From a bacterium (GTDB lineage: Bacteria; Zhuqueibacterota; Zhuqueibacteria; Residuimicrobiales; Residuimicrobiaceae), in assembly GCA_035353815.1 (NCBI GenBank), contig DAOQAG010000001.1, positions 17,159 to 81,158 on the forward strand: DNA of 64,000 nt, given 5' to 3'. The translations under genes were made by a program, and so were the position numbers. Positions 1 to 64,000 of this stretch are shown here, one piece after another (the first letter of the stretch is position 1; every line of letters begins with the position of its first letter). The notes beneath the pieces are model-generated. The model ran no database searches. It saw only the letters and a list, made by a program, of their open reading frames with translations, and was not told where the DNA came from.

Positions 1-617
1 CCCTCATCGGCATAGCGCAGGATGGCGGGGGTGATTCCCACGGTCGAGATGACGATATGGCGGTGGCCAATGGCGATGCCATCGGCGGCGTTGATCACGG
101 CCGCAGCGGCCATGACCGCCTCGTAGTTAACCAGGGGTTCGCCCATCCCCATAAAGACGATGTTGGTCGGCAGTGCACCGCTATCCCGCGCGGCCTGCAG
201 CACCTGATCGACGATCTCGCCGGCGGTCAGGCTACGCTGGAAACCCAGGGCGCCGGTGGCGCAAAAGGTGCACCCCAGGGCACAGCCCACCTGGCTCGAG
301 ATACACAGGGTGCGCCGCCCCGCCTCGGGGATATAGACCGCTTCGACCAGGGCCTTGTCTTCCAGCCGAAAGAGATACTTGACCGATCCGCTCGCCGCCG
401 AGACCTGTTTTTGCGCCAGGTCCATCCAGCCCAGTACCGCCTCCTCCTCCAGCCGCTGCCGCAGCGGCTTGGCGATATCGCTCATGCGGTCAAAGCCGCC
501 GGCCTGTTTGGTGTAAATCCAGCTGAAGAGCTGCCGGCCGCGGAATTTCTTTTCCCCGAGCGCCTCAGCGTAGAGCTCCAGATCGGTGCGGTTCATGCCG
601 ACAAGATGGGTTTTCAT
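1..617 (-). CDS. rlmN: 23S rRNA m2A2503 / tRNA A37 methyltransferase RlmN (radical SAM), N-terminal ~205 aa; the C-terminus lies beyond the window start
   Basis: Minus-strand translation from the ATG at 617 gives 'MKTHLVGMNRTDLELYAEALGEKKFRGRQLFSWIY...' followed by the radical-SAM cysteine motif 'CISSQVGCALGCTFCATG'. An in-frame alternative ATG lies at 650. It is absent from the ORF track because there is no stop codon inside the window. The plus-strand ORF 57..668 is its antisense shadow. Confidence 0.85.
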   Translation of the reverse strand, partial: MKTHLVGMNRTDLELYAEALGEKKFRGRQLFSWIYTKQAGGFDRMSDIAKPLRQRLEEEAVLGWMDLAQKQVSAASGSVKYLFRLEDKALVEAVYIPEAGRRTLCISSQVGCALGCTFCATGALGFQRSLTAGEIVDQVLQAARDSGALPTNIVFMGMGEPLVNYEAVMAAAAVINAADGIAIGHRHIVISTVGITPAILRYADE

Positions 618-819
618 GTAAGTACTTTGCCCTTGAACAGGATCATGGCCCCCCATTTCTTCCCTTAAATTACGCGATCCGGATCAATTTTCCAATCTTT
701 TCCGCAAGGCGGAACAACCGCCGGTATTTGCCGGTTATAAAAGAACATCGCGGCAGTGAACATTTGCTGTGACTGTTCACCTTTGTACCCGTTACCTTAC
801 TCTAGGATCAGGAGGCGGC

Positions 820-1818
820 ATGGAATCTCGCGGCGACCGCGATCTGGATGCAGTGGCTCAACTGAAAGCGGCTCACCAGGCGATCAGGGACGAAATCGGC
901 AAGGTCATCATCGGTCAGCATCAGGTCATCGACGAATTGCTCATCTCGCTCCTCGCCCGGGGCCACGCCCTGCTGGTGGGGGTCCCCGGCCTCGCCAAGA
1001 CCCTGCTGATCAGCACGTTGGCGCGTGTTCTGGACCTGCAGTTCAAACGCATCCAATTCACTCCGGATCTGATGCCCTCCGATATCACCGGCACCGAGGT
1101 GATCGAGGAGGAACCCGGCAGCGGCCGCAAGACCTTCAAATATGCCAAGGGCCCGATCTTCGCCAACATCATCCTCGCCGACGAGATCAACCGGACGCCG
1201 CCCAAAACCCAGTCCGCGCTGCTCCAGGCCATGCAGGAACATGAAGTCTCCGCCGCCGGCGTCACCTACAAGCTCGACGAACCTTTTTTCGTCCTCGCCA
1301 CCCAGAATCCGATCGAACAGGAGGGCACCTATCCTCTGCCCGAGGCCCAGCTCGATCGTTTCATGTTCAATCTGTGGGTCGATTATCCGGAGGAGGCCGA
1401 GGAAGAGCAGATTGTGCGCGCCACCACCAGCGCCTATCATGCCGACCTCAAGGTGATCCTCAAGGCGGAGGATATCATCGCACTGCAGGAATTGGTGCGC
1501 CGTGTGCCTGTTGCCGACAATGTGATCCACTATGCCGTACAGCTGGCGCGCCGCACCCGTCCCGGTCATGCCAGCGCCCCCGGCTTCATCCGCGAGTGGA
1601 TCACCTGGGGCGCCGGCCCGCGTGCCTCGCAATATCTCATCCTCGGCGCCAAAACCCGGGCCATCCTCGACGGCCGACCCACCCCCGATATCGCCGATGT
1701 CCGCGCCCTGGCCAAACCGGTGCTGCGCCATCGCCTCGTCACCAGCTTTAACGCCGAGGCCGAGGGCGTCACCACGGCCCAGATCATCGACCGGCTCATC
1801 TCGGACCAGGAGAGCTAG
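820..1818 (+). CDS. MoxR-family AAA+ ATPase
   Basis: Walker A motif 'LLVGVPGLAKT', and the MoxR signatures 'IQFTPDLMPSDITGTEV' and 'ILADEINRTPPKTQSALLQAM'. The start ATG at 820 has an AGGAGG RBS; the ORF's upstream extension from 769 has none. Confidence 0.85.
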   Translation: MESRGDRDLDAVAQLKAAHQAIRDEIGKVIIGQHQVIDELLISLLARGHALLVGVPGLAKTLLISTLARVLDLQFKRIQFTPDLMPSDITGTEVIEEEPGSGRKTFKYAKGPIFANIILADEINRTPPKTQSALLQAMQEHEVSAAGVTYKLDEPFFVLATQNPIEQEGTYPLPEAQLDRFMFNLWVDYPEEAEEEQIVRATTSAYHADLKVILKAEDIIALQELVRRVPVADNVIHYAVQLARRTRPGHASAPGFIREWITWGAGPRASQYLILGAKTRAILDGRPTPDIADVRALAKPVLRHRLVTSFNAEAEGVTTAQIIDRLISDQES

Positions 1819-1821
1819 ACC

Positions 1822-2730
1822 ATGGCCGCCGCTGCGCCGGACTACCGGCAGTTTCTCCAGCCCGGCACTGTCTCCAAGCTGGCCAATCTCGACCTTGTCG
1901 CCCGCCTGGTCGTGGAAGGCTTTATCACCGGACTGCACCGCAGCCCCTACCACGGCTTCAGCGTCGAATTCGCCGAACACCGCCCCTACATGCCCGGCGA
2001 CGACATCCGCCACATCGACTGGAAGGTCTACGCCAAGACCCATCGCTATTACCTCAAGGAATTCGAGGAGGAGACCAACCTCAAAACCTATCTCCTCCTC
2101 GACGCCTCCGCCTCCATGGGATACAGCTCGGGAACGGTCACCAAGCTCCGCTATGCGACCTATCTGGCGGCCGCCCTGGCCTATCTGATGATCGGCCAGC
2201 GGGACGCCGTCGGCCTGGTCACCTTTGATGACAAGATCCGCCGCTACCTGCCGCCACGCTCAATATCCAGCTACCTGACCCTGCTGCTGCAGGAGATGCA
2301 AAATACCCTCCCCGCAGCCACCACCGATGTCGCCCAGACGCTGCACCAGATGGCCGAACGCATCCATCGCCGTGGACTGGTGATGCTCTTCTCCGATCTT
2401 CTCGACGAGCCCCAGAACATCATCTCCGGACTCAAGCACTTCCGCCATAATCACCACGAGGTGATCGTTTTTCACCTCCTGGACCCCCTGGAACGGTCCT
2501 TTGATTTCCGGCAGGACGGACTCTTTATCGACCTCGAAAGCGGCGAGCGCATGGCGACGCAGCCCTGGCATATCCGCAGCGATTATCGCCGTCTGATCGC
2601 CGGCCACATCGAGTCGCTGCGGCGGCAATGCCGCGAAAACCGCATCGATTATGTGCTGATGGATACTGGAACATCCTTCGAGGGGGCGCTGCTGCAGTAT
2701 CTCGGCAAACGCCAGCGGATCGGTGGGTAA
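1822..2730 (+). CDS. DUF58-domain (vWA-fold) protein, the usual partner of MoxR ATPases
   Basis: 'VEFAEHRPYMPGDDIRHIDWKVYAKT' is the DUF58 signature. It lies 3 nt downstream of moxR. Confidence 0.8.
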   Translation: MAAAAPDYRQFLQPGTVSKLANLDLVARLVVEGFITGLHRSPYHGFSVEFAEHRPYMPGDDIRHIDWKVYAKTHRYYLKEFEEETNLKTYLLLDASASMGYSSGTVTKLRYATYLAAALAYLMIGQRDAVGLVTFDDKIRRYLPPRSISSYLTLLLQEMQNTLPAATTDVAQTLHQMAERIHRRGLVMLFSDLLDEPQNIISGLKHFRHNHHEVIVFHLLDPLERSFDFRQDGLFIDLESGERMATQPWHIRSDYRRLIAGHIESLRRQCRENRIDYVLMDTGTSFEGALLQYLGKRQRIGG

Positions 2731-2791
2731 GGGCGCGGGAACCAGGGGCAAAAAAAAAAGCCCGGAACCCGGGCTCAAAAAAAGAGGCTTT

Positions 2792-3208
2792 TCAGCGGAA
2801 CATCGCCTTGATGCTGCCCCAGGTCTGCCGCGCAGAGGAGATCTGCGGCGTCAGATGCAGGATTTTGTCATACTCGATGACCGAGCCATCCTCATTGACC
2901 AGGCGCAGCTTGTAATAGAATTCGTGATTGCTTTCCTTGAAAACGCTTTTATCGAGATAGGTATAGGTCTTTTCGCCGCTCTCGAGCTTTTTAGCCTCAA
3001 TGGTGGCGATGGCTTCGTAATCGCGGTTATCCAGAGAACGCAGAAGTTGATAACTGCGCAGGTTGTTCTCAGCGGCAACGATCCACTTGATTTCAACCTG
3101 ATTGTACCCGGCTTCCCCCTGAAAGGTGGAAATAATGGCGCCGCCGAACAGAAGCGAATTCAGCACGACCAGAACGATCAAGACGGCATATACGGAAGGC
3201 TTCAACAT
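2792..3208 (-). CDS. Small membrane-anchored or secreted hypothetical protein (N-terminal hydrophobic helix, then a beta-rich domain)
   Basis: Starts at the internal Met 'MLKPSVYAVLIVLVVLNSLLFGGAII'. The gene lies in a locally AT-rich island (about 50% GC) and is divergent from the sigma-factor gene. I recognise no family. Confidence 0.4.
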   Translation of the reverse strand: MLKPSVYAVLIVLVVLNSLLFGGAIISTFQGEAGYNQVEIKWIVAAENNLRSYQLLRSLDNRDYEAIATIEAKKLESGEKTYTYLDKSVFKESNHEFYYKLRLVNEDGSVIEYDKILHLTPQISSARQTWGSIKAMFR

Positions 3209-3343
3209 ACCCCTTTCCTGAAATGAAAACACGGAATCGACTAATAGTAAATATATAACATTTTCCGTCAAAGTCAATTCTTTTCTGCAGCGGCCGTATT
3301 TCCGCATCCGGCGCCGGCGTGAGGAACCTCATGAAATCAGTTA

Positions 3344-3372
3344 TTGACAAAGAGTGTTGCTTTCCTTATATT
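3344..3372 (+). promoter_or_regulatory. Canonical sigma-70-type promoter (TTGACA-N17-TATATT) upstream of the first sigma-factor gene
   Basis: TTGACA at 3344-3349, a 17-nt spacer, TATATT at 3367-3372, about 50 nt before the ATG at 3423. Confidence 0.5.
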
Positions 3373-3422
3373 AGCGCGAGCAAGCCCGCGGACGCCAAGA
3401 TCTGAAACCAGGGGAGTGAAGA

Positions 3423-4283
3423 TTGGCAGGGACAGGGATGTTATTCCAGATCGCAAACGTCGAGGATTCCCTCGACCGTTATTTGCGCGAAATCAACGAG
3501 ATTCCGCTGCTCACCGCCAGTGAGGAGATCGATCTCGCCGCCCGCATCCGCTCCGGCGATCAGGAAGCGCTGGAGATGCTTACCAAGTCCAATCTCCGTT
3601 TTGTCGTCAGCGTCGCCAAACAGTACCAAAACCAGGGGCTCTCGCTCGGCGACCTCATCAACGAAGGCAACCTCGGCCTGCTCAAGGCGGCCACCCGCTT
3701 CGACGAGAGCCGCGGCTTCAAGTTCATCTCCTATGCCGTCTGGTGGATCCGCCAGTCCATCCTCCAGGCTCTGGCCGAACAATCCCGCATCGTCCGCATC
3801 CCCCTCAACCGCATCGGGGCCCTCAACAAGATCGAAAAGCTCTTCTCGTCGCTCGAGCAGGAATACGAACGCGAGCCGACCAAGGAAGAACTCGCCGAAG
3901 AGATGGACATGAGCCCGGCGGATATCTCCGACCTGATGAGCAACACCAGCAAGCAGCTCTCCCTCGACGCGCCGATCGACGAAGAGGAAGAGAACAAGCT
4001 GATGGACGTCATCGAGGACTATGAGATGCCGGCGCCCGATTCACAGCTGCAGGCCGAATCCCTGCGCATCGAGATCGAACGCGCCCTCGCCTCGCTCGAA
4101 CTCCGCGAAGCCGAGGTCATCCGCCTCTACTTCGGCCTCGGCATGGAACACCCCCTCACCCTCGAAGAGATCGGCCAACGCTTCGCCCTCACCCGCGAAC
4201 GTGTCCGCCAGATCAAGGAAAAGGCCTTGCGCCGCCTGCGCCACAACTCCCGCAGCAACCTCCTCCGCAAATACCTGGGTTGA
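3423..4283 (+). CDS. RNA polymerase sigma-70 family factor; a short (286 aa) sigma-A/RpoD-like protein with regions 1.2-4 (paralog 1)
   Basis: Region 2 '[55 protein letters not shown]' and region 4 '[29 protein letters not shown]'. Its length matches the short primary sigma of FCB-group bacteria. Confidence 0.85.
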
Positions 4284-4331
4284 TCATCTCTATATATTCC
4301 ATGGGCTTACATTTTTGTCAGCACTTTTTCC

Positions 4332-4360
4332 TTGACAATCTTCTTTTTGCTTAGTAAATT
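4332..4360 (+). promoter_or_regulatory. Sigma-70-like promoter (TTGACA-N17-TAAATT) upstream of the M23 peptidase gene
   Basis: TTGACA at 4332-4337 and TAAATT at 4355-4360, in an AT-rich intergenic stretch. Confidence 0.4.
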
Positions 4361-4461
4361 ACCACATTACCCTCCGCATCTATTCCCACCTCAGCGTAAC
4401 AGAAATGGCAACTAGCGTCTAAGGACAGGAGAATTATTAATTTAACTCAAAGGAAATAGAA

Positions 4462-5385
4462 ATGCGCAACAAACAAGTGAAGCTACTCTATTTCTCTTTG
4501 GGGGGAACGGAACTAAAAGAAATAAGTTTAAGCTGGAAAAAGATCGTCGGATTTATTGGGTTAGGTATCGCCGCGATTGTGCTGGTGGTTGTGGTCAGCT
4601 CCACTCTGATTAATATTCTCTTCAGCGATTATCAGGTGGCCAACCTCAGCCGCAGCAATAGCCGGTTGCAGGCCTTGCTTACGGACATGACCTCACAGGT
4701 CCGGACTATAGAAGCCAAACTGCAATCCGTAGAAAAACAGGATGACGATTTGCGGGTGTTCGTTGACATGCCCACCATCAACAGCGACATCAAAAAGATG
4801 GGCGTGGGCGGCAATGTCAATGCCGCAGCAATCGACCTGACCTACGGCTCCGGCAACGTGAACCAGCAGGCCTTTCAGATGAAAAACCTGCTGGATAACC
4901 TGTCGCAGCGTGCGGAATTGGCCGTGGAGAGCCGCCAGGAGATCATGAATGAGTACTATAGTAACCTGCGGCGCCTGAAACAAACCCCCTCCATCAGGCC
5001 ATTGGGCGGAGGAAGAGTAACAGATAAATTCGGGTATCGTCTTGATCCGTTCATTGATCGCTTCAAGCATCACGAAGGTGTCGATTTTTCCGCCCCCCGC
5101 GGCACCGAAGTGTATGCGGCTGCAGATGGCAAAGTGGTTGAGGTGGTCACCAACTACCGGCCCAACTATGATTACGGCAAGTATGTGCTGATCAATCATG
5201 GCTTTGGCCGCCTGACCCGCTATGCACATCTCGAATCCATCGCGGTCAAACCCGGCCAGACCATCAACCGCTACACGGTGATCGGCCGCGTCGGCGATAC
5301 CGGGCGTTCCACAGGTCCTCATCTCCATTACGAGGTGATCGTGGACGGCAAACCCGTGGATCCCTTCCAGTACATTATGGATTAG
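4462..5385 (+). CDS. M23-family metallopeptidase (murein DD-endopeptidase-like) with an N-terminal transmembrane helix and a coiled coil
   Basis: 'HEGVDFSAPRGTEVYAAADGKVV ... GDTGRSTGPHLHYEV' carries the HxxxD and HxH M23 motifs. A membrane anchor 'IVGFIGLGIAAIVLVVVV' precedes them. Confidence 0.85.
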   Translation: MRNKQVKLLYFSLGGTELKEISLSWKKIVGFIGLGIAAIVLVVVVSSTLINILFSDYQVANLSRSNSRLQALLTDMTSQVRTIEAKLQSVEKQDDDLRVFVDMPTINSDIKKMGVGGNVNAAAIDLTYGSGNVNQQAFQMKNLLDNLSQRAELAVESRQEIMNEYYSNLRRLKQTPSIRPLGGGRVTDKFGYRLDPFIDRFKHHEGVDFSAPRGTEVYAAADGKVVEVVTNYRPNYDYGKYVLINHGFGRLTRYAHLESIAVKPGQTINRYTVIGRVGDTGRSTGPHLHYEVIVDGKPVDPFQYIMD

Positions 5386-5403
5386 TTCCAGTCGTTTTTC
5401 ATC

Positions 5404-5433
5404 AAGCCTGTCCGACCGACAGGCTTTTTTTTT
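5404..5433 (+). terminator. Rho-independent terminator after the M23 peptidase gene
   Basis: Stem AAGCCTGTC / GACAGGCTT with a 5-nt loop, followed by nine T residues. Confidence 0.7.
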
Positions 5434-5445
5434 GCCCGGAGCCCT

Positions 5446-6486
5446 ATGCCTCTCTCTCTTTCTCGCTGCACGCAGCTGGCCGCCATCGCCCTCATTCTCC
5501 TGGCTGCATTCGCGCTGCGCGCGTCCCAGCCCGACACTGCGCTGCTGCGCCAGGGTGTGGAATGGGGCGTGACCCACGACTATGAACGCGCCCTTGAGCT
5601 GTTCGACCGCATCACCCGCGAATTCCCCGAGCGGCCGGAAGGACCTTTCTTCCGCGCCGCCATCTACCAGTCGATGATGCTCGATTTTGAATCGGGCGAA
5701 TGGCGAGACAACTTTGACCGCTGCATCGAGTCGGCCATCCGTTTGGCCAAACACCAGCTCCGCGCCGCTCCCACCGACCCCGAAGCGCAGTTTTACGCGG
5801 GCGCCGCCTACGCCTACAAGAGCGCCCAGCTCAGCCGCGACGGGAAATACTGGCCCGCCTACCGCGCCATCCAGTCGGCCCTCGACTATCTCGAACCTCT
5901 GCTCGCCCAGGACTCTTCCTTCTGTGATGCCCGACTCGGCATCGGCACCTGGCAGTACTGGCGCAGCCGTGTCACGGTCCATTTCTCCTGGCTGCCGTTC
6001 TTTCCCGATCGCCGCAGGGAGGGCATCGCCAATATCGTCCGCGCCGGCGCGTGCACCCGCCTCTCTCCCGCCTCGGCCTGGTCCAATCTCACCTGGATCT
6101 ATATCCGTGAGAAAGAGTACGACCGGGCGATCGCCTGGGCCGAGCTCGGTCTGGAACACTACCCCGGCAGCCGCTTTTTCCTCTGGCCCCTGGCCGAAGC
6201 CCGCTTTCTCAAGGCCGATTGGAGCGCCGCACGCGACAGCTATATGGCACTGTTGGGCAGCACCCGCGCCGCCACGCCTAACAACGGCTACAACGAACTC
6301 GTCATCCTCTGGAAGATCGCCCAATGCCATGACCGGCTCGGGAATGTGGCGCAGGCGGCCGCCTGCTACCGCCAGCTGCTGGCGTGCCCGGTGGGGGACG
6401 AAGTCGCCCGGCGGGCGGCGGATAAAAAGAAAAAGGCGGCGGAGTGGCTGCAGGCGCATGCGGGAAATCCGCGCCAGGCCGAGTGA
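5446..6486 (+). CDS. Secreted TPR-like repeat protein (hypothetical)
   Basis: Signal-like N-terminus 'LAAIALILLAAFALRAS'. The rest is helical-repeat-like and rich in A, Y and W. No specific family is recognised. Confidence 0.5.
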   Translation: MPLSLSRCTQLAAIALILLAAFALRASQPDTALLRQGVEWGVTHDYERALELFDRITREFPERPEGPFFRAAIYQSMMLDFESGEWRDNFDRCIESAIRLAKHQLRAAPTDPEAQFYAGAAYAYKSAQLSRDGKYWPAYRAIQSALDYLEPLLAQDSSFCDARLGIGTWQYWRSRVTVHFSWLPFFPDRRREGIANIVRAGACTRLSPASAWSNLTWIYIREKEYDRAIAWAELGLEHYPGSRFFLWPLAEARFLKADWSAARDSYMALLGSTRAATPNNGYNELVILWKIAQCHDRLGNVAQAAACYRQLLACPVGDEVARRAADKKKKAAEWLQAHAGNPRQAE

Positions 6487-6588
6487 GCCGAAGGGTGAGG
6501 AGGGCGCCGGTGTCTTTGGGGAAGGGCAAGGTCCGACCTGGAGCGGAGTGAAACGAAGGGCAAGGTGGGCACAGCGGCAGCCGCGGCT

Positions 6589-7056
6589 TCAGGAGGCGGA
6601 GAGACGCCGCGTACGACGCCACCACAGCACCGCCTCGACCACCGCCATCGTGCCGAGCCAGAGCGGGATCCAGCAGACCGTGGCTTCGGGCCAGATCCAG
6701 CCCAGTTCAAAACTTTTCCAGGAGAAGGGGAAGAACCAGTAATAACCGGCGCCGAGGTGGCATTGCATGAGGTCAAGGGCAAAATGCAGCAGGATGCCAG
6801 CGCTGAGCGCCAGGCGGGCACCGCGCCGCAGCGCGGGAGCCATCCCTTCGGCCAGCAGCAGGCCGCACAACAGGGCGAAGAGCGGGGTATGCAAGGCGAC
6901 GGTGTACCCTTGCCAGCGCGGATTGAGGATGTAAATGGGACGGGAGATGATATCGGGCAGGATGGCGCCGAGGAAAAAGGGCAGCCGTACCTGGCGCCAA
7001 CGTCCGGGCCGCGCCAGCAGCCAGGCGGCGAAGGTATGGGTCACGAGATCCGGCAT
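6589..7056 (-). CDS. Membrane-bound metal-dependent hydrolase family protein (YdjM/PF04307-like)
   Basis: 'MPDLVTHTFAAWLL', repeated His residues and a multi-transmembrane profile. I chose the Met at 7056 as the start. Confidence 0.5.
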   Translation of the reverse strand: MPDLVTHTFAAWLLARPGRWRQVRLPFFLGAILPDIISRPIYILNPRWQGYTVALHTPLFALLCGLLLAEGMAPALRRGARLALSAGILLHFALDLMQCHLGAGYYWFFPFSWKSFELGWIWPEATVCWIPLWLGTMAVVEAVLWWRRTRRLSAS

Positions 7057-7487
7057 TTTTCCCGCTCCTCCCACCAGCCCTTGCGGAAATCAAAGCGGTA
7101 GGCCGCGACCCAGCCGGCGGCCAGCAGCAGCGGCGGCAGGATCGACCAGAGGATCTTGGCGCGGCGGCCCTTGGCGGCGTGGAGCGCTTCCAGTTCCAGC
7201 CATCCCGGCGCATGAAAGCGTGCGATCAGGCTGAGATACTCCCCGGGCTGCGCGGCGCCGGGCGCGCCGACCACGGTGCAGCGCTTTCCCATCTGCCGGA
7301 TCCAGAGACTGTCCGGCCAGGTCCGCACCACCGTGACCTCAGTGGCGATGATAATGCGCTGGCCGTCAAAGCGTGCCGGATCGGCGAGACATTCCTGCAA
7401 GGTGACCGCCGGATTCTCTTCGTAGCCGTACCGGATCATCCCCGCCAGCGCGAGCAGGATCAACGAGATAGAGACCCTCCGCCGCAT
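7041..7487 (-). CDS. Hypothetical membrane protein (hydrophobic segments at both the N- and C-terminus)
   Basis: ORF with 'MRRRVSISLILLALAGMI' and 'ILWSILPPLLLAAGWVAAY'. It overlaps the downstream gene by about 16 nt. No family is recognised. Confidence 0.35.
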   Translation of the reverse strand: MRRRVSISLILLALAGMIRYGYEENPAVTLQECLADPARFDGQRIIIATEVTVVRTWPDSLWIRQMGKRCTVVGAPGAAQPGEYLSLIARFHAPGWLELEALHAAKGRRAKILWSILPPLLLAAGWVAAYRFDFRKGWWEEREKCRIS

Positions 7488-7490
7488 GGC

Positions 7491-8300
7491 TCAAGCCCCG
7501 GCAAAAAGCGGTGCCAGGTGGCAGCGCGTCGTCTGCAGCATCATCTCATGCAGCAAGCCATTGGAGGCGACCACATTACCGGTCCAGACGCCCTGGCCGC
7601 CACCGCTGAAATCGCTGAATCGACCGCCCGCCTCGGTCAGGATCAGGGAAGCGGCCGCGGCATCCCAGGGTGACAAGCCCAGCTCCCAATAGCCTTCGAA
7701 GCGGCCGCAGGCGACATAGCAGAGATCGAGGGCGGCGGAACCGAGGCGCCGCACCCCGCTCACCTGAAGAAAAAGCTCATGAAAGGCTTCCAGATAACGG
7801 CCCAGGTGATGCTTCTGTTTGAAAGGGAATCCCGTGGCCAGCAGGCTCCGGCCAGGATCAGCTGTCGACGAAACCCGGATCGCCTTGCCGTTGCATTCAG
7901 CCCCGCAGCCCTTTTCCGCAATGAAAAGCTCCCCATGCACGGGATCCAGGACCAGCCCGAAGCGGATCTCTCCCTCCACCTCCAGTGCCATCGAGATTGC
8001 AAAAATCGGGATGCCGTGAATATAATTGGTGGTGCCGTCGAGGGGATCGATGATCCAGCGCCAGCCGCCGCCCGCTGCCCGGCTGGACTCCTCCGCGAAG
8101 TAGGTATGGTGTGGAAAGGCGCGGCTGAGCCGATCGATGATAAGCTGTTCCGAGCTTTTGTCGACGAAAGTGACAAAATCGGCCGCCCCCTTGAGATCGA
8201 TCTCCTCCCTGGCGATGGTGCCAAAGTGGCGCAACAGCAGCGCGGCGGCTTCCTGTGCCGCGGCGATGGCCTCCGCCCTCTCCTTTTCGAGCCTCTGCAT
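7491..8300 (-). CDS. suhB: Inositol monophosphatase family protein (SuhB-like)
   Basis: 'WIIDPLDGTTNYIHGIPIFAISMAL' is the IMPase metal-binding signature; 'FAEES' is also present. Confidence 0.85.
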   Translation of the reverse strand: MQRLEKERAEAIAAAQEAAALLLRHFGTIAREEIDLKGAADFVTFVDKSSEQLIIDRLSRAFPHHTYFAEESSRAAGGGWRWIIDPLDGTTNYIHGIPIFAISMALEVEGEIRFGLVLDPVHGELFIAEKGCGAECNGKAIRVSSTADPGRSLLATGFPFKQKHHLGRYLEAFHELFLQVSGVRRLGSAALDLCYVACGRFEGYWELGLSPWDAAAASLILTEAGGRFSDFSGGGQGVWTGNVVASNGLLHEMMLQTTRCHLAPLFAGA

Positions 8301-8392
8301 ATACTCCCTGTGTTGATCCGGTTATTCTGACCGCGCGCGGCGCTCAGTCGGGCCGCAGTTTGCTTCGTTCCAGTTGCCGAGGCGGGCCGCCG

Positions 8393-10765
8393 TCAGTCGG
8401 GCCGCAGCTCCACCACGGTCACCCCGCTGTTTCCTTCGTTCCAGTTGCCGAGGCGAGCCGCCGAGACCCGTGGGTGGTCACGCAGGAACCGGCCGATGGA
8501 GGCGCGCAGGGCTCCGGTCCCCTTGCCATGGATGATCCGCACCTCGGTAAAGCCGGCTATGACCGCCTCATCGAGGTAGCGTTCGACGCGCTCGATCGCC
8601 TCCTCGGCGCGCAAGCCGCGCAGATCCACTTCATGGCGCACCGTCTCGGTCTCATCGAGCGCAATGTGGGTGCCGCCCTGCCGCCGCAGCTCGCGGCGGC
8701 TTACCTTCTGCAGTTCCCCGAGGGGAGCCTTGATCTTGATCCCCTCGACGCGCACCAGCACCCGTCCCTGCTGGTCGGGTTCCGAAACCACCTCGCCGAC
8801 GCTGCTCATCTTCACCCAGCGTACCGCATCGCCATTGCGCACCGGGCCCGGTTCCACCCTCTCCGCCGGCGCGGCAATGACCTCCCGGGTCTGTTCCAGC
8901 ACCGCCTCGACCTGGTGCCGTTGCGCCTCCAGGGCCTGCTTGGCCGCCCGGATGGTTTCGGTCCGGGCCTGGTTTTCGCGGATCTCGCGGATCGTCTGTT
9001 CGACGGTGGTGTTGGTCTGGCGCAGGATCTCCTCCGCTTCAGCCGCCGCCTTGCGTTTGAGGGCCTTTTCCTCACGGTGCAGCGCGTCGCTGCGTTCCTG
9101 ATACAACTGGGCCAGGCCGCGGTATTCGCTTTCCCGCAGGTCCGCTGCACGGCCGGCCTCGTTGAAATGCTGGATCTTGCTCTCCAGCTCGAGGATCAAG
9201 CCCTCGAGGCGGTCCTTTTGCGCTCCGACCAGCTCCTGCGCCCGGCCGATCAAGGCGGGGGTGAGTCCCATCCGTCCGGCGATTTCAAAGGCATAGCTCG
9301 AGCCGGGGATGCCGGAGCGGAACCGGTAGGTGGGCCGGAGGGTCTCGACATCGAAGGCCATCGAGCCGTTCTCCACGCCCGGGGTCCGGTAGGCGAAGGC
9401 CTTGAGGGCGCTCTGGTGGGTGGTCGCCAGGGTCAGAACCCGGCGTGCGGTGAGCTCTTCGAGGATGGCCATGGCGAGGGCGGAACCCTCTTCGGGATCG
9501 GTGCCGGCGCCGATCTCGTCGATCAGGACCAGGCTGCCGGTCTCGGCGGCGGCGACGATCGCTTTCAGGCTGGCAAGGTGGGAGGAGAAGGTGGAGAGAT
9601 CGTTATCGATCGACTGCTGGTCGCCGATGCTGGCAAAAACCTGCGGGATGACGCCGATGCGGGAGTGCGGCAGGGCCGGGATGTGCAAACCGCTGCGGGC
9701 CATCAGGGTGAGCAGGCCCACCGTCTTGAGCGCCACGGTCTTGCCGCCGGCATTGGGGCCGCTGATGATGATCGAGCAGTGGTTTTCCCCAAGGGTAATG
9801 TCCAGGGGCACGACTTCCTTCTCGCCCATACGCAGCACCAGCAGGGGGTGGCGGCCGCCGGCAATTTGCAGGAGCGGCGCCTCCGCCAACTCCGGAGCAT
9901 GGGCATTGAGGCGCCGCGAAAAGACCCCCTGGGCATAGAGCTGGTCGATCTGGCCAAGCAGATCGAGATTCCTCTCGAGCACCGGCAGGGCTTCACGCAA
10001 CAGGTCGGCGAGACGGCGCAGGATCCGCTCCACTTCGCGGGCCTCCTCGGCCTGCAGCTCGCGGATGCGGTTGTTATCCTCCAGCGACTCCAGCGGCTCC
10101 ACAAAGAGGCTCGAACCGCTCGCCGATTGATCCAGGACCAGGCCGCGAACCTTGCGCTTGTACTCCTCCTTGACCATCAGCACCAGCCGGCCGTTGCGGA
10201 CCGTAACGATGTTCTCCTGGAGTACGCCTTGCCCGGCCAGCGACCGCAGCATCGCCTCGATGCGCTGGCGGGCCTGGTTTTGCGCTCGCGCCAGCTGTTT
10301 GCGCAATCCCGCCAGTTCAGGTGATGCCTCATCCTTGATCAGCAGGGTGTTCTCGTCGACGCAGCGGCGGATCTCCTTTTCAATCGCCTCCCGCGCCACC
10401 AGCTGTGCCGTGATGTGGTGCAAGTGGGGGGTCTTCTCCCGGCGTGCGGCAAAATAGGCGAGCAGCCGACGCGCTGCGGCGAGGGTTTGCTGGACGCGGA
10501 TGAGTTCTTCCGGAGGCAGATAGCTGCCGCCAATGCGCAGGCTTTTGAGGTGCGGCGCGAGGTCGTGAATGCCCTCCATGGGAAGCGCCTGATCGTAGTC
10601 GAGGAGATCGCGCATCTCGGTGGTCTGCGCCATACGCTCGGCCAGAAGTGCCGGCGCGAGCGGTTCGAGGGCGAGGGCGCGGCGATGACCCAGATCGGAG
10701 CTGGCGCATTCGGCCAGCTTTTCGCGCACCCGGTCAAATTCGAGGGTGATGAACGTGGAGATCAT
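8393..10765 (-). CDS. mutS2: Endonuclease MutS2 (MutS domains plus a C-terminal Smr domain)
   Basis: Walker A 'ISGPNAGGKTVALKT', 'LVLIDEIGAGTDPEEG', and the C-terminal Smr 'VDLRGLRAEEAIERVERYLDEAVIAGFTEVRIIHGKGTGALR'. Confidence 0.9.
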   Translation of the reverse strand: MISTFITLEFDRVREKLAECASSDLGHRRALALEPLAPALLAERMAQTTEMRDLLDYDQALPMEGIHDLAPHLKSLRIGGSYLPPEELIRVQQTLAAARRLLAYFAARREKTPHLHHITAQLVAREAIEKEIRRCVDENTLLIKDEASPELAGLRKQLARAQNQARQRIEAMLRSLAGQGVLQENIVTVRNGRLVLMVKEEYKRKVRGLVLDQSASGSSLFVEPLESLEDNNRIRELQAEEAREVERILRRLADLLREALPVLERNLDLLGQIDQLYAQGVFSRRLNAHAPELAEAPLLQIAGGRHPLLVLRMGEKEVVPLDITLGENHCSIIISGPNAGGKTVALKTVGLLTLMARSGLHIPALPHSRIGVIPQVFASIGDQQSIDNDLSTFSSHLASLKAIVAAAETGSLVLIDEIGAGTDPEEGSALAMAILEELTARRVLTLATTHQSALKAFAYRTPGVENGSMAFDVETLRPTYRFRSGIPGSSYAFEIAGRMGLTPALIGRAQELVGAQKDRLEGLILELESKIQHFNEAGRAADLRESEYRGLAQLYQERSDALHREEKALKRKAAAEAEEILRQTNTTVEQTIREIRENQARTETIRAAKQALEAQRHQVEAVLEQTREVIAAPAERVEPGPVRNGDAVRWVKMSSVGEVVSEPDQQGRVLVRVEGIKIKAPLGELQKVSRRELRRQGGTHIALDETETVRHEVDLRGLRAEEAIERVERYLDEAVIAGFTEVRIIHGKGTGALRASIGRFLRDHPRVSAARLGNWNEGNSGVTVVELRPD

Positions 10766-11286
10766 TGCCGCGACGCTTCCCCCTGTGAGGAATCGCCGGC
10801 GCCGCGAGCGGGGGGCATGACCTTGTCAACGACAAGCTGGGCGAAACGGGACATATGCGGGAAAAGTGAGGAACGTTGCTGATACTCCTCGAGACGCGCG
10901 CCGAGATCGAGGCTGTTGATGGCCAGGGCGATGATGCTGATGATGAAGGCGCCGCGAACAAAACCGATCAGGCCGCCGCCGAATTTGTCGAGCATGCCTT
11001 GGCCTTTATCGCCCACCATTTTTTTCAGCATGTAGCCGAATGCACGGAAGCCGAGGTGCGTGCCCAGCAGTGCAATGATAAAACCGCTGACCTTGGTGGG
11101 AACCACCTTGATGGCGGGGAGCAAGTTCTCCGCGGTGGCGCCGGCCCAGCCTCCGTACTTGAGCGCCACCAGGGCCGCAATGAGCCAGCCGGTCAGGCCG
11201 ATCAGTTCCTTGGCCATGCCGGTTTTTGCCCCCTGATAGACAAACCAGATCAGGGCGGCGATGATGATGAGATCGAACGGGCTCAT
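10762..11286 (-). CDS. cvpA: CvpA-family membrane protein (colicin V production protein-like)
   Basis: 'MSPFDLIIIAALIWFVYQGAKTGMAKELIGLTGWLIAALVAL'. It overlaps the mutS2 start by 4 nt (ATGA). Confidence 0.75.
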   Translation of the reverse strand: MSPFDLIIIAALIWFVYQGAKTGMAKELIGLTGWLIAALVALKYGGWAGATAENLLPAIKVVPTKVSGFIIALLGTHLGFRAFGYMLKKMVGDKGQGMLDKFGGGLIGFVRGAFIISIIALAINSLDLGARLEEYQQRSSLFPHMSRFAQLVVDKVMPPARGAGDSSQGEASRQ

Positions 11287-11379
11287 TCTCAGGTCCTGTT
11301 GTGCCGCTATAAAAAAAGTGAATAAAGCGCCCAGGGTGAGACGCTCTATCCACTCAATTCAGTTGCAGAAATCCGACCG

Positions 11380-11826
11380 CTACAGATTCAATTTCCGGCG
11401 TACCATTTCGTTGACCATCTTGCCGTCGGCTCTCCCCTTGGTCTGGCTCATGACCAGGGGCATCACTTTACCGATGTCCCGGATCGTCTGGGCGCCCGTT
11501 TCCGCAATGGCCCGGTCGATGATGGCTTCGACTTCGGCGGCGTCCATGGCCGCAGGGAGATAGCCCTGGATAACGGCCAGCTCGGCTTCTTCCTTGGCGG
11601 CAAGATCGAGGCGGCCGGCATCCTGGTAGGCTTGAATGGCTTCACGGCGTTTTTTGGCGGCGTTGGCAAGGACACTCCGTTCCTCATCCTCGGTCAGGTC
11701 AGCGCGCTTGTCGATCGCAGCGTCCTTGATCTGGCCACGCAGCAGGCGAATCGTGCCAAGACGCACGGCTTCCCCTGACTTCATGGCCGTCTTCATATCT
11801 TCGGTGAGCTGGTCAAGAAGAGTCAT
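11380..11826 (-). CDS. yqeY: GatB/YqeY-domain protein
   Basis: Full-length match to the YqeY family: '...AMKSGEAVRLGTIRLLRGQIKDAAIDKRADLTEDEERSVL...'. Confidence 0.8.
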   Translation of the reverse strand: MTLLDQLTEDMKTAMKSGEAVRLGTIRLLRGQIKDAAIDKRADLTEDEERSVLANAAKKRREAIQAYQDAGRLDLAAKEEAELAVIQGYLPAAMDAAEVEAIIDRAIAETGAQTIRDIGKVMPLVMSQTKGRADGKMVNEMVRRKLNL

Positions 11827-11866
11827 GGTAGTTCCAACACGCCAAAAACGCAGGTTACTTGCTGAT

Positions 11867-12061
11867 TTAGCGTTCCATCATCTGCAGCTTGCGCATCTTG
11901 CGACGCGCCGCATTGAGCTTACGTTTGCGTCTTTCGCTCGGTTTCTCAAAGTGCTGATGTTTTTTGATATCAGACATCAAGCCTGCTTTTTCGCAAGCCT
12001 TGGTAAAACGCTTTAAAGCTCTTTCGAAGGGTTCGTTTTCACGAATGCGAACTCCCGGCAT
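11867..12061 (-). CDS. rpsU: 30S ribosomal protein S21
   Basis: A 64-aa basic protein: 'MPGVRIRENEPFERALKRFTKACEKAGLMSDIKKHQHFEKPSERRKRK'. Confidence 0.9.
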   Translation of the reverse strand: MPGVRIRENEPFERALKRFTKACEKAGLMSDIKKHQHFEKPSERRKRKLNAARRKMRKLQMMER

Positions 12062-12284
12062 TCAGAAATCAACCTCCTTTCTGATCGATTTTTTGGACTT
12101 CATTGGGAAATTTAAGAAAAAACAAGCATAGAAGCAAGGAGTTTTTCGCTCTTTCGCAGAGTCCCGCCCGGATGGCAAAATGGCTGGCAGTGCGCTTTTT
12201 TATTGCTTTGTTCACGATTTTGATGTATCCTATAGGGCGGGATCGCCCGAATGGTCCATGTCTGCATCATTACACGGAGGGAGT

Positions 12285-12620
12285 ATGCTCAAGAAAATCC
12301 TGCTGGTCATCCTCATCCTGTTGCTCGCCGGCGTCGCTTACCTCTTTGTCAACAAGGATAAAATTGCGCGCATGGCCGTGGAAAAAAGTGTGCCCCTGAT
12401 CGAATCCTCGCTGCTCGAAAATATCCCCACCGATGTCAACAAAGAGGAGGTCAAGGAGGTCTTTGCCCGCGTTGACAGCCGGATCAAGGAGGGCAAGATC
12501 GATTTTGTGCAAATGCAGGGCCTCATCCTCAATTTCAGGGATGCCCTCAAGGATCAGAAGGTCGATTCGGCCGAGTTCCACAAGGTCTATGAATCAATGA
12601 AAAAACTCGCGGCCCAGTAG
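12285..12620 (+). CDS. Small membrane-anchored hypothetical protein
   Basis: The internal Met 'MLKKILLVILILLLAGVAYLF' is preceded by a GGAGGG RBS; the ORF's N-terminal extension from 12180 has no RBS. The gene is AT-rich locally and no family is recognised. Confidence 0.45.
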   Translation: MLKKILLVILILLLAGVAYLFVNKDKIARMAVEKSVPLIESSLLENIPTDVNKEEVKEVFARVDSRIKEGKIDFVQMQGLILNFRDALKDQKVDSAEFHKVYESMKKLAAQ

Positions 12621-12687
12621 CCGGCGCAGAAGGATTCCGGAATTGCCACATGCACCCCGCAGCGGCGAAATGGGGCCAGCCGGCCGC

Positions 12688-13686
12688 ATGACCGCCGCTG
12701 CAGCCGACAAGCCCGAACGCCTCCTTGTCTTCACGGTCTCGCCGGACCAGGAGAAAGAACGCCTTGACCTCTTCCTCGCCAACCGGCTGCCGGCGGTCAC
12801 CCGCGCCCGGATCAAACGCCTGATCGATGAGGGCGCTGTGACCGTCGATGGCATAGCCCGCAAGGCGGGACACCTCGTGCGCCCGGGAGAGGTCATCACG
12901 GTCTCCTTTCCTCCGGTCCAGTCCGAATCCGTCGCCCCCGAAGCGATCCCACTGGACATCGTCTACGAAGATGAACACCTCCTGGTCGTCAACAAGGAGG
13001 CCGGCATGGTGGTCCATCCCGCCTATGCCAATCTGAGTGGCACCCTGGTCAATGCCCTGCTCGCGCACTGCCGCAGACTCTCCAGCGTTGGCGGCGAGGC
13101 CCGCCCGGGACTGGTTCACCGCCTCGACAAGGAGACCTCCGGGCTGCTGGTGGTGGCCAAGGATGATCTGACCCATGTCGGCCTCGCCAGGCAGCTGGCC
13201 GAACGCAAGATGGAGCGCGAATATCGCGCCATCGTCTGGGGGCATCTGCGCCAGAAACAGGGCACCGTGCAGGCCGCGCTGCTGCGCAATCCCAAGGACC
13301 GCCTGCGCATGATGATCCACCCGGAGGGCAAGATGGCCGTCACCCATTACCGGGTGCTCGAGGAGCTGCCGCTCACCAGCTATCTGCAGCTCAATCTCGA
13401 GACCGGGCGCACGCATCAGATCCGCGTACATATGGCCAGCCTCGGCAACCCCGTCTTCGCGGATGCGACCTATGGCGGACGTTCCGGCCAGCTCGCCGGC
13501 CTCAATCACGAGAAAACGCAGCTCGGCCTGCAGTTGCTCAAGCGCTACACGCGGCAGATGCTCCATGCGCGGACGCTGGCCTTTGTTCACCCGGTCACCG
13601 GGGAATTGCAGCGCTTCGAGAGCGCTATCCCCGCCGACATGCAGGCCCTGCTCGACGAGCTGCATCGCTATCAAGCCGCCGAGTGA
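12688..13686 (+). CDS. rluD: RluA-family 23S rRNA pseudouridine synthase (RluD-like; S4 domain plus catalytic domain)
   Basis: S4 domain 'RLDLFLANRLPAVTRARIKRLIDEGAVTVDG', catalytic 'HRLDKETSGLLVVAKDD' and 'HQIRVHMASLGNPVFADATYG'. The start is uncertain (12643, 12670 or 12688). Confidence 0.85.
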   Translation: MTAAAADKPERLLVFTVSPDQEKERLDLFLANRLPAVTRARIKRLIDEGAVTVDGIARKAGHLVRPGEVITVSFPPVQSESVAPEAIPLDIVYEDEHLLVVNKEAGMVVHPAYANLSGTLVNALLAHCRRLSSVGGEARPGLVHRLDKETSGLLVVAKDDLTHVGLARQLAERKMEREYRAIVWGHLRQKQGTVQAALLRNPKDRLRMMIHPEGKMAVTHYRVLEELPLTSYLQLNLETGRTHQIRVHMASLGNPVFADATYGGRSGQLAGLNHEKTQLGLQLLKRYTRQMLHARTLAFVHPVTGELQRFESAIPADMQALLDELHRYQAAE

Positions 13687-13768
13687 AAACTTTTCCGCCC
13701 ATTGCACGTACAAGAGAGAACCGGGCCAGCTGCGTCGCCCGATCCCAAGGTCCTATCAGGAGGAGTGT

Positions 13769-14626
13769 ATGAAAAAAATGGCCGTGCTTGCGCCGCTGCT
13801 CTGGCTCTTTCTGGGCAGCGCCCAGGCGGAAACCGTCACCCTCGACAAGACCATCAAGGCCGGCGGGGAAATGACCCTCTCGTTCCGCTGCGACGGTGGC
13901 AAGGTCGAGATCTTCCGTAACGAAGAGAGTGATTGCCACGTCTGGGTCGAATATGACCAGCAACGCTGCCGGACCGACCTTAATTATGATGACGACACCC
14001 GGACCCTGGAGCTCTTTATCGACCATGACAACTGGGAGATGACCAAAAAGAGCGGCGACGAGAAATCGAAATATGCCCGGGTGCGCATCGGCCTGCCGCC
14101 CAAGGCCGATCTCAACCTCGACCTGGTGATCAAGGCCGGCGAGCTCACCATGACGCTGGGTGATCTCCACATCCAAAGCCTCGAGGTGCGCAGCTACGCC
14201 GGCGAGAGCCATATCGACTTCGACAAGCCCAACCGCTGCGAAATGAAAACCTTCGATGTCGATTTCAAGGTCGGCAAGGTCCAGCTCATCAACCTGGGCA
14301 ACGCTGACTTTTCCGAAGCCGATATCAACAGCAGCGTCGGCGAAATGACCATCGATTTCAACGGCGAAAAGATCCGCCATGCCATGGCCCGCGTGGACCT
14401 GGAGATCGGCGAGACCACCATCATCGTCCCGGAGGAGATCGGCGTCAAGATCAAGGTTTCCAAATTCCTCTTCCTCTCCAACGTCGATTATCCCAACTGG
14501 TTCACCCAGGAGGGCTCCTATTACTACTCGCGCAACTATGACAAGGAAAAGAATTCGCTCTACCTGGTCGTCTCCACCGGCATCGGCGCGCTCAAGATAC
14601 GTGTCGACAAAGGGGAGGCGCACTAG
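13769..14626 (+). CDS. Secreted hypothetical beta-rich protein (possibly of the DUF4097/GIN-like putative adhesin type)
   Basis: ATG at 13769 with an AGGAGG RBS 6 nt upstream, and signal peptide 'MKKMAVLAPLLWLFLGSAQA'. The rest has a repetitive Asp/Gly beta-strand pattern. The 5' part of the ORF (13463-13768) is spurious. Confidence 0.5.
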   Translation: MKKMAVLAPLLWLFLGSAQAETVTLDKTIKAGGEMTLSFRCDGGKVEIFRNEESDCHVWVEYDQQRCRTDLNYDDDTRTLELFIDHDNWEMTKKSGDEKSKYARVRIGLPPKADLNLDLVIKAGELTMTLGDLHIQSLEVRSYAGESHIDFDKPNRCEMKTFDVDFKVGKVQLINLGNADFSEADINSSVGEMTIDFNGEKIRHAMARVDLEIGETTIIVPEEIGVKIKVSKFLFLSNVDYPNWFTQEGSYYYSRNYDKEKNSLYLVVSTGIGALKIRVDKGEAH

Positions 14627-14671
14627 ATCCTGCCGATGCGCGTCAATCCCATAACTGCAGGAATACACCCC

Positions 14672-17374
14672 ATGCTCACGCTCATTCTTCTGGTTCTCCT
14701 CTCCGCCGCTGCCGCCTTTGCCCAGGGTGATGTGTATCTGGTTTACGGCTCCGATACCAGTGTCTGGGAGGGTCTCGACGTCAACACCTTCGTCTGCCAT
14801 TACAAACCCGAGACCTATTCCAGTCCCGCCAGCAACGCGGCCCTGGTCATCGATCCGGCTTTCCGCGCCAACCTGCTCGATTCCGACAAGCGGCCGCTCC
14901 CCCTCACCTGGTGGATGCATGGCGGCAATGTCTTCCGCTATGCCGACAATTGCGATGTGCCCCTCGCCAATACCTACGCGCTGCACCTCATGAAACGCTA
15001 TCACGGTCAGGCCATCGCCCGCGTCGGTGATGAATTGACGCTTCATTACCATACCTGGGACTGGACCGATGAGAACGGCGACGGCCACTATTACTGGAAC
15101 CAGGCGCAGCACTTCAGTCAATGCCGTGCGGACTTTGACCTCACCCTCTGTCACTATCTGCTGGAGGAGGAGGTCTTTCCGGTCTCCTTCCGCAGCGGCT
15201 GGCACTACATGGATAATGACTGGCAGAATTACCTCAACGAGCTGCTCCCCTTCAGCCTGGACGATGCCTGGCCAGAAAAACGCCTCCAGGATGATGAACC
15301 CACCGACAATATCTACGACTGGTCACAGGCCTCCTCGGAGTGGGTACCCTTTCACCCCTCGCCGGAAAACTATCAACTCCCGGGCACAGGCCGGGGCTGG
15401 AACGTGCGCTGCATCTATATGAACAGTCTCAGCCAGACGACGGTGGACCGGATGTTCGCCAATGCGGCCGCCGGTACCGACCAGCTGGCCTGCTTATGGT
15501 CGCATTTGCCCGAGACCGACTTTCCCGACCAGATCCGCAACGCCTATGCCATGGTGGTTGCCGCCGCCAAACGCTACCCCAGCGTCCGCTTTCATCACAT
15601 GACCGCCGTCAGCGCCTATCAGGCCTGGTTGAAAACGCTGGATCATCAGGCCCCGGCACTGACTTTTACAGACCAGGGCGGCGAGGAACCGCTCTTCCTC
15701 ATCCAGACCGATGAGCCCATCTTCCAGAAGCAGCCCTTCGTCGCCATCAAGGATATCTACAACCACTACCAGATGGTGCCCTGCACCCCCATCGGAGTCC
15801 ACACCTGGCAGGCCGTGTCGCCGGTCAACCGGAGGCAGCTGGCCAAGGCGGGGGTCGCTCTGACCGATACGGTCGGCAACCAGAGCCTGCAGATCATCCG
15901 CTTTCTGCCGGATGATCTCTTTCTCGACAACACCTCCCCGGCCTATCGCGAGCTGGCCGGCCGGTTTACCACGATCAATGCCTATGCCTGGGGTACCGAT
16001 GCCCGTATGGCCCGTGTCGCCGCAGGCGACTCGGCCGTTATCCGCTATACCCTGTCGGTGGCTGAAAAAGGGCTCTATCAGCTTTTCTTCCAGTACGCGC
16101 CCGTGGAAGCGCCGGCCGACACCCTGACTCTGATCCTGGGCCAGTCGGGACGGCAGGAATGGCGCCGCGAGATTACCGGCCCCTGGAAAGCAAAACAATG
16201 GCAGCACGCAGTCACCTGCGAACTGGATCCTGCGGCTGCACCGGCGCTCTACCTGATCGCCCGGCCGCACGGTACTGCCCCACGCAGCCTCTGCGTGGAT
16301 GCGATTAAAATCACACCGCTCATCCCCGATCGCATGATGGCGATCTCGCCGCAGTTCCTCAACTTTGGCGAGGTCAGCCTCCTCACCCAGGCGGAGAAGA
16401 GCCTCGTGCTGCAGAATTCCGGCCGCGAGCCCCTGCACATCCACTCGATCTCCTGCCAGCAGGGCTTGTTCACCATCAGCCCGGCAGACGCCTTCGCAGT
16501 ACCCCCCTTCAGCGAAACCAGGCTGACCGTGCGCTTCTATACCACCCAGGCGGTCACCGCCGCCGATTCCCTGATCATCCTCAGCGATGATCCCCTCACC
16601 CCGCGCTTTGCCCTCCCGCTCACCGCACAGGCGAGCGCTTACTTTAGCGTGGTGGACAATTCGGACAGCACGGGCTATCGCGAGTATGGGGAGTGGCGCA
16701 CCTCGAACGCACAAGCCTGGGGCCCCAGCAGCCGCTACGTCAACCTTAGCGACGGCCAGGGCACCTTCGCCCAGTTCACGGGCCTTCTGCCCCGCTCCGG
16801 ACGCTACAGACTGGAGATCATCGTCCCCAAGACGGCCAATGCCAGCGACCATGCCCTCTACCGTATCCGTTGCGACGGCCAGGCCCTGGACTCGCTTTAC
16901 CTCGATCAGAACAGCAACAGCGGCACCTGGGTGCCTCTGGGTGAGTATGATCTGCCCGCCAACGTTCCGGTCCTGGTGCAAGTGATCCACGCCGGCGGTC
17001 AGAGCACGGGCACGGTGCTGCGCGCCGATGCCATCCGCTTCACCCTCCTCGGCGGCGGCAGCGGCATGGCCCGGCGGGAGTCGGATGCGTTGCCGGATGA
17101 AGCCCGGCTCTATACGGCCTATCCCAATCCCTTCAACGCCTCCACCGTGCTCCGTTTTGTGCTGCCGGCCGCGGGGGATGTCCATCTCGACCTCTATGAT
17201 ATTCAGGGGCGGCGTGTGCGCACTCTGCTTGCCGCCAGCATCGCCTCAGGTGAGCATGAGGTATCCTGGGATGGCAAGGATAACGCGGGCCATCAGGCGG
17301 CTTCCGGGCTCTATTTTGCCGTGTTTTTGGGCAAGGACTTTTTCCTCTCAAACCGCCTGTTTCTGATCCGATAA
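14672..17374 (+). CDS. Large secreted T9SS cargo protein: N-terminal domain of uncertain (possibly carbohydrate-esterase/hydrolase-like) type, an ASH/PapD-like Ig domain and a T9SS C-terminal sorting domain
   Basis: Signal 'MLTLILLVLLSAAAAFAQ', the motif 'HYHTWDWTDENGDGHYYW', an ASH-like 'FGEVSLLTQAEKSLVLQNSGREPLHIHSISCQQGLFTIS', and the CTD 'YTAYPNPFNASTVLRFVLPAAGDVHLDLYDIQGRRVRTL ... SGLYFAVF ... RLFLIR'. Confidence 0.6.
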   Translation: MLTLILLVLLSAAAAFAQGDVYLVYGSDTSVWEGLDVNTFVCHYKPETYSSPASNAALVIDPAFRANLLDSDKRPLPLTWWMHGGNVFRYADNCDVPLANTYALHLMKRYHGQAIARVGDELTLHYHTWDWTDENGDGHYYWNQAQHFSQCRADFDLTLCHYLLEEEVFPVSFRSGWHYMDNDWQNYLNELLPFSLDDAWPEKRLQDDEPTDNIYDWSQASSEWVPFHPSPENYQLPGTGRGWNVRCIYMNSLSQTTVDRMFANAAAGTDQLACLWSHLPETDFPDQIRNAYAMVVAAAKRYPSVRFHHMTAVSAYQAWLKTLDHQAPALTFTDQGGEEPLFLIQTDEPIFQKQPFVAIKDIYNHYQMVPCTPIGVHTWQAVSPVNRRQLAKAGVALTDTVGNQSLQIIRFLPDDLFLDNTSPAYRELAGRFTTINAYAWGTDARMARVAAGDSAVIRYTLSVAEKGLYQLFFQYAPVEAPADTLTLILGQSGRQEWRREITGPWKAKQWQHAVTCELDPAAAPALYLIARPHGTAPRSLCVDAIKITPLIPDRMMAISPQFLNFGEVSLLTQAEKSLVLQNSGREPLHIHSISCQQGLFTISPADAFAVPPFSETRLTVRFYTTQAVTAADSLIILSDDPLTPRFALPLTAQASAYFSVVDNSDSTGYREYGEWRTSNAQAWGPSSRYVNLSDGQGTFAQFTGLLPRSGRYRLEIIVPKTANASDHALYRIRCDGQALDSLYLDQNSNSGTWVPLGEYDLPANVPVLVQVIHAGGQSTGTVLRADAIRFTLLGGGSGMARRESDALPDEARLYTAYPNPFNASTVLRFVLPAAGDVHLDLYDIQGRRVRTLLAASIASGEHEVSWDGKDNAGHQAASGLYFAVFLGKDFFLSNRLFLIR

Positions 17375-17399
17375 CCACCCTCTGGAAGGAGCTGCTCCC

Positions 17400-17681
17400 A
17401 TGAAATCCATCCCCTTTATCCTGCTGCTGGTGCTGCTGACCTTGCTCTTCACGGCCTGCGCTCCGGGCACAGGCAAGTATACGGCCGCCGGGCCGGCGGG
17501 CTTTTTAGCCGGTGTCTGGCACGGCTGGATCGCTCCGGTGACCCTGATCATCGGGCTCTTCGACAACGAAGTGCGCATCTATGAGCCTTTCAATCGCGGC
17601 TGGTGGTATGATTTCGGCTTTTACATCGCCGTGATCTCCGGTTTTGGCGGCCTCTCTCTGACGCGCCGCAAAAAAAACTGA
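17400..17681 (+). CDS. Small lipoprotein / membrane protein (hypothetical)
   Basis: Lipobox 'LLFTAC' and a following hydrophobic segment. The bidirectional terminator lies just downstream. Confidence 0.45.
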   Translation: MKSIPFILLLVLLTLLFTACAPGTGKYTAAGPAGFLAGVWHGWIAPVTLIIGLFDNEVRIYEPFNRGWWYDFGFYIAVISGFGGLSLTRRKKN

Positions 17682-17726
17682 CGGCCGTTCATCGCTGCGA
17701 CGGCTGCAAAGAGATCATGCATGCAT

Positions 17727-17761
17727 AAAAAAAGCCGGATGAAATTCATCCGGCTTTTTTT
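17727..17761. terminator. Bidirectional rho-independent terminator between convergent genes
   Basis: A-tract (7 A), stem GCCGGATG / CATCCGGC with a 5-nt loop, then T-tract (7 T). Confidence 0.75.
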
Positions 17762-17777
17762 ATGCCTCGCCTGCAGC

Positions 17778-19706
17778 TTATTCTGCACTGCCCTCCTCCT
17801 TGGTCGCGTGCTCCTTTTCCTTGACCTCTTCATACCACGCCGGGAAGCGCTCCTCCGCCTCTTCTTCGGTTATCTTGCCGGTAAAGCCGGTAAGATTGAT
17901 CGGATAATCGGCGGGATGGAAAATCGCGAAAAACATATGATAGAGGAGGATGGCCAGAAACGCCAGCCAGGCTTCATAGAGGTGGATGACCTCGGCTACT
18001 TTGACGATCCATGCCGGCAGCAGAAAGGTTGCCGTGGTCGGGAACCAGAGAACAAAACCGGTCAGGGCCATGACCGCGGTACCCCATACCAGGGCCCAGT
18101 ACTCCGCCTTTTCGACATAGCCGTACCGTGCAAAGTTGGCGCGCTCCCGGCTGATCCCGAGATGATATTTCATATTGGCGATGAACTGGCGGACATCATC
18201 GATACCCGGCAACAGGGCTTTGAGTTCTCCGCGGGCGCTGCGCGCAAAGGCAAGATAGCCGAGGTGATAGATACCGGCTGCCAGCATCACCACCGCTGAA
18301 ATGCGGTGGATCAGGCCGCGCAACCCCTCGCTCAGGCCCAGGGTGGTCAGCAGTCGTGCCCATGCGGTGTTGGAGTATTTGAGGGCGAAGCCAGTGATCA
18401 CCAGCAGGGTAAAGGAGATAAAGATCGCCAGGTGCTGGATGATCCATGAACGGTCGAAGCGCTGGATCGTCTTTTGCAATTTTTGCGCCCGCCATTTGGC
18501 GCGGGCATATTTAAGCCAGATGATGAGATTGTGGAGCACCATGCCGCCGATCACCACGACGATCAGCCAGAGATACGCTTTGCCGATATAGCGGGCGAGA
18601 CGGTCGCCGAACGAATCGGGTTTGGCATGGATATAGCTCTGGGAAAATTCCTGGGTGGCATTGGGATGGCAGGAGCCGCAGGTCTTGCTGAGGTTGGCGA
18701 TGTGGATCGTCGAAGCCGGGTTGGACTGGGGCAGAATGGCATGGACGCCGTGGCAACTGGTGCAGTTGGCCGCCACCCGCGAACCCCGGTTGGTGGCCAG
18801 ACCGTGATAGCTGGCACGATAGGAGGTGACGGGATCGAGCGTAATGCCATATTTTTCATTCAACTGGAGCAGTCCATGGCAGGGGGCGCAGATCTTTTCC
18901 GAAACATTGGCCGCAGCGGTGGGTGAGGCCGCATCATCGGGGGAGAGGATTTCATGCTCGCCGTGGCAAAAGGTACACGTGGGCACCTCGGCGACACCCC
19001 GCGCCAGATCCATCCCGTGGATGCTGCCTTCGTATTCAGCCTCGACATCGCCATGACAGGTGCCGCAGGTTTTGGAGATATTGGCGCGAAACACCGGCGA
19101 CTGCGGATCGCTCGCGGAGCGCAAATGGTGGGGTTCGTGGCAGCTGCTGCAGGTCGCCGCCCCGTCATTGCCCGCCATCAAGGCTTTGCCATGCACCCCC
19201 CGGTTGAATTTCTCCACCGGCGCGGCAACGCGAATATCGTGCTTCTCGGCCAACCCTTTGTCGCGGTGGCAGGCGCCGCAGGTGGCCGGGAGGCGGGCCG
19301 GATGGGTGCGGGAGGCGGTCTCCAGGGAGCTGAGGATGTCATGTTTGCCGTGGCAATCGCTGCAGACCGGAGCGTCTGCATCGCCCGCCGCCAGCGCCTG
19401 GCTGTGGAGACCCTTGGCGAACTCGGCCGCGGCTTCGCTATGGCAGCGCGCACACTCCACCCGCTTGAGCGGCGAATCGTGGGGGTCGCCGACCGCATCG
19501 CGATGGCAATCCTTGCAATCCAGCCGGCCGTGCACCGATCGGGCAAAAACAGCTTCATCAACAAAGAGCGTATCTTCACCGCCCGAGGCATTGGGCCGCG
19601 TCATGGTGGAATCACCATGACAGACCGCACACGGGCTTTGCGCCAATGCACCCGCTGCGGCCAGAAGAATCGAGAAGAAGATAATGCTGAGGCCAGGTCT
19701 AGGCAT
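17778..19706 (-). CDS. Fusion cytochrome: a periplasmic 11-haem c-type domain joined to a C-terminal 4-helix dihaem b-type cytochrome (FdnI/HydC-like; the architecture of Geobacter CbcL)
   Basis: Signal peptide; 11 CxxCH motifs (CAVCH, CKDCH, CARCH, CSDCH, CGACH, CSSCH, CGTCH, CTFCH, CAPCH, CTSCH, CGSCH), mostly in a paired spacing. These are followed by 4 transmembrane helices with conserved His ('IQHLAIF', 'GLIHRISAVVMLAAGIYHLGYL', 'AEVIHLYEAWLAFLAILLYHMFFAIFHP'). Confidence 0.8.
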   Translation of the reverse strand: MPRPGLSIIFFSILLAAAGALAQSPCAVCHGDSTMTRPNASGGEDTLFVDEAVFARSVHGRLDCKDCHRDAVGDPHDSPLKRVECARCHSEAAAEFAKGLHSQALAAGDADAPVCSDCHGKHDILSSLETASRTHPARLPATCGACHRDKGLAEKHDIRVAAPVEKFNRGVHGKALMAGNDGAATCSSCHEPHHLRSASDPQSPVFRANISKTCGTCHGDVEAEYEGSIHGMDLARGVAEVPTCTFCHGEHEILSPDDAASPTAAANVSEKICAPCHGLLQLNEKYGITLDPVTSYRASYHGLATNRGSRVAANCTSCHGVHAILPQSNPASTIHIANLSKTCGSCHPNATQEFSQSYIHAKPDSFGDRLARYIGKAYLWLIVVVIGGMVLHNLIIWLKYARAKWRAQKLQKTIQRFDRSWIIQHLAIFISFTLLVITGFALKYSNTAWARLLTTLGLSEGLRGLIHRISAVVMLAAGIYHLGYLAFARSARGELKALLPGIDDVRQFIANMKYHLGISRERANFARYGYVEKAEYWALVWGTAVMALTGFVLWFPTTATFLLPAWIVKVAEVIHLYEAWLAFLAILLYHMFFAIFHPADYPINLTGFTGKITEEEAEERFPAWYEEVKEKEHATKEEGSAE

Positions 19707-19828
19707 GGTTTCGTCTCTCAGTTCCTGGTGGGACTACAAAGAAAAATCTCGCGCCGCCTGGGGATGGCAGCGCGAGAACGAGAGCTGGTGCACTACTTTC
19801 GGGGCGAAGCTATACCCGCCGATCCGGA

Positions 19829-20383
19829 TCAGCTTTTGGGCGCGGGATGCGCGATGAGCTTGAAGGCTTCTTCGGCCTTGAATGGCTTGTAGGTCGGGCT
19901 TTCCTGATTATGGCATTTGACGCAGTTCTTCTTGTCGCCGGGATTATAGGCGACTGCAGCGGCATCCTGGGTCTTGGCGGCCAGCGCTTTCATGACTTTC
20001 ATCGACTGGTAGAGCGAACCAGCGCCATGACAGGTTTCGCAGGTTACGCCCTCTTCCATCTTGTAGGTCGCGGCCTTGGCGGTGGCGGGGGCATCATACG
20101 CCGTCACATGGCACTTTAAACACTTGGCCGATTTCTGGGGATCTTCGACACCGGCCTTTTTGCCAACCGCCTTGGCTTCTTCCGTCGCCAGTGTGGCGAA
20201 GGCGCTGGCATGCTTGCTCTTGGCCCAAATCGCATAGGGCTCGCCTTTGGCTTTCGCGGAATGGCACATCTTGCACTTGGCGGCGCCAATGTACTGGGCC
20301 TTGTCGGTTTGAGCGAACAGGACCATCGAAAAGACCAGCGCCAGCACCAGAACCAGGGTGGTCACGAACACACGCTTGCTCAT
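19829..20383 (-). CDS. Periplasmic tetrahaem c-type cytochrome
   Basis: Signal/anchor 'RVFVTTLVLVLALVFSMVLFA' and 4 CxxCH motifs (CKMCH, CLKCH, CETCH, CVKCH). The start at 20383 has a GGAGGT RBS; an alternative ATG lies at 20395. Confidence 0.8.
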   Translation of the reverse strand: MSKRVFVTTLVLVLALVFSMVLFAQTDKAQYIGAAKCKMCHSAKAKGEPYAIWAKSKHASAFATLATEEAKAVGKKAGVEDPQKSAKCLKCHVTAYDAPATAKAATYKMEEGVTCETCHGAGSLYQSMKVMKALAAKTQDAAAVAYNPGDKKNCVKCHNQESPTYKPFKAEEAFKLIAHPAPKS

Positions 20384-20525
20384 TTTTACCTCCATCAGAG
20401 TTGACTGCTTGCGTCATATCGCTAATAAATAACCAATAAAAGATGAATATTGCAACAGCAAAATGCATCACTTTGGCCTGCTATAGCGATTTGCATCCCT
20501 AATAACGCAAAATCTGATGAAAAGT

Positions 20526-21911
<1,386 letters not shown>

Positions 21912-21923
21912 GCACCCGCCCTT

Positions 21924-23267
21924 CTAGCTGCCCAGGATAATGCGCATGACCGTTCCCCCGCTCGGGGGTTCCACCGCCTCGATCTCGCCGCCATGCGCTT
22001 CGACGATGCGTTTGCAAACCGCCAATCCCAGTCCCGTGCCACTGGCCTTGGTCGTGAAAAAGGGCTCAAAAATCTCCCGGCCGCGGCCCTGCAGTCCGGG
22101 ACCGTGGTCTTGCACTTCGATGACCACCAGCGCCCGGCCGAGCCGGCGCTGTTCCGCCAGACGCAGGGTGATCGCCGCCTCTGTACCCTCACCGAGCGCC
22201 TGCCGCGCATTGATCAGCAGATTGAGCACCACCTGCTCGATCTGCCCGGGATCGCAGCGATGAAAAAGATGCGCCACGCTGCACTCCCACTCCACCGCCG
22301 TCCCCTGGCGCGAGAAACGCGCCGCCAGCCCCAGTAGCAGCGGGACCAGATCGCAATGGCTCATCTCGAGCCGCGGTTCGCGCGCATAAGCGAGAAAATC
22401 GCTGACGATCCGGTTGAGGCGGACGATCTCTTCGTCGATATAGCCGAAAAATTCGTCCGTGCGCTCGGGCTGCGTCTGCTTTTCCCGCAGCACATCGGCA
22501 GTGCTCTTGATGATGGCCAGCGGATTGCGGATCTCGTGGGCGACGGTTGCGGCCATCTGCCCCATGCTCGCCAGCCGTTCCGACTGGTACAGCCGGTTCT
22601 CGGTGCGAACGAACTGGAGCATCGCCAGGGTCAGGAAGACAGCCAGCGCCGCCAGAAGGAGCAGGCTGACCACCACCCCGAGATAGAGGGCCTGGTAAAA
22701 CTGGTCCATCGTGCGCAGGAATCCGGCATTGGCCTCAAGTGCCAGCACCGCCGTTTGCCCATAAACATCGCTCACCGGCGCATAGACGCTTTTGAAATGG
22801 TTGCCGGCAACGGTATGCAGCCGTGAGGCCTGAACCGCCCCGCCGAGTGCCGCACGGATCTCGAGGCTGTCAGCGGCCAGATAGCTGCGCCCGGCCACCC
22901 GCTCGAGTTCACGGCGAGCATCGAGCAGCACACGCCCCTCCGGGTTGATCAGGTAGGCGGCTTCCAGCTCCTGGGCCAGACGGATGCGGTTCAGGCTGAG
23001 CCGCACATCGTCGGCATCGGCGGCATCCGAAAAACTGCTGCCACTGCGTTCGATGAGTTCAGCGGTCAGAGAGGCCGCAGCCATGAGCCGTTGATCCAGC
23101 GCATGCTCAAGTTCCCCTCCCATCTTCCTGAGGAAAAAATAGGAGCTGAGATTGTAGAGCAGGAGGAAAAAGAAGGTGACCATCATCACCATCACCACGG
23201 TGCGCTTGCGGCGACGCAGCAGGCGCAGTTGCGCGGCGGTAAGGGTCATTTTTTCGCGCTGGCTCAT
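21924..23267 (-). CDS. Sensor histidine kinase (two transmembrane helices, a ~150-aa periplasmic domain, HisKA and HATPase_c)
   Basis: H-box 'MAATVAHEIRNPLAIIK' and G-box 'GTGLGLAVCKRIVEAHGGEI'. It is adjacent to, and co-oriented with, the NtrC-like regulator. Confidence 0.85.
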   Translation of the reverse strand: MSQREKMTLTAAQLRLLRRRKRTVVMVMMVTFFFLLLYNLSSYFFLRKMGGELEHALDQRLMAAASLTAELIERSGSSFSDAADADDVRLSLNRIRLAQELEAAYLINPEGRVLLDARRELERVAGRSYLAADSLEIRAALGGAVQASRLHTVAGNHFKSVYAPVSDVYGQTAVLALEANAGFLRTMDQFYQALYLGVVVSLLLLAALAVFLTLAMLQFVRTENRLYQSERLASMGQMAATVAHEIRNPLAIIKSTADVLREKQTQPERTDEFFGYIDEEIVRLNRIVSDFLAYAREPRLEMSHCDLVPLLLGLAARFSRQGTAVEWECSVAHLFHRCDPGQIEQVVLNLLINARQALGEGTEAAITLRLAEQRRLGRALVVIEVQDHGPGLQGRGREIFEPFFTTKASGTGLGLAVCKRIVEAHGGEIEAVEPPSGGTVMRIILGS

Positions 23268-23291
23268 GGCTCCCCTCCTCCTTGCCGCAAC

Positions 23292-24347
23292 TCATTCCGC
23301 CAGGGCGGAGTGCACCTGGTCGAGGACATCTTTAACACCGATGGCCTGCATGCAGAACATATCCGGACAGAGATCGCGGTGGCAGTGGCTGCAATCGACC
23401 GCAGGATAGACGAGGCGGTGGCCGGCAGCTGCAGCGTAGGGGAACCAGATATCGGGTTCCCCGGGTCCAAATATCCCCACGGTTTTGGTGCCGACAGCCG
23501 GAGCAAGATGGAGCGGACCGCAGTCGTTGCTGACATAGAGCGTCAGCTGCGCCAGAACGGCCGCGAGCCGCCGCAGGGGGAGCGCCTCCGGGAGCGCCAG
23601 GGGAAAGGGCAAGGTCTTGAAGATCGCTGTGATGATCTGCTCCTCGCCGGGGCCCATGGTGAAGAGGATCTGCTTCTGCTCGTCGTGCAGGCGGGCCGCA
23701 AGGGCAGCGAAGCGTTCGGGAAACCAGCGTTTGGCCGGCCAGGTTGCACCGGGATGGAGACCGATCAGGGGGCGGTCCGGATCATAGCCCTTGTCCATCA
23801 GCCACTGCCGCGCCGCGCGGTGTTCCTCCGGCGTGATCTCGATATGGGTGGGAAGCGGCGCAGCGTCGAGGCCGAGGGGTGCCAGAGAGCGCAGATGATA
23901 GGCGATGGCGGTCATACGCTCTCCGCGGTCGAGGATCCGGTGGGTGTAAAGCAGGCGCCGGCCACGAAAATCACCGCCGATGCGCCGGCGCGCCCCGCTG
24001 AGGTAGAGTAGCAGCGCGGAGCGGGGATTGCCGAAGAGGTCGATCGCTACATCCCAGGACTTCCGGCGCAGGCTGCGGAGCAGGGCCACCTGGTCGCGGT
24101 CATCGCCGCGCCTGAAGGAATAAAGCTCATCCACCGCCGGATGGTGCTCCAGCAGCTGATCGTAGGGGGTCTCCGACAGGAAACCGATCCGCGCCTGCGG
24201 AAAATTCTGCCGCAGCGCGGCCAGCAGCGGCGTGGTGAGAATGATATCCCCCATAAAGCGTAGACGTGAGACCAGGATTGAGCGAATCTGCTCCGGTACG
24301 ATCCGGGGCCCCCTCCAGCCCTGTTCAATCGGCGTCGCCAACATCAA
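23292..24347 (-). CDS. Glycosyltransferase family 9 (ADP-heptose:LPS heptosyltransferase-like)
   Basis: 'ILVSRLRFMGDIILTTPLLAALRQNFPQARIGFL' is the GT9 N-terminal signature; '...VGIFGPG...' is also present. Confidence 0.8.
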   Translation of the reverse strand: MMLATPIEQGWRGPRIVPEQIRSILVSRLRFMGDIILTTPLLAALRQNFPQARIGFLSETPYDQLLEHHPAVDELYSFRRGDDRDQVALLRSLRRKSWDVAIDLFGNPRSALLLYLSGARRRIGGDFRGRRLLYTHRILDRGERMTAIAYHLRSLAPLGLDAAPLPTHIEITPEEHRAARQWLMDKGYDPDRPLIGLHPGATWPAKRWFPERFAALAARLHDEQKQILFTMGPGEEQIITAIFKTLPFPLALPEALPLRRLAAVLAQLTLYVSNDCGPLHLAPAVGTKTVGIFGPGEPDIWFPYAAAAGHRLVYPAVDCSHCHRDLCPDMFCMQAIGVKDVLDQVHSALAE

Positions 24348-24365
24348 CTCCTCTTCAAACAGCCA

Positions 24366-27300
24366 TCAGCGCATCAACAGCATTTTGCGGGTCAGCGTCC
24401 GGCCGCCCTGGGTCAGGCGATAGAGATAGGTGCCGGTGCTCCAGCCCCGGGCATCGACGCTGATCTGGTGCCGGCCGGCCGGCTGCAACCCCTCTGCCAG
24501 TACCGCCACCTCGCGGCCGAGCAGATCATAGACAGCCAGGCGGACCGGAGCGGCCTGGGGCAGTTCGTAGCTGATCTGCGTCACCGGATTGAAGGGATTG
24601 GGATAGTTCTGCTCAAGGCCGAATCGGGCCGGGAGGGTTACCTCCGCCTGCTCCACCGCCGTGGGATTGGTGGTTTTGAGAACGACCACCAGGTTGTCCA
24701 GATAGATCGATCCGCTGGCGGCTGATCCGGCATCCGGGGCGAGCTGGATACTGTCAATCGTCAATTTGTTGCCGTCCAGGGTGCCGTTGGTCGCCAGCCA
24801 GGAGCCGACCACGCCGGGGTCGCTCATCTTCCATTCCACCAGCCGCCAGCCATACCAGTCGATCTTGACCCACTGGGTCACCTCCGGCAGGGTATTTTTG
24901 GCGGCCACCTCATCGATCGCCAGCCGGAAGAGCGAGCCGCTTCCATCTCCAAAAACCTGGATTTGCAGGGTATAGGTCGTGTCAAAGAAGACGGTGGCCG
25001 GGGTCGTGGCCGGATCGAGATAGACGCGGCAGAGGTGCTCGGCCGCTGCAGTATCCCACTGATAGCGCAGGGCGGCAGAATACTTTTGCGTCCCGAGGGA
25101 GTTGGGCAGCCATACGGTCCGGTCCATTTCAAACAGGGTCTTGGCGGCGATGGTGCCGACCGTCGAGCCGCTATAGCTGGGATCTTTCCAGTTGCTGGCG
25201 CCGAAGAATTTTTCGATGGTTACCTCCTTCAGCGTCCGCTCACCCCGGGTCTTTAAATCCAGATCGATGGGCTGGGGGATGATATTGCCGAAGGTGTCGC
25301 TGAGGGTCGGCTTCAGGAGCAGATGATAATCGGTGTTGATCTCGAGGGCTTTGGCCGGCTGGATCGAAAGCACCGAGCGGTTGCCCATGGGCACGTGCGC
25401 CCACATTGATTTGACGGGCACTCCGCCGATAGATACGAGGATCGTGGAGTCCTTGATGGAGGCGGGCAGGATCCGTTCATTGAACACGAGGTTGATCACC
25501 CCTTCAACCGCCATCGGCTCTTGCGTCCCGGCGGGATAGAGGGCGATCAGTTCCGGACCATTGAGATCGCGGGCATCGGTCGTGAAACGGATTTGAAAGG
25601 ATCCGCCCGCGGCGCCGTCGGCGTCGCCATCGAGCGCCGTGCCGTTGCGATCGCGGGCGGCATCACTCAGAGTCAAAGTATAGGTCGTTGCGAACGCCAG
25701 AGGTGCTGCCGGCTGCAGGGTCAGGGTGCGGTGGTCCGCGCTCCAGGAGATCTTGCCCACCGCGATCGCGGGCGTGATGCTCAGGGCGGCCGCCACCGAC
25801 GTGGAATCCATCCCCTTGCTGAAGACGAGGACCAGGTCATCGCCGACATGCACCGTATCGCTGTTGGCGGGTGTCGAGGCGAAGAGCCGCGGTGCGAAAG
25901 AGGGGACCGGGCCGGCTTCCGCCACATTCGAAGGCAGGGATTCGTTCCAGAACCGGTCCAGGGTCGTGGCATAATAATAGAAGGAGCCGGCGTGATCCTG
26001 CAAGCCATCAAAATGGTCGGTATAGCTGGCGCTGCCGCCGCACCAGAGAATGCGGAGCAGGGGATCTTGGTCCGGTCGCGGGGTATTTTCTTCAATGCGA
26101 TAGAGGGCGATGCGCTGCGGCGTGGTCAGGCCCGCTGGCAGGGTGACGGTCACCTCATAGGTCAACGAGTCGCGCCGGTTGACCGCGACGCCGGGCGATT
26201 CCGGCGTGGCCGTGGACAAAAAGCGCGCAGCACGTATCTTGGTCTTGTTCGAAAAAAAGGATGCTGCAGCCTCGCTGAAAAAGACGTTGTCTTCCCAGGT
26301 GCCATAGCTGAAGAACTGAAAGCCATCCACCCAGGGCACCATGCGGCAATAGTCGACGATCTCGGCATGATGATCCATGATCCGGTTTTCACTGAGGATA
26401 TAGGAGGGCGGGCCGACACTGTAGAGCCGGCCGGCGGCGATACCCTCCTGCAGGAAGGGGCCCCAACTGTTGCTGGGACCGGCGAGCATCTTGTAGAAAT
26501 CGGCGCCGACGGTCCAGTGATAGTGCATCGGCATCAGTTGGTCGACATAGCCGCGGTTGAACCAGAGCGCTGCGTCCTGATAGACCGTGCCGTAGCCCTG
26601 CCAGCCGCCCCAGTTATAGTTGCCGAGGACGGCCGCCGAAAGCCGCACCCAAGGCTTGGCGGCCTGAACGGAATCGTGCAGGGTGTGGACGAATTCGGTA
26701 ACCGACCAGCGCCACCACTCTTCCCAGGAGCCGAATCCGGCGGGCACCCCTGCACTGTAGGGATGCTCGACGTCATAGAGATAGCGCGAAGCCATGTTCG
26801 CCTGGAGATCGGCGAGTTCGGCCTCGCTGATCTGACCATCCAGCTTGGGGCGGGCGGGCTCCTTTTGCAGCGCCGCTGCACCGGATTCCTCGTTCCAGCG
26901 CACATAGTCGAGATGGAGGCCATCGATATCATAGCGGCGCACCAGATCCATCGCCACCGCCACGGTATACGCGCGCACCGCTGCCAGTCCGGGTGAGAGG
27001 GCGCGCGAGGCGTTCATCGGCTGGTCGCTGGAGTTGCGGCAGACCCATTCGGGATGGTCGCCGGACGGCGATCCGGGTGCGGTCGACGAACACTGGAAGC
27101 TGTTGAACCAGGCGTGCAGCTCCAGGCCGCGGTTGTGGGCTTGCTCGATGGCATAGGCCAGGGGGTCGAAGCCCGGATCCATGCTGTCCAGATAGCTGCC
27201 CCACGGTTCAAAGCTGGAGGCATAATAGGCCGTGCCAGCCTGGCGCACCTGCCAGACCACGGCGTTCATGTTGGCTTTCTCGTGATCATCGAGAATCTTG

Positions 27301-27446
27301 CGGATGCGCGCCTTGACTGTCTCGACCGGCTGATGCCCGCCATAGATCTCCCAGGTGATGACCCAGGTAGCGCGAAACTCGCTGGTCTCAGCGGCCCAGA
27401 GTGCACTGCAACAAAAGAGCAGCCCACAGAGAAAATACTTTTTCAT
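24366..27446 (-). CDS. Secreted T9SS cargo protein: N-terminal glycoside-hydrolase-like family 10 domain (GHL10/PF02638), SbsA-type Ig (Big_5) repeats and a T9SS CTD
   Basis: Signal 'MKKYFLCGLLFCCSALWA'; GHL10 'FRATWVITWEIYG ... NMNAVVWQVRQAGTAYYASSFEPWGSYL ... GLELHAWFN'; Big_5-like 'ALSITPAIAVGKISWSADHRTLTLQPAAPLAFATTYTLTLS'; CTD 'QNYPNPFNPVTQISYELPQAAPVRLAVYDLLGREVAVL ... GTYLYRL ... KMLLMR'. Confidence 0.75.
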   Translation of the reverse strand: MKKYFLCGLLFCCSALWAAETSEFRATWVITWEIYGGHQPVETVKARIRKILDDHEKANMNAVVWQVRQAGTAYYASSFEPWGSYLDSMDPGFDPLAYAIEQAHNRGLELHAWFNSFQCSSTAPGSPSGDHPEWVCRNSSDQPMNASRALSPGLAAVRAYTVAVAMDLVRRYDIDGLHLDYVRWNEESGAAALQKEPARPKLDGQISEAELADLQANMASRYLYDVEHPYSAGVPAGFGSWEEWWRWSVTEFVHTLHDSVQAAKPWVRLSAAVLGNYNWGGWQGYGTVYQDAALWFNRGYVDQLMPMHYHWTVGADFYKMLAGPSNSWGPFLQEGIAAGRLYSVGPPSYILSENRIMDHHAEIVDYCRMVPWVDGFQFFSYGTWEDNVFFSEAAASFFSNKTKIRAARFLSTATPESPGVAVNRRDSLTYEVTVTLPAGLTTPQRIALYRIEENTPRPDQDPLLRILWCGGSASYTDHFDGLQDHAGSFYYYATTLDRFWNESLPSNVAEAGPVPSFAPRLFASTPANSDTVHVGDDLVLVFSKGMDSTSVAAALSITPAIAVGKISWSADHRTLTLQPAAPLAFATTYTLTLSDAARDRNGTALDGDADGAAGGSFQIRFTTDARDLNGPELIALYPAGTQEPMAVEGVINLVFNERILPASIKDSTILVSIGGVPVKSMWAHVPMGNRSVLSIQPAKALEINTDYHLLLKPTLSDTFGNIIPQPIDLDLKTRGERTLKEVTIEKFFGASNWKDPSYSGSTVGTIAAKTLFEMDRTVWLPNSLGTQKYSAALRYQWDTAAAEHLCRVYLDPATTPATVFFDTTYTLQIQVFGDGSGSLFRLAIDEVAAKNTLPEVTQWVKIDWYGWRLVEWKMSDPGVVGSWLATNGTLDGNKLTIDSIQLAPDAGSAASGSIYLDNLVVVLKTTNPTAVEQAEVTLPARFGLEQNYPNPFNPVTQISYELPQAAPVRLAVYDLLGREVAVLAEGLQPAGRHQISVDARGWSTGTYLYRLTQGGRTLTRKMLLMR

Positions 27447-27470
27447 TCCCAACCTCAATGATGGTTTGTG

Positions 27471-27525
27471 CAAAAAAATCCGCTGCGGCCGCCCCGGCTG
27501 GGGCTGCAAAATCACAGCGGATTTT
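27471..27525 (-). terminator. Rho-independent terminator after partner gene 1 (compound hairpin with a T-tract)
   Basis: On the minus strand: AAATCCGCTG ... CAGCGGATTT, enclosing an inner GCCCC/GGGGC hairpin, then TTTTTTT. Confidence 0.55.
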
Positions 27526-27536
27526 AACAGCAGCAG

Positions 27537-29729
27537 TTAACGGATAATGACCAGCTTGCGAACGGCGGTGTCGCCTTTCTTGTAGAGCAGGGTATTGGTG
27601 GCCGAATCGTACTGATCCGCCGTGACTTCAAAGTGAACGATGTAGATGCCACTGACCACCACCTGGCGCGAGCTGGTGATGGAATTCCAGCTCTCATCCC
27701 CGCTGCCGTCTTCGTGCGAAATCTGGTTGATCAGATCGCCGCGCTCGGTAAAGATGCGAATGGTGCAGTGTCCGGGGATGTTGAGGAACATGATCTTGTC
27801 GTTCTCGCCGGTGTACTGCAGCACCCGCGATTTGATGTTGTAGGGATTGGGCACGATCCGGATGCCCGGGGTGATCACATTGCCATCGGCATCGACCACG
27901 TCTTCCAGGCTTGAGCCTGCCTGCCGGCGCAGGTAGGCCGGTTCGGTGGTCTGGGTGTAGTAGCGACTGCTCAGCAAGGGTCCTGGCGGATTGCACTCGC
28001 CGCTGCTGTTCTTGCTGCCGTCGTTGAAGGCGGAGACATAATAGTAATAGGAGATGCCGCGGATGGCCGAGACATCGGCAAAGGCATGGATATCCTTGCC
28101 ACCGCTGTAGATCTCCTGAAAGACCGTGTCGGTGCGCCCGACCGCGCGAAAGACCTTGTAGCCCGCAAAGTCGGACTCGCTCTCCGAGGGACTGGCGGAC
28201 CAGGAAACCGTGATGCGGTCGCCGCCCGATTTGACATCGACCAGGGGCGGTGGCTGCGGCGGCTGGGGAATCTTGTACTCGGCGTCCATGGCGCGCTTGG
28301 CGCGGCCGAAGGTCATCAGGATCGAATCCTTGCCGGTGAACACCCACTTGTTCTTGTAGACATCCTTGTCGTTGGTGGTGCTGCCATCGGGCAGGGTGAA
28401 GGGGCCCTTGTCACCCGGATCGAGATAGGCTTTCTTCCAGCGGGCGCCGATCGATTCGCACATCTGCCGGTTGAGGCCGGAGACGCCTTCGGCCTCAACA
28501 AAGGTGACCGACTCACCCGGCTGCAGGTCCCAGGGGCCGTAACAGGCCCAGACATTGGTGCCGCCGCCGTCGTTGTGCACTGTGGAGGGATCGGGATGGG
28601 TGGCCATGTAGGTTTCATCAAAGCGGGTCGTTCCGCCCAGTCCCATGTAGGGATTGCCGCTGAGGACGTTGTAGAGGATGGCCATGGAGGGTTCACCCTC
28701 TTTGGTATAGCTGGTGACACCGGGATAGGAGTCGCCCGCATGCCACCCCAGTTTGAGCAGCTGCGCCGGATCATCGCTATGATCGCCCGCCGACTTGTCG
28801 ACGTGGAGAATGGCCACGCCCGCATGCTGGGGGGAGGCCAGCCGTCCGTTTTTGGAGATGTACGGGCCGCCGATATTATCAAAGGCGTTGACCGGATTCT
28901 GCCCGACGTATTCAAAACCGCAGCGGATCCAGTCGACGATGGGATTGGCTTCGGTGATCTTTTCACCGGCATGCGCCGCATAGTTCTCGCCGCGCTTGGT
29001 AACCCAGCTGAACTTGCCGTAGGTTTGCGCCGATCCCACCGGGCTGGCACCGTCCCGGCACACCGAGTAGCGCACTCCGAAACTGAAGCGGACGCCCGTG
29101 AGGGGGCGTGTCAGCTCGATCTCGGAGTCATAATCGGTATTACCGGTGTTCTCCAGCGTCCAGGTCTGGATGAAATAATTGTTATGGTACTGCTGGGAGA
29201 AGGCATAGATGGTCCGGGTGATGGTAAGGCCGATCAGGGTATTGACCTTGTTGATGACAATACGGTCGGGAATGATCGTGGGATCGATCTCATCGACATC
29301 CGTGGCATACGGAGCGCTGATATCAATGCCGTCCACGTAGACCGTCGGCAGCGCAAATTTGGCGATCTGCTTGAGTTCTACCGGGAAGAGAGCGGTCCCG
29401 ACATTGCCTTCGGAAAAGGTGATCGCGAAATTGTCATAATGTTCATCGCGGGCATTGGTAAAGTTGGTGCAGCCGATCCACTGCCGGCGGATCACCGAAT
29501 TGTCCTGATAGAAATACCCGGCCGGCCAGCGCAGGCCCTCATAATAGGTGTTGTTCCAGGCGCGGTCGGAACCGTAGGCGGTGTAATGGTTTTGCAGCTC
29601 ACCAATACGAATATAGCGCCGGTCCGTAGAGACCACCTGCGAAAACGCCGCGAACCAAATTCCGGTGAGCATCAGGGTGAGGATGATCCCCTTGAGACCG
29701 GGCATTGGGGGGTGATAGGTTCTCTTCAT
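27537..29729 (-). CDS. ~730-aa secreted beta-rich protein with an FN3-like domain and a T9SS-type C-terminal sorting domain; it sits in the 'SusD position' downstream of TonB-dependent transporter 1 (partner 1, uncharacterised family)
   Basis: Signal 'GIILTLMLTGIWFAAFSQ', conserved 'FSQQYHNNYFIQ', FN3-like 'ITVSWSASPSESESDFAGYKVFRAVGRTD', and C-terminus 'VPNPYNIKSRVLQYTGENDKIMFLNIPGHCTIRIFTERGDLI ... SGIYIVHFEVT ... RKLVIIR'. It has no lipobox and no TPR/SusD signature. An RBS precedes the ATG, which lies 17 nt after the transporter's stop codon. Confidence 0.6.
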   Translation of the reverse strand: MKRTYHPPMPGLKGIILTLMLTGIWFAAFSQVVSTDRRYIRIGELQNHYTAYGSDRAWNNTYYEGLRWPAGYFYQDNSVIRRQWIGCTNFTNARDEHYDNFAITFSEGNVGTALFPVELKQIAKFALPTVYVDGIDISAPYATDVDEIDPTIIPDRIVINKVNTLIGLTITRTIYAFSQQYHNNYFIQTWTLENTGNTDYDSEIELTRPLTGVRFSFGVRYSVCRDGASPVGSAQTYGKFSWVTKRGENYAAHAGEKITEANPIVDWIRCGFEYVGQNPVNAFDNIGGPYISKNGRLASPQHAGVAILHVDKSAGDHSDDPAQLLKLGWHAGDSYPGVTSYTKEGEPSMAILYNVLSGNPYMGLGGTTRFDETYMATHPDPSTVHNDGGGTNVWACYGPWDLQPGESVTFVEAEGVSGLNRQMCESIGARWKKAYLDPGDKGPFTLPDGSTTNDKDVYKNKWVFTGKDSILMTFGRAKRAMDAEYKIPQPPQPPPLVDVKSGGDRITVSWSASPSESESDFAGYKVFRAVGRTDTVFQEIYSGGKDIHAFADVSAIRGISYYYYVSAFNDGSKNSSGECNPPGPLLSSRYYTQTTEPAYLRRQAGSSLEDVVDADGNVITPGIRIVPNPYNIKSRVLQYTGENDKIMFLNIPGHCTIRIFTERGDLINQISHEDGSGDESWNSITSSRQVVVSGIYIVHFEVTADQYDSATNTLLYKKGDTAVRKLVIIR

Positions 29730-29746
29730 TTTAATTCCTCGTGCAA

Positions 29747-32700
29747 TTAAAAGTTGATCCTGATGCCGAACGTGATATCACGCGGATTCAGCCACCAGAG
29801 GGAATCGATGTTCGGATTATCGATATAGGACTTGTTCTCCTTGCGCACCTTGTTGCGCGCCGTGATGGCCGGGTCGTTATAGGGATTGAGCTCAAGGGCT
29901 TCATATTTGGTCCCTTCGGGGCGCAGATCACCGATCTTGTCGCTCCCCTTTTCATCCCCCTTCTCCCAGTCAAAATTGAGAGATTCGAGATAATCCACAT
30001 AATCATAATTGTCCGAAAAACCAGCAGAATTGAGATACTTGATATCGAGCACGTTGGTAAAATCAAGATAGAGCTGGCTCTCCATTTTCGCGATGCGGAT
30101 CGATTTGGCCAGACGCAGATCGAGATTATACCAGTTCTTCCAGCGCACATTGTCCACTACGCCCGGGATATTGTTGGGATTGTAGGTGACGTAACTGCCG
30201 GCCCGCCAGTCCCCGAGCAGGCTGACGTTGAAAGATTCGAACGGATGCAGGCCGGAGATTTGCGGACCAAATCCTTTGGGCGTGTGCAGATCGAGGTTCA
30301 TGCGGGCATAGGGGCGCGGATGCGGCCGCTCCTGATAGAGATTTTCGCGCAGGTAGGCCCGCTGTTCGTTGGGATTTTCATAATTGGAAACCAGCCCGAA
30401 ATAGCCGCTGGTGGAAACCTCATAGGTATAATTCACAAAACCGGTGATCCACTCGCCGCTCTGTTTGGTCAGGGTCGCCTCAAAGCCGCGGATATCCTGG
30501 TAGCGATTGTTCTCGGCCTTGTAGTAATCGACCGTGCCCTTGAAATTGTGATAATAGACCCAGCCGGCCTGATTGCTCACGTCCTTGTAATGGGCGGCGA
30601 GATTCAACAGCATCGTCCCGAAAAGACTCTGCGAATAGCCCAGTTCGTAGGAGACGGTCTTTTCCATTTCCATATTGGGATCGCCCAGGTAGGTGACCAG
30701 GCCGCTGCGTTCCTGCTGCATCCGGAACCGGTAGGAGGAATAGGCCTCCTGACGGAAATGGCCATAGTTGAAATAGAGCTTGCTGTTGTCGGTGATGGGG
30801 TGCGAAATGCCCAGGCGCGGACTCCAGTAGGTCCGGGATTTCGATTTCGCCTTGGCCACGTGGGTCGAGATCTCTTTGCCATATCCGGCCCCAAGATTGA
30901 CATCGTAGGCATCGAGTACGAGATAATCGCCATTCGGATGGACCTGATCCATGCGTAAGCCAAGGTTGGCGACAAAACCCTGATACTCGATCTTGTCCTG
31001 TGCAAAGGCACCAATGCGGAAGGGGAAGACGTTGTAGGTCATCGCGCGGTTCCAGGTATCCATGGAAGGGCTCACGGTACTGGATTTGATATCATAGTCA
31101 TTATAGACGGCCTGAACACCCGTCTTGAGCTGGTGCCGTGCGGAGATCTGGCTGGTCAGGTCGGCTTTGAAGGTGGTGGTGCTGTTCACGCTTTTGTCGC
31201 GCCCCAGGTTCATCCAGCCGCCCATCCGGTCACCGTTGATGCTGTTGGTGCCGTAGCCCCAGTACCCGTAGGGCATTTCATCGACAAAATAGCCGGGCAG
31301 GATCTGGTTCGTCCTGGTCGTGTCGCGCAGGCTCATCTGGTAGGTATTGGTGCGGTTGTATTGATACTCCAGGGCGACCTCATAGAAGGTGCGGGGTGAA
31401 AGCATGTGCGTCAGCTTCAGACCATGCACCTGCCGGTAAATGGCGGTGGGGCTGTAGTAGGCGGGCACATAGAGAACGGCCAGGCCATCGGTGCTGTTGA
31501 GCAGATCGGCGATCTCACTCTGATCGCGCAGGACATACCCGGTCGGTGTGGTGGTCCAGTTGTACGGGGAGACCGAGTAGACCTCGCCGTAGAGGCCGGT
31601 ATACATCAACTTCATGTTCCTGGCCGGATCGGAGGTCAGCTTGAGCTGGGTATAGTTCTCGTTGTAGCCGTCACGGGAGAGAGGATAGATGAACATCTCC
31701 TGTTCGCGGAAGTGGCTGAGGAAGAAGCGCGTATGGCCGAACTGATTCAGCAGGGGTACCGGACCGCCGAAGCCCAAATCCGCCACATAGTCGGGTTTGG
31801 TGATATCGCCCTGGCGGCGGTGCTGCCATTCATATACCTTTTTCGCCCCCTCGGCTGTAACGTCATTAGTGGGATTGGCATCCTGCAGGGTCTTGTCCGC
31901 CACCGACTGCCAGCCGTCAAAGTTGGGGTACTGGCTGCGCGTGTACTCATCCCAGGCGCCATTATCGGTGCCCGTGTAACAGACCGCCGGATCGAGATAG
32001 ACGCGGTTGAAATAGGACATGGGATCATAGAGGGAGAGGCCGAAATGCTTGGAGGCCGGGGGACTGTAATTAAGATTGGCGGTAAAATTGTAGCGTGCAG
32101 CATCCCCTTCCTTGGTGATCACATTGACCAGACCGGAACGGACGTTGCCATATTCGGCGTTGAACCCGCCTGTCTGGATCTGGATCTCTTTCACCGCGCT
32201 CATCGACAGCGCGGCGTAGGGAATATTGGAGCGCTCATCGTTCAGCGAGAGGCCGTCGAGCAGCATGATGGTCTGATTGGCGGCACCGCCGCGGACCAGA
32301 AGGCCTTCGCTGCCCTTCTGGATGCCCGCCTGGAGGACGAGGGCTTCACGCACGGTCTGCACCGGCATATTCTCGATCGTCGCGGTCTCGAGATTGGTCT
32401 GGCTGCTCGAGACATCGCGCTTTACCACCGGGCGCTGCGCCACAACCACGACATTCTCCCCTTCGATGGCCACACTTTTTAGGGCGCGGTTGACTTCGGT
32501 GGTGCGATCGATCTCGACGCGCACCTGCCGCACCTGGTAGGTGGCATAGCCCAGCATGGAGAAACGCAGATCATAGGTGCCGGGCGAAAGGTTAATGATG
32601 GTGAAGCGTCCATCGATGTTGGTCACGGCGCCATAGCTGGTGCCCTCGATGATGACATTGACGCCAGGCAGAGGCCCTCCGGTCTCCGCATCGGTGACCA

Positions 32701-32788
32701 CACCGGTCAATTTGCCGGTGGTGCCGGCAAACAGCCCGCAGGAAAGACCGAGTACCAGAATCAGAATCCATGTGTACAGTCTTGGCAT
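29747..32788 (-). CDS. SusC/RagA-like TonB-dependent outer-membrane transporter 1 (CarboxypepD_reg N-domain, plug, beta-barrel)
   Basis: 'FAGTTGKLTGVVTDAETGGPLPGVNVIIEGTSYGAVTNIDGRFTI' is the CarboxypepD_reg domain; the TonB box is 'ENVVVVAQRP'; the plug is 'LLVRGGAANQTIMLLDGLSLNDE ... GGFNAEYGNVRSGLVNVITK'; the C-terminus '...RDITFGIRINF' ends in an aromatic residue. Confidence 0.8.
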   Translation of the reverse strand: MPRLYTWILILVLGLSCGLFAGTTGKLTGVVTDAETGGPLPGVNVIIEGTSYGAVTNIDGRFTIINLSPGTYDLRFSMLGYATYQVRQVRVEIDRTTEVNRALKSVAIEGENVVVVAQRPVVKRDVSSSQTNLETATIENMPVQTVREALVLQAGIQKGSEGLLVRGGAANQTIMLLDGLSLNDERSNIPYAALSMSAVKEIQIQTGGFNAEYGNVRSGLVNVITKEGDAARYNFTANLNYSPPASKHFGLSLYDPMSYFNRVYLDPAVCYTGTDNGAWDEYTRSQYPNFDGWQSVADKTLQDANPTNDVTAEGAKKVYEWQHRRQGDITKPDYVADLGFGGPVPLLNQFGHTRFFLSHFREQEMFIYPLSRDGYNENYTQLKLTSDPARNMKLMYTGLYGEVYSVSPYNWTTTPTGYVLRDQSEIADLLNSTDGLAVLYVPAYYSPTAIYRQVHGLKLTHMLSPRTFYEVALEYQYNRTNTYQMSLRDTTRTNQILPGYFVDEMPYGYWGYGTNSINGDRMGGWMNLGRDKSVNSTTTFKADLTSQISARHQLKTGVQAVYNDYDIKSSTVSPSMDTWNRAMTYNVFPFRIGAFAQDKIEYQGFVANLGLRMDQVHPNGDYLVLDAYDVNLGAGYGKEISTHVAKAKSKSRTYWSPRLGISHPITDNSKLYFNYGHFRQEAYSSYRFRMQQERSGLVTYLGDPNMEMEKTVSYELGYSQSLFGTMLLNLAAHYKDVSNQAGWVYYHNFKGTVDYYKAENNRYQDIRGFEATLTKQSGEWITGFVNYTYEVSTSGYFGLVSNYENPNEQRAYLRENLYQERPHPRPYARMNLDLHTPKGFGPQISGLHPFESFNVSLLGDWRAGSYVTYNPNNIPGVVDNVRWKNWYNLDLRLAKSIRIAKMESQLYLDFTNVLDIKYLNSAGFSDNYDYVDYLESLNFDWEKGDEKGSDKIGDLRPEGTKYEALELNPYNDPAITARNKVRKENKSYIDNPNIDSLWWLNPRDITFGIRINF

Positions 32789-32851
32789 AATGCTTCTCTC
32801 CTGTAATCCATAATACCTTGAGACAAGAGCCGGGTCAGAACAAGAAAAGGA

Positions 32852-35005
32852 TCAGCGGATGATCACAAATTTGCGAAAGGCGCTTTCACCTTTTTTATAA
32901 AGGATCTGGTTGGTGCTGCTGTCGACATAGTCCTGGGTAACCTCGAAATGGACGATGTAGACGCCGGAGACCACCACCTGCCGCGCCGAGGTGATCGAAT
33001 TCCAGCGTTCGTCGCCGCTGCCGTTCTCATGATGGATGGTATCGATCAGATCGCCCCGTTCGGTATAGATCCGGATGGTGCAGTGACCGGGGATATTGAG
33101 GAACATGATCTTGTCGTCTTCGCCCACATATTGCAGTTTCCGCGAGCGGATATCATAAGGGTTGGGGACAACACGAATATCCTCCAGCCTGCCGCCAGCC
33201 TGACGTGAGAGGTAGGCGGGCTGACTGGCGAATCCATAGAATTTACTGCTGTGCAGCGGACCGGTCGGATTGTACACCCCTTCGCTATTGTTGGAGCCGT
33301 CGTTGACCGCAACGACATAGTAGTAATAGGCCTGGCCGCGGGTGGCTTGCTTGTCGTTGTAGATATAGGATCCGGGACCGCCCGAGAATATTTCGTTATA
33401 GAGGGTGTCCGGCCGTCCGATGGCGCGATAGACCTTGTAACCACCAAAACCGCCGCTGCTTTCCGAACCGCTCGGACCCCAGGAAATGCTGATCATGTCG
33501 CCGCCCGACTTGACCTCAACAAAGGAGGGCGGAAGCGGCGGCTGAGGGATATTGAATCCGGAATCAAAATTGCGTTTGGCCCGGCTGAAGGTGAGCAGGA
33601 TCGAATCCTTGCCGGTCGCGACCCAGGTGTCCTTGTACTCGTCCTTGCTGGTCGTCGTGGCGCCGCCGGGCAAGGAGAAGGGCCCGGTATCACTCGCATT
33701 GTTGTAGGCCTGTTTCCAGCGGCGTCCGATCAGCTCGCATTGCTCCCGCGACAGGCCGGCGACGCCTTCCGCCTCGACGATGGTGATGCTCTCGCCGTGC
33801 GCCAGATCCCAGGGCCCGTAGCAGACCCACATATGGGTGCCACCGGCATCCCCATGCGCTGTGAAGGCATCGGGGCTGGAGGCGAGATATTTTTCGTCAA
33901 AGCGTTCATTGCCGCCGAGGCCGCCCAGGGCCGTACCGGCAGTCATGTCATATAACTTGGCCATCAACGGCAGATCATTGTCGGTCATCAAGCCGGTGGA
34001 AAAAAAGCTCTGGGCATCGGCGCCGTGCCACCCGTTCAGCAGGGGCTGCGCGGGATCGTCCGCCTTGTCGGTTCCGCTTTTGTCGACATGCAGGATGACA
34101 TTGCCCGCGTGCTGGGGCGCGGCCAGGCGTCCGTCGCCGTTGACATCCGGCGCGCCGATGCAATCCCAGGCGATCTCCTTCTTCTGCCCGGCCCAGGCAA
34201 AATTGCAGCGCAGCCAGTCGACCGGACCGTCGGCTTCGGTCAGCTGATCCCCGGCATGGGCGGCATACTTCTCTCCCCGCCGCGTCACCCAGCTCTGCTG
34301 CCCCCACTGCTGCGTGCCACTGGTCATCATCGCTCCCTCACGGCACACGCTGTAGCGTACTCCGGTGCTGATGCGCACCGCTTTGAGCGGGGCTGTCAGT
34401 TCGATCTCGTCATCATAGTCGGTATTGCCGGTATTGGTAAAGGTGAAGACCTTGATGAAATAGTTATCATGGTACTGCTGGGTGAAGTAATAGATCTCCC
34501 GCTGCATCGATAATCCCATGGAGGTGTTGATGCGATTGATGATGACGCGATCCGCTACCAGATCGGGATTGACTTCATCCACATCTCCCGAGTAGATCGC
34601 CGTGATGTCGCTGCCATCGACATAGATGGAAGGGGGAGCAAATTTGGCGATCTGCTTGATCTCTATCGGAAAAATCGCCAGCCCGACATTTTCGTCGGTG
34701 GCCATGGGGAAGGCATACTTTTCATAATACTTGTCGTTCTTGTTTTTAAACTCCCGGCACCCCATCCAGATGCAGTTGATGACCGCATTGTCCTGATAGG
34801 AATAGTCAGCCGGCCACATCAACCCTTCATAATAGGTATTGTTGAAGGCGCGCTCACGTCCATACGACTGGAAAAAGCTCTGCAGCGGACCGACGCGGAC
34901 ATAGCGCCGCTCGGTGCCCAGCAATTGCCCCGTGGCATTCTCGACCATCATCAGCCACGCCAGCGCCCCGACCAACACCGCCAGATATCCGGAATTCTTC
35001 TTCAT
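32852..35005 (-). CDS. Partner 2: paralog (~65% identity) of the 27537..29729 protein, with an FN3-like domain and a T9SS-type CTD
   Basis: 'FTQQYHDNYFIK', 'ISISWGPSGSESSGGFGGYKVYRAIGRPDT', and C-terminus 'VPNPYDIRSRKLQYVGEDDKIMFLNIPGHCTIRIYTERGDLI ... SGVYIVHFEVT ... RKFVIIR'. Confidence 0.6.
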   Translation of the reverse strand: MKKNSGYLAVLVGALAWLMMVENATGQLLGTERRYVRVGPLQSFFQSYGRERAFNNTYYEGLMWPADYSYQDNAVINCIWMGCREFKNKNDKYYEKYAFPMATDENVGLAIFPIEIKQIAKFAPPSIYVDGSDITAIYSGDVDEVNPDLVADRVIINRINTSMGLSMQREIYYFTQQYHDNYFIKVFTFTNTGNTDYDDEIELTAPLKAVRISTGVRYSVCREGAMMTSGTQQWGQQSWVTRRGEKYAAHAGDQLTEADGPVDWLRCNFAWAGQKKEIAWDCIGAPDVNGDGRLAAPQHAGNVILHVDKSGTDKADDPAQPLLNGWHGADAQSFFSTGLMTDNDLPLMAKLYDMTAGTALGGLGGNERFDEKYLASSPDAFTAHGDAGGTHMWVCYGPWDLAHGESITIVEAEGVAGLSREQCELIGRRWKQAYNNASDTGPFSLPGGATTTSKDEYKDTWVATGKDSILLTFSRAKRNFDSGFNIPQPPLPPSFVEVKSGGDMISISWGPSGSESSGGFGGYKVYRAIGRPDTLYNEIFSGGPGSYIYNDKQATRGQAYYYYVVAVNDGSNNSEGVYNPTGPLHSSKFYGFASQPAYLSRQAGGRLEDIRVVPNPYDIRSRKLQYVGEDDKIMFLNIPGHCTIRIYTERGDLIDTIHHENGSGDERWNSITSARQVVVSGVYIVHFEVTQDYVDSSTNQILYKKGESAFRKFVIIR

Positions 35006-35035
35006 GGTGCTATTGCTCCTCTGCCGTCTGCCGGG

Positions 35036-38000
35036 TTAAAAATTGAACTTTAGACCAATAGTGATATCGCGCGGATTTAGAAACGTCAGGGCTTCGATGT
35101 TGGGGTTATCGATATACGATTTGTCTTCCTTGCGTTTGGCATTGCGGGCGGAGATAGTCGGATCGTTGTTGGGATTGGCTTCAAGAGGATCATAGGCGAT
35201 GTCATCCGGCCGGTAGGTGCCGATGCGGTCATCCCCGCGGTTGTCGCCCTTCTCCCAGGAGAAACACAGGGACTGCATGTAGAACTCATAATCGTAGCTG
35301 TCCGAAAAACCGGCATAATTCAGGAATTTGAAATCGAAAACGTTGCTGGCATCTACATAAAACTGGACTTGCAGACCCCGGGCCGTGATCTGCTTGGAGA
35401 GGCGCATATCCAGATAATAGGTATCCTTCCAGCGCACATTATCCTGAATGCCGGCCAGATCGTTGGGATTGTAGGTATCATAGGCACCGGCACTCCAGCC
35501 GCCGAGGATGTTGAGATTGATATCGGCCAGCACCGGCAAGCCCAGGTCATGCGGAGTATGCAGATCGAGGTTGATCCGGGCGTAGGGCTGCGGCCGCGGC
35601 TTGGATTGGTAGGTGTTCAAGGCCACATAGTCCCGCTGCCGCGCCGGGTCCTGATAATAGCTCAACAGCCCGAAATAGCCGCTGGTCCGGACATCGTAGG
35701 TATAGTTGATGAATCCCGAGATCCAGCGCCCCACCGTTTTGTTCAAGGTCAATTCCAGTCCGCGGATATCGGCATAGTTGTTGTTCACCGCCTTGCTGTA
35801 ATTCACTGTGCTGTTGACGTTGATATAGTTGATCCAGCCGGGTTGGTTGGTGATGTCCTTGTAATAGGCGGCGATGTTCAGCAGGAAAAGGTCAAGGAGG
35901 TTTTGACTGTACCCCAGCTCATACTGGATGGTTTTCTCCGGCTGCAAATTGGGATTGCCCAGATAGGTCACCGAGCCGTTCTGCTCGCGCTGCAGCATGA
36001 AACGATTGGCAGAAGAGGGCTCCTGCGTAAAGTGGCCGTAATTGAAATAGAGCTTGGAGTTCGCGGTGATGGGATGGGATACGCCGAGGCGCGGACTCCA
36101 GAGCAGCGAGGATTTGGCGTCAGACTTGCGGACCGTTTGCAGCAGCTGTTTGCCCAGACCCTTGCCAAGATTCTCGTCATAATCGCCCAGCACCATATAG
36201 GTGCCATTGGGATCGCTGTAATCCATGCGCACGCCGAGATTGGCGATGAAACCCTGGAATTCGAGTTTGTCCTGCAGATAGGCCCCGATACGGAAGGGAA
36301 AAACATGGTAGAACATATTACGGCTCCAGCCGTCCGGCAGGGCGGGACTGTCGGTGAAGGAGCGGATGTCATAGTCGTTGTACACGATCTGCACGCCGGT
36401 CTTGATCTGGTTGCGATGGTTGACCTGGCTGGTCAAGTCCAATTTGAGATTGGTGGTCGCATTAATGCTCTTGTCCCGCCCCAGATTCATCCACGCGCCC
36501 ATGCGGTCGCCATTGATGCTCGGAGCGCTGTAGCCCATATAGCCGTAGGGCAGTTCGTCGACATAGTAGCCGGGGACCGGCTGGTAGATCCGGGCGGTGT
36601 CTCGATCCGAGGTCTTGTAGGTGTTGTTGCGGCTATAGTTATACTGCAACGACACATCATAAAACGTCCGGGTGCTGACCATATGCGTCAGTTGCATGCT
36701 GTAGACCTGGCGGTAGATCGAACTCGGACTGTAGTACCCCGGCATGTAGAGAATGGCCCGTCCCTCTGTGGCGGTGGGGAGATCAGCGATCTCGCTCTGA
36801 TCGCGCAGGACCCGGCCGTTGGGCAGGGTCGTCCAGTTATACGGCGAAACCGAATGCACCTCGCCGTATAAGCCGGAGAGGACCAGTTTCATTTTCGGGG
36901 TGAGGTCGCTGGTGAGTTTGAGCCGGGTATAGTTCTCGCCATAGTTATCGCGCGACAGCGGGAAAATGAACATATCCTGCTCGCGGACATGGGTGGCGAG
37001 GAAGCGGAGATGACCAAGACGCGATCCGATCACCGGCACGGGACCGCCAAAGGTGCCGTCGATGATATAGTCCGGCTTCTCGATATCCCCCTGCCGGCGG
37101 TGCTGCCACTCATAGAGACGCCGTGCACCCTCCGGGGTCAGATCGTTGCCGGGATCATTGTCTTGCAGGGTTTTTTCCGAATAGGAGTTCCATCCGTCAA
37201 AGCTGGGGTACTGGCGGCGGGTAAAATCGTCCCAGGCGCCATTATTCGTGCCCGTATAGCAGACCGCCGGATCCATATAGACCCGGTTGAAGAAGGAGTA
37301 GGGATCATAGATCGAAGGGCCGAAGTGTTTGGCGGCCGGCGGGCTGTAGCGCAGGATCAGCGCACCGTTGAATCGGCCCGGTTCGCTCTCCTTGGTGATG
37401 ACATTGACGAGACCGGCGCGCAGATTGCCATATTCGGCATTGAATCCGCCGGTTTGCACATTGATCTCTTTGACAGCGCTGAAGCCGACGGCGGTATAGG
37501 GGATATTGGAGCGTTCGTCGTTCAGGGAGATGCCGTCCATCATAAAGGCGGTCTGGCCGGCACTGCTGCCGCGCACCAGGATGCCCTCGCGGCCGGACTG
37601 GATCCCCGCCTGCAAGCTGAGCACCTGCCGCACGGTTTCGACAGGCATGCTCTCGATCTTGGCCGCCTCGATGCTCATCTGGCTGTTGGAGATATCGCGC
37701 ACCACCAGCGGGCGATCGGCGACAACCACCACTTCCTCCCCCTGCAGGGTTTCCGCCTTGAGCCGGGCATCGCTCTGGGTGGTCAGATCGATCTCTACGC
37801 GCACAGCGCGCATCGTGACCGTGGCATAGCCCATCAGACTGAATTTGAGGTCATAGGTTCCGGGCGGGATGTTGAGAATGAGAAAACGCCCCTCCAGATT
37901 GGTCACCCCGCCGTACCCGCTTCCGGGAATGGTGACGTTGACCCCCGGCAAGTTTTCCCCACTCTCGGCATCGGTGACCATCCCCGTGATTTTGCCTGTT

Positions 38001-38062
38001 GTGCCAGCGAACAGCATCCCCGCCGCAAGAAACAGCAGAATACAGAGCAATGCGCGATGCAT
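35036..38062 (-). CDS. SusC/RagA-like TonB-dependent outer-membrane transporter 2 (~70% identical to transporter 1)
   Basis: I chose the Met at 38062 ('MHRALLCILLFLAAGMLFAGTTGKITGMVTDAESGENLPGVNV'), which has a GGTGAGGA RBS; the 72-codon upstream extension is Arg/Pro-rich junk. TonB box 'EEVVVVADRP'; C-terminus '...RDITIGLKFNF'. Confidence 0.8.
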   Translation of the reverse strand: MHRALLCILLFLAAGMLFAGTTGKITGMVTDAESGENLPGVNVTIPGSGYGGVTNLEGRFLILNIPPGTYDLKFSLMGYATVTMRAVRVEIDLTTQSDARLKAETLQGEEVVVVADRPLVVRDISNSQMSIEAAKIESMPVETVRQVLSLQAGIQSGREGILVRGSSAGQTAFMMDGISLNDERSNIPYTAVGFSAVKEINVQTGGFNAEYGNLRAGLVNVITKESEPGRFNGALILRYSPPAAKHFGPSIYDPYSFFNRVYMDPAVCYTGTNNGAWDDFTRRQYPSFDGWNSYSEKTLQDNDPGNDLTPEGARRLYEWQHRRQGDIEKPDYIIDGTFGGPVPVIGSRLGHLRFLATHVREQDMFIFPLSRDNYGENYTRLKLTSDLTPKMKLVLSGLYGEVHSVSPYNWTTLPNGRVLRDQSEIADLPTATEGRAILYMPGYYSPSSIYRQVYSMQLTHMVSTRTFYDVSLQYNYSRNNTYKTSDRDTARIYQPVPGYYVDELPYGYMGYSAPSINGDRMGAWMNLGRDKSINATTNLKLDLTSQVNHRNQIKTGVQIVYNDYDIRSFTDSPALPDGWSRNMFYHVFPFRIGAYLQDKLEFQGFIANLGVRMDYSDPNGTYMVLGDYDENLGKGLGKQLLQTVRKSDAKSSLLWSPRLGVSHPITANSKLYFNYGHFTQEPSSANRFMLQREQNGSVTYLGNPNLQPEKTIQYELGYSQNLLDLFLLNIAAYYKDITNQPGWINYINVNSTVNYSKAVNNNYADIRGLELTLNKTVGRWISGFINYTYDVRTSGYFGLLSYYQDPARQRDYVALNTYQSKPRPQPYARINLDLHTPHDLGLPVLADINLNILGGWSAGAYDTYNPNDLAGIQDNVRWKDTYYLDMRLSKQITARGLQVQFYVDASNVFDFKFLNYAGFSDSYDYEFYMQSLCFSWEKGDNRGDDRIGTYRPDDIAYDPLEANPNNDPTISARNAKRKEDKSYIDNPNIEALTFLNPRDITIGLKFNF

Positions 38063-38280
38063 AGAATCCTCACCTAAAAAGAGGGCATGAACGGGCAATG
38101 ACGCCACGACCATAGGGAGTGCAATCCGTGCTGCACCACCCCCTGGTCCATGATTACAGGCGGCGCGAACAATGACCATCGGGGAACAGCCGCGAGGGTG
38201 CCCCCGGCAGGGAGGCGGCGTGCGCCGCCCTCTTGCCGGAGGTATCCTTGCCCCCGGTCCTGCCGGAGTCAATGACACCC

Positions 38281-38317
38281 GCAGAGAAAAGCCTGTGCGC
38301 CTTGCGGCGCACAGGCT
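38281..38317 (-). terminator. Rho-independent terminator after the 805-aa CBM-like gene
   Basis: Perfect 12-bp stem AGCCTGTGCGCC / GGCGCACAGGCT with a 4-nt loop, followed on the minus strand by TTTTCTCT. Confidence 0.65.
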
Positions 38318-38333
38318 CTCTCCGGAAAAACGG

Positions 38334-40751
38334 CTACTTCATCAGAGTCATCTTCATGGTTTTGGCAAAGCCGTTGCCCTCGAGGCGGTAGAAATAGATG
38401 CCGCTCGGAGCCACACTTCCATCCAGATTGGTGCCGTTCCAGGATACCCGGTAGCTGCCGGCATTCTGTTCGGCGTCAACCAGATTGGCCACAACCTGAC
38501 CCATCGCATTGAAGACCGTGAGGCGGATATGGCTCTTCATCGGCAGGTCGTAGGAGATGGAGGTCGTCGGGTTGAAGGGGTTCGGATAGTTGGCGTTCAG
38601 CGTGAATTCCGCGGGCAGGCCGCTGGTCGGGATTCTCTCGACCTTGACCCACTGCGAGCCGAACTTGTCGGTCGGGACGACGAAGACCGGGTTGGCATCG
38701 CTGATGGTGACGACACGGTTCATCGCAAAACCGGCTTCGTTGTCCATCGGAGTGGTGCCGGCATTCAGGGTGTCGGTGTAACCGGTGGAGTAGATGCCGT
38801 ATTTGTAGTAGTGGCTCGCGGTCGATCCCGCCGCGAACAGAACCTGGGTTGTCCAGATGCCGTCGCCGGCGGTGGCATCGCCGTTGGTGCCATCATCGTA
38901 CATCGAGATCAGGGTGCCGCCGACATCGGCAACACTCCAGCCCGCCCAGCCGCCGGTGCCGATCGGGGCAAAATCGCCGTTGATAACGACTTTTTCGACG
39001 GTCGGGAACGCCTTCTTGTTGTAGTAATCCTTGGCGCCGTTGGTGTTAACCGAGAAGGTCACGGTGACATCCTGGGAGAGCTTCTTCCCAGCCGGGGTCA
39101 CGTTCGGCTTGAAAGCATCCAGGACCATATCCTCGCCGGTGAAGACGAAGGTATGGTTGTCTCCACCTTCCCAACCACCATCCGCAAAGTTGCCTTCCGG
39201 ACGTCCGCGCCATTTCCAGCCCTGGGTCGTGCCGACGATGTCGGTGATGGCATGGGTGGCGGTATAGAGCGTCGGGACCACCAGGTCAGGCTGGGCGATC
39301 CACTCATCATTGTAGGCCCAACCATTGAAACCGCCGAGGACCAGGATCTGATCGGTGCCGGGGTTGAAGCCCTTGGCCAGCATGTCGGTCACATCCGCCT
39401 GGAAGGTGACGTTCGCGGTCTTGGTCTCGGTGTATTTGTCGATGTTGTTGTAGAAGGCCATATCCAGGACCTTGTCGACGCCCGGGACGGTCAGCTTGCG
39501 GTTGTCAATGCTCTCCCAACGATCGCCGGGCATCAGCACGTACTTGAACTCGAGCTGGGTGCCGACTTGATCACCCGGGAAGGTCTTGGTCAGGGCATAG
39601 ACGCCCGCTTCCGCAGTGGGCAGGCACTCATCCGCATCACCCGCCCAGCCGTTGAAGCTGCCGCGGATGACGACCTTGTCGGTGGCCGGATTGAAATTGC
39701 CATACTGCTGCTGAATGCCCATGTTGATGCGGAAGGTGACGTTGACAGGCCCGCCCGCGGTTTTGACGAACATCTGCGCCGGAACATAATAATCCGCGCC
39801 GAAGCAGGAGACGTAGGCGGTATCGCCGGTGACGGTGAAGGTGACACCGCGCGGTTTTTCGCCAGCCGGCTGGGCCGGATCATTGGTCTGCCACTGGATG
39901 CTGTCGGTCGGAGTCAGGGTGACCGGGTCGATCTCATACCAGGTCATCGATTTGTAGGGGCTGGCAGAGGGAGCTTCATCGTTGTTGCCGCCGTCGATCC
40001 AGAGCTTGCCGGTGGCATAGTTCCAGTTCATCGAAGCCGTAGCCGCGCCGCGGCAGAGGGTATCGGGAACCGCGAAGGGGCTGAACTTGTCGGGACGGGT
40101 GTAGCGCAGCATGAACTTTTTGTCATAGCGGGGTACGTAGACGCTGAGACCGTCATCCGAGACCGCCAGGGTACGGCCATAGCCATCCTGGGAATCGGTG
40201 ACATTGCCGAGATAGGAACCGTCGGCGCCGTAGGTCTCGACCGGGTTGCCCGGCAGGACGTAGCCCAGATAGATATCGCCGTCGACATCCGCCACCGGCG
40301 CGCAATACGAGGTCAGTTTTTGCGGGACAATACGCTGCAACAACTCGCCGGTTTTGTAGTCAAAGCGGTAGATATAGGGATAGGCCGTCCAGAGGACATT
40401 ACCATCATGGTCCATGCCCAGTCCGCGATGGGAATTGTAGAGGGTGTCGGTCTGGCCGAAGCCGGTGACCAGGTTCGCGCCGCTCCAGGGCGTGGGGGTG
40501 CCATCCGGATAGAAGCAGAAGATCTGCCGGGTAGCACCGGTCGTGCCATTGGCCTTGGTGATCGTGCTGGTGGCGCCATACATCTGCAGCCAGACCTTGC
40601 CTTCACGGTCAACGATAATGCCGTGCGAACCCATGCCACCGACCGGTTTGAAGTCATCGGCCGGGAAATTCCGGACGAACACCCAGCCAGCCGAGGCCGC
40701 CATAGCGGAGAGCAGAACCAGCGCAATGGCCAATACTAACATTCTTTTCAT
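38334..40751 (-). CDS. Secreted T9SS cargo protein with an N-terminal beta-propeller-like region and three starch-/carbohydrate-binding-module-like repeats
   Basis: Signal 'MKRMLVLAIALVLLSAMAASA'. Three repeats resemble CBM20/25-type modules ('VNVTFRINMG...GSFNGWAGD', 'ANVTFQADVT...GGFNGWAYNDEW', 'VTVTFSVNTN...GDFAPIGTGGWAGW'). CTD 'NANYPNPFNPTTSISYDLPMKSHIRLTVFNAMGQVVANL ... GIYFYRL ... KMTLMK'. Confidence 0.6.
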   Translation of the reverse strand: MKRMLVLAIALVLLSAMAASAGWVFVRNFPADDFKPVGGMGSHGIIVDREGKVWLQMYGATSTITKANGTTGATRQIFCFYPDGTPTPWSGANLVTGFGQTDTLYNSHRGLGMDHDGNVLWTAYPYIYRFDYKTGELLQRIVPQKLTSYCAPVADVDGDIYLGYVLPGNPVETYGADGSYLGNVTDSQDGYGRTLAVSDDGLSVYVPRYDKKFMLRYTRPDKFSPFAVPDTLCRGAATASMNWNYATGKLWIDGGNNDEAPSASPYKSMTWYEIDPVTLTPTDSIQWQTNDPAQPAGEKPRGVTFTVTGDTAYVSCFGADYYVPAQMFVKTAGGPVNVTFRINMGIQQQYGNFNPATDKVVIRGSFNGWAGDADECLPTAEAGVYALTKTFPGDQVGTQLEFKYVLMPGDRWESIDNRKLTVPGVDKVLDMAFYNNIDKYTETKTANVTFQADVTDMLAKGFNPGTDQILVLGGFNGWAYNDEWIAQPDLVVPTLYTATHAITDIVGTTQGWKWRGRPEGNFADGGWEGGDNHTFVFTGEDMVLDAFKPNVTPAGKKLSQDVTVTFSVNTNGAKDYYNKKAFPTVEKVVINGDFAPIGTGGWAGWSVADVGGTLISMYDDGTNGDATAGDGIWTTQVLFAAGSTASHYYKYGIYSTGYTDTLNAGTTPMDNEAGFAMNRVVTISDANPVFVVPTDKFGSQWVKVERIPTSGLPAEFTLNANYPNPFNPTTSISYDLPMKSHIRLTVFNAMGQVVANLVDAEQNAGSYRVSWNGTNLDGSVAPSGIYFYRLEGNGFAKTMKMTLMK

Positions 40752-40918
40752 GCTAACCTCCTTGTTAATAGCCTTTGGGAATTTAGGTAATGCCGTCCAG
40801 CGTCTCTGATGTCTATCAGCCTCCTTTCAGGATTCTTTCAACAACTCCGGAAGGCAGCCTATGCCTCCCATCTATTATGGAAAACCAGATGCATATCAGA
40901 GCGTTACCTCCCCCGCTC

Positions 40919-42142
40919 TCACTGCAAGCCGTAATAGGGGGCACTCTCTTTTTGCGTATTGATGCGAATGATGGTCTGCGCATACTTGATCGTTTCGCCT
41001 TCAAGCACCTGTTCGCGCGTCATGTAGAGATTCGAGCCCGGACCCCAGGCGAAGAGCAGCGTCTTGGGGAAAAACTGCCCGGGATAGAGGGGCTCGTACG
41101 AGCCGGTCGGGCTGACCAAAAAGATGGCTTCGGGGGCATCGGTCCCGACATACATATAGCCATCCGCGGAAAAGGTGATACAGTAGACGCCGTAGCCGCC
41201 GCCCACCTTGGCCGAGAAATCAAAGTACTCTTCCACCGCACCCAGGTCCTGTCCATTGAAGGGGAAGCGCCAGACCTTGTCCGCGCCATCCTTCTTGCCG
41301 GCGACATAGAGATAGCCGTTGTAGACCCGCACCGATTTGAGGTTGGCGGTGAAGGGGAACTTGGTGATGCTCTTGTCCGGTTTGATACGATAGATGTCGG
41401 TATTGTTGCCCACACCCCAAAGGTTGTGGTTAACATCAAAATCCAGGTCATAGATCGTGCCCAGGCCGGAGGAGACGAAAGTGGCCGGCTTGGTCGCGGC
41501 CGCGGCGATCGAGAAGATGCCCTTGAGATTACGCGCGCAATAGAGCACGTTGCCGGGGCCCATCTTCATGGCCGACCAGAAGGTCTCACCGCCTTTGGGG
41601 GCATAATCGACGTATTTCTCAGCGCCCGGGGTGACGATCTTGACGCCGGCACCGGCATTGCTGACCACCAGCGAGGCATAGACATTGCCGGTCGCGTCCG
41701 TCGCAATACCGTAGGGAATCTCGGCGGGGGTGAAAGTCAGGAGATTCACCTGTGCCGCTTCGAGCTTGTAGGGCCACTTGTTGCTAAAGATCTCGGCATT
41801 TTTCACGGCGATGCGGATGGCGATCGAGTCGGAGACATAGATCGGTGCACGCACCTTCAACTGCGTCGCCGAGGCCTCCACCACCGTTCCCTTTTCAGCG
41901 TTGAAATAGACAATATTGTCCTCTTTCACCGTCGAAAAGTTGGAGCCGGTGAAGGTAATCAGGGTCACCCCCGAAAGCGCCACACTGGCCGGCTCCACCG
42001 CCGAGATGACCGCCGGGCTGCTCGTCTTGGCGTTGGGATCGTACAAGCTGGACGGATAGTCGTTACTGTCGCATCCCGCCAGCACAAAGATCAAGGCGGC
42101 CACCAGGAAGATCGCCTGTAAAATGATAAATCTCTTTCCCAT
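40919..42142 (-). CDS. Lipoprotein with an N-terminal IPT/TIG-like Ig domain and a beta-propeller-like (NHL/SMP-30-type) region
   Basis: Lipobox 'LVAALIFVLAGCDSN', IPT-like 'PVISAVEPASVALSGVTLITFTGSNF', and repeated 'G.(V/L)Y(V/C)' blades. Confidence 0.5.
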   Translation of the reverse strand: MGKRFIILQAIFLVAALIFVLAGCDSNDYPSSLYDPNAKTSSPAVISAVEPASVALSGVTLITFTGSNFSTVKEDNIVYFNAEKGTVVEASATQLKVRAPIYVSDSIAIRIAVKNAEIFSNKWPYKLEAAQVNLLTFTPAEIPYGIATDATGNVYASLVVSNAGAGVKIVTPGAEKYVDYAPKGGETFWSAMKMGPGNVLYCARNLKGIFSIAAAATKPATFVSSGLGTIYDLDFDVNHNLWGVGNNTDIYRIKPDKSITKFPFTANLKSVRVYNGYLYVAGKKDGADKVWRFPFNGQDLGAVEEYFDFSAKVGGGYGVYCITFSADGYMYVGTDAPEAIFLVSPTGSYEPLYPGQFFPKTLLFAWGPGSNLYMTREQVLEGETIKYAQTIIRINTQKESAPYYGLQ

Positions 42143-42187
42143 ATGAAACGTCCTCATCTAATGATCAACGGATCAACCTTCAGTGAA

Positions 42188-43195
42188 TTAGATGCCGAGC
42201 CTGCAGGTGAAGCGGTGGACATTATTGAACACATCCATCGGCGAATAGGAGTAATCGATGCTCACGCCGAAATTGGTGTTCACGCCGAAGCCGGCCGTGA
42301 ACCCGTAATCATCCTGCCTGGTGATGTAGCCGGCGCGCAGGGCGAGCAGATCCATGAGCTTGTACTCGGCGCCAAGATTGAGGTATTCGGGAAAATCGCG
42401 CGGATGGACCGCATCGATCGAGAGCAGCAGGTTGTGATTTTTGCCGATCGCCGGAACCAGATCGAGAGCATCCATCGAAAATCCCACTTTGAAGGTCAAG
42501 GGCAGCTGAAAACCCTCACGCTCGTACTTGACTTCCTGAGAAAAATTGCGCACGCACATGCCGAATGCCAGACTCTTGAAGCCGGTTTTGTAGAGTGTGC
42601 CGAAATCAAAGGCATAGACGCTCTTGAGGTAATCCTTGTTATCCGTAACATAAGGCGCGGTATTGTTCAGGGGGATGGTGACATGACCGAGATCCTGATG
42701 CACATACTTGACCTGGCCGCCCACCGAGAAGCGGTCGGTCAGATCGATCGCATAGCCGAGTCCGATGGTCCACGCGCTCGGGCCGAATTTGCCGGTATCC
42801 AGAAAACCCTGCTCGTTATCCGCGACGACCGTGCCATCGAGATCGCCATAATCAATGGCCATGGCGCTGACGCCAAAGGTGCCGTACTGACCGCGGAAGG
42901 GCCGGCCAGCGAGTGAGAGGGCCAGATACTGGATATCTGCGATCCAGGTCATCTGCGTGAATGAGGCATCAAGATTCTTGATACTGCCGGCCATACCGGC
43001 GGGATTGTAAAAGAGCGCGGAACCGGAACCTTCCACCGTGGTGAAGGCCTCCCCCATGCCGGTGGCACGGGCATCGGTGCCGACACTGAGAAACTGGCAT
43101 CCGGTCTGGGCGAGCTTTTTCTGAGCCTGGCCATCCGTATAAAAGGCGCCTAGCACCAGAAGAACGGATACGATACAAACGATCATACGCTTCAT
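42188..43195 (-). CDS. Outer-membrane beta-barrel of the FadL/PorV superfamily (candidate PorV-like T9SS shuttle)
   Basis: Signal peptide, then 'GTDARATGMGEAFTTVEGSGSALFYNPAGMA', which matches the N-terminal motif shared by FadL and PorV/LptO barrels. The protein is amphipathic beta-strand-rich and ends 'FTCRLGI'. Confidence 0.5.
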   Translation of the reverse strand: MKRMIVCIVSVLLVLGAFYTDGQAQKKLAQTGCQFLSVGTDARATGMGEAFTTVEGSGSALFYNPAGMAGSIKNLDASFTQMTWIADIQYLALSLAGRPFRGQYGTFGVSAMAIDYGDLDGTVVADNEQGFLDTGKFGPSAWTIGLGYAIDLTDRFSVGGQVKYVHQDLGHVTIPLNNTAPYVTDNKDYLKSVYAFDFGTLYKTGFKSLAFGMCVRNFSQEVKYEREGFQLPLTFKVGFSMDALDLVPAIGKNHNLLLSIDAVHPRDFPEYLNLGAEYKLMDLLALRAGYITRQDDYGFTAGFGVNTNFGVSIDYSYSPMDVFNNVHRFTCRLGI

Positions 43196-43235
43196 AATCC
43201 ATTACTCCTTTATTGGAATTGCGTGTCTATAGCCT

Positions 43236-45317
43236 TTAGCGGATGACGACAAACTTGCGAATAGCTTTCTGGCCGTCGGGCGTTTCAAAGACCACGATAT
43301 AGAGCCCGCTGACGACGGTCTGAGCCGAGGAGGTAATGGAATTCCAGGCTTCATCACCGCTGCCATTGGTGTGCTCGATGGTATTGATCAGGTCGCCACG
43401 CTCGGTAAAGATCTTGATCGTGCAAATGCCGGGAATGTTATAGAACATGATCCGGTCCGGTCCGCTGTCACCGAACTGCAGGTCCCTGGCGCGAATGCTG
43501 TAGGGATTCGGGACGATGCGGATATCCGACAACGATTCTCCCGCCTTGCGCTTGAGATTGGTCGGATTGATCGTCTTGGCATAAAAGATACCGCTGTGCA
43601 GGGAGCCGCCGGGATTGGCCGTGGTTTGGTTCTTGCTGCCATCATCAAAGGAGACGATATAGTAGTAATAGTCGAAACCGCGGATGGCTGTCATATCGTC
43701 AAAACTATTGACGACCTGGGGATTTTTGGTGCCCTTGCCGCACGCAAAAATCTCCTCAAAAAGGGTGTCGGGGGTATGGATGGCCCGGTAGATTTTATAA
43801 CCGGCAAACCCCGGCCAGCTTTCGGCATTGTTCGACCATTTGAGCTGGATGCGGTCGCCGCCGCCGGCGACTTCGAAAAAGCTCGGGGCCGGCGGGGGTA
43901 CCGGAATCTTGTAGCTGGCCTTGAAATTGGCGGCGGCGCGCTTGAAGGTCTTGATCAGCGAATCGCGGCCGGTGTAAACCCACTTGTCCTTGTACTCATC
44001 CTTGTCGGTGGTCGTCGAACCATCCGGCAGCACATAGGGGCCCTCTTCCTTGAGCCACTTGGCGCCGATGGTGTAGCAGGACTTGCGGTCGAGGCCAGCG
44101 ATGCCCTCGGCCAGGACGATGTGAACGCTGTCGCCCGGCGCCAGGGTATAAGGCCCGAAGCCGGCGCACTGGGAGAAGCCGCCGACCGTGCCCAGATACT
44201 CATCCGCCGCCTGACCCGAGGCGATGACGCCATCGGCATGGCTTTTAGCCGGGTGGCCGGCGGTCATCGCCGCGTACTCCTGGGTCATCTTGGGCTCGTT
44301 GTAGGGATCGTTGCCCGAGGTGATGGTGACATCCGAACCCAGGTACTGCGTCGTCGTCGGCTGGAGCTTGTCATTGCTATGGTCGGTAGCACTCTTGTCG
44401 GCATGAAGCACGGCAAAACCTGCATAATGCGGCGCGGTCAGGTGGCCGTCGCCATTCTCGCGGTTGTCCGGAGCACCGATGCAGTCAAAACCGGCCTTGG
44501 AATGCTGGCCCTTCCAGCAAAAGAGCGAGAGGTACTTCTCGATCCCATCCTGGTCGGAGACCCACATGGTGTCGTTCATTTCATTGTGACCCCAGGCCGC
44601 CGACTGCGGCAGGATACTCAGGCCATAGACGCAGGCCTCCTTGGAGACCGCATAGCGGTGCTGAAAGAAAAAGACCACCCCGGTCAGGGTCTGATTGACC
44701 TTGGTGCCCTTGGTGTCGATGATGCCGGTATTGACAAAAGTGTATTCCTGAATAAAGTAATTGTCATGATACTGCTGGGCAAATTGATAGATCTTGCGCT
44801 TTTCGGTGATGCCCATCTGGGTATTGGCCACCGTGTACAGATAGCGGTCGGCGGTCAGGTTGGGATCGACCTCATCGACGAAATCCATCAGATCAAGCTT
44901 GCCGCCGGAGGTGCCATCGACATAGACCGTCGATTTGTCGTGGCGGCCGTAGAGCTTGAATTGGGAGGGCATCCATTCGCTCAACTCGTTGAGGACGCGC
45001 GGGCCGACATGCACCACTTTGAATGGATAGGTCTTGCCGGCAATCGGATCGTTGTAGTTGGTTGCGCCAATCCACAGGGCCTTGGCCGCCTTGCAGTCCT
45101 GATATTCAAACAAGGCCGGCCACTGCAGGCCGTCTTGCTGATCGGCCACCAAATGCCGCCGGCCGACTTCCTGTTCGTAGCCGGCGCTGGAAAACCAGTC
45201 ATGCAGCATACCCGTAGCCAGCCATTTGGTGTCATCCGCCTGGACCGGATGAAGGGCCAGGAGCAGCGTGGCAACAAGGCTGGTCAGGATCAGTAGTGTT
45301 TTTCGTCTCATATCCAT
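43236..45317 (-). CDS. Partner 3: divergent paralog (~40% identity) of the partner family, with a T9SS-type CTD, downstream of transporter 3
   Basis: Signal 'LLILTSLVATLLLALHPVQA', 'FAQQYHDNYFIQ', 'IQLKWSNNAESWPGFAGYKIYRAIHTPDT', and C-terminus 'VPNPYSIRARDLQFGDSGPDRIMFYNIPGICTIKIFTERGDLI ... SGLYIVVFE ... RKFVVIR'. Confidence 0.6.
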   Translation of the reverse strand: MDMRRKTLLILTSLVATLLLALHPVQADDTKWLATGMLHDWFSSAGYEQEVGRRHLVADQQDGLQWPALFEYQDCKAAKALWIGATNYNDPIAGKTYPFKVVHVGPRVLNELSEWMPSQFKLYGRHDKSTVYVDGTSGGKLDLMDFVDEVDPNLTADRYLYTVANTQMGITEKRKIYQFAQQYHDNYFIQEYTFVNTGIIDTKGTKVNQTLTGVVFFFQHRYAVSKEACVYGLSILPQSAAWGHNEMNDTMWVSDQDGIEKYLSLFCWKGQHSKAGFDCIGAPDNRENGDGHLTAPHYAGFAVLHADKSATDHSNDKLQPTTTQYLGSDVTITSGNDPYNEPKMTQEYAAMTAGHPAKSHADGVIASGQAADEYLGTVGGFSQCAGFGPYTLAPGDSVHIVLAEGIAGLDRKSCYTIGAKWLKEEGPYVLPDGSTTTDKDEYKDKWVYTGRDSLIKTFKRAAANFKASYKIPVPPPAPSFFEVAGGGDRIQLKWSNNAESWPGFAGYKIYRAIHTPDTLFEEIFACGKGTKNPQVVNSFDDMTAIRGFDYYYYIVSFDDGSKNQTTANPGGSLHSGIFYAKTINPTNLKRKAGESLSDIRIVPNPYSIRARDLQFGDSGPDRIMFYNIPGICTIKIFTERGDLINTIEHTNGSGDEAWNSITSSAQTVVSGLYIVVFETPDGQKAIRKFVVIR

Positions 45318-45343
45318 TCCTTCTCGATTAGGGGATGAGAAAA

Positions 45344-48300
45344 TTAAAAATTGTAGTTCAGCGTGATGCCGAAAAAGATCTGCCGTGGATTGAAGAAATT
45401 GAGAAAGGTCTGATTCGGCATATCGATATAGGCCTTGTCGTCAAGTATCTTTTTAATCTTGCTGTCGGCTACTTTTTGCCACTGGCCCTCGACATACTGC
45501 ATATAACGCCCGGACGGCCCTTCATAGTAGACGGCGCGCGTGCTGGGGGCGGTGACCGTATTCACATCCGATACCCACTCCATCGGTACGAACTCGACAT
45601 CATCGTCCCGGTAATCGCCGGGCTGATCGCTGCCGGGGATATTGTTGTAGCCCAGATGACGGGCAATGGACTGGGGCAGATGGAGCGATTTCATGTAGTA
45701 ATTATAATCATAGATGTCGACGTGGGCATTGCCGGAAAGGTACTTGTAGTTGATGGCATTGTAGACATCGACAAAGCCCTTGAGCTCGACCGGGCCGAGA
45801 TCGAAGGTCTTGGAGAGTTTGAGGTTCAGGCCGTACCAGTCTTTATACTGGGTGTTGTAGCTGATGCCGGCGATATCCTGGGGATTCCAGGTCATCCAGT
45901 AGCCGGCAATCCACTGCGCCGTGGTCGTAAAATGCCAGTCGCCGAGGATCGCGCCGAAATCGGTGGGGGTGTTGAAATCCAGATAAGCCTTGACCCGCGG
46001 CCGCGGCCGCGGTTTGGACTGAACCGGATTGCTCTTGTTGTACTCGCGCTGCGCCGCGGGATCTTCATACTGGTAGGCGCGGCCGAAATAGCCGGAGGTC
46101 TCGACGCGGTATTCATAATTGACGTCGCCCACCAGCCACCGCCCCATCGTGCGGGAGAGATCCACTTCAAAGCCGCGGATATCCTCGTACGAGTTGTTGG
46201 TGTTCTTGTAATAATTGACCTTGCCGTCATAGCTGATGTAGCGGACCGAATAGGCCTGGTCGGTGATATCCTTGTAATAGGCGGCCATGTGCAGCAGGAA
46301 ATTATTAAAGAGGGCATGATCGTAGCCTAACTCATAGGCGACCGTCTTTTCAAAGGGCACCGTCGGATCGCCATAGCGGCTCAGGGCATTGATGCCGGTG
46401 CGCTGCACGCGGTAGAGGCTCTCCGAGGTCGGGATCTGCCGGTAATGGCCGTAGTTGAAATAGAGTTTGGAATTCTCCGTGATCGGATGCGAAATGCTCA
46501 TGCGCGGGCTGAGAATCCAGCGCGGCTTGACATCCTTGGATTTGTACTGCGCATCCAGGTTGCTGGTATATCCCTGGCCAAAAAAGGTCCGGTCATAGGT
46601 GGAGACATTATACCACTGGCTGTTGGGGGTATAATAATCGAGGTTGGCGCCGACAGTGGCAATAAAGCCTTCGTACTCCAGCTTGTCGAGCAGATAAAAG
46701 TTGCCACGGATGGGCTTCTGATTGACATTGTTCCAGAAGTTGCCCTCGGGCAGATAGGCGTTGTAGGCGCCGTAGGAGAGCTTGTAATCATCCATGACCA
46801 CTTCGACGCCGCTCTTGATCTGATTGCGGCGATTGACCTGGCTGACCAGATCGAGTTTGCCGCTGTAGGTCATGTACTTGCTGTAATCGCGGGAGACGCC
46901 GACAGCGCCACCCATCATGAAATCACCGTCGATGCCATAGACCGGCGTGGTGCTGAAGCCGAAGGGGGCTTCATCGACGGAATAGCCGGGGATGATTTCG
47001 TATTTGGCGGTTTCGTCACGATAACCGCCGGGATTGGTGAAGTATTTTTTCTGCGAATATTTCAGCTGGAAATCGTAATAGGTGCTCTTGTTGATAAAGT
47101 GGGTCAGTTTGGAGGAAAAGGTCGAATAGAACCGCGAGGTCGGCGAAAAATAGATGTCGGTGTAGATGCGCGTCGGTACGGTGAATCCCGCAGAGGCCAT
47201 CTGCGCCGCAATATCATCCGGGCTGCTCATGATCGAGGTGCCGCCGGAGAGACTGTAGTTGGTGCCATAGGTTTCACCGTAGAGGCCGCTCAGTGAGAGT
47301 TTCATCGAGGGGGTGATGTCGGCGCCGAGACGCAGCAGGGTGCTCTTGTCGAGCAGATCCTTGCGGGACATTTCAAAAAGGTACTTCTCGCTCTCCTGGC
47401 GCCCGGAGATGAAGAAGCGCAGGTTGCCGAGCTTTTTGCCGATGAGCGGCACCGGGCCGCCAAAGCCGAAATCAGCGAGATAATCGGGTTTGGTGATGTC
47501 GCCCTGCTTGCGGTGCTGCCATTTGAAGATGGTCTGGGCCGCTTGCGGGGTCACATCATTGGTCGGGTCGTCGTCGGTCAGCGAGGTCTGCGAGACGGCA
47601 TTCCAGCCGTCAAACTCGGGATACTGACGCCGCGTATAGGCATCCCAGGCGCCGTTCTTGGTGCCGGTCCAGCAGACGGCATCATCGAGATAGGGGCGCA
47701 GCCAGTACGAATCGGCGCCAAAGGGCGAGACATCGCCGAAATACTTTTTCAGGTAGCTCTTGCCGGAATTCCAGGGCTGGGCGTTGGTCCGAAATGTGAA
47801 GGTGCCGCTGAGACGACTGGGATCGCCCTCGCGGGTGACCACATTGACCAGGCCCGAACGGACGTTGTTGTACTCGGCCCCGAAGCCGCCGGCCTGCACG
47901 GAGACCTGCTTGACGGCACTGAGAGGAACCTTGGCGATCGGGGTATTGTCGCGCTCATCGCGCAACGAGATGCCGTCGACCATAAACAGGGCTTCCTCCG
48001 AACCGCTGCCGCGGATCGAGAGGCCCGAAGTAACACCGGCCTGGATGCCGATGGCCTCGCCCACCGAAGAGATCGGCAGATTCTTGATCTGATCGGAAGT
48101 CACCTGCAGCTCGCTCGCCGCCAGGTCCTTCTGGATCACCGGCCGTTCCGCGCGCACCGTGATCTCTTCGCCCACCAGCGATTGTTCTTTCAGCCGGATA
48201 TTCTGGTTGGTGGTCAGGTCGATATTCACCTTGACCCCGGTGACCGTAACCGGGCTGAAGCCGATGAAAGAGATCTGCAGGTCATACGTTCCCGGCGGAA

Positions 48301-48499
48301 CATTCAGGATGGTGTAGTGGCCATCCAGATCGGTAACCGCGCCAAGGCTCGTGCCTTTGATCAGGACGTTGGCCCCGGGCAACCCCTGGCCCGTGGCCGA
48401 ATCGGTGACCGAGCCGGCGATCTTGCCGGTCGTCCCCGCCAGAATCCAGGTTGCGGAACCGAGTACCAGCAGCAAAACCAGTAGCCGACGAAGCTTCAT
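45344..48499 (-). CDS. SusC/RagA-like TonB-dependent outer-membrane transporter 3 (divergent paralog)
   Basis: The Met at 48499 has a GAGGAGAAA RBS: 'MKLRRLLVLLLVLGSATWILAGTTGKIAGSVTDSATGQGLPGANVLIKG'. TonB box 'EEITVRAERP'; plug '...FMVDGISLRDERDN...GGFGAEYNNVRSGLVNVVTR'; C-terminus '...RQIFFGITLNYNF'. Confidence 0.8.
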   Translation of the reverse strand: MKLRRLLVLLLVLGSATWILAGTTGKIAGSVTDSATGQGLPGANVLIKGTSLGAVTDLDGHYTILNVPPGTYDLQISFIGFSPVTVTGVKVNIDLTTNQNIRLKEQSLVGEEITVRAERPVIQKDLAASELQVTSDQIKNLPISSVGEAIGIQAGVTSGLSIRGSGSEEALFMVDGISLRDERDNTPIAKVPLSAVKQVSVQAGGFGAEYNNVRSGLVNVVTREGDPSRLSGTFTFRTNAQPWNSGKSYLKKYFGDVSPFGADSYWLRPYLDDAVCWTGTKNGAWDAYTRRQYPEFDGWNAVSQTSLTDDDPTNDVTPQAAQTIFKWQHRKQGDITKPDYLADFGFGGPVPLIGKKLGNLRFFISGRQESEKYLFEMSRKDLLDKSTLLRLGADITPSMKLSLSGLYGETYGTNYSLSGGTSIMSSPDDIAAQMASAGFTVPTRIYTDIYFSPTSRFYSTFSSKLTHFINKSTYYDFQLKYSQKKYFTNPGGYRDETAKYEIIPGYSVDEAPFGFSTTPVYGIDGDFMMGGAVGVSRDYSKYMTYSGKLDLVSQVNRRNQIKSGVEVVMDDYKLSYGAYNAYLPEGNFWNNVNQKPIRGNFYLLDKLEYEGFIATVGANLDYYTPNSQWYNVSTYDRTFFGQGYTSNLDAQYKSKDVKPRWILSPRMSISHPITENSKLYFNYGHYRQIPTSESLYRVQRTGINALSRYGDPTVPFEKTVAYELGYDHALFNNFLLHMAAYYKDITDQAYSVRYISYDGKVNYYKNTNNSYEDIRGFEVDLSRTMGRWLVGDVNYEYRVETSGYFGRAYQYEDPAAQREYNKSNPVQSKPRPRPRVKAYLDFNTPTDFGAILGDWHFTTTAQWIAGYWMTWNPQDIAGISYNTQYKDWYGLNLKLSKTFDLGPVELKGFVDVYNAINYKYLSGNAHVDIYDYNYYMKSLHLPQSIARHLGYNNIPGSDQPGDYRDDDVEFVPMEWVSDVNTVTAPSTRAVYYEGPSGRYMQYVEGQWQKVADSKIKKILDDKAYIDMPNQTFLNFFNPRQIFFGITLNYNF

Positions 48500-48820
48500 A
48501 ACGGATTTCTCCTCTTGTTGAAAAGGTAGAGTGAATTGGGGGTATACGTGATGGCTGCCGCGTTGCAGGGCGTCCAGGAAGAGTAAAAAAAGCTGCATGC
48601 CGCTCCTTGCCACGCCCCCACAACGTGGAACATCTTGAAATATGGCGGACACCCATGGAGAGGCGTGATGAGCACACCCTGAAAACCTCCGCTGGCAGTG
48701 GAAGGCAGTTGGTCACTCATTGCTGAGAGCAGTAGTTCGGTGCGAGGCTGATGACCCTGAAATATCCTAGGATCAATATTCATAGTCTACCACTTTTCCC
48801 CCACAAAGTCAATACTTTTA

Positions 48821-50167
48821 TTAAAGCAGATCACTCGCCAGTTCGGCCAGCGGCGACCGCTCCCCCTTTTCCAGCGTGACATGGGCATACATCCCATGAC
48901 CGTGCATGCGGTTGATCAGATAATTCAGCCCGGTCGACCGGCTGTCGAGGTAGGGGGTGTCGATCTGCGAGGGATCGCCGGTGAATACCACTTTGGTGCC
49001 CTCCCCCGCCCGGGTGATGATCGTTTTGATCTCGTGCGGCGTCAGATTCTGCGCTTCGTCGACGATGAAATAGATATGATCGAGACTGCGGCCGCGAATA
49101 TAGGCCAGCGGCGCAATCTCGAGCTTGCCGCTCTCGAGCATTTCGCCAATGCGCTGCGCCCGCTCATCACTCTCCTTGAACTGGTTGCGGATGACGCCGA
49201 GATTGTCATAGAGGGGCTGCATATAGGGATCGAGCTTGGATTCGATGTCACCGGGCAAATAGCCAAGATCCTTGTTCGACAGGGCCACCACCGGCCGCGC
49301 CAGAAAGATCTGCCGGTACTCCTTGCGGCGCTCAAGCGCAGCCGCCAGGGTCAGCAAGGTCTTGCCGGTGCCGGCCTTGCCGCTCAAGGTCACCAGCGGC
49401 ACCGCGGGATTGAGCAGGGCGTGCAGGGCAAAAGACTGCTCGGCATTGCGCGGCGTAATGCCGTAGGCCTGCAGCTTTTCGACACGTTCGAGCATTTGGG
49501 ATTGGGGATTGTAGCAGGCAAGCACCGATTTGCTGGCGTTGCGGAGGATAAAGTATTCGTTGGCTACAGGATCTTCGATCTCCGCTTCGGCAGCAGCGAT
49601 TTCAAAGGGGGTGGCAAAGAGTCGGTTAATGATCTCCGGATTGACTTCCTCGATCAACCGCTTGCCGCGGTAGAGTTTGTCGATATCCTTGATCTTGTCG
49701 GTGGTATAATCCTGGGATTCCAGTCCCAGAGCACGCGCCTTGAGCCGCAGGTTGACATCCTTGCTGACCAGAATGACCTGGGCGGCGCGTCCGGATTTTT
49801 GCAGGGAGAGAGCGGCACTGAGGATGCGATGGTCGGGGCTCTGTTCCAGGAACGCCCGATGGACTTCCGGCTCTTCATCAAAGAGGGTGAGAATGGAGAT
49901 ATGGCCACGCCCTTCGCCGAGGCTCACACCCCCCTTGACCAAGGCATCGCCGGGGAAGGTATCGAGCAAACGGACAAATTCCCGGGCGTGATAGTTGATA
50001 AGATCCTGACCCCGTTTGAAGGCGTCGATCTCTTCAATGACGGTGATCGGGATGACAATGTCGTTTTCCTGGAAAAAAAAGATACAGCCGGAATCATGCA
50101 GAATAACATTTGTATCAAGGACAAAGGTCTTCTTCAACGCCTCCTCCTGCGCACACTCCATTAGCAC
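48821..50167 (-). CDS. PhoH-like ATPase with an N-terminal PIN domain (PhoH2/YlaK family)
   Basis: PIN '[11 protein letters not shown] ... [10 protein letters not shown]' and PhoH Walker A '[18 protein letters not shown]'. Confidence 0.85.
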
Positions 50168-50273
50168 GGTAAAATAATAGTAAAATTAAAAATATGCAAG
50201 TTTTTTCTACCCGGCCGCCGCAAAACCTTTCCGGCTGCCACGCCGCTGGGTAAAACCCGGTTTAGCAAGATAG

Positions 50274-50474
50274 CGGGTACGGATACAACCAGCATACCTT
50301 GCCGGATTCCACTTCAGCTAAACCTGCTGCGGTAAAAAGGCGGACACGGGTACAGCCGGCATACCTTGCCGGATTCCACTTCAGCTAAACCCGCTGCGGT
50401 AAAAAGGCGGACACGGGTACAGCCGGCATACCTTGCCGGATTCCACTTCAGCTAAACCCGCTGCGGTAAAAAGG
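50274..50474. repeat. Three tandem ~67-bp direct repeats (copies 2 and 3 identical, copy 1 degenerate at its 5' end), each containing the palindrome CCGGCA-TACCT-TGCCGG
   Basis: The unit CGGACACGGGTACAGCCGGCATACCTTGCCGGATTCCACTTCAGCTAAACCCGCTGCGGTAAAAAGG occurs at 50341-50407 and 50408-50474, with a degenerate copy at about 50274-50340. It lies in the divergent intergenic region directly upstream of the -35 element of the PHP-UvrD gene. Confidence 0.85.
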
Positions 50475-50503
50475 TTGGCACTCTGCGAAAAAATGCGTAT
50501 ATT
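50475..50503 (+). promoter_or_regulatory. Sigma-70-like promoter (TTGGCA-N17-TATATT) for the PHP-UvrD gene
   Basis: TTGGCA at 50475-50480, a 17-nt spacer, TATATT at 50498-50503, about 55 nt before the ATG at 50559. Confidence 0.45.
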
Positions 50504-50558
50504 AAAGTATTCTCAGCATCCCGTCATTTCCTTCCAATCCGCAGAGGCCCCCGGCGTC

Positions 50559-53534
50559 ATGAGGTTTGTCGCTGATCTCCATATCCATTCCCGCTATTCC
50601 CGCGCCACCAGCAGCCAGCTGGTCCCGGAGCAGCTCTGGCGTTGGAGCCAGCTCAAGGGCGTTCAGGTCATTGCCACCGGGGATATCAGCCATCCCGCCT
50701 GGCTCGAGGAGCTGCGCGCCGCACTGGATCCGGCCCCGGCTGCCGAAGGTCTGTTCACCCTGAAACCCGCCATTGCCGCAAATCTCGCCGCGGCTGTGCC
50801 CCCCGCCTGCCACCGGGAGACCTTTTTTATCCTCTCCGGGGAAATCAGCAGCATCTATAAAAAGGATGGCGCGGTACGCAAGGTCCATTCGGTGGTCTTC
50901 CTCCCCGGCTTTGACGCCGCCGCACGGTTCCAGCAGCGCCTCGAACGGATCGGCAATATCCGCTCCGACGGCCGGCCCATCCTCGGTCTCGATGCCCATG
51001 ACCTGCTGGAGATCGTCCTCGAAACCGATCCCGGGGCGCGTCTTGTTCCGGCGCACATCTGGACGCCGTGGTTTTCGGTGCTCGGCTCGCAGTCGGGATT
51101 CGATTCCCTCACGGCCTGTTTCGGCGACCTAACTTCGTATCTTTTCGCGGTCGAAACCGGCCTCTCCTCCGATCCGCCCATGAACTGGCGCCTCTCGATG
51201 CTCGACAACCTGACGCTGATCTCCAATTCCGACGCCCATTCCCCGGAAAAACTCGGCCGTGAGGCCAACCTCTTCGACACCGAGCTCTCCTACCCCGCCC
51301 TCTTTGCCGCGCTCGCCGGCCAAAACGACGGCACCTTTCTCGGCACCATCGAGTTTTTCCCCGAAGAGGGCAAATATCACATGGATGGCCACCGCAAGTG
51401 CAGCCAGATGATGCGCCCCCCCGAGACCCTCCGCCACAGCGGCCTCTGCCCGGTTTGCGGCAAGCCGGCCACGCTTGGGGTCAGTTACCGCGTCGAGGAA
51501 CTGGCGGATCGCCCGGAGGGCTTCCGGCCGGAGGGCGCGCGGGCCTTCCACAGCCTGATTCCCCTGACTGAACTGCTCGGCGAGGTCTATAGCACCGGCC
51601 CGGCCAGCAAAAAGGTGCAGGGTCTCTATCACGCCCTGCTGCGCGATCTTGGCCCCGAGCTGTCGATCCTGATGGAGATTCCCTTGCTGGAACTCGAGCG
51701 CACCGCAGGCCCCATGGTGGCTGAAGCCATCCGCCGCATGCGCAGCGGTCAGATCGACGCCCAACCCGGCTACGACGGCGAATATGGCCACATCGCGTTG
51801 TTCAAACCCGATGAGCGCGCCCGTTGGCTGCAGCAGGCCGCCCTCTTTACCCCACCCTCGGCTCCTGTTCTGGCGCCTGAAGCCGTACCGTCTACGGGCG
51901 ACAACCACTCCCGCAGAAAACGGCAGCGCGCCGCCGAGGAGACCCCCGGCCCCTGGGGCCTCAATGCCGAACAGCTTGCCGCCGTGGCCCATCGCGACAC
52001 CCCCCTCATTCTCCGCGCCGGCCCCGGCACCGGCAAAACCCGGACCCTGACCAGCCGGATCGCCCGCCTGCTGGCGGAGGAGTACGCCCGCCCCGAGGAA
52101 TGCCTCGCCATCACCTTTACCCGCAAAGCCGCCGCCGAGATGCGCTCACGCCTGGAACAGATGATCGGAGCGGAAAAAACCGCCGCCCTGCGCATCCACA
52201 CCTTTCACGGCTTCGGTCAAGAAATCCTCAGCGCGGCCGGCGAGTGCTTTGGCCGGCACCCCGGATTCCACCTCATCGATGCCGAAAACGACGAATCCTT
52301 CCGCCAGGCCGTCTCGACGCGCTGCGGCGAGCGGCTCAGCGCGACCGCCCTGCAGCGCATTTCCGCCCTCAAGGGACTGCTCTACACTCCGGACACCCTG
52401 CCGGAGGAACTCGCCCACACCCTGCCGGCTGCCCTGCCCGCCCTTTTCCGCACCTATGAGAGCCTGCTCGTAGAATGGAATGGCGTTGATTTTGATGACC
52501 TGATCGCCCTGCCGGTACGCCTCCTCCGCTTCGACGCCGAACTGCGCCGCCGCCAGCTCGAGCGGGTCCAGGTCATCGCCGTCGATGAATTCCAGGACAT
52601 CAATACCGCCCAGTACGAACTCTTTCTCCTCTTTGCCCTGCACGCCCGTGATGTCTGCGTCATCGGCGATCCAGATCAGTCGATCTATGGTTTTCGCGGC
52701 GCGAGCCCCGAATTCTTCGAGCGCATGCAGCAGGATTTCCCCACCGCGAGCCGCATGAACCTGCGCCAGAATTACCGCTCCACGCGGCCCATTCTTGCCG
52801 CATCGTCCGCCATGCTGCGCCAGGGCGCGGCGCCTGCCCCCGAGGATATGCTGATCGCCCGCCTCGAGTCGGACCTGCGGATCCAGCTGCACACCGCGCC
52901 TTCGGATCTGGCCGAAGCGATATTTGTCGTGCAGGAGATCGAATCCCTGATGGGTGGGACGAGTCACTTGGCCCTGGACAGCAGCACCGCACCGGCAGGC
53001 GACGGAAGTTACAGCTTTGGCGACTTTGCCGTTCTGCTGCGCAGCCGCTTGCTCGCCGCGCCCCTGGAGGAAGCCTTTGCCCGGAGCGGATTGCCCTTCA
53101 AACGCCTCGATGACGAGTATGAAAAGGATCGCGCCGATTTGGCCCGCGGCGCAACCGCCGGCACCGTGGCAACCAGCGAACCCGCTGCAGCGGGCCTTGA
53201 TCCGCGCGGCGACCGCATTCAATGCCTGACGCTGCATGCCGCGAAGGGGCTGGAGTTCCCGGTGGTCTTTATCATCGGTTGCGAGGAGAACCTCATTCCT
53301 TTTTCCCTCGGCGGCGGTGGCGATCTGGAGGAAGAACGCCGGCTTTTTTATGTCGGCATGACCCGGGCCCGCGAGCGCCTCTACCTGACCAACGCCCGGC
53401 AGCGCATGCTGCGCGGCCAGCGCCATCTCCAGACCCCCTCGCGCTTTCTCGAGGACATCGGCCGCCCGCTGCTGCAACGGCATCATGCTGCGCGGCAGCG
53501 GCGCACCCCCAGCGATCAAATGAATCTTTTCTGA
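50559..53534 (+). CDS. Fusion protein: an N-terminal PHP-family phosphoesterase domain (TIGR00375-like, with a CxxC...CxxC zinc ribbon) joined to a C-terminal UvrD/PcrA-type superfamily-1 helicase
   Basis: I chose the Met at 50559 because '[18 protein letters not shown]' is a typical PHP start. PHP His/Asp motifs 'IWTPWFSV' and '[18 protein letters not shown]'; zinc ribbon '[11 protein letters not shown]'. Helicase motifs: I 'AGPGTGKT', Ia '[10 protein letters not shown]', II 'VDEFQDIN', III '[13 protein letters not shown]', IV 'QNYRS', V '[17 protein letters not shown]', VI '[14 protein letters not shown]'. Confidence 0.75.
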
Positions 53535-53545
53535 CAGGATGACGT

Positions 53546-54586
53546 ATGAAACCTATCGATTTGCGCAGTGATACCGTTACCAAACCGACCCCGGAAATGC
53601 GCGCCGCCATTGCCGCCGCTGAGGTAGGGGATGATGTTTTCGGCGAGGACCCGACGGTCAACCGGCTCCAGGCCAGGGTCGCCGCTCTCTTGGGCAAGGA
53701 AGCGGCCCTCTATGTCAGCAGCGGCACCCAGAGCAATCAGCTGGCGATCAAGAGCCATACCGAACCGGGTCACGAAATTTATTGCGAAGAGAACGGCCAT
53801 ATCTTCAACTATGAGGCCGGCGCCCCCGCCGCCCTGTCGGGCGTGCAGGTCCGCCCCCTGCCCGGTGTGCGCGGGGCCATCACCGCCGCCCAGATCGAGG
53901 CGGTGCTGCGGCCACCGGACCACCACAATCCCCAGTCCCGCCTGGTGGTGCTCGAAAATACCCACAACCGCGCCGGCGGTGCGATCTTTCCCTTTGCCGA
54001 GATCGAAAAGATCCACACCCTGACCCGGCAAAAGGGGCTCGCCCTCCATCTCGATGGCGCGCGGCTCTGGAATGCCCATGTGGCCACCGGCATCCCCTTG
54101 CTGGAGTACGGCCGTCTCTTCGATTCGATCTCGGTGTGCCTCTCCAAGGGATTGGGAGCCCCGGTGGGCTCGGTGCTCACGGGATCGGCTGAATTTATCG
54201 ACCGCGCCCACCGCTACCGCAAAATGTGGGGCGGCGGCATGCGCCAGGCCGGCCTGCTCGCCGCAGCCGGCCTCTACGCCCTCGACCATCATATCGCACG
54301 CCTCGCCGACGATCATCGCCATGCGCGACAGATTGCCGATACTTTTTTAAAATTTCCGCCGATCGAGGTCGATCTCGAAGCGACGCAAACCAATATCGTC
54401 ATCGTCGAGCTGAGAAAAAGTGGATTAAATGCGCCCGATTTGGTTGTTAAACTGAAAGACAAGGGTGTGCTTTGCCTGGCCACGGCCCCGACCCGCCTGC
54501 GTCTCGTCACCCATCTCGACGCCGACGATATGGCGATCACCGAGGCCTGCGGCTTGATCGAGACCGTCCTGCGCAACCTGTTGTAA
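53546..54586 (+). CDS. ltaE: Low-specificity L-threonine aldolase
   Basis: '[38 protein letters not shown] ... [11 protein letters not shown] ... [14 protein letters not shown]' includes the PLP-Lys motif. Confidence 0.85.
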
Positions 54587-54655
54587 GAGCAACCTATAAT
54601 TCACACGCTCCATCATCCATCAACCAACCCTTTTCAAAAAGGCCCGTTTCCACCT

Positions 54656-55540
54656 ATGCCAACGCAAGTGCAGCTCATGACCAAGAAAAAAAAGAAAAAA
54701 CCTGCCGAGACCAGGACCAAGGAATCGATTGAAAAGTACCTGGAGGAGATCGGCGGCTTTTCGCCGCTCCCCCCGGAAGAAGAGATCGCTTTGGCCCGGC
54801 GTATTCGCAAAGGCGACGAAGAAGCCCTGGACAAGCTCGTCAAAGCCAATCTGCGCTTTGTCATCAGCGTCGCCAAGGAATACCAGGGTCAGGGATTGCC
54901 CCTCCAGGATCTGATCAGCGAGGGAAATCTCGGCCTCATCAAGGCCGCACAGCGGTTCGATGAGACCAGAGGCTTCAAATTCATCTCCTACGCCGTCTGG
55001 TGGATCCGGCAATCGATCCTGCAAGCTCTGGCTGAACAGTCCCGCGTGGTGCGCCTCCCCCTCAACCGTGTCGGAGCGATTAACAAGGTCGGCCGCGCCC
55101 TCGAAGCCCTCGAGAAAGAATACGGCCGCGAACCCAGCATGGATGAAATCGCCACCCGCATGGAAATGAGCTCCTTTGAAGTGGCGGATGTCCTCAAGAC
55201 CTCCGCACGTCATCTCTCTCTCGACGAACCGTTCAAGGAGGATGAGGGCAACAGTCTCCTCGACGTGCTCGAAAGCGACCGCTACGAGCCCCCCGATGGC
55301 ACCCTGATGCGCTCCTCCTTGCGTGAAGAGATCGAGAAGGTTCTCTCCACCCTCAAACCGCGCGAAGCGGAAATAGTCAAACTCTATTTTGGGCTGGATG
55401 GCGACCGTCCCTTGACTCTCGAGGAGATCGGCGAATACTTCACCCTGACGCGCGAGCGCGTGCGCCAGATCAAGGAGAAAGCCCTGCGCCGACTGCGTCA
55501 CCGTTCGCGGCTCGAGCCGCTGCGAAAATACCTCGGCTGA
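54656..55540 (+). CDS. RNA polymerase sigma-70 family factor, sigma-A/RpoD-like (paralog 2, 294 aa, ~65% identical to the 3423..4283 product)
   Basis: '[71 protein letters not shown]' and region 4 '[29 protein letters not shown]'. A Lys-rich N-terminal tail '[15 protein letters not shown]' precedes them. Confidence 0.85.
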
Positions 55541-55545
55541 AATGC

Positions 55546-55578
55546 AAAAGCCCTGTCACATGACAGGGCTTTTTTTTG
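55546..55578. terminator. Rho-independent terminator after sigma paralog 2 (between convergent genes)
   Basis: Perfect stem AGCCCTGTCA / TGACAGGGCT with a 2-nt loop, followed by eight T residues. Confidence 0.75.
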
Positions 55579-55595
55579 ACGCGGTGGTCCTGAAC

Positions 55596-56168
55596 TCAGA
55601 CCTTGCGGCTCCCCGGCTTGACGACGGGAATCCCCTGGGTGCAAAGGGGACAGACCTCGGGCGGGTGGGTGACCACCTCCATCCTCAGTGCCGCAAAAAA
55701 AGGCACATCAAACTGCGCCCGGCCGGCACTGCGGTCGACGATAAAGGCCGCACCTTTCACCTCGGCGCCGGCCTCGCGCGCCAGGGCGATCACCTCCTGG
55801 ACCGAGCCGCCGGTGGTCACGACATCCTCGACCGCCAGGCACTTTTCGCCGCGGTTAATTTCAAAACCGCGGCGCAGGGTCATCCGGTTCTCTTCGCGCT
55901 CGGCAAAGATCGCCCGGCAACCCAGCAGCCGTGCCACCTCCTGACCGACGACGATCCCGCCGATGGCCGGCGAGAGCACCACCTCGATCCCCTCCCCGCG
56001 AAAACGCTCGGCGATCAGCCGGCAAAAGGTCTCGGCATGCTGCGGGTACTGCAGCACCTTGGCGCACTGGAAATAGTTGGGGCTGTGCAGACCCGAGGTG
56101 AGGCGGAAGTGGCCCTCCAGCAGCGCGCCGCTCTCCTTGAAAATTGTCAATGCCTCGTCGTTGGTCAT
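55596..56168 (-). CDS. pyrE: Orotate phosphoribosyltransferase
   Basis: From the Met at 56168 (GGAGAA RBS): 'MTNDEALTIFKESGALLEGHFRLTSGLHSPNYFQCAKVL ... LAVEDVVTTGGS' contains the PRPP-binding motif. The longer ORF (to 56555) is an Arg/Pro-rich extension. Confidence 0.85.
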   Translation of the reverse strand: MTNDEALTIFKESGALLEGHFRLTSGLHSPNYFQCAKVLQYPQHAETFCRLIAERFRGEGIEVVLSPAIGGIVVGQEVARLLGCRAIFAEREENRMTLRRGFEINRGEKCLAVEDVVTTGGSVQEVIALAREAGAEVKGAAFIVDRSAGRAQFDVPFFAALRMEVVTHPPEVCPLCTQGIPVVKPGSRKV

Positions 56169-56265
56169 CTTTTCTCCCTTTCCTGCCAGCAAATCGCCGC
56201 AGGCCGGATGGAACCACCCGGTCTTCTTTTTCACCAGATCGTACACCCGGACAAAATCGACAAGC

Positions 56266-57081
56266 TCACCGCCTCTCCCCCGCCCGGTTGAGGTCATCCC
56301 GGGTCGTCCGGGCGGCTCTGGCGGCAGCCTCCCGGAAATCCTCTTCGGCTGAGGCGTAGAGGATCGCCCGGCTGGAGTTGAAGAGGGCACCGCGCCCGGC
56401 GCGGCCGGTCCCCAGCCGCACCGAGGCTTCGAGATCCCCGCCTTGCGCGCCGATGCCGGGGATAAGAAAGGGCAGCTCCGGAACCAGCGTGCGGATCGCT
56501 CCGAGCTGCTCCGGCTGCGTCGCCCCCACCACCAGGCCGCAATTGCCCCGCGCATTCCACTGCTGCACCTTCAGGGCAATGGCTTCATATAACGGGCGGC
56601 CGCCGCAGTCGAGGTGCTGAAAATCGCGCGAGCCCGGATTGGAGGTGAGACAGAGAAAAAAGACGCCGCGCGCTTCCTCCTCAAGAAAGGGCGCCACCGA
56701 ATCGCCACCCATCAAAGGATGAACCGTGACCGCATCGGCCCCCAGCTGCCCGAATACGGCGCGCGCGTACATTTTCGAGGTGTTGCCGATATCGCCGCGT
56801 TTGGCATCGGCGATGCGGATGACATCCGCCGGCAGATAGCGAAAGGTTTTTTCGAGCGCCTGCCAACCGGCGAGTCCATGCGCTTCATAAAAGGCGGTAT
56901 TCACCTTGTAGGCCGCCGCGTAGGGGGCCGTGGCATCGATGATCGCCTTGTTGAAGGCAAAGAGGGGATCGGAGTCGTGTTGCAGCTCCGCCGGGATCTT
57001 GTCGACCACGCTGTCCAGACCGACACAGAGCAGGCTCTGCTTCTCCTGGATCACCCGGTCCAGCTTTTCGGAGAAATGCAT
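56266..57081 (-). CDS. pyrF: Orotidine 5'-phosphate decarboxylase (type 2, ~270 aa)
   Basis: 'LLCVGLDSVVDKIP ... DAKRGDIGNTSKMYA' carries the catalytic Lys/Asp motifs of type-2 OMP decarboxylase. Confidence 0.8.
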   Translation of the reverse strand: MHFSEKLDRVIQEKQSLLCVGLDSVVDKIPAELQHDSDPLFAFNKAIIDATAPYAAAYKVNTAFYEAHGLAGWQALEKTFRYLPADVIRIADAKRGDIGNTSKMYARAVFGQLGADAVTVHPLMGGDSVAPFLEEEARGVFFLCLTSNPGSRDFQHLDCGGRPLYEAIALKVQQWNARGNCGLVVGATQPEQLGAIRTLVPELPFLIPGIGAQGGDLEASVRLGTGRAGRGALFNSSRAILYASAEEDFREAAARAARTTRDDLNRAGERR

Positions 57082-57093
57082 CGCCTCTCCTTT

Positions 57094-58407
57094 CTATCCG
57101 TGGATCTTTTTATGGAGAAATCCCGTCAGATCGCCGATCTTCATGCGCTCCTGCTGCATGGTGTCGCGATCGCGCACGGTAACCGTTTCGTTCTCCAGGG
57201 TTTCGGTGTCGACCGTAATGCAGAAGGGCGTGCCGATTTCGTCCTGGCGGCGATAGCGGCGGCCGACAGCGGCACTCTCATCATAATAGACGGCAAAATA
57301 GGGCTGCAGCATCGCCTCGATCTGGTGAGCCACCTCGGGCATGCCATCCTTTTTGACCAGCGGAAAGATACCGGCCTTCACCGGAGCGATGGCCGGATGG
57401 AAATGAAGCACCGTGCGCGTGTCCTTCTCCAGCACCTGTTCCTCGAAGGCATCGCAGAGGAGGCAGAGCATGGTGCGGTCGACGCCGGCCGAGGTTTCGA
57501 TGATGAAGGGGACGTAGCGCTCGCGCGTCACCTCATCGAAGTAGCTGAGATCGACGCCCGAGTATTCCTGATGGCGCTTGAGATCAAAATCGGTGCGGTT
57601 ATGGATCCCTTCGAGTTCCTTCCAGCCGAAGGGGAATTCGTACTGGATATCAAAGGCCGCGGCAGCGTAATGCGCCAGTTCATCGGCACCATGCTGATGA
57701 AAGCGCGTTTTGTCCGGATTGATGCCGAGAGCCGCATAATAGGCCTGGCGGTCCTGCTTCCAGGTTTCGAACCACTCCATGTCCGTGCCCGGCTTGACGA
57801 AGTATTGCATCTCCATCTGCTCGAACTCCCGGGTGCGGAAGATGAAATTCTCGGTCGTGATCTCGTTGCGGAAGGCCTTGCCGATCTGGCCGATGCCGAA
57901 GGGCACCTTGAGACGGCTGGAGTCGAGGACGTTCTGGTAGTTGACATAAATGCCCTGGGCTGTTTCGGGGCGCAGGTAGACCACACTGGCGCTGTCCTCG
58001 ACCGGTCCCATGAAGGTTTTGAACATCAAATTGAACTGGCGGATATCGGTCATCTGCCCGCCGCATTCGGGGCACTTGCCGGGATCAGGGACCATATCGG
58101 CGCGGAAACGTCGTTTGCAGACCTTGCAATCGACCATCGGATCGGTAAAGCCGGCGACATGGCCCGAGGCCTCCCAGACCTTGGGCGCCATGAGGATGGA
58201 GGCATCCAGGCCGACCACATCGCGGCGGCGGCGCACCATCCAGTGCCACCAGAAATCCTTGACATTGCGCTTCAATTCAACCCCGAGAGGGCCGTAATCA
58301 TAGCAGGCATTGAGGCCGCCGTAAATCTCGCTTGACTGAAAGATAAAACCGCGGCGGCGGCACAGGGAGATGATTTTATCCAGGGTGTTGGGGGTCGGAT
58401 TGGCCAT
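57094..58407 (-). CDS. glyQS: Glycine--tRNA ligase (dimeric alpha2 GlyQS type)
   Basis: From the Met at 58407: 'MANPTPNTLDKIISLCRRRGFIFQSSEIYGGLNACYDYGPLGVELKRNVKDFWW', then class II motifs and the anticodon-binding domain. The ORF's 182-codon upstream extension is spurious. Confidence 0.85.
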   Translation of the reverse strand: MANPTPNTLDKIISLCRRRGFIFQSSEIYGGLNACYDYGPLGVELKRNVKDFWWHWMVRRRRDVVGLDASILMAPKVWEASGHVAGFTDPMVDCKVCKRRFRADMVPDPGKCPECGGQMTDIRQFNLMFKTFMGPVEDSASVVYLRPETAQGIYVNYQNVLDSSRLKVPFGIGQIGKAFRNEITTENFIFRTREFEQMEMQYFVKPGTDMEWFETWKQDRQAYYAALGINPDKTRFHQHGADELAHYAAAAFDIQYEFPFGWKELEGIHNRTDFDLKRHQEYSGVDLSYFDEVTRERYVPFIIETSAGVDRTMLCLLCDAFEEQVLEKDTRTVLHFHPAIAPVKAGIFPLVKKDGMPEVAHQIEAMLQPYFAVYYDESAAVGRRYRRQDEIGTPFCITVDTETLENETVTVRDRDTMQQERMKIGDLTGFLHKKIHG

Positions 58408-59206
58408 ATTCTTGTCCTTGTTCTTCCTCGTTGGATTTTTGCAAATGGGTCTGTAATTTTTCCAGATAGGCGACGCTGCGCAGAAAACGCAGCGGCTCGA
58501 GATGCCAGCGCATGTTGGCCAGCAGGAACTGATCGAGTTCCCGTCCAAGCTCCGGATCGATGCGCAGGCGCACACTTTTTTCCAGGCCGGCATGACCGAG
58601 ATAATGGAGGGCCTGAAGCGCCCGTCGCGAGAGCGGCTGCCCCTCCCCGGCCATCCCCTCGCAATCGCCACAGCGGTAGCCGCCGCTGCTGTAATCGAAA
58701 AACTGCCGCTCACGCAGCTTTTCCTCCCGGCAGCCCAGGCACAACCGGTACTCCCCCCGAAAACCGGAAAGATCCAGATAGCGGAGCATGAAGGCGCGGA
58801 CGATCTGGCGCTGTCCGTGCTCCACTTCGTCCAGCAGCAGCAGACTCTCCAGCAGGAGGCGGAAGAGCGCCGGATTGGGATGCGCAACCGCCTCGTTGCG
58901 TTCGACGATCTCGCAGGGAATCGCCGCCAGGGCCATTCTCCCAAGCTCACCATGGAGCCCGGGGAAGGGATGCACCGCCTCCGCCTGGCTGAGATACTGC
59001 AAGTCCCGCGTTTCGTACCGGTAAAAAACGATCTGGATATGGGTCAGCGGCTCGAGCACACCGCTGTAACGCGATTTAAGGCTGCGCGCCCCCTTGGCCA
59101 TCACGCTCAGGCGGCCGTAATGCAGGGTATAGAGCGAGAGGATTTTACTGGTCTCCCCCTGCTTTCGCGTGTGCAGCACGATGGCCTCGGTCTTGCTCAG
59201 GGGCAT
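58376..59206 (-). CDS. recO: DNA repair protein RecO
   Basis: OB-fold N-terminus 'AIVLHTRKQGETSKILSLYTLHYGRLSVMAKGA' and zinc finger 'CLGC ... CGDC'. The 3' end overlaps the glyQS start by about 30 nt. Confidence 0.75.
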   Translation of the reverse strand: MPLSKTEAIVLHTRKQGETSKILSLYTLHYGRLSVMAKGARSLKSRYSGVLEPLTHIQIVFYRYETRDLQYLSQAEAVHPFPGLHGELGRMALAAIPCEIVERNEAVAHPNPALFRLLLESLLLLDEVEHGQRQIVRAFMLRYLDLSGFRGEYRLCLGCREEKLRERQFFDYSSGGYRCGDCEGMAGEGQPLSRRALQALHYLGHAGLEKSVRLRIDPELGRELDQFLLANMRWHLEPLRFLRSVAYLEKLQTHLQKSNEEEQGQEYGQSDPQHPG

Positions 59207-59216
59207 GGCAGCGGCC

Positions 59217-60014
59217 TCACACAGTCTGTGCTGGCGTCACGTCCACGAGGGCGTTGGCCATGGCGATCCAGTCGCCCACCCCGAGATCCTCCGGCCGTCG
59301 CGTGAGGTCGAAGGCCGCCAGAGCCTCGAGCGCAAAGCGGTCACGCAAGGACTTGCGCAACATCTTGCGGCGCTGCCCGAAGGCTGTCCGCACCAGACGG
59401 CGGTAGAGGGCTTCGTCGCGCAGATCGCGCGTATGGCGGTCGGAAAAGCGCCAGCGCACCAGAGCGGAATCGACCTTGGGACGGGGCTTGAAAACCGTCC
59501 GCGGCACATCCAGGAGTATCTCCGCATCGGCAAAGGTGCGGCTGAAAACCGAGAGGATGCCATACTCCGGATCGCCGGCAGCGGCGACGATCCGCTCGGC
59601 CACCTCCCGCTGCATCAGCAGGGCCATGTCGACCAGATTGCGGCGCCGGTCAAAAAAGTGAAAGATGATCTGCGAGGTGATATAGTATGGAATATTGCCC
59701 ACCACGCGCAAGGGAAGATCCCTGGAGAGCGTCATGGGCTCCATGTCGAGAATATCGCCCTCCACCAGCCGGAAGTTGGCCCTGCCAAAGAATTTCACAC
59801 GCAGGATCGCGGCGAGCTGCCGGTCGATTTCGACCGCCACCAGCTGCCCGACGCGCGGCTGCAACAGCTCCGTGAGCAGGCCGGTGCCCGGTCCGATTTC
59901 CAGCACGGTATCCTCGGGCCCGAGCGCCAGGGCATCGGCGATGTTGCGCAAGACGTTGCCATCGACCAGAAAATTCTGACCAAGACTCTTTTTAGGGCGG
60001 ATGGGGTAGCTCAT
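59217..60014 (-). CDS. rsmA: 16S rRNA (adenine1518/1519-N6)-dimethyltransferase RsmA/KsgA
   Basis: From the Met at 60014: 'MSYPIRPKKSLGQNFLVDGNVLRNIADALALGPEDTVLEIGPGTGLLTELL'. Confidence 0.85.
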   Translation of the reverse strand: MSYPIRPKKSLGQNFLVDGNVLRNIADALALGPEDTVLEIGPGTGLLTELLQPRVGQLVAVEIDRQLAAILRVKFFGRANFRLVEGDILDMEPMTLSRDLPLRVVGNIPYYITSQIIFHFFDRRRNLVDMALLMQREVAERIVAAAGDPEYGILSVFSRTFADAEILLDVPRTVFKPRPKVDSALVRWRFSDRHTRDLRDEALYRRLVRTAFGQRRKMLRKSLRDRFALEALAAFDLTRRPEDLGVGDWIAMANALVDVTPAQTV

Positions 60015-60146
60015 GCCGCGGACCGGTTTTTGGTGACCATTGCCTATAACATAGGAGAATTTAAGCAAAAAAACCACTCTTTTTATGCGCCGCAGCCGCC
60101 GCGCGTGACCATCCGGTGCCCGGCTGCAGTCGCGGCGCAGCGGTTA

Positions 60147-60300
60147 CATCCCCGGCGTTTGTTCATCGGCCCGGTTCGATCCCCTCCCTTGCCGAAAGGG
60201 GTATGCAGGCCGTTGCGATGTCTTCCCCGGCATTTGTTCATTCGCCGGCGCGATCCCCTCCCTTGCCGAAAAAAGTATGCCGGGCAGTGGCGATTTCATC
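60147..60300. repeat. Two imperfect ~75-bp direct repeats (about 80% identity) in the intergenic region upstream of the lamin-tail-domain gene
   Basis: 'CCCGGCGTTTGTTCATCGGCCCGGTTCGATCCCCTCCCTTGCCGAAAGGGGTATGCAGGCCGTTGCGATGTCTTCCCC' versus 'GGCATTTGTTCATTCGCCGGCGCGATCCCCTCCCTTGCCGAAAAAAGTATGCCGGGCAGTGGCGATTTCATCCC'. Confidence 0.6.
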
Positions 60301-60336
60301 CCTTGATTTTATGCGCGCGGATGCTGATATTACAGT

Positions 60337-61212
60337 ATGAAGATCTCCGCCGCACACCTGATTTTGGCCCTGATGGCGCCGGCAGCGCTCCTGGCGCAGC
60401 CGGTCGTCATCAACGAGGTCGCCTGGATGGGCACCCGCGCCAGCGCCAGTGACGAATGGATCGAACTCTGCAACACCACCCCGGCCGCTGTCGATTTGCA
60501 GGGCTGGCATCTGGTGGCCGCCGACGGCGCCCCGGCCATCGCGCTCCGCGGCGTCATCCCGGCCGGCGGCTTTTTTGTGCTTGAGCGGACCGATGACCAG
60601 ACCATCGCCGACCGGCCCGCAGACCAGCTGTTCACCGGTGACCTCAAAAACAGCGGGGAATGGCTGATGCTGCGCGACACCGACTCTGTGCTGGTCGACC
60701 AGGTACGCTGCGATTCAAGCGGCTGGTTTGCCGGCAGCAACACTACCAAAACCAGCATGGAAAAAAAACACCCCGGCATTGATGCCATGCAGCCGGAGAG
60801 CTGGGCGGCCAACGACACCCTGACGCGCAACGGCCAGGATGCCCGGGGATGGCCCATCAACGGCACCCCCGGTGCGGTTAACAGCGCCTACGATCATGCC
60901 CTCCCGGCCGGCCGCAACGACCGCCGCTCGCCCGCCCGCCTGGCGGCGGCCTCCAGCTCTCTGGCTGCCTGGCCCAATCCCTTCAATCCCGACACCATGC
61001 TGGAATGGAACTCCCCTGATGCGGGAGTGATCGAGATCCTCGATCTGCGTGGATGCAGCGTGCGCTCCTGGATCACCCGGCGCGGCCACACCCGCGTTTT
61101 TTGGGATGGCTGCGACTGCAACGGCCGACCGGTGGCATCAGGGATCTATATCTGCCGCCTCCGCCGTGATAACGGCATCGCCGCCTCACTGCGGCTCGTC
61201 CGCCTCCGCTAA
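60337..61212 (+). CDS. Secreted protein with a lamin-tail domain (LTD) and a T9SS C-terminal sorting domain
   Basis: LTD 'VVINEVAWMGTRASASDEWIELCNTTPAAVDLQGWHLV ... GGFFVLER' and CTD 'AAWPNPFNPDTMLEWNSPDAGVIEILDLRGCSVRSW ... SGIYICRL ... LRLVRLR'. Confidence 0.65.
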   Translation: MKISAAHLILALMAPAALLAQPVVINEVAWMGTRASASDEWIELCNTTPAAVDLQGWHLVAADGAPAIALRGVIPAGGFFVLERTDDQTIADRPADQLFTGDLKNSGEWLMLRDTDSVLVDQVRCDSSGWFAGSNTTKTSMEKKHPGIDAMQPESWAANDTLTRNGQDARGWPINGTPGAVNSAYDHALPAGRNDRRSPARLAAASSSLAAWPNPFNPDTMLEWNSPDAGVIEILDLRGCSVRSWITRRGHTRVFWDGCDCNGRPVASGIYICRLRRDNGIAASLRLVRLR

Positions 61213-61322
61213 AGCGCGGGCCCACGCCCGCCGCTGTGCAGAATGAGATTGATTTTTTCCGCGCAAAATTCTAGATTACAGTATCCAAAACCGGGGGCAT
61301 AGAGCTGTCTTGAGGAGGCTGG

Positions 61323-62051
61323 ATGAAACACTACATCCTTTTCATCGTACTGAGCCTGCTGTGCACAGCAGGCGGGAGTAATGCCATGTTCCAGAGCGAT
61401 ACCCTTGCGGCAGCCAAAGGCCCGATCGTTTTAACCTTCATTGGCCATGGCAGCCTCATGATTCAGTTCGGCAAAATGGTGACCTATATCGATCCGGTTT
61501 CGGAGTATGCCGATTATGCCCGCATGCCCCGGGCGGACCTGATCCTGGTCACCCACGCCCACTCCGACCATCTCGATCCCAAAGCAATCCGGCAGCTCCG
61601 GCAGCCCGCCACCCGGATGGTCGCCGCACCGGTGTGCCATGACCTCCTCCCCGAAGCCGACTTGCTGCGTAACGGCGAGAACCTCCGCATCGGGGAACTC
61701 GAAATCTTGGCGGTGCCGGCCTACAATCTTCTCCACAAGCGTCCCGACCAGCAGCCTTTTCACCCCAAAGGCGAGGGCAACGGGTATCTCCTGCACTTCG
61801 GCGGCAAGAGCATCTACGTCGCCGGCGACACCGAAAACATTCCGGAAATGAAAGCCCTCAAGGGCATCGATGTCGCCTTCCTGCCAATGAACCTGCCCTA
61901 TACCATGACCCCGGAAATGGTAGCGGATGCAGCCCGGGCCTTTCAGCCGCTGATCCTCTATCCCTATCATTACGGGAATACCGATGTCCGCAAGCTGACC
62001 GAGCTGCTCAAGGGTGAAAAAATCGAGGTACGCATTCGCGAGCTGCACTGA
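61323..62051 (+). CDS. Secreted MBL-fold metallo-hydrolase
   Basis: Signal 'MKHYILFIVLSLLCTAGGSNA' and the metal-binding motif 'LILVTHAHSDHLD'. Confidence 0.75.
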   Translation: MKHYILFIVLSLLCTAGGSNAMFQSDTLAAAKGPIVLTFIGHGSLMIQFGKMVTYIDPVSEYADYARMPRADLILVTHAHSDHLDPKAIRQLRQPATRMVAAPVCHDLLPEADLLRNGENLRIGELEILAVPAYNLLHKRPDQQPFHPKGEGNGYLLHFGGKSIYVAGDTENIPEMKALKGIDVAFLPMNLPYTMTPEMVADAARAFQPLILYPYHYGNTDVRKLTELLKGEKIEVRIRELH

Positions 62052-62221
62052 CGATCCCCGGAAGAATTGCCGGTGGCGCGGGTGAGGTGAAGAGAGGGGA
62101 TGGGGATTCACAAGCGGCAGGGCAGAAAGGCCTTAAAATAGGAATGGGCTCCTTGCAGAGCCCATTCCTGAAGCAGGGAGCGTTGCCGGATCCACCCCGC
62201 GAGGGGGCCGGCAGGCTGGCA

Positions 62222-63169
62222 TCAGTAAACGCTGGCCGCCGCAAAACCTACCTTGCTGATACCGTATTTGATACGCATATAGCCGGCTTCCCCCCAGCCG
62301 GTCCCCCAGCTGTTGCGCAAGATCCAGGCCCCCGCCGCATCATCCCAGCCGACCAGCAGAATGGCGTGGTTGACGCTTTTATCCGCCGAGCAGCTGAATC
62401 CTCCTCCTTTGGCCTCTTCCTTGTCAAAAACCCCGCCGGTATAGGCCTGAAAGTAGGGACCGACATAGACGGCAGCCGCCACCGGCCCGATCTGATAGAT
62501 GGCCTCTTTGATCTTTTGCGTGTTCGCGATCTGGTTATCCCCGTCGACATACGCCCAGCCGCTCGCCTGGTAGGCATAGGTCAGTCCGGACGGGCAGGGG
62601 ACGTCAGAAGCGACATAGGGGAAAAGGGATTCCAACACCGCGCCGGGGCTGATCAGCATGTCAAAGGCCCACCAGCCGCCGCCACAGCCATATCCCAGGC
62701 TGTTGCAGGAGACCAGATATTGCTCCGAGAGGTCGGCGGTCACGCCGTTCCTAGCCAGGAGGAAGCATTCAAAACCACCGGCGCTGCCAAAGGCCCAGCA
62801 GCTGCCGCAATTCCCCTGATCGCGGATCGCTGTCACCCCGTTGTGATCGCGCCAGTCCCAGGAAGCCGGCAGGGATACCGCCGCCTTTAATCTGGCCGGA
62901 GCCAGTTTGGTCAGATTCTTGTCCCTGGCCGTTTTCCACCATTCCATCGGCGGTTTGGCACCGCACAATTGCGCGATCGTACGCGTCATGGCACTATTGT
63001 AGCCGACCTGGAATGAGAGCTTTTGTTTGGTAATGTCTTCTCGCATCCGCTGCAGCTGCTGGCGCATCGCTGGAAGAGCCTGGCTCTCGTCAAGACCCTG
63101 CGCCTGAACTCCGGCGCCGATCAACAGCAGAGCAAGGCCCAGCAGCACGAACAATCTCTTCATAGCCAC
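62222..63169 (-). CDS. Secreted papain-family (C1A) cysteine peptidase
   Basis: Signal 'MAMKRLFVLLGLALLLIGAGVQA', active-site Cys 'DQGNCGSCWAFGSAG', and a His region '...AVNHAILLVGWDDAAGAWILRNSWGTGWGEAGY'. Confidence 0.85.
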   Translation of the reverse strand: MAMKRLFVLLGLALLLIGAGVQAQGLDESQALPAMRQQLQRMREDITKQKLSFQVGYNSAMTRTIAQLCGAKPPMEWWKTARDKNLTKLAPARLKAAVSLPASWDWRDHNGVTAIRDQGNCGSCWAFGSAGGFECFLLARNGVTADLSEQYLVSCNSLGYGCGGGWWAFDMLISPGAVLESLFPYVASDVPCPSGLTYAYQASGWAYVDGDNQIANTQKIKEAIYQIGPVAAAVYVGPYFQAYTGGVFDKEEAKGGGFSCSADKSVNHAILLVGWDDAAGAWILRNSWGTGWGEAGYMRIKYGISKVGFAAASVY

Positions 63170-63212
63170 CTCCCTTGTTGCATTTCACATGCTGCACCAT
63201 TTCCAGGAAGAT

Positions 63213-63599
63213 TTAGTTGTGGATGACCAGGGTGACGGAAAAGGTTTTGGCGGGTGCGGCATCCCTCTCCCAAGGACGCCGGTATTCCATGATCAGGGGC
63301 GTCCGGCCAGTGGCCATCGCCTGGAAATGGAAAAACTGCTTGCCCGGGGCGCCGAGACGCTCACGCTCCCCGGGAATGAACTCCTCGCGCAGCAGCCGGA
63401 CATGCGCGGTATCGTGCTTGTCTACTTGCCAGGAGAAGCCCGTCGATGGATTGCTCTCGAGCTCGACGACAAATTCCTGACGTACCTGACATTTGAACAG
63501 TTTGCCCTGATCTTCGCGGGTAAGCAGGTTCGCTGGCGGATTCTGGGAGCAGGTCAGCAGGATCATGCCGATGCAGAGCCAGGTCTCGATGAAGATCAT
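63213..63599 (-). CDS. Chagasin-family (I42) cysteine-peptidase inhibitor with an N-terminal signal/anchor
   Basis: From the Met at 63599: 'MIFIETWLCIGMILLTCS ... VVELESNPSTGFSWQV ... FHFQAMATGRTPL' carries the chagasin 'NPTTG(Y/F)xW' loop motif. It lies directly upstream of the C1 peptidase gene. Confidence 0.7.
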   Translation of the reverse strand: MIFIETWLCIGMILLTCSQNPPANLLTREDQGKLFKCQVRQEFVVELESNPSTGFSWQVDKHDTAHVRLLREEFIPGERERLGAPGKQFFHFQAMATGRTPLIMEYRRPWERDAAPAKTFSVTLVIHN

Positions 63600-63803
63600 C
63601 GCTACCCTCCCTTGTGGATTGAACTGGAGGGCGAGGCCGCCCTTCAAGGAAGTGTATCATTATTTTGCATGAAATGCAAGCAAAATCACGCTATTTCGTT
63701 GCGGCTGCGGCGAAAGTGTGATGCAGATCCAACATTGCTTTTTATCTGTCGGGATCGTACATTCTCCCAGCCCAAGACCCCAGTTACTGCGAAAAGGAAC
63801 CCC

Positions 63804-64000
63804 ATGAAACGGATCGCCCCGTCTATCCTCCTCCTGCTGTGGACCCTCCTGCCCCCTGGCGCGCACGGCCAGATCAACATGGAGCGCTTCCGCCGCGCGA
63901 CGCCCAACCGGGGATTCGAGGGCAACCTCGACCTCGATCTTACGATCATGACCGGTAATACCGACTTCCGCATGATCGGACTCAACAGCCGCTTCAACTA
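63804..64000 (+). CDS. Secreted hypothetical protein, N-terminal fragment (runs off the window end)
   Basis: ATG at 63804: 'MKRIAPSILLLLWTLLPPGAHGQINMERFRRATPNRGFEGNLDLDL...'. The signal peptide is clear. It is absent from the ORF track because it has no stop codon in the window. Confidence 0.4.
   Translation, partial: MKRIAPSILLLLWTLLPPGAHGQINMERFRRATPNRGFEGNLDLDLTIMTGNTDFRMIGLNSRFN

What the first reader, a model, noticed from the sequence alone, without database searches (positions are those of the whole stretch)
50559..53534. PHP phosphoesterase domain fused in-frame to a UvrD/PcrA-type helicase
Seen: residues ~1-440 match the stand-alone PHP family that starts '[14 protein letters not shown]' and contains a CxxC...CxxC ribbon ('[11 protein letters not shown]', 'C..H..C' upstream). 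Residues ~480-990 carry all seven SF1 UvrD motifs ('AGPGTGKT', '[10 protein letters not shown]', 'DEFQD', '[13 protein letters not shown]', 'NYRS', 'HAAKGLEF', '[10 protein letters not shown]'). Established: PHP domains are metal-dependent phosphoesterases, some of them 3'-5' exonucleases (PolX and DnaE accessory domains), and UvrD-like helicases unwind 3'-5'. Inference: this is a single-chain helicase-nuclease/phosphatase for DNA end processing or repair, analogous in logic to AddA/RecB but with a PHP nuclease in place of a RecB nuclease. Its distribution and function are, to my knowledge, poorly characterised. It is co-transcribed with ltaE (12-nt gap) and divergent from a PIN-PhoH2 gene.
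Basis: partly seen in the sequence, partly recalled or inferred. Interest (0 to 1): 0.55.

Follow-up and report, generated by a model that had tools for sequence, protein, structure and literature searches.

The report
Endonuclease Q fused to UvrD-type helicase
This gene encodes one protein that joins a damaged-base-nicking enzyme (Endonuclease Q) to a UvrD/PcrA-type DNA helicase and ends in a sliding-clamp-binding tail; the architecture is real, widespread in bacteria and listed in the literature since 2016, but never tested biochemically.

Summary
In detail: 50559-53534 (+) is one uninterrupted 991-aa ORF. It is a complete Endonuclease Q (EndoQ) module (PfuEndoQ E 1.4e-45; model/crystal TM 0.89, rmsd 2.3 A). 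All metal ligands, the deaminated-base pocket and the Trp wedge are invariant; one zinc-site Cys is replaced by His. The C-terminal half is a UvrD/PcrA/Rep motor with every ATPase motif.

The protein ends in QMNLF, a beta-clamp-binding motif present in 99/107 complete relatives (3/653 in control ORFs). The fusion occurs in at least 600 species-level genomes across many phyla. Shiraishi et al. 2016 (Suppl. Fig. S1) already tabulated these ~950-1240-aa "bacterial EndoQ homologs" with their clamp motifs, so the family is known at sequence level; I found no biochemistry.

New here: the window's clade has precisely deleted the autoinhibitory 2B subdomain, and a second, internal QxxLF sits at the fusion junction.

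Most likely function: clamp-tethered alternative excision repair, nicking 5' of dU/dI/AP and then peeling the damaged strand. An AddA/RecB-like end-processing role is not supported. Interest is moderate.

The parts
50475..50503 (+). Best sigma-70-like promoter match (TTGGCA-17-TATATT), 56 nt upstream of the ATG
   Evidence: 10 of 12 consensus positions. This is a consensus match only; 2 sites were found against 1.2 expected in shuffles, so support is weak.
50559..53534 (+). Whole gene: long-form bacterial EndoQ (EndoQ + UvrD/PcrA-type helicase + clamp-binding tail), 991 aa plus TGA stop
   Evidence: P0001 is 100% identical and is named only 'UvrD-helicase domain-containing protein'.
50559..51359 (+). 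EndoQ PHP catalytic subdomain (res 1-267). Metal ligands H8, H10, E95, H110, H166, D225 (+H227); lesion pocket H166, T169, E199, G201, L202, S203, N223, D225; wedge W171
   Evidence: Residue map to PfuEndoQ (H8, H10, E76, H84, H139, D193, H195, T142, W144, E167, G169, L170, S171, N191). All are invariant across 8 fusion and 4 archaeal sequences. The roles of these residues come from PMC5961232 and PMC8307549.
51360..51560 (+). EndoQ Zn-binding subdomain (res 268-334); zinc ligands H278, C281, C297, C300 (His replaces Pfu Cys249)
   Evidence: The Cys-to-His swap is present in all 8 fusion sequences aligned with the archaeal EndoQs, and H278 is nearly invariant in the 128-sequence alignment.
51561..51854 (+). 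EndoQ C-terminal helical subdomain (res 335-432), ending in an internal QAALF (res 426-430, nt 51834-51848), a candidate second or relic clamp motif
   Evidence: Aligns with PfuEndoQ up to residue 382; fold match covers about 417 columns. Q-x-x-[LMIF]-F sits at a fixed offset of 15 residues after GYDGEYG in 98/116 close clusters, against 6.4% of control windows.
51855..51956 (+). Disordered interdomain linker (res 433-466), variable in length across the family
   Evidence: pLDDT below 50 for res 434-458; heavily gapped alignment columns.
51957..53108 (+). SF1A helicase subdomains 1A/1B and the first part of 2A (res 467-850): Walker A GPGTGKT 488-494, Ia [17 protein letters not shown] 676-680, [21 protein letters not shown] 738-741
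   Evidence: Aligns to PcrA 12-379 and to UvrD1 22-403.
53109..53204 (+). 32-residue low-complexity linker (res 851-882) in place of the whole 2B subdomain
   Evidence: The alignment jumps from PcrA 379 to 555 and stops at UvrD1 residue 403. The UvrD1 2B domain is aa 404-585 (PMC13646824). pLDDT is below 50 at 867-880. Relatives such as P0110 align through the full 2B including the RGIG motif.
53205..53462 (+). Second part of helicase subdomain 2A (res 883-968): motif [10 protein letters not shown], motif VI VGMTRA
53463..53531 (+). Basic disordered tail (res 969-991) ending in QMNLF (res 987-991, nt 53517-53531), a candidate beta-clamp-binding motif at the exact C-terminus
   Evidence: Q987, L990 and F991 are invariant. 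Strict Q[LM]xL[FLI] is in 99/107 complete clusters (90 at the very end) and 38/51 GTDB loci, against 3/653 neighbouring ORFs. pLDDT is below 50. The same motif is listed for long bacterial EndoQ homologues in PMC4858679 Suppl. Fig. S1.

Best explanation
The gene encodes a long-form bacterial Endonuclease Q.

Shown by sequence and fold: an intact EndoQ lesion-specific endonuclease, a flexible linker, an intact UvrD/PcrA-type SF1A ATPase motor that lacks its 2B subdomain, and a disordered tail ending in a beta-clamp-binding pentapeptide.

Inferred mechanism: the protein carries out a self-contained, clamp-tethered alternative excision (nucleotide incision) repair.
1. The EndoQ module flips a deaminated base (U, Hx, X) or an AP site into its pocket. 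It nicks the strand immediately 5' of the lesion, leaving a 3'-OH and a 5'-phosphate on the damaged nucleotide.
2. The fused motor loads at that nick, most sensibly on the undamaged strand. It translocates 3'->5' and so peels the lesion-bearing strand away as a 5' flap. This also releases the otherwise tightly product-bound EndoQ.
3. The clamp bound through QMNLF keeps the enzyme at the 3'-OH and hands it to a polymerase. A flap nuclease or 5'-exonuclease and a ligase finish the repair.

In the window's clade, loss of the autoinhibitory 2B domain implies a helicase that is active as a monomer. Its licensing then has to come from the EndoQ module or the clamp.
For: Identity:
- Continuous ORF.
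- PfuEndoQ E 1.4e-45 over its full length.
- A high-confidence model (pLDDT 90.2) superposes on the EndoQ crystal structure with target TM 0.89-0.90 and rmsd 2.3 A, and on UvrD/PcrA/Rep with target TM 0.60-0.67.
- All metal ligands, pocket residues, the wedge Trp and DNA-contact residues Lys272 and Lys351 are conserved.
- PF27218 (MJ0043_C) is the only Pfam family on the biochemically characterised P. furiosus and T. kodakarensis EndoQs, and it is present on all fusions.
- All helicase motifs are invariant.

Selection on the architecture:
- At least 600 species genomes across more than 12 phyla.
- 133 of the 150 closest 50%-identity representatives are 900 aa or longer.

Clamp link:
- C-terminal Q[LM]xL[FLI] in 99/107 relatives against 3/653 control ORFs.
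- Archaeal EndoQ binds PCNA through a C-terminal PIP box and is stimulated by it (PMC4858679).
- The same authors noted beta-clamp motifs in the bacterial homologues.

Need for a motor:
- EndoQ stays bound to its nicked product (PMC5961232).
- The discoverers' repair model invoked strand displacement or 'removal by helicase activity' (PMC4357722).

2B:
- The deletion falls exactly at the 2B boundaries.
- Engineered delta-2B Rep and UvrD1 gain helicase activity (PMC13646824).
- The natural 2B-less PcrA-s is a highly active helicase (PMC3720892).
Against: - No activity of any long-form EndoQ has been measured. Substrate range, strand choice, polarity and clamp binding are all inferred.
- The TIGR00375 curated cutoff is not reached (166.7 against 326.6 bits), and the PcrA/UvrD/Rep equivalog cutoffs are far from reached.
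- The first Zn ligand differs (His for Cys), DNA-contact Lys276 of PfuEndoQ is not conserved, and there are two family-specific insertions, so specificity may differ.
- A close stand-alone relative (P0344, 55% identical) has neither helicase nor clamp motif, so the motor is not obligatory for the nuclease.
- Mycobacterial UvrD1 works in NER without needing helicase activity (PMC13646824), so the motor could act as a translocase or protein remover.
- No conserved neighbour (polymerase, ligase or flap nuclease) supports a dedicated pathway.
Confidence: 0.6

Rival explanations
1. Same protein identity, but the motor is not a strand-peeling helicase. It acts as an ATP-driven translocase that scans DNA for lesions, or strips the product-bound EndoQ module and other proteins off the nick, as UvrD1 does in NER. 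Excision is then left to polymerase strand displacement.
For: Mycobacterial UvrD1 acts in NER through ATP hydrolysis without needing helicase activity (PMC13646824). EndoQ remains bound to nicked product (PMC5961232). UvrD-family monomers are translocases that need activation to unwind (abstracts). Most family members keep a full or mini 2B domain, which would hold the helicase in check.
Against: In the window's clade 2B is gone, and in Rep, UvrD1 and PcrA-s that state gives robust unwinding. Nothing here separates the two readings computationally.
Confidence: 0.25
2. One reading: a helicase-nuclease/phosphatase for DNA-end processing, analogous to AddA/RecB, with the PHP domain acting as a 3'-5' exonuclease or 3'-phosphatase.
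For: Some PHP domains are exonucleases or phosphoesterases (established knowledge). The helicase half gives weak partial matches to AddA and RecB models (E 1e-33 to 1e-38, far below cutoffs). AddA, RecB and AdnB appear as lower-ranked fold matches.
Against: - The module is a complete EndoQ with the flipped-base pocket and wedge. It carries Ser14 and Arg (Pfu 114) where the related phosphoesterase BadPE has the two residues that bind its third metal.
- There is no PD-(D/E)XK domain, and the protein ends about 55 aa after motif VI.
- No AddB/RecC/RecD-like partner is encoded nearby in any of 78 loci.
- The AddA and RecB matches cover only the shared SF1A core.
Confidence: 0.07
3. An anti-phage or anti-foreign-DNA nuclease-helicase that attacks uracil- or hypoxanthine-containing or otherwise modified invading DNA.
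For: A review notes that bacterial EndoQ 'may participate in antiviral defense' and that the B. subtilis enzyme is not blocked by the phage inhibitor Ugi (PMC8307549). The helicase half hits PADLOC GajB models.
Against: - The PADLOC hits are generic UvrD-core matches, nothing hits the EndoQ half, and there is no GajA partner.
- The gene sits among housekeeping genes (sigma-70, pyrE, pyrF, a tRNA synthetase, recO) in conserved synteny within its clade.
- A conserved replication-clamp motif fits chromosomal repair better.
Confidence: 0.05
4. The EndoQ module is a catalytically dead lesion sensor or DNA-binding domain that merely targets the helicase.
For: None specific. Domain degeneration after fusion is common in general.
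Against: All six metal ligands plus His227 are invariant in the 12 sequences mapped. In the 128-sequence alignment E95, H110, H166, D225 and H227 are invariant and H8 and H10 are at least 90% conserved. E76, H84, H139 and D193 of PfuEndoQ are essential for cleavage (PMC5961232).
Confidence: 0.03

Closest known systems
Long-form bacterial EndoQ homologues tabulated by Shiraishi et al. 2016 (e.g. Caldilinea aerophila WP_014432234, Geobacter metallireducens WP_004512662, Sorangium cellulosum WP_012236160, Desulfovibrio vulgaris WP_012612878; about 945-1244 aa)
   Same: Same size class and the same C-terminal QL[DS]LF-type clamp motif. The same genera and families recur among the full-length fusions found here: Caldilineaceae, Sorangium, Saccharopolyspora, Opitutaceae, Desulfobacterales.
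   Different: The window's protein (991 aa) and its clade lack the 2B subdomain that most of these keep. The published table gives only motif positions. I found no held text that names the extra ~600 aa as a helicase. The 2017 paper that defines three EndoQ families 'by domain organization' (cited in PMC5961232) could not be read.
Archaeal and Bacillus Endonuclease Q (P. furiosus PF1551, T. kodakarensis TK0887, B. pumilus EndoQ; PDB 5zb8, 7k30-7k33)
   Same: All three subdomains, all catalytic and pocket residues and the wedge Trp. Both put a sliding-clamp-binding motif at the C-terminus.
   Different: About 30-33% identity. His replaces the first zinc Cys; there are insertions of 17 and 7 residues; Lys276 is not conserved. 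An SF1A motor is fused on, and the motif is of the beta-clamp type, not a PCNA PIP box.
UvrD / PcrA / Rep (SF1A helicases)
   Same: Motifs Q, I, Ia, II, III, IV, V and VI, and the 1A/1B/2A fold. Family relatives such as P0110 align with PcrA 11-662 including 2B and the GIG motif.
   Different: Not an orthologue: 366 bits against a 911-bit PcrA cutoff. The window's copy has no 2B. The alignment to PcrA ends at residue 649 of 724, so the C-terminal extension is replaced by a clamp-binding tail. An N-terminal EndoQ is attached.
Natural or engineered 2B-less SF1A helicases (M. pneumoniae PcrA-s; E. coli Rep-delta2B; M. smegmatis UvrD1-delta2B)
   Same: The entire 2B is removed at the same boundaries. 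These proteins are active or hyperactive helicases.
   Different: Those are stand-alone motors. Here the deletion happened inside a nuclease fusion, and it happened independently at least twice in the family.
AddA / RecB / AdnB helicase-nucleases
   Same: An SF1A motor and a nuclease in one polypeptide.
   Different: Their nuclease is a C-terminal PD-(D/E)XK domain acting on DSB ends together with partner subunits. Here the nuclease is an N-terminal PHP-type lesion-specific nickase with no partner genes.
Nick-then-unwind systems: MutH/MutL-UvrD in mismatch repair, RepD-PcrA in rolling-circle replication, UvrC-UvrD in NER (my own knowledge of these systems)
   Same: A site-specific nick becomes the entry point for a UvrD-family motor that displaces the nicked strand. 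This is the logic proposed here.
   Different: In those systems nickase and helicase are separate proteins coupled by protein-protein contacts, often through 2B (MutL-UvrD, cited). Here they are covalently joined.

Membership tests
Endonuclease Q (TIGR00375 / Pfam PF27218 MJ0043_C) | PHP-type active site with ligands equivalent to Pfu H8, H10, E76, H84, H139, D193 | tested here: met
   H8, H10, E95, H110, H166, D225 (+H227) are conserved in all 12 aligned sequences. E95, H110, H166, D225 and H227 are invariant, and H8 and H10 at least 90% conserved, in the 128-sequence alignment.
Endonuclease Q (TIGR00375 / Pfam PF27218 MJ0043_C) | Deaminated-base pocket (Pfu H139, T142, E167, G169, L170, S171, N191, D193) and wedge Trp144 | tested here: met
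   H166, T169, E199, G201, L202, S203, N223, D225 and W171 are all conserved. Only Pfu L168, a main-chain contact, becomes Thr (roles).
Endonuclease Q (TIGR00375 / Pfam PF27218 MJ0043_C) | Four-ligand Zn-binding subdomain plus C-terminal helical subdomain | tested here: met
   H278, C281, C297, C300 (His replaces the first Cys throughout the fusion family). The fold match covers the whole 400-residue crystal chain (TMt 0.89-0.90, rmsd 2.3 A).
Endonuclease Q (TIGR00375 / Pfam PF27218 MJ0043_C) | Curated family-model score | tested here: inconclusive
   NCBIfam TIGR00375 gives E 1e-48 but 166.7 bits against a 326.6-bit cutoff. PF27218 is absent from the local Pfam copy. It is precomputed on the identical protein P0001 and on all relatives, and it is the sole family on characterised EndoQs.
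Endonuclease Q (TIGR00375 / Pfam PF27218 MJ0043_C) | [quoted passage not shown] | not testable with these tools
   Needs an enzyme assay. Only stand-alone archaeal and Bacillus enzymes have been assayed.
UvrD/PcrA/Rep SF1A helicases | Conserved motifs Q, I, Ia, II, III, IV, V, VI | tested here: met
   Pfam UvrD-helicase scores 219 bits against a 23-bit cutoff; UvrD_C scores 118.5 against 25.6. The motifs are located and are invariant.
UvrD/PcrA/Rep SF1A helicases | Four-subdomain architecture 1A/1B/2A/2B | tested here: not met
   2B is replaced by a 32-residue linker. It is present in other family members.
UvrD/PcrA/Rep SF1A helicases | Orthology to PcrA, UvrD or Rep (NCBIfam equivalog cutoffs) | tested here: not met
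   PcrA 365.8 against 911; Rep 317.9 against 951; UvrD 280.2 against 1144.
UvrD/PcrA/Rep SF1A helicases | 3'->5' ssDNA translocation and unwinding | not testable with these tools
   Inferred from family membership only.
AddA/RecB-type helicase-nucleases | C-terminal PD-(D/E)XK (RecB-family) nuclease domain | tested here: not met
   No such Pfam or NCBIfam domain. AddA and RecB models match only the motor core, far below cutoffs. The protein ends 55 aa after motif VI.
AddA/RecB-type helicase-nucleases | Adjacent partner subunit gene (AddB, RecC/RecD, AdnA) | tested here: not met
   No conserved neighbour in 78 loci. The window's neighbours are PIN-PhoH2 and a threonine aldolase.
Beta-clamp (DnaN)-binding proteins | QL[SD]LF-like pentapeptide, typically at a disordered terminus | tested here: met
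   QMNLF is the exact C-terminus. It is conserved in 99/107 relatives against 3/653 controls and is disordered in the model. The motif definition is cited.
Beta-clamp (DnaN)-binding proteins | Physical binding to the clamp cleft | not testable with these tools
   Needs SPR, pull-down or co-structure work. Only the archaeal EndoQ-PCNA interaction has been measured (KD 55 nM).
Gabija (GajA/GajB) defence system | GajB helicase encoded next to a GajA ATPase-nuclease | tested here: not met
   GajB models hit the UvrD core only. No GajA-like neighbour is present.

The most novel reading that the evidence does not exclude
Long-form EndoQ is a one-polypeptide, clamp-docked 'nick-and-peel' excision repair machine, and it may be the predominant form of EndoQ in bacteria. 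In it the lesion-recognising nuclease has taken over the gating role of the 2B subdomain. That would explain why 2B is repeatedly shrunk or deleted in this family, including in the window's clade. It would also explain two clamp-binding motifs, one at the fusion junction and one at the C-terminus, which could engage both clefts of a DnaN dimer.
Probability: 0.3. Interest if true: 0.6.

Novelty: new member of a known kind. Interest (0 to 1): 0.4.

Why it matters
EndoQ is usually described as an archaeal (Thermococcales and methanogen) enzyme found in only 'a few bacteria'. These data show something different:
- The helicase-fused form occurs in at least 600 bacterial species genomes across many phyla.
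- It makes up most of the closest family representatives.
- It is annotated only as 'UvrD-helicase domain-containing protein'.

If it works as proposed, many bacteria have a glycosylase-independent way to remove uracil, hypoxanthine and AP sites. That route would be physically tied to the replication clamp, with the incision and strand-removal steps hard-wired together.

The family is also a natural experiment on the disputed role of the 2B subdomain in UvrD-family helicases. It contains full, mini and absent 2B versions of the same enzyme, ready for side-by-side biochemistry.

Tried and rejected
- PADLOC gave only generic UvrD-core (GajB, RTasHel) hits and nothing on the EndoQ half, so a defence reading is not supported.
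- Neighbourhood clustering of 78 loci found no conserved partner gene. The dnaN and gyrB proximity in 8 and 7 loci looks like lineage synteny.
- The first AF2 run, with 14 sequences, was poor in the EndoQ half (pLDDT 65.6). It was replaced by a 128-sequence run. Model coordinates are not exposed, so I could not measure active-site distances or the interdomain interface.
- Two key papers could not be read: Shiraishi 2017 (the three EndoQ families) and Shi 2021 PNAS. Whether 'family 3' is explicitly described as a helicase fusion therefore remains unverified.
- Literature searches for EndoQ+UvrD, EndoQ+'helicase domain', 'PHP domain'+UvrD+fused, and TIGR00375 found no description of the fusion.
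- Rfam and tRNA scans of the window were empty.
- The upstream 67-nt repeat has no significant fold (z -0.39) and is not conserved in relatives.
- The category labels are unreliable because my motif VI pattern was too strict. Only lengths and tails from that call were used.
- P0344 was tested as a possible 'split gene' and is a true stand-alone EndoQ with no adjacent helicase.


Full report
OBSERVATION. The window has a single uninterrupted ORF from 50433 to 53534 on the + strand. All relatives begin M[RK][FY][IV]ADLHIHS, and the upstream TTG lies inside a tandem repeat. The real start is therefore ATG 50559, giving 991 aa plus a TGA stop.
- Pfam finds UvrD-helicase (res 468-728, E 1.3e-64) and UvrD_C.
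- NCBIfam finds TIGR00375 (E 1e-48) and sub-threshold PcrA/Rep/UvrD matches.
- The generic PHP model PF02811 does not hit.
- The neighbours are as described: a divergent PIN-PhoH2 and a downstream threonine aldolase 11 nt after the stop.

WHAT THE N-TERMINAL HALF IS. Residues 5-414 align with the whole of Pyrococcus furiosus Endonuclease Q (PDB 5zb8, 7k30-33; E 1.4e-45). EndoQ nicks DNA immediately 5' of dU, dI, dX and AP sites, leaving a 3'-OH and a 5'-phosphate (PMC4357722). It consists of a PHP catalytic domain, a C4 zinc domain and a helical domain (PMC5961232). I aligned four archaeal EndoQs, including the characterised P. furiosus and T. kodakarensis enzymes, with eight fusion proteins and mapped each functional residue:
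- Metal ligands: H8/H10/E76/H84/H139/D193 map to H8/H10/E95/H110/H166/D225. His195 maps to H227.
- Pocket: T142/E167/G169/L170/S171/N191 map to T169/E199/G201/L202/S203/N223.
- Wedge: W144 maps to W171.

All of these are invariant in that alignment. Ser14 and Arg114 are also kept; in the related phosphoesterase BadPE the corresponding two residues help bind a third metal, which PfuEndoQ does not bind at that site. Differences from the archaeal enzymes:
- The first zinc ligand is His (H278) instead of Cys in all eight fusion sequences.
- Pfu Lys276 is not conserved.
- There are two insertions, of 17 and 7 residues.

With a 128-sequence alignment AlphaFold gives a confident model (pLDDT 90.2). 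Its N-terminal half superposes on the EndoQ crystal structure at target TM 0.89-0.90 and rmsd 2.3 A. The newer Pfam family PF27218 (MJ0043_C) is the only family on the characterised EndoQs and is precomputed on all fusion proteins.

WHAT THE C-TERMINAL HALF IS. Residues 467-968 are an SF1A motor with all motifs intact. It is not an orthologue of PcrA, UvrD or Rep: it scores 366 bits against the 911-bit PcrA cutoff.

The alignment to PcrA runs 12-379 and resumes at 555. The alignment to M. tuberculosis UvrD1 stops at residue 403. Warren & Shuman define the UvrD1 2B domain as aa 404-585 (PMC13646824). The window's protein is therefore a precise natural delta-2B, with a 32-residue disordered linker (res 851-882) in its place.

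This is a property of the lineage and not of the family:
- P0110 aligns continuously with PcrA 11-662, including 2B and its RGIG motif.
- The spacing from motif IV to motif V is 155-162 in the window's seven-cluster clade, against 216-301 elsewhere (median 240 over all 116 clusters measured); PcrA is about 280.
- L012 (Adiutricales) lost 2B independently with different boundaries, and several phyla carry a mini-2B.

Deleting 2B in Rep or UvrD1 unmasks helicase activity. The natural 2B-less PcrA-s of M. pneumoniae is a highly active helicase.

THE TAIL. The protein ends in QMNLF. Q987, L990 and F991 are invariant in the first alignment.
- Strict Q[LM]xL[FLI] occurs in the last 15 residues of 99/107 complete clusters, and is the exact C-terminus in 90.
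- It occurs in 38/51 GTDB loci with complete C-termini.
- It occurs in 3/653 neighbouring ORFs used as a control.
- The tail is disordered in the model.

This matches the bacterial beta-clamp-binding consensus QL[SD]LF.

A second Q-x-x-[LMIF]-F (QAALF, res 426-430) sits at a fixed offset at the end of the EndoQ module. It is present in 98/116 close clusters, 72/125 diverse representatives and 30/71 GTDB loci, against 6.4% of control windows. This is where short-form bacterial EndoQs end with their clamp motif. It suggests that a helicase was appended to a short-form EndoQ.

DISTRIBUTION AND CONTEXT.
The best 80 match the query over nearly its full length wherever the contig allows. They come from Chloroflexota, Planctomycetota, Actinomycetota (Micromonospora, Streptomyces, Saccharopolyspora), Myxococcota (Sorangium), Desulfobacterota (Desulfonema magnum), Bacteroidota, Spirochaetota, Nitrospirota, Gemmatimonadota, Firmicutes, Verrucomicrobiota and several candidate phyla.
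- An exhaustive search with the EndoQ half finds 1078 50%-identity representatives at E <= 1e-30. Of the 150 best, 133 are 900 aa or longer.
- There is no conserved neighbour across phyla.
- The TonB-receptor / PhoH2 / fusion / ltaE / sigma-70 / pyrE / pyrF / tRNA synthetase / recO arrangement is conserved only in the immediate clade.
- A close stand-alone relative exists (P0344, 423 aa) with no helicase nearby and no clamp motif.
- PADLOC sees only the generic UvrD core.
- The window itself looks like an ordinary chromosome of an FCB-group or KSB1-like bacterium: MutS2, a T9SS-sorted protein and housekeeping genes. The nearest named relatives are KSB1.

WHAT IS ALREADY KNOWN.
- The 2015 discovery paper noted homologues in Bacillus and Desulfovibrio.
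- The 2016 PCNA paper states that beta-clamp consensus motifs occur at the C-termini of bacterial EndoQ homologues. Its Supplementary Fig. S1 lists two size classes, about 405-464 aa and about 945-1244 aa, with motif positions. The long class is the architecture found here.
- The 2018 structure paper says EndoQs were divided into three families 'based on the domain organization'. The 2017 paper defining them could not be read.
- I found no held paper that calls the extension a helicase or reports any activity for a long-form enzyme.
- Only stand-alone archaeal and Bacillus enzymes have been assayed.

MECHANISM (inference). EndoQ leaves a nick 5' of the lesion and stays on its product. Its discoverers proposed either strand-displacement synthesis or 'removal by helicase activity'. 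A covalently attached UvrD-family motor is the obvious way to supply that step.
- From family knowledge the motor moves 3'->5'. Loaded on the undamaged strand at the nick, it would travel in the 5'->3' sense of the damaged strand and peel off the lesion-bearing 5' end.
- This matches how PcrA works at a RepD-made nick and how UvrD works after MutH or UvrC incision (my own knowledge of those systems).
- The clamp motif would hold the enzyme at the 3'-OH and pass it to a polymerase. This parallels PCNA binding and stimulation of archaeal EndoQ.
- Loss of 2B in the window's clade predicts a monomer-active helicase, so control must come from the EndoQ module or the clamp.

The main rival keeps the same identity but treats the motor as a translocase or protein remover, as for UvrD1 in NER.

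VERDICT. This is a new member of the long-form bacterial EndoQ family, which is known at sequence level but uncharacterised. It carries a lineage-specific deletion of 2B. Interest is moderate. The existence of the fusion would not surprise a repair specialist. Its breadth, the absence of any biochemistry, and the natural 2B series make it a worthwhile experimental target.

Noticed in passing
window 50279-50474 (+): A 67-nt tandem repeat, 2.9 copies at 96% identity. It lies in the divergent intergenic region between PIN-PhoH2 and the EndoQ-helicase gene and ends exactly at the best promoter-like site (50475-50503). It occurs nowhere else in the window, has no significant RNA fold, and is absent from the same intergenic region in relatives L081 and L085.
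   Followed up: partly
window 51834-51848 (res 426-430, QAALF): An internal Q-x-x-[LMIF]-F at a fixed position at the end of the EndoQ module. It is present in 98/116 close clusters against 6.4% of control windows. This is where short-form bacterial EndoQs carry their C-terminal clamp motif, so it may be a relic of the fusion event or a second clamp contact. It lies at the end of a predicted helix, so its accessibility is uncertain.
   Followed up: partly
L012 (Adiutricales MAG), L015/L022 (Gastranaerophilales-like), L018, L014, L006, L053; compare L039 and P0110: Within the fusion family the 2B subdomain ranges from full (with the GIG motif) through mini-2B to absent. The complete loss in L012 is independent of the window's clade and has different boundaries.
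   Followed up: yes
P0216 (Thermococcus barophilus, 421 aa, PF27218 only): UniRef names a stand-alone archaeal EndoQ 'DNA helicase II'. This looks like annotation transferred from the bacterial fusion proteins. Conversely, the fusions are named only 'UvrD-helicase domain-containing protein' or 'ATP-dependent DNA helicase Rep'.
   Followed up: no
L036, L041 and related Desulfobacterales loci: In 8 of 78 loci a dnaN (beta-clamp) gene lies on the opposite strand 1-4 genes from the fusion gene (upstream in seven of them). In 7 loci gyrB lies 2-5 genes upstream, i.e. in the origin-proximal dnaN-gyrB cluster. This is probably lineage synteny, but it is notable given the clamp motif.
   Followed up: no
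window res 84 and 187 (Cys84 nt 50808-50810; Cys187 nt 51117-51119): Two cysteines are conserved in the fusion family. C187 is invariant and C84 at least 90% conserved in A1; both are at least 90% conserved across A2. C84 lies in the 17-residue insertion that archaeal EndoQ lacks. They could form an extra metal or redox site. No distances could be measured.
   Followed up: no
L086/L087 5001-6272 (P0344): A stand-alone 423-aa EndoQ, 55% identical to the window's EndoQ half. It has no adjacent helicase and no clamp motif, and sits next to a ParE/Phd toxin-antitoxin pair. The module therefore also exists on its own among close relatives.
   Followed up: partly
window 48821-50167 (-): The divergent neighbour is a PIN-PhoH2 protein. 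Its NCBIfam 'RNA 5'-3' helicase PhoH2' score is 274 bits, below the 680-bit equivalog cutoff. It is syntenic with the fusion gene only in the close clade.
   Followed up: no
window 53546-54586 (+): The downstream 'ltaE' passes the low-specificity L-threonine aldolase equivalog cutoff (321.7 against 312) and also the GntG-family PLP aldolase subfamily cutoff (420.6 against 230). In relative P0002 its start overlaps the fusion gene's stop by 4 nt.
   Followed up: no
window 8393-10765 (-), 17778-19706 (-), 24366-27515 (-): Other genes in the window: MutS2 (MutS_V + Smr); a multihaem cytochrome c fused to a cytochrome b561-type membrane domain; and a GHL10 glycosyl-hydrolase-like protein with a T9SS C-terminal sorting domain, which fits an FCB-group organism. 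The 64-kb window has no tRNA and no Rfam hit.
   Followed up: no
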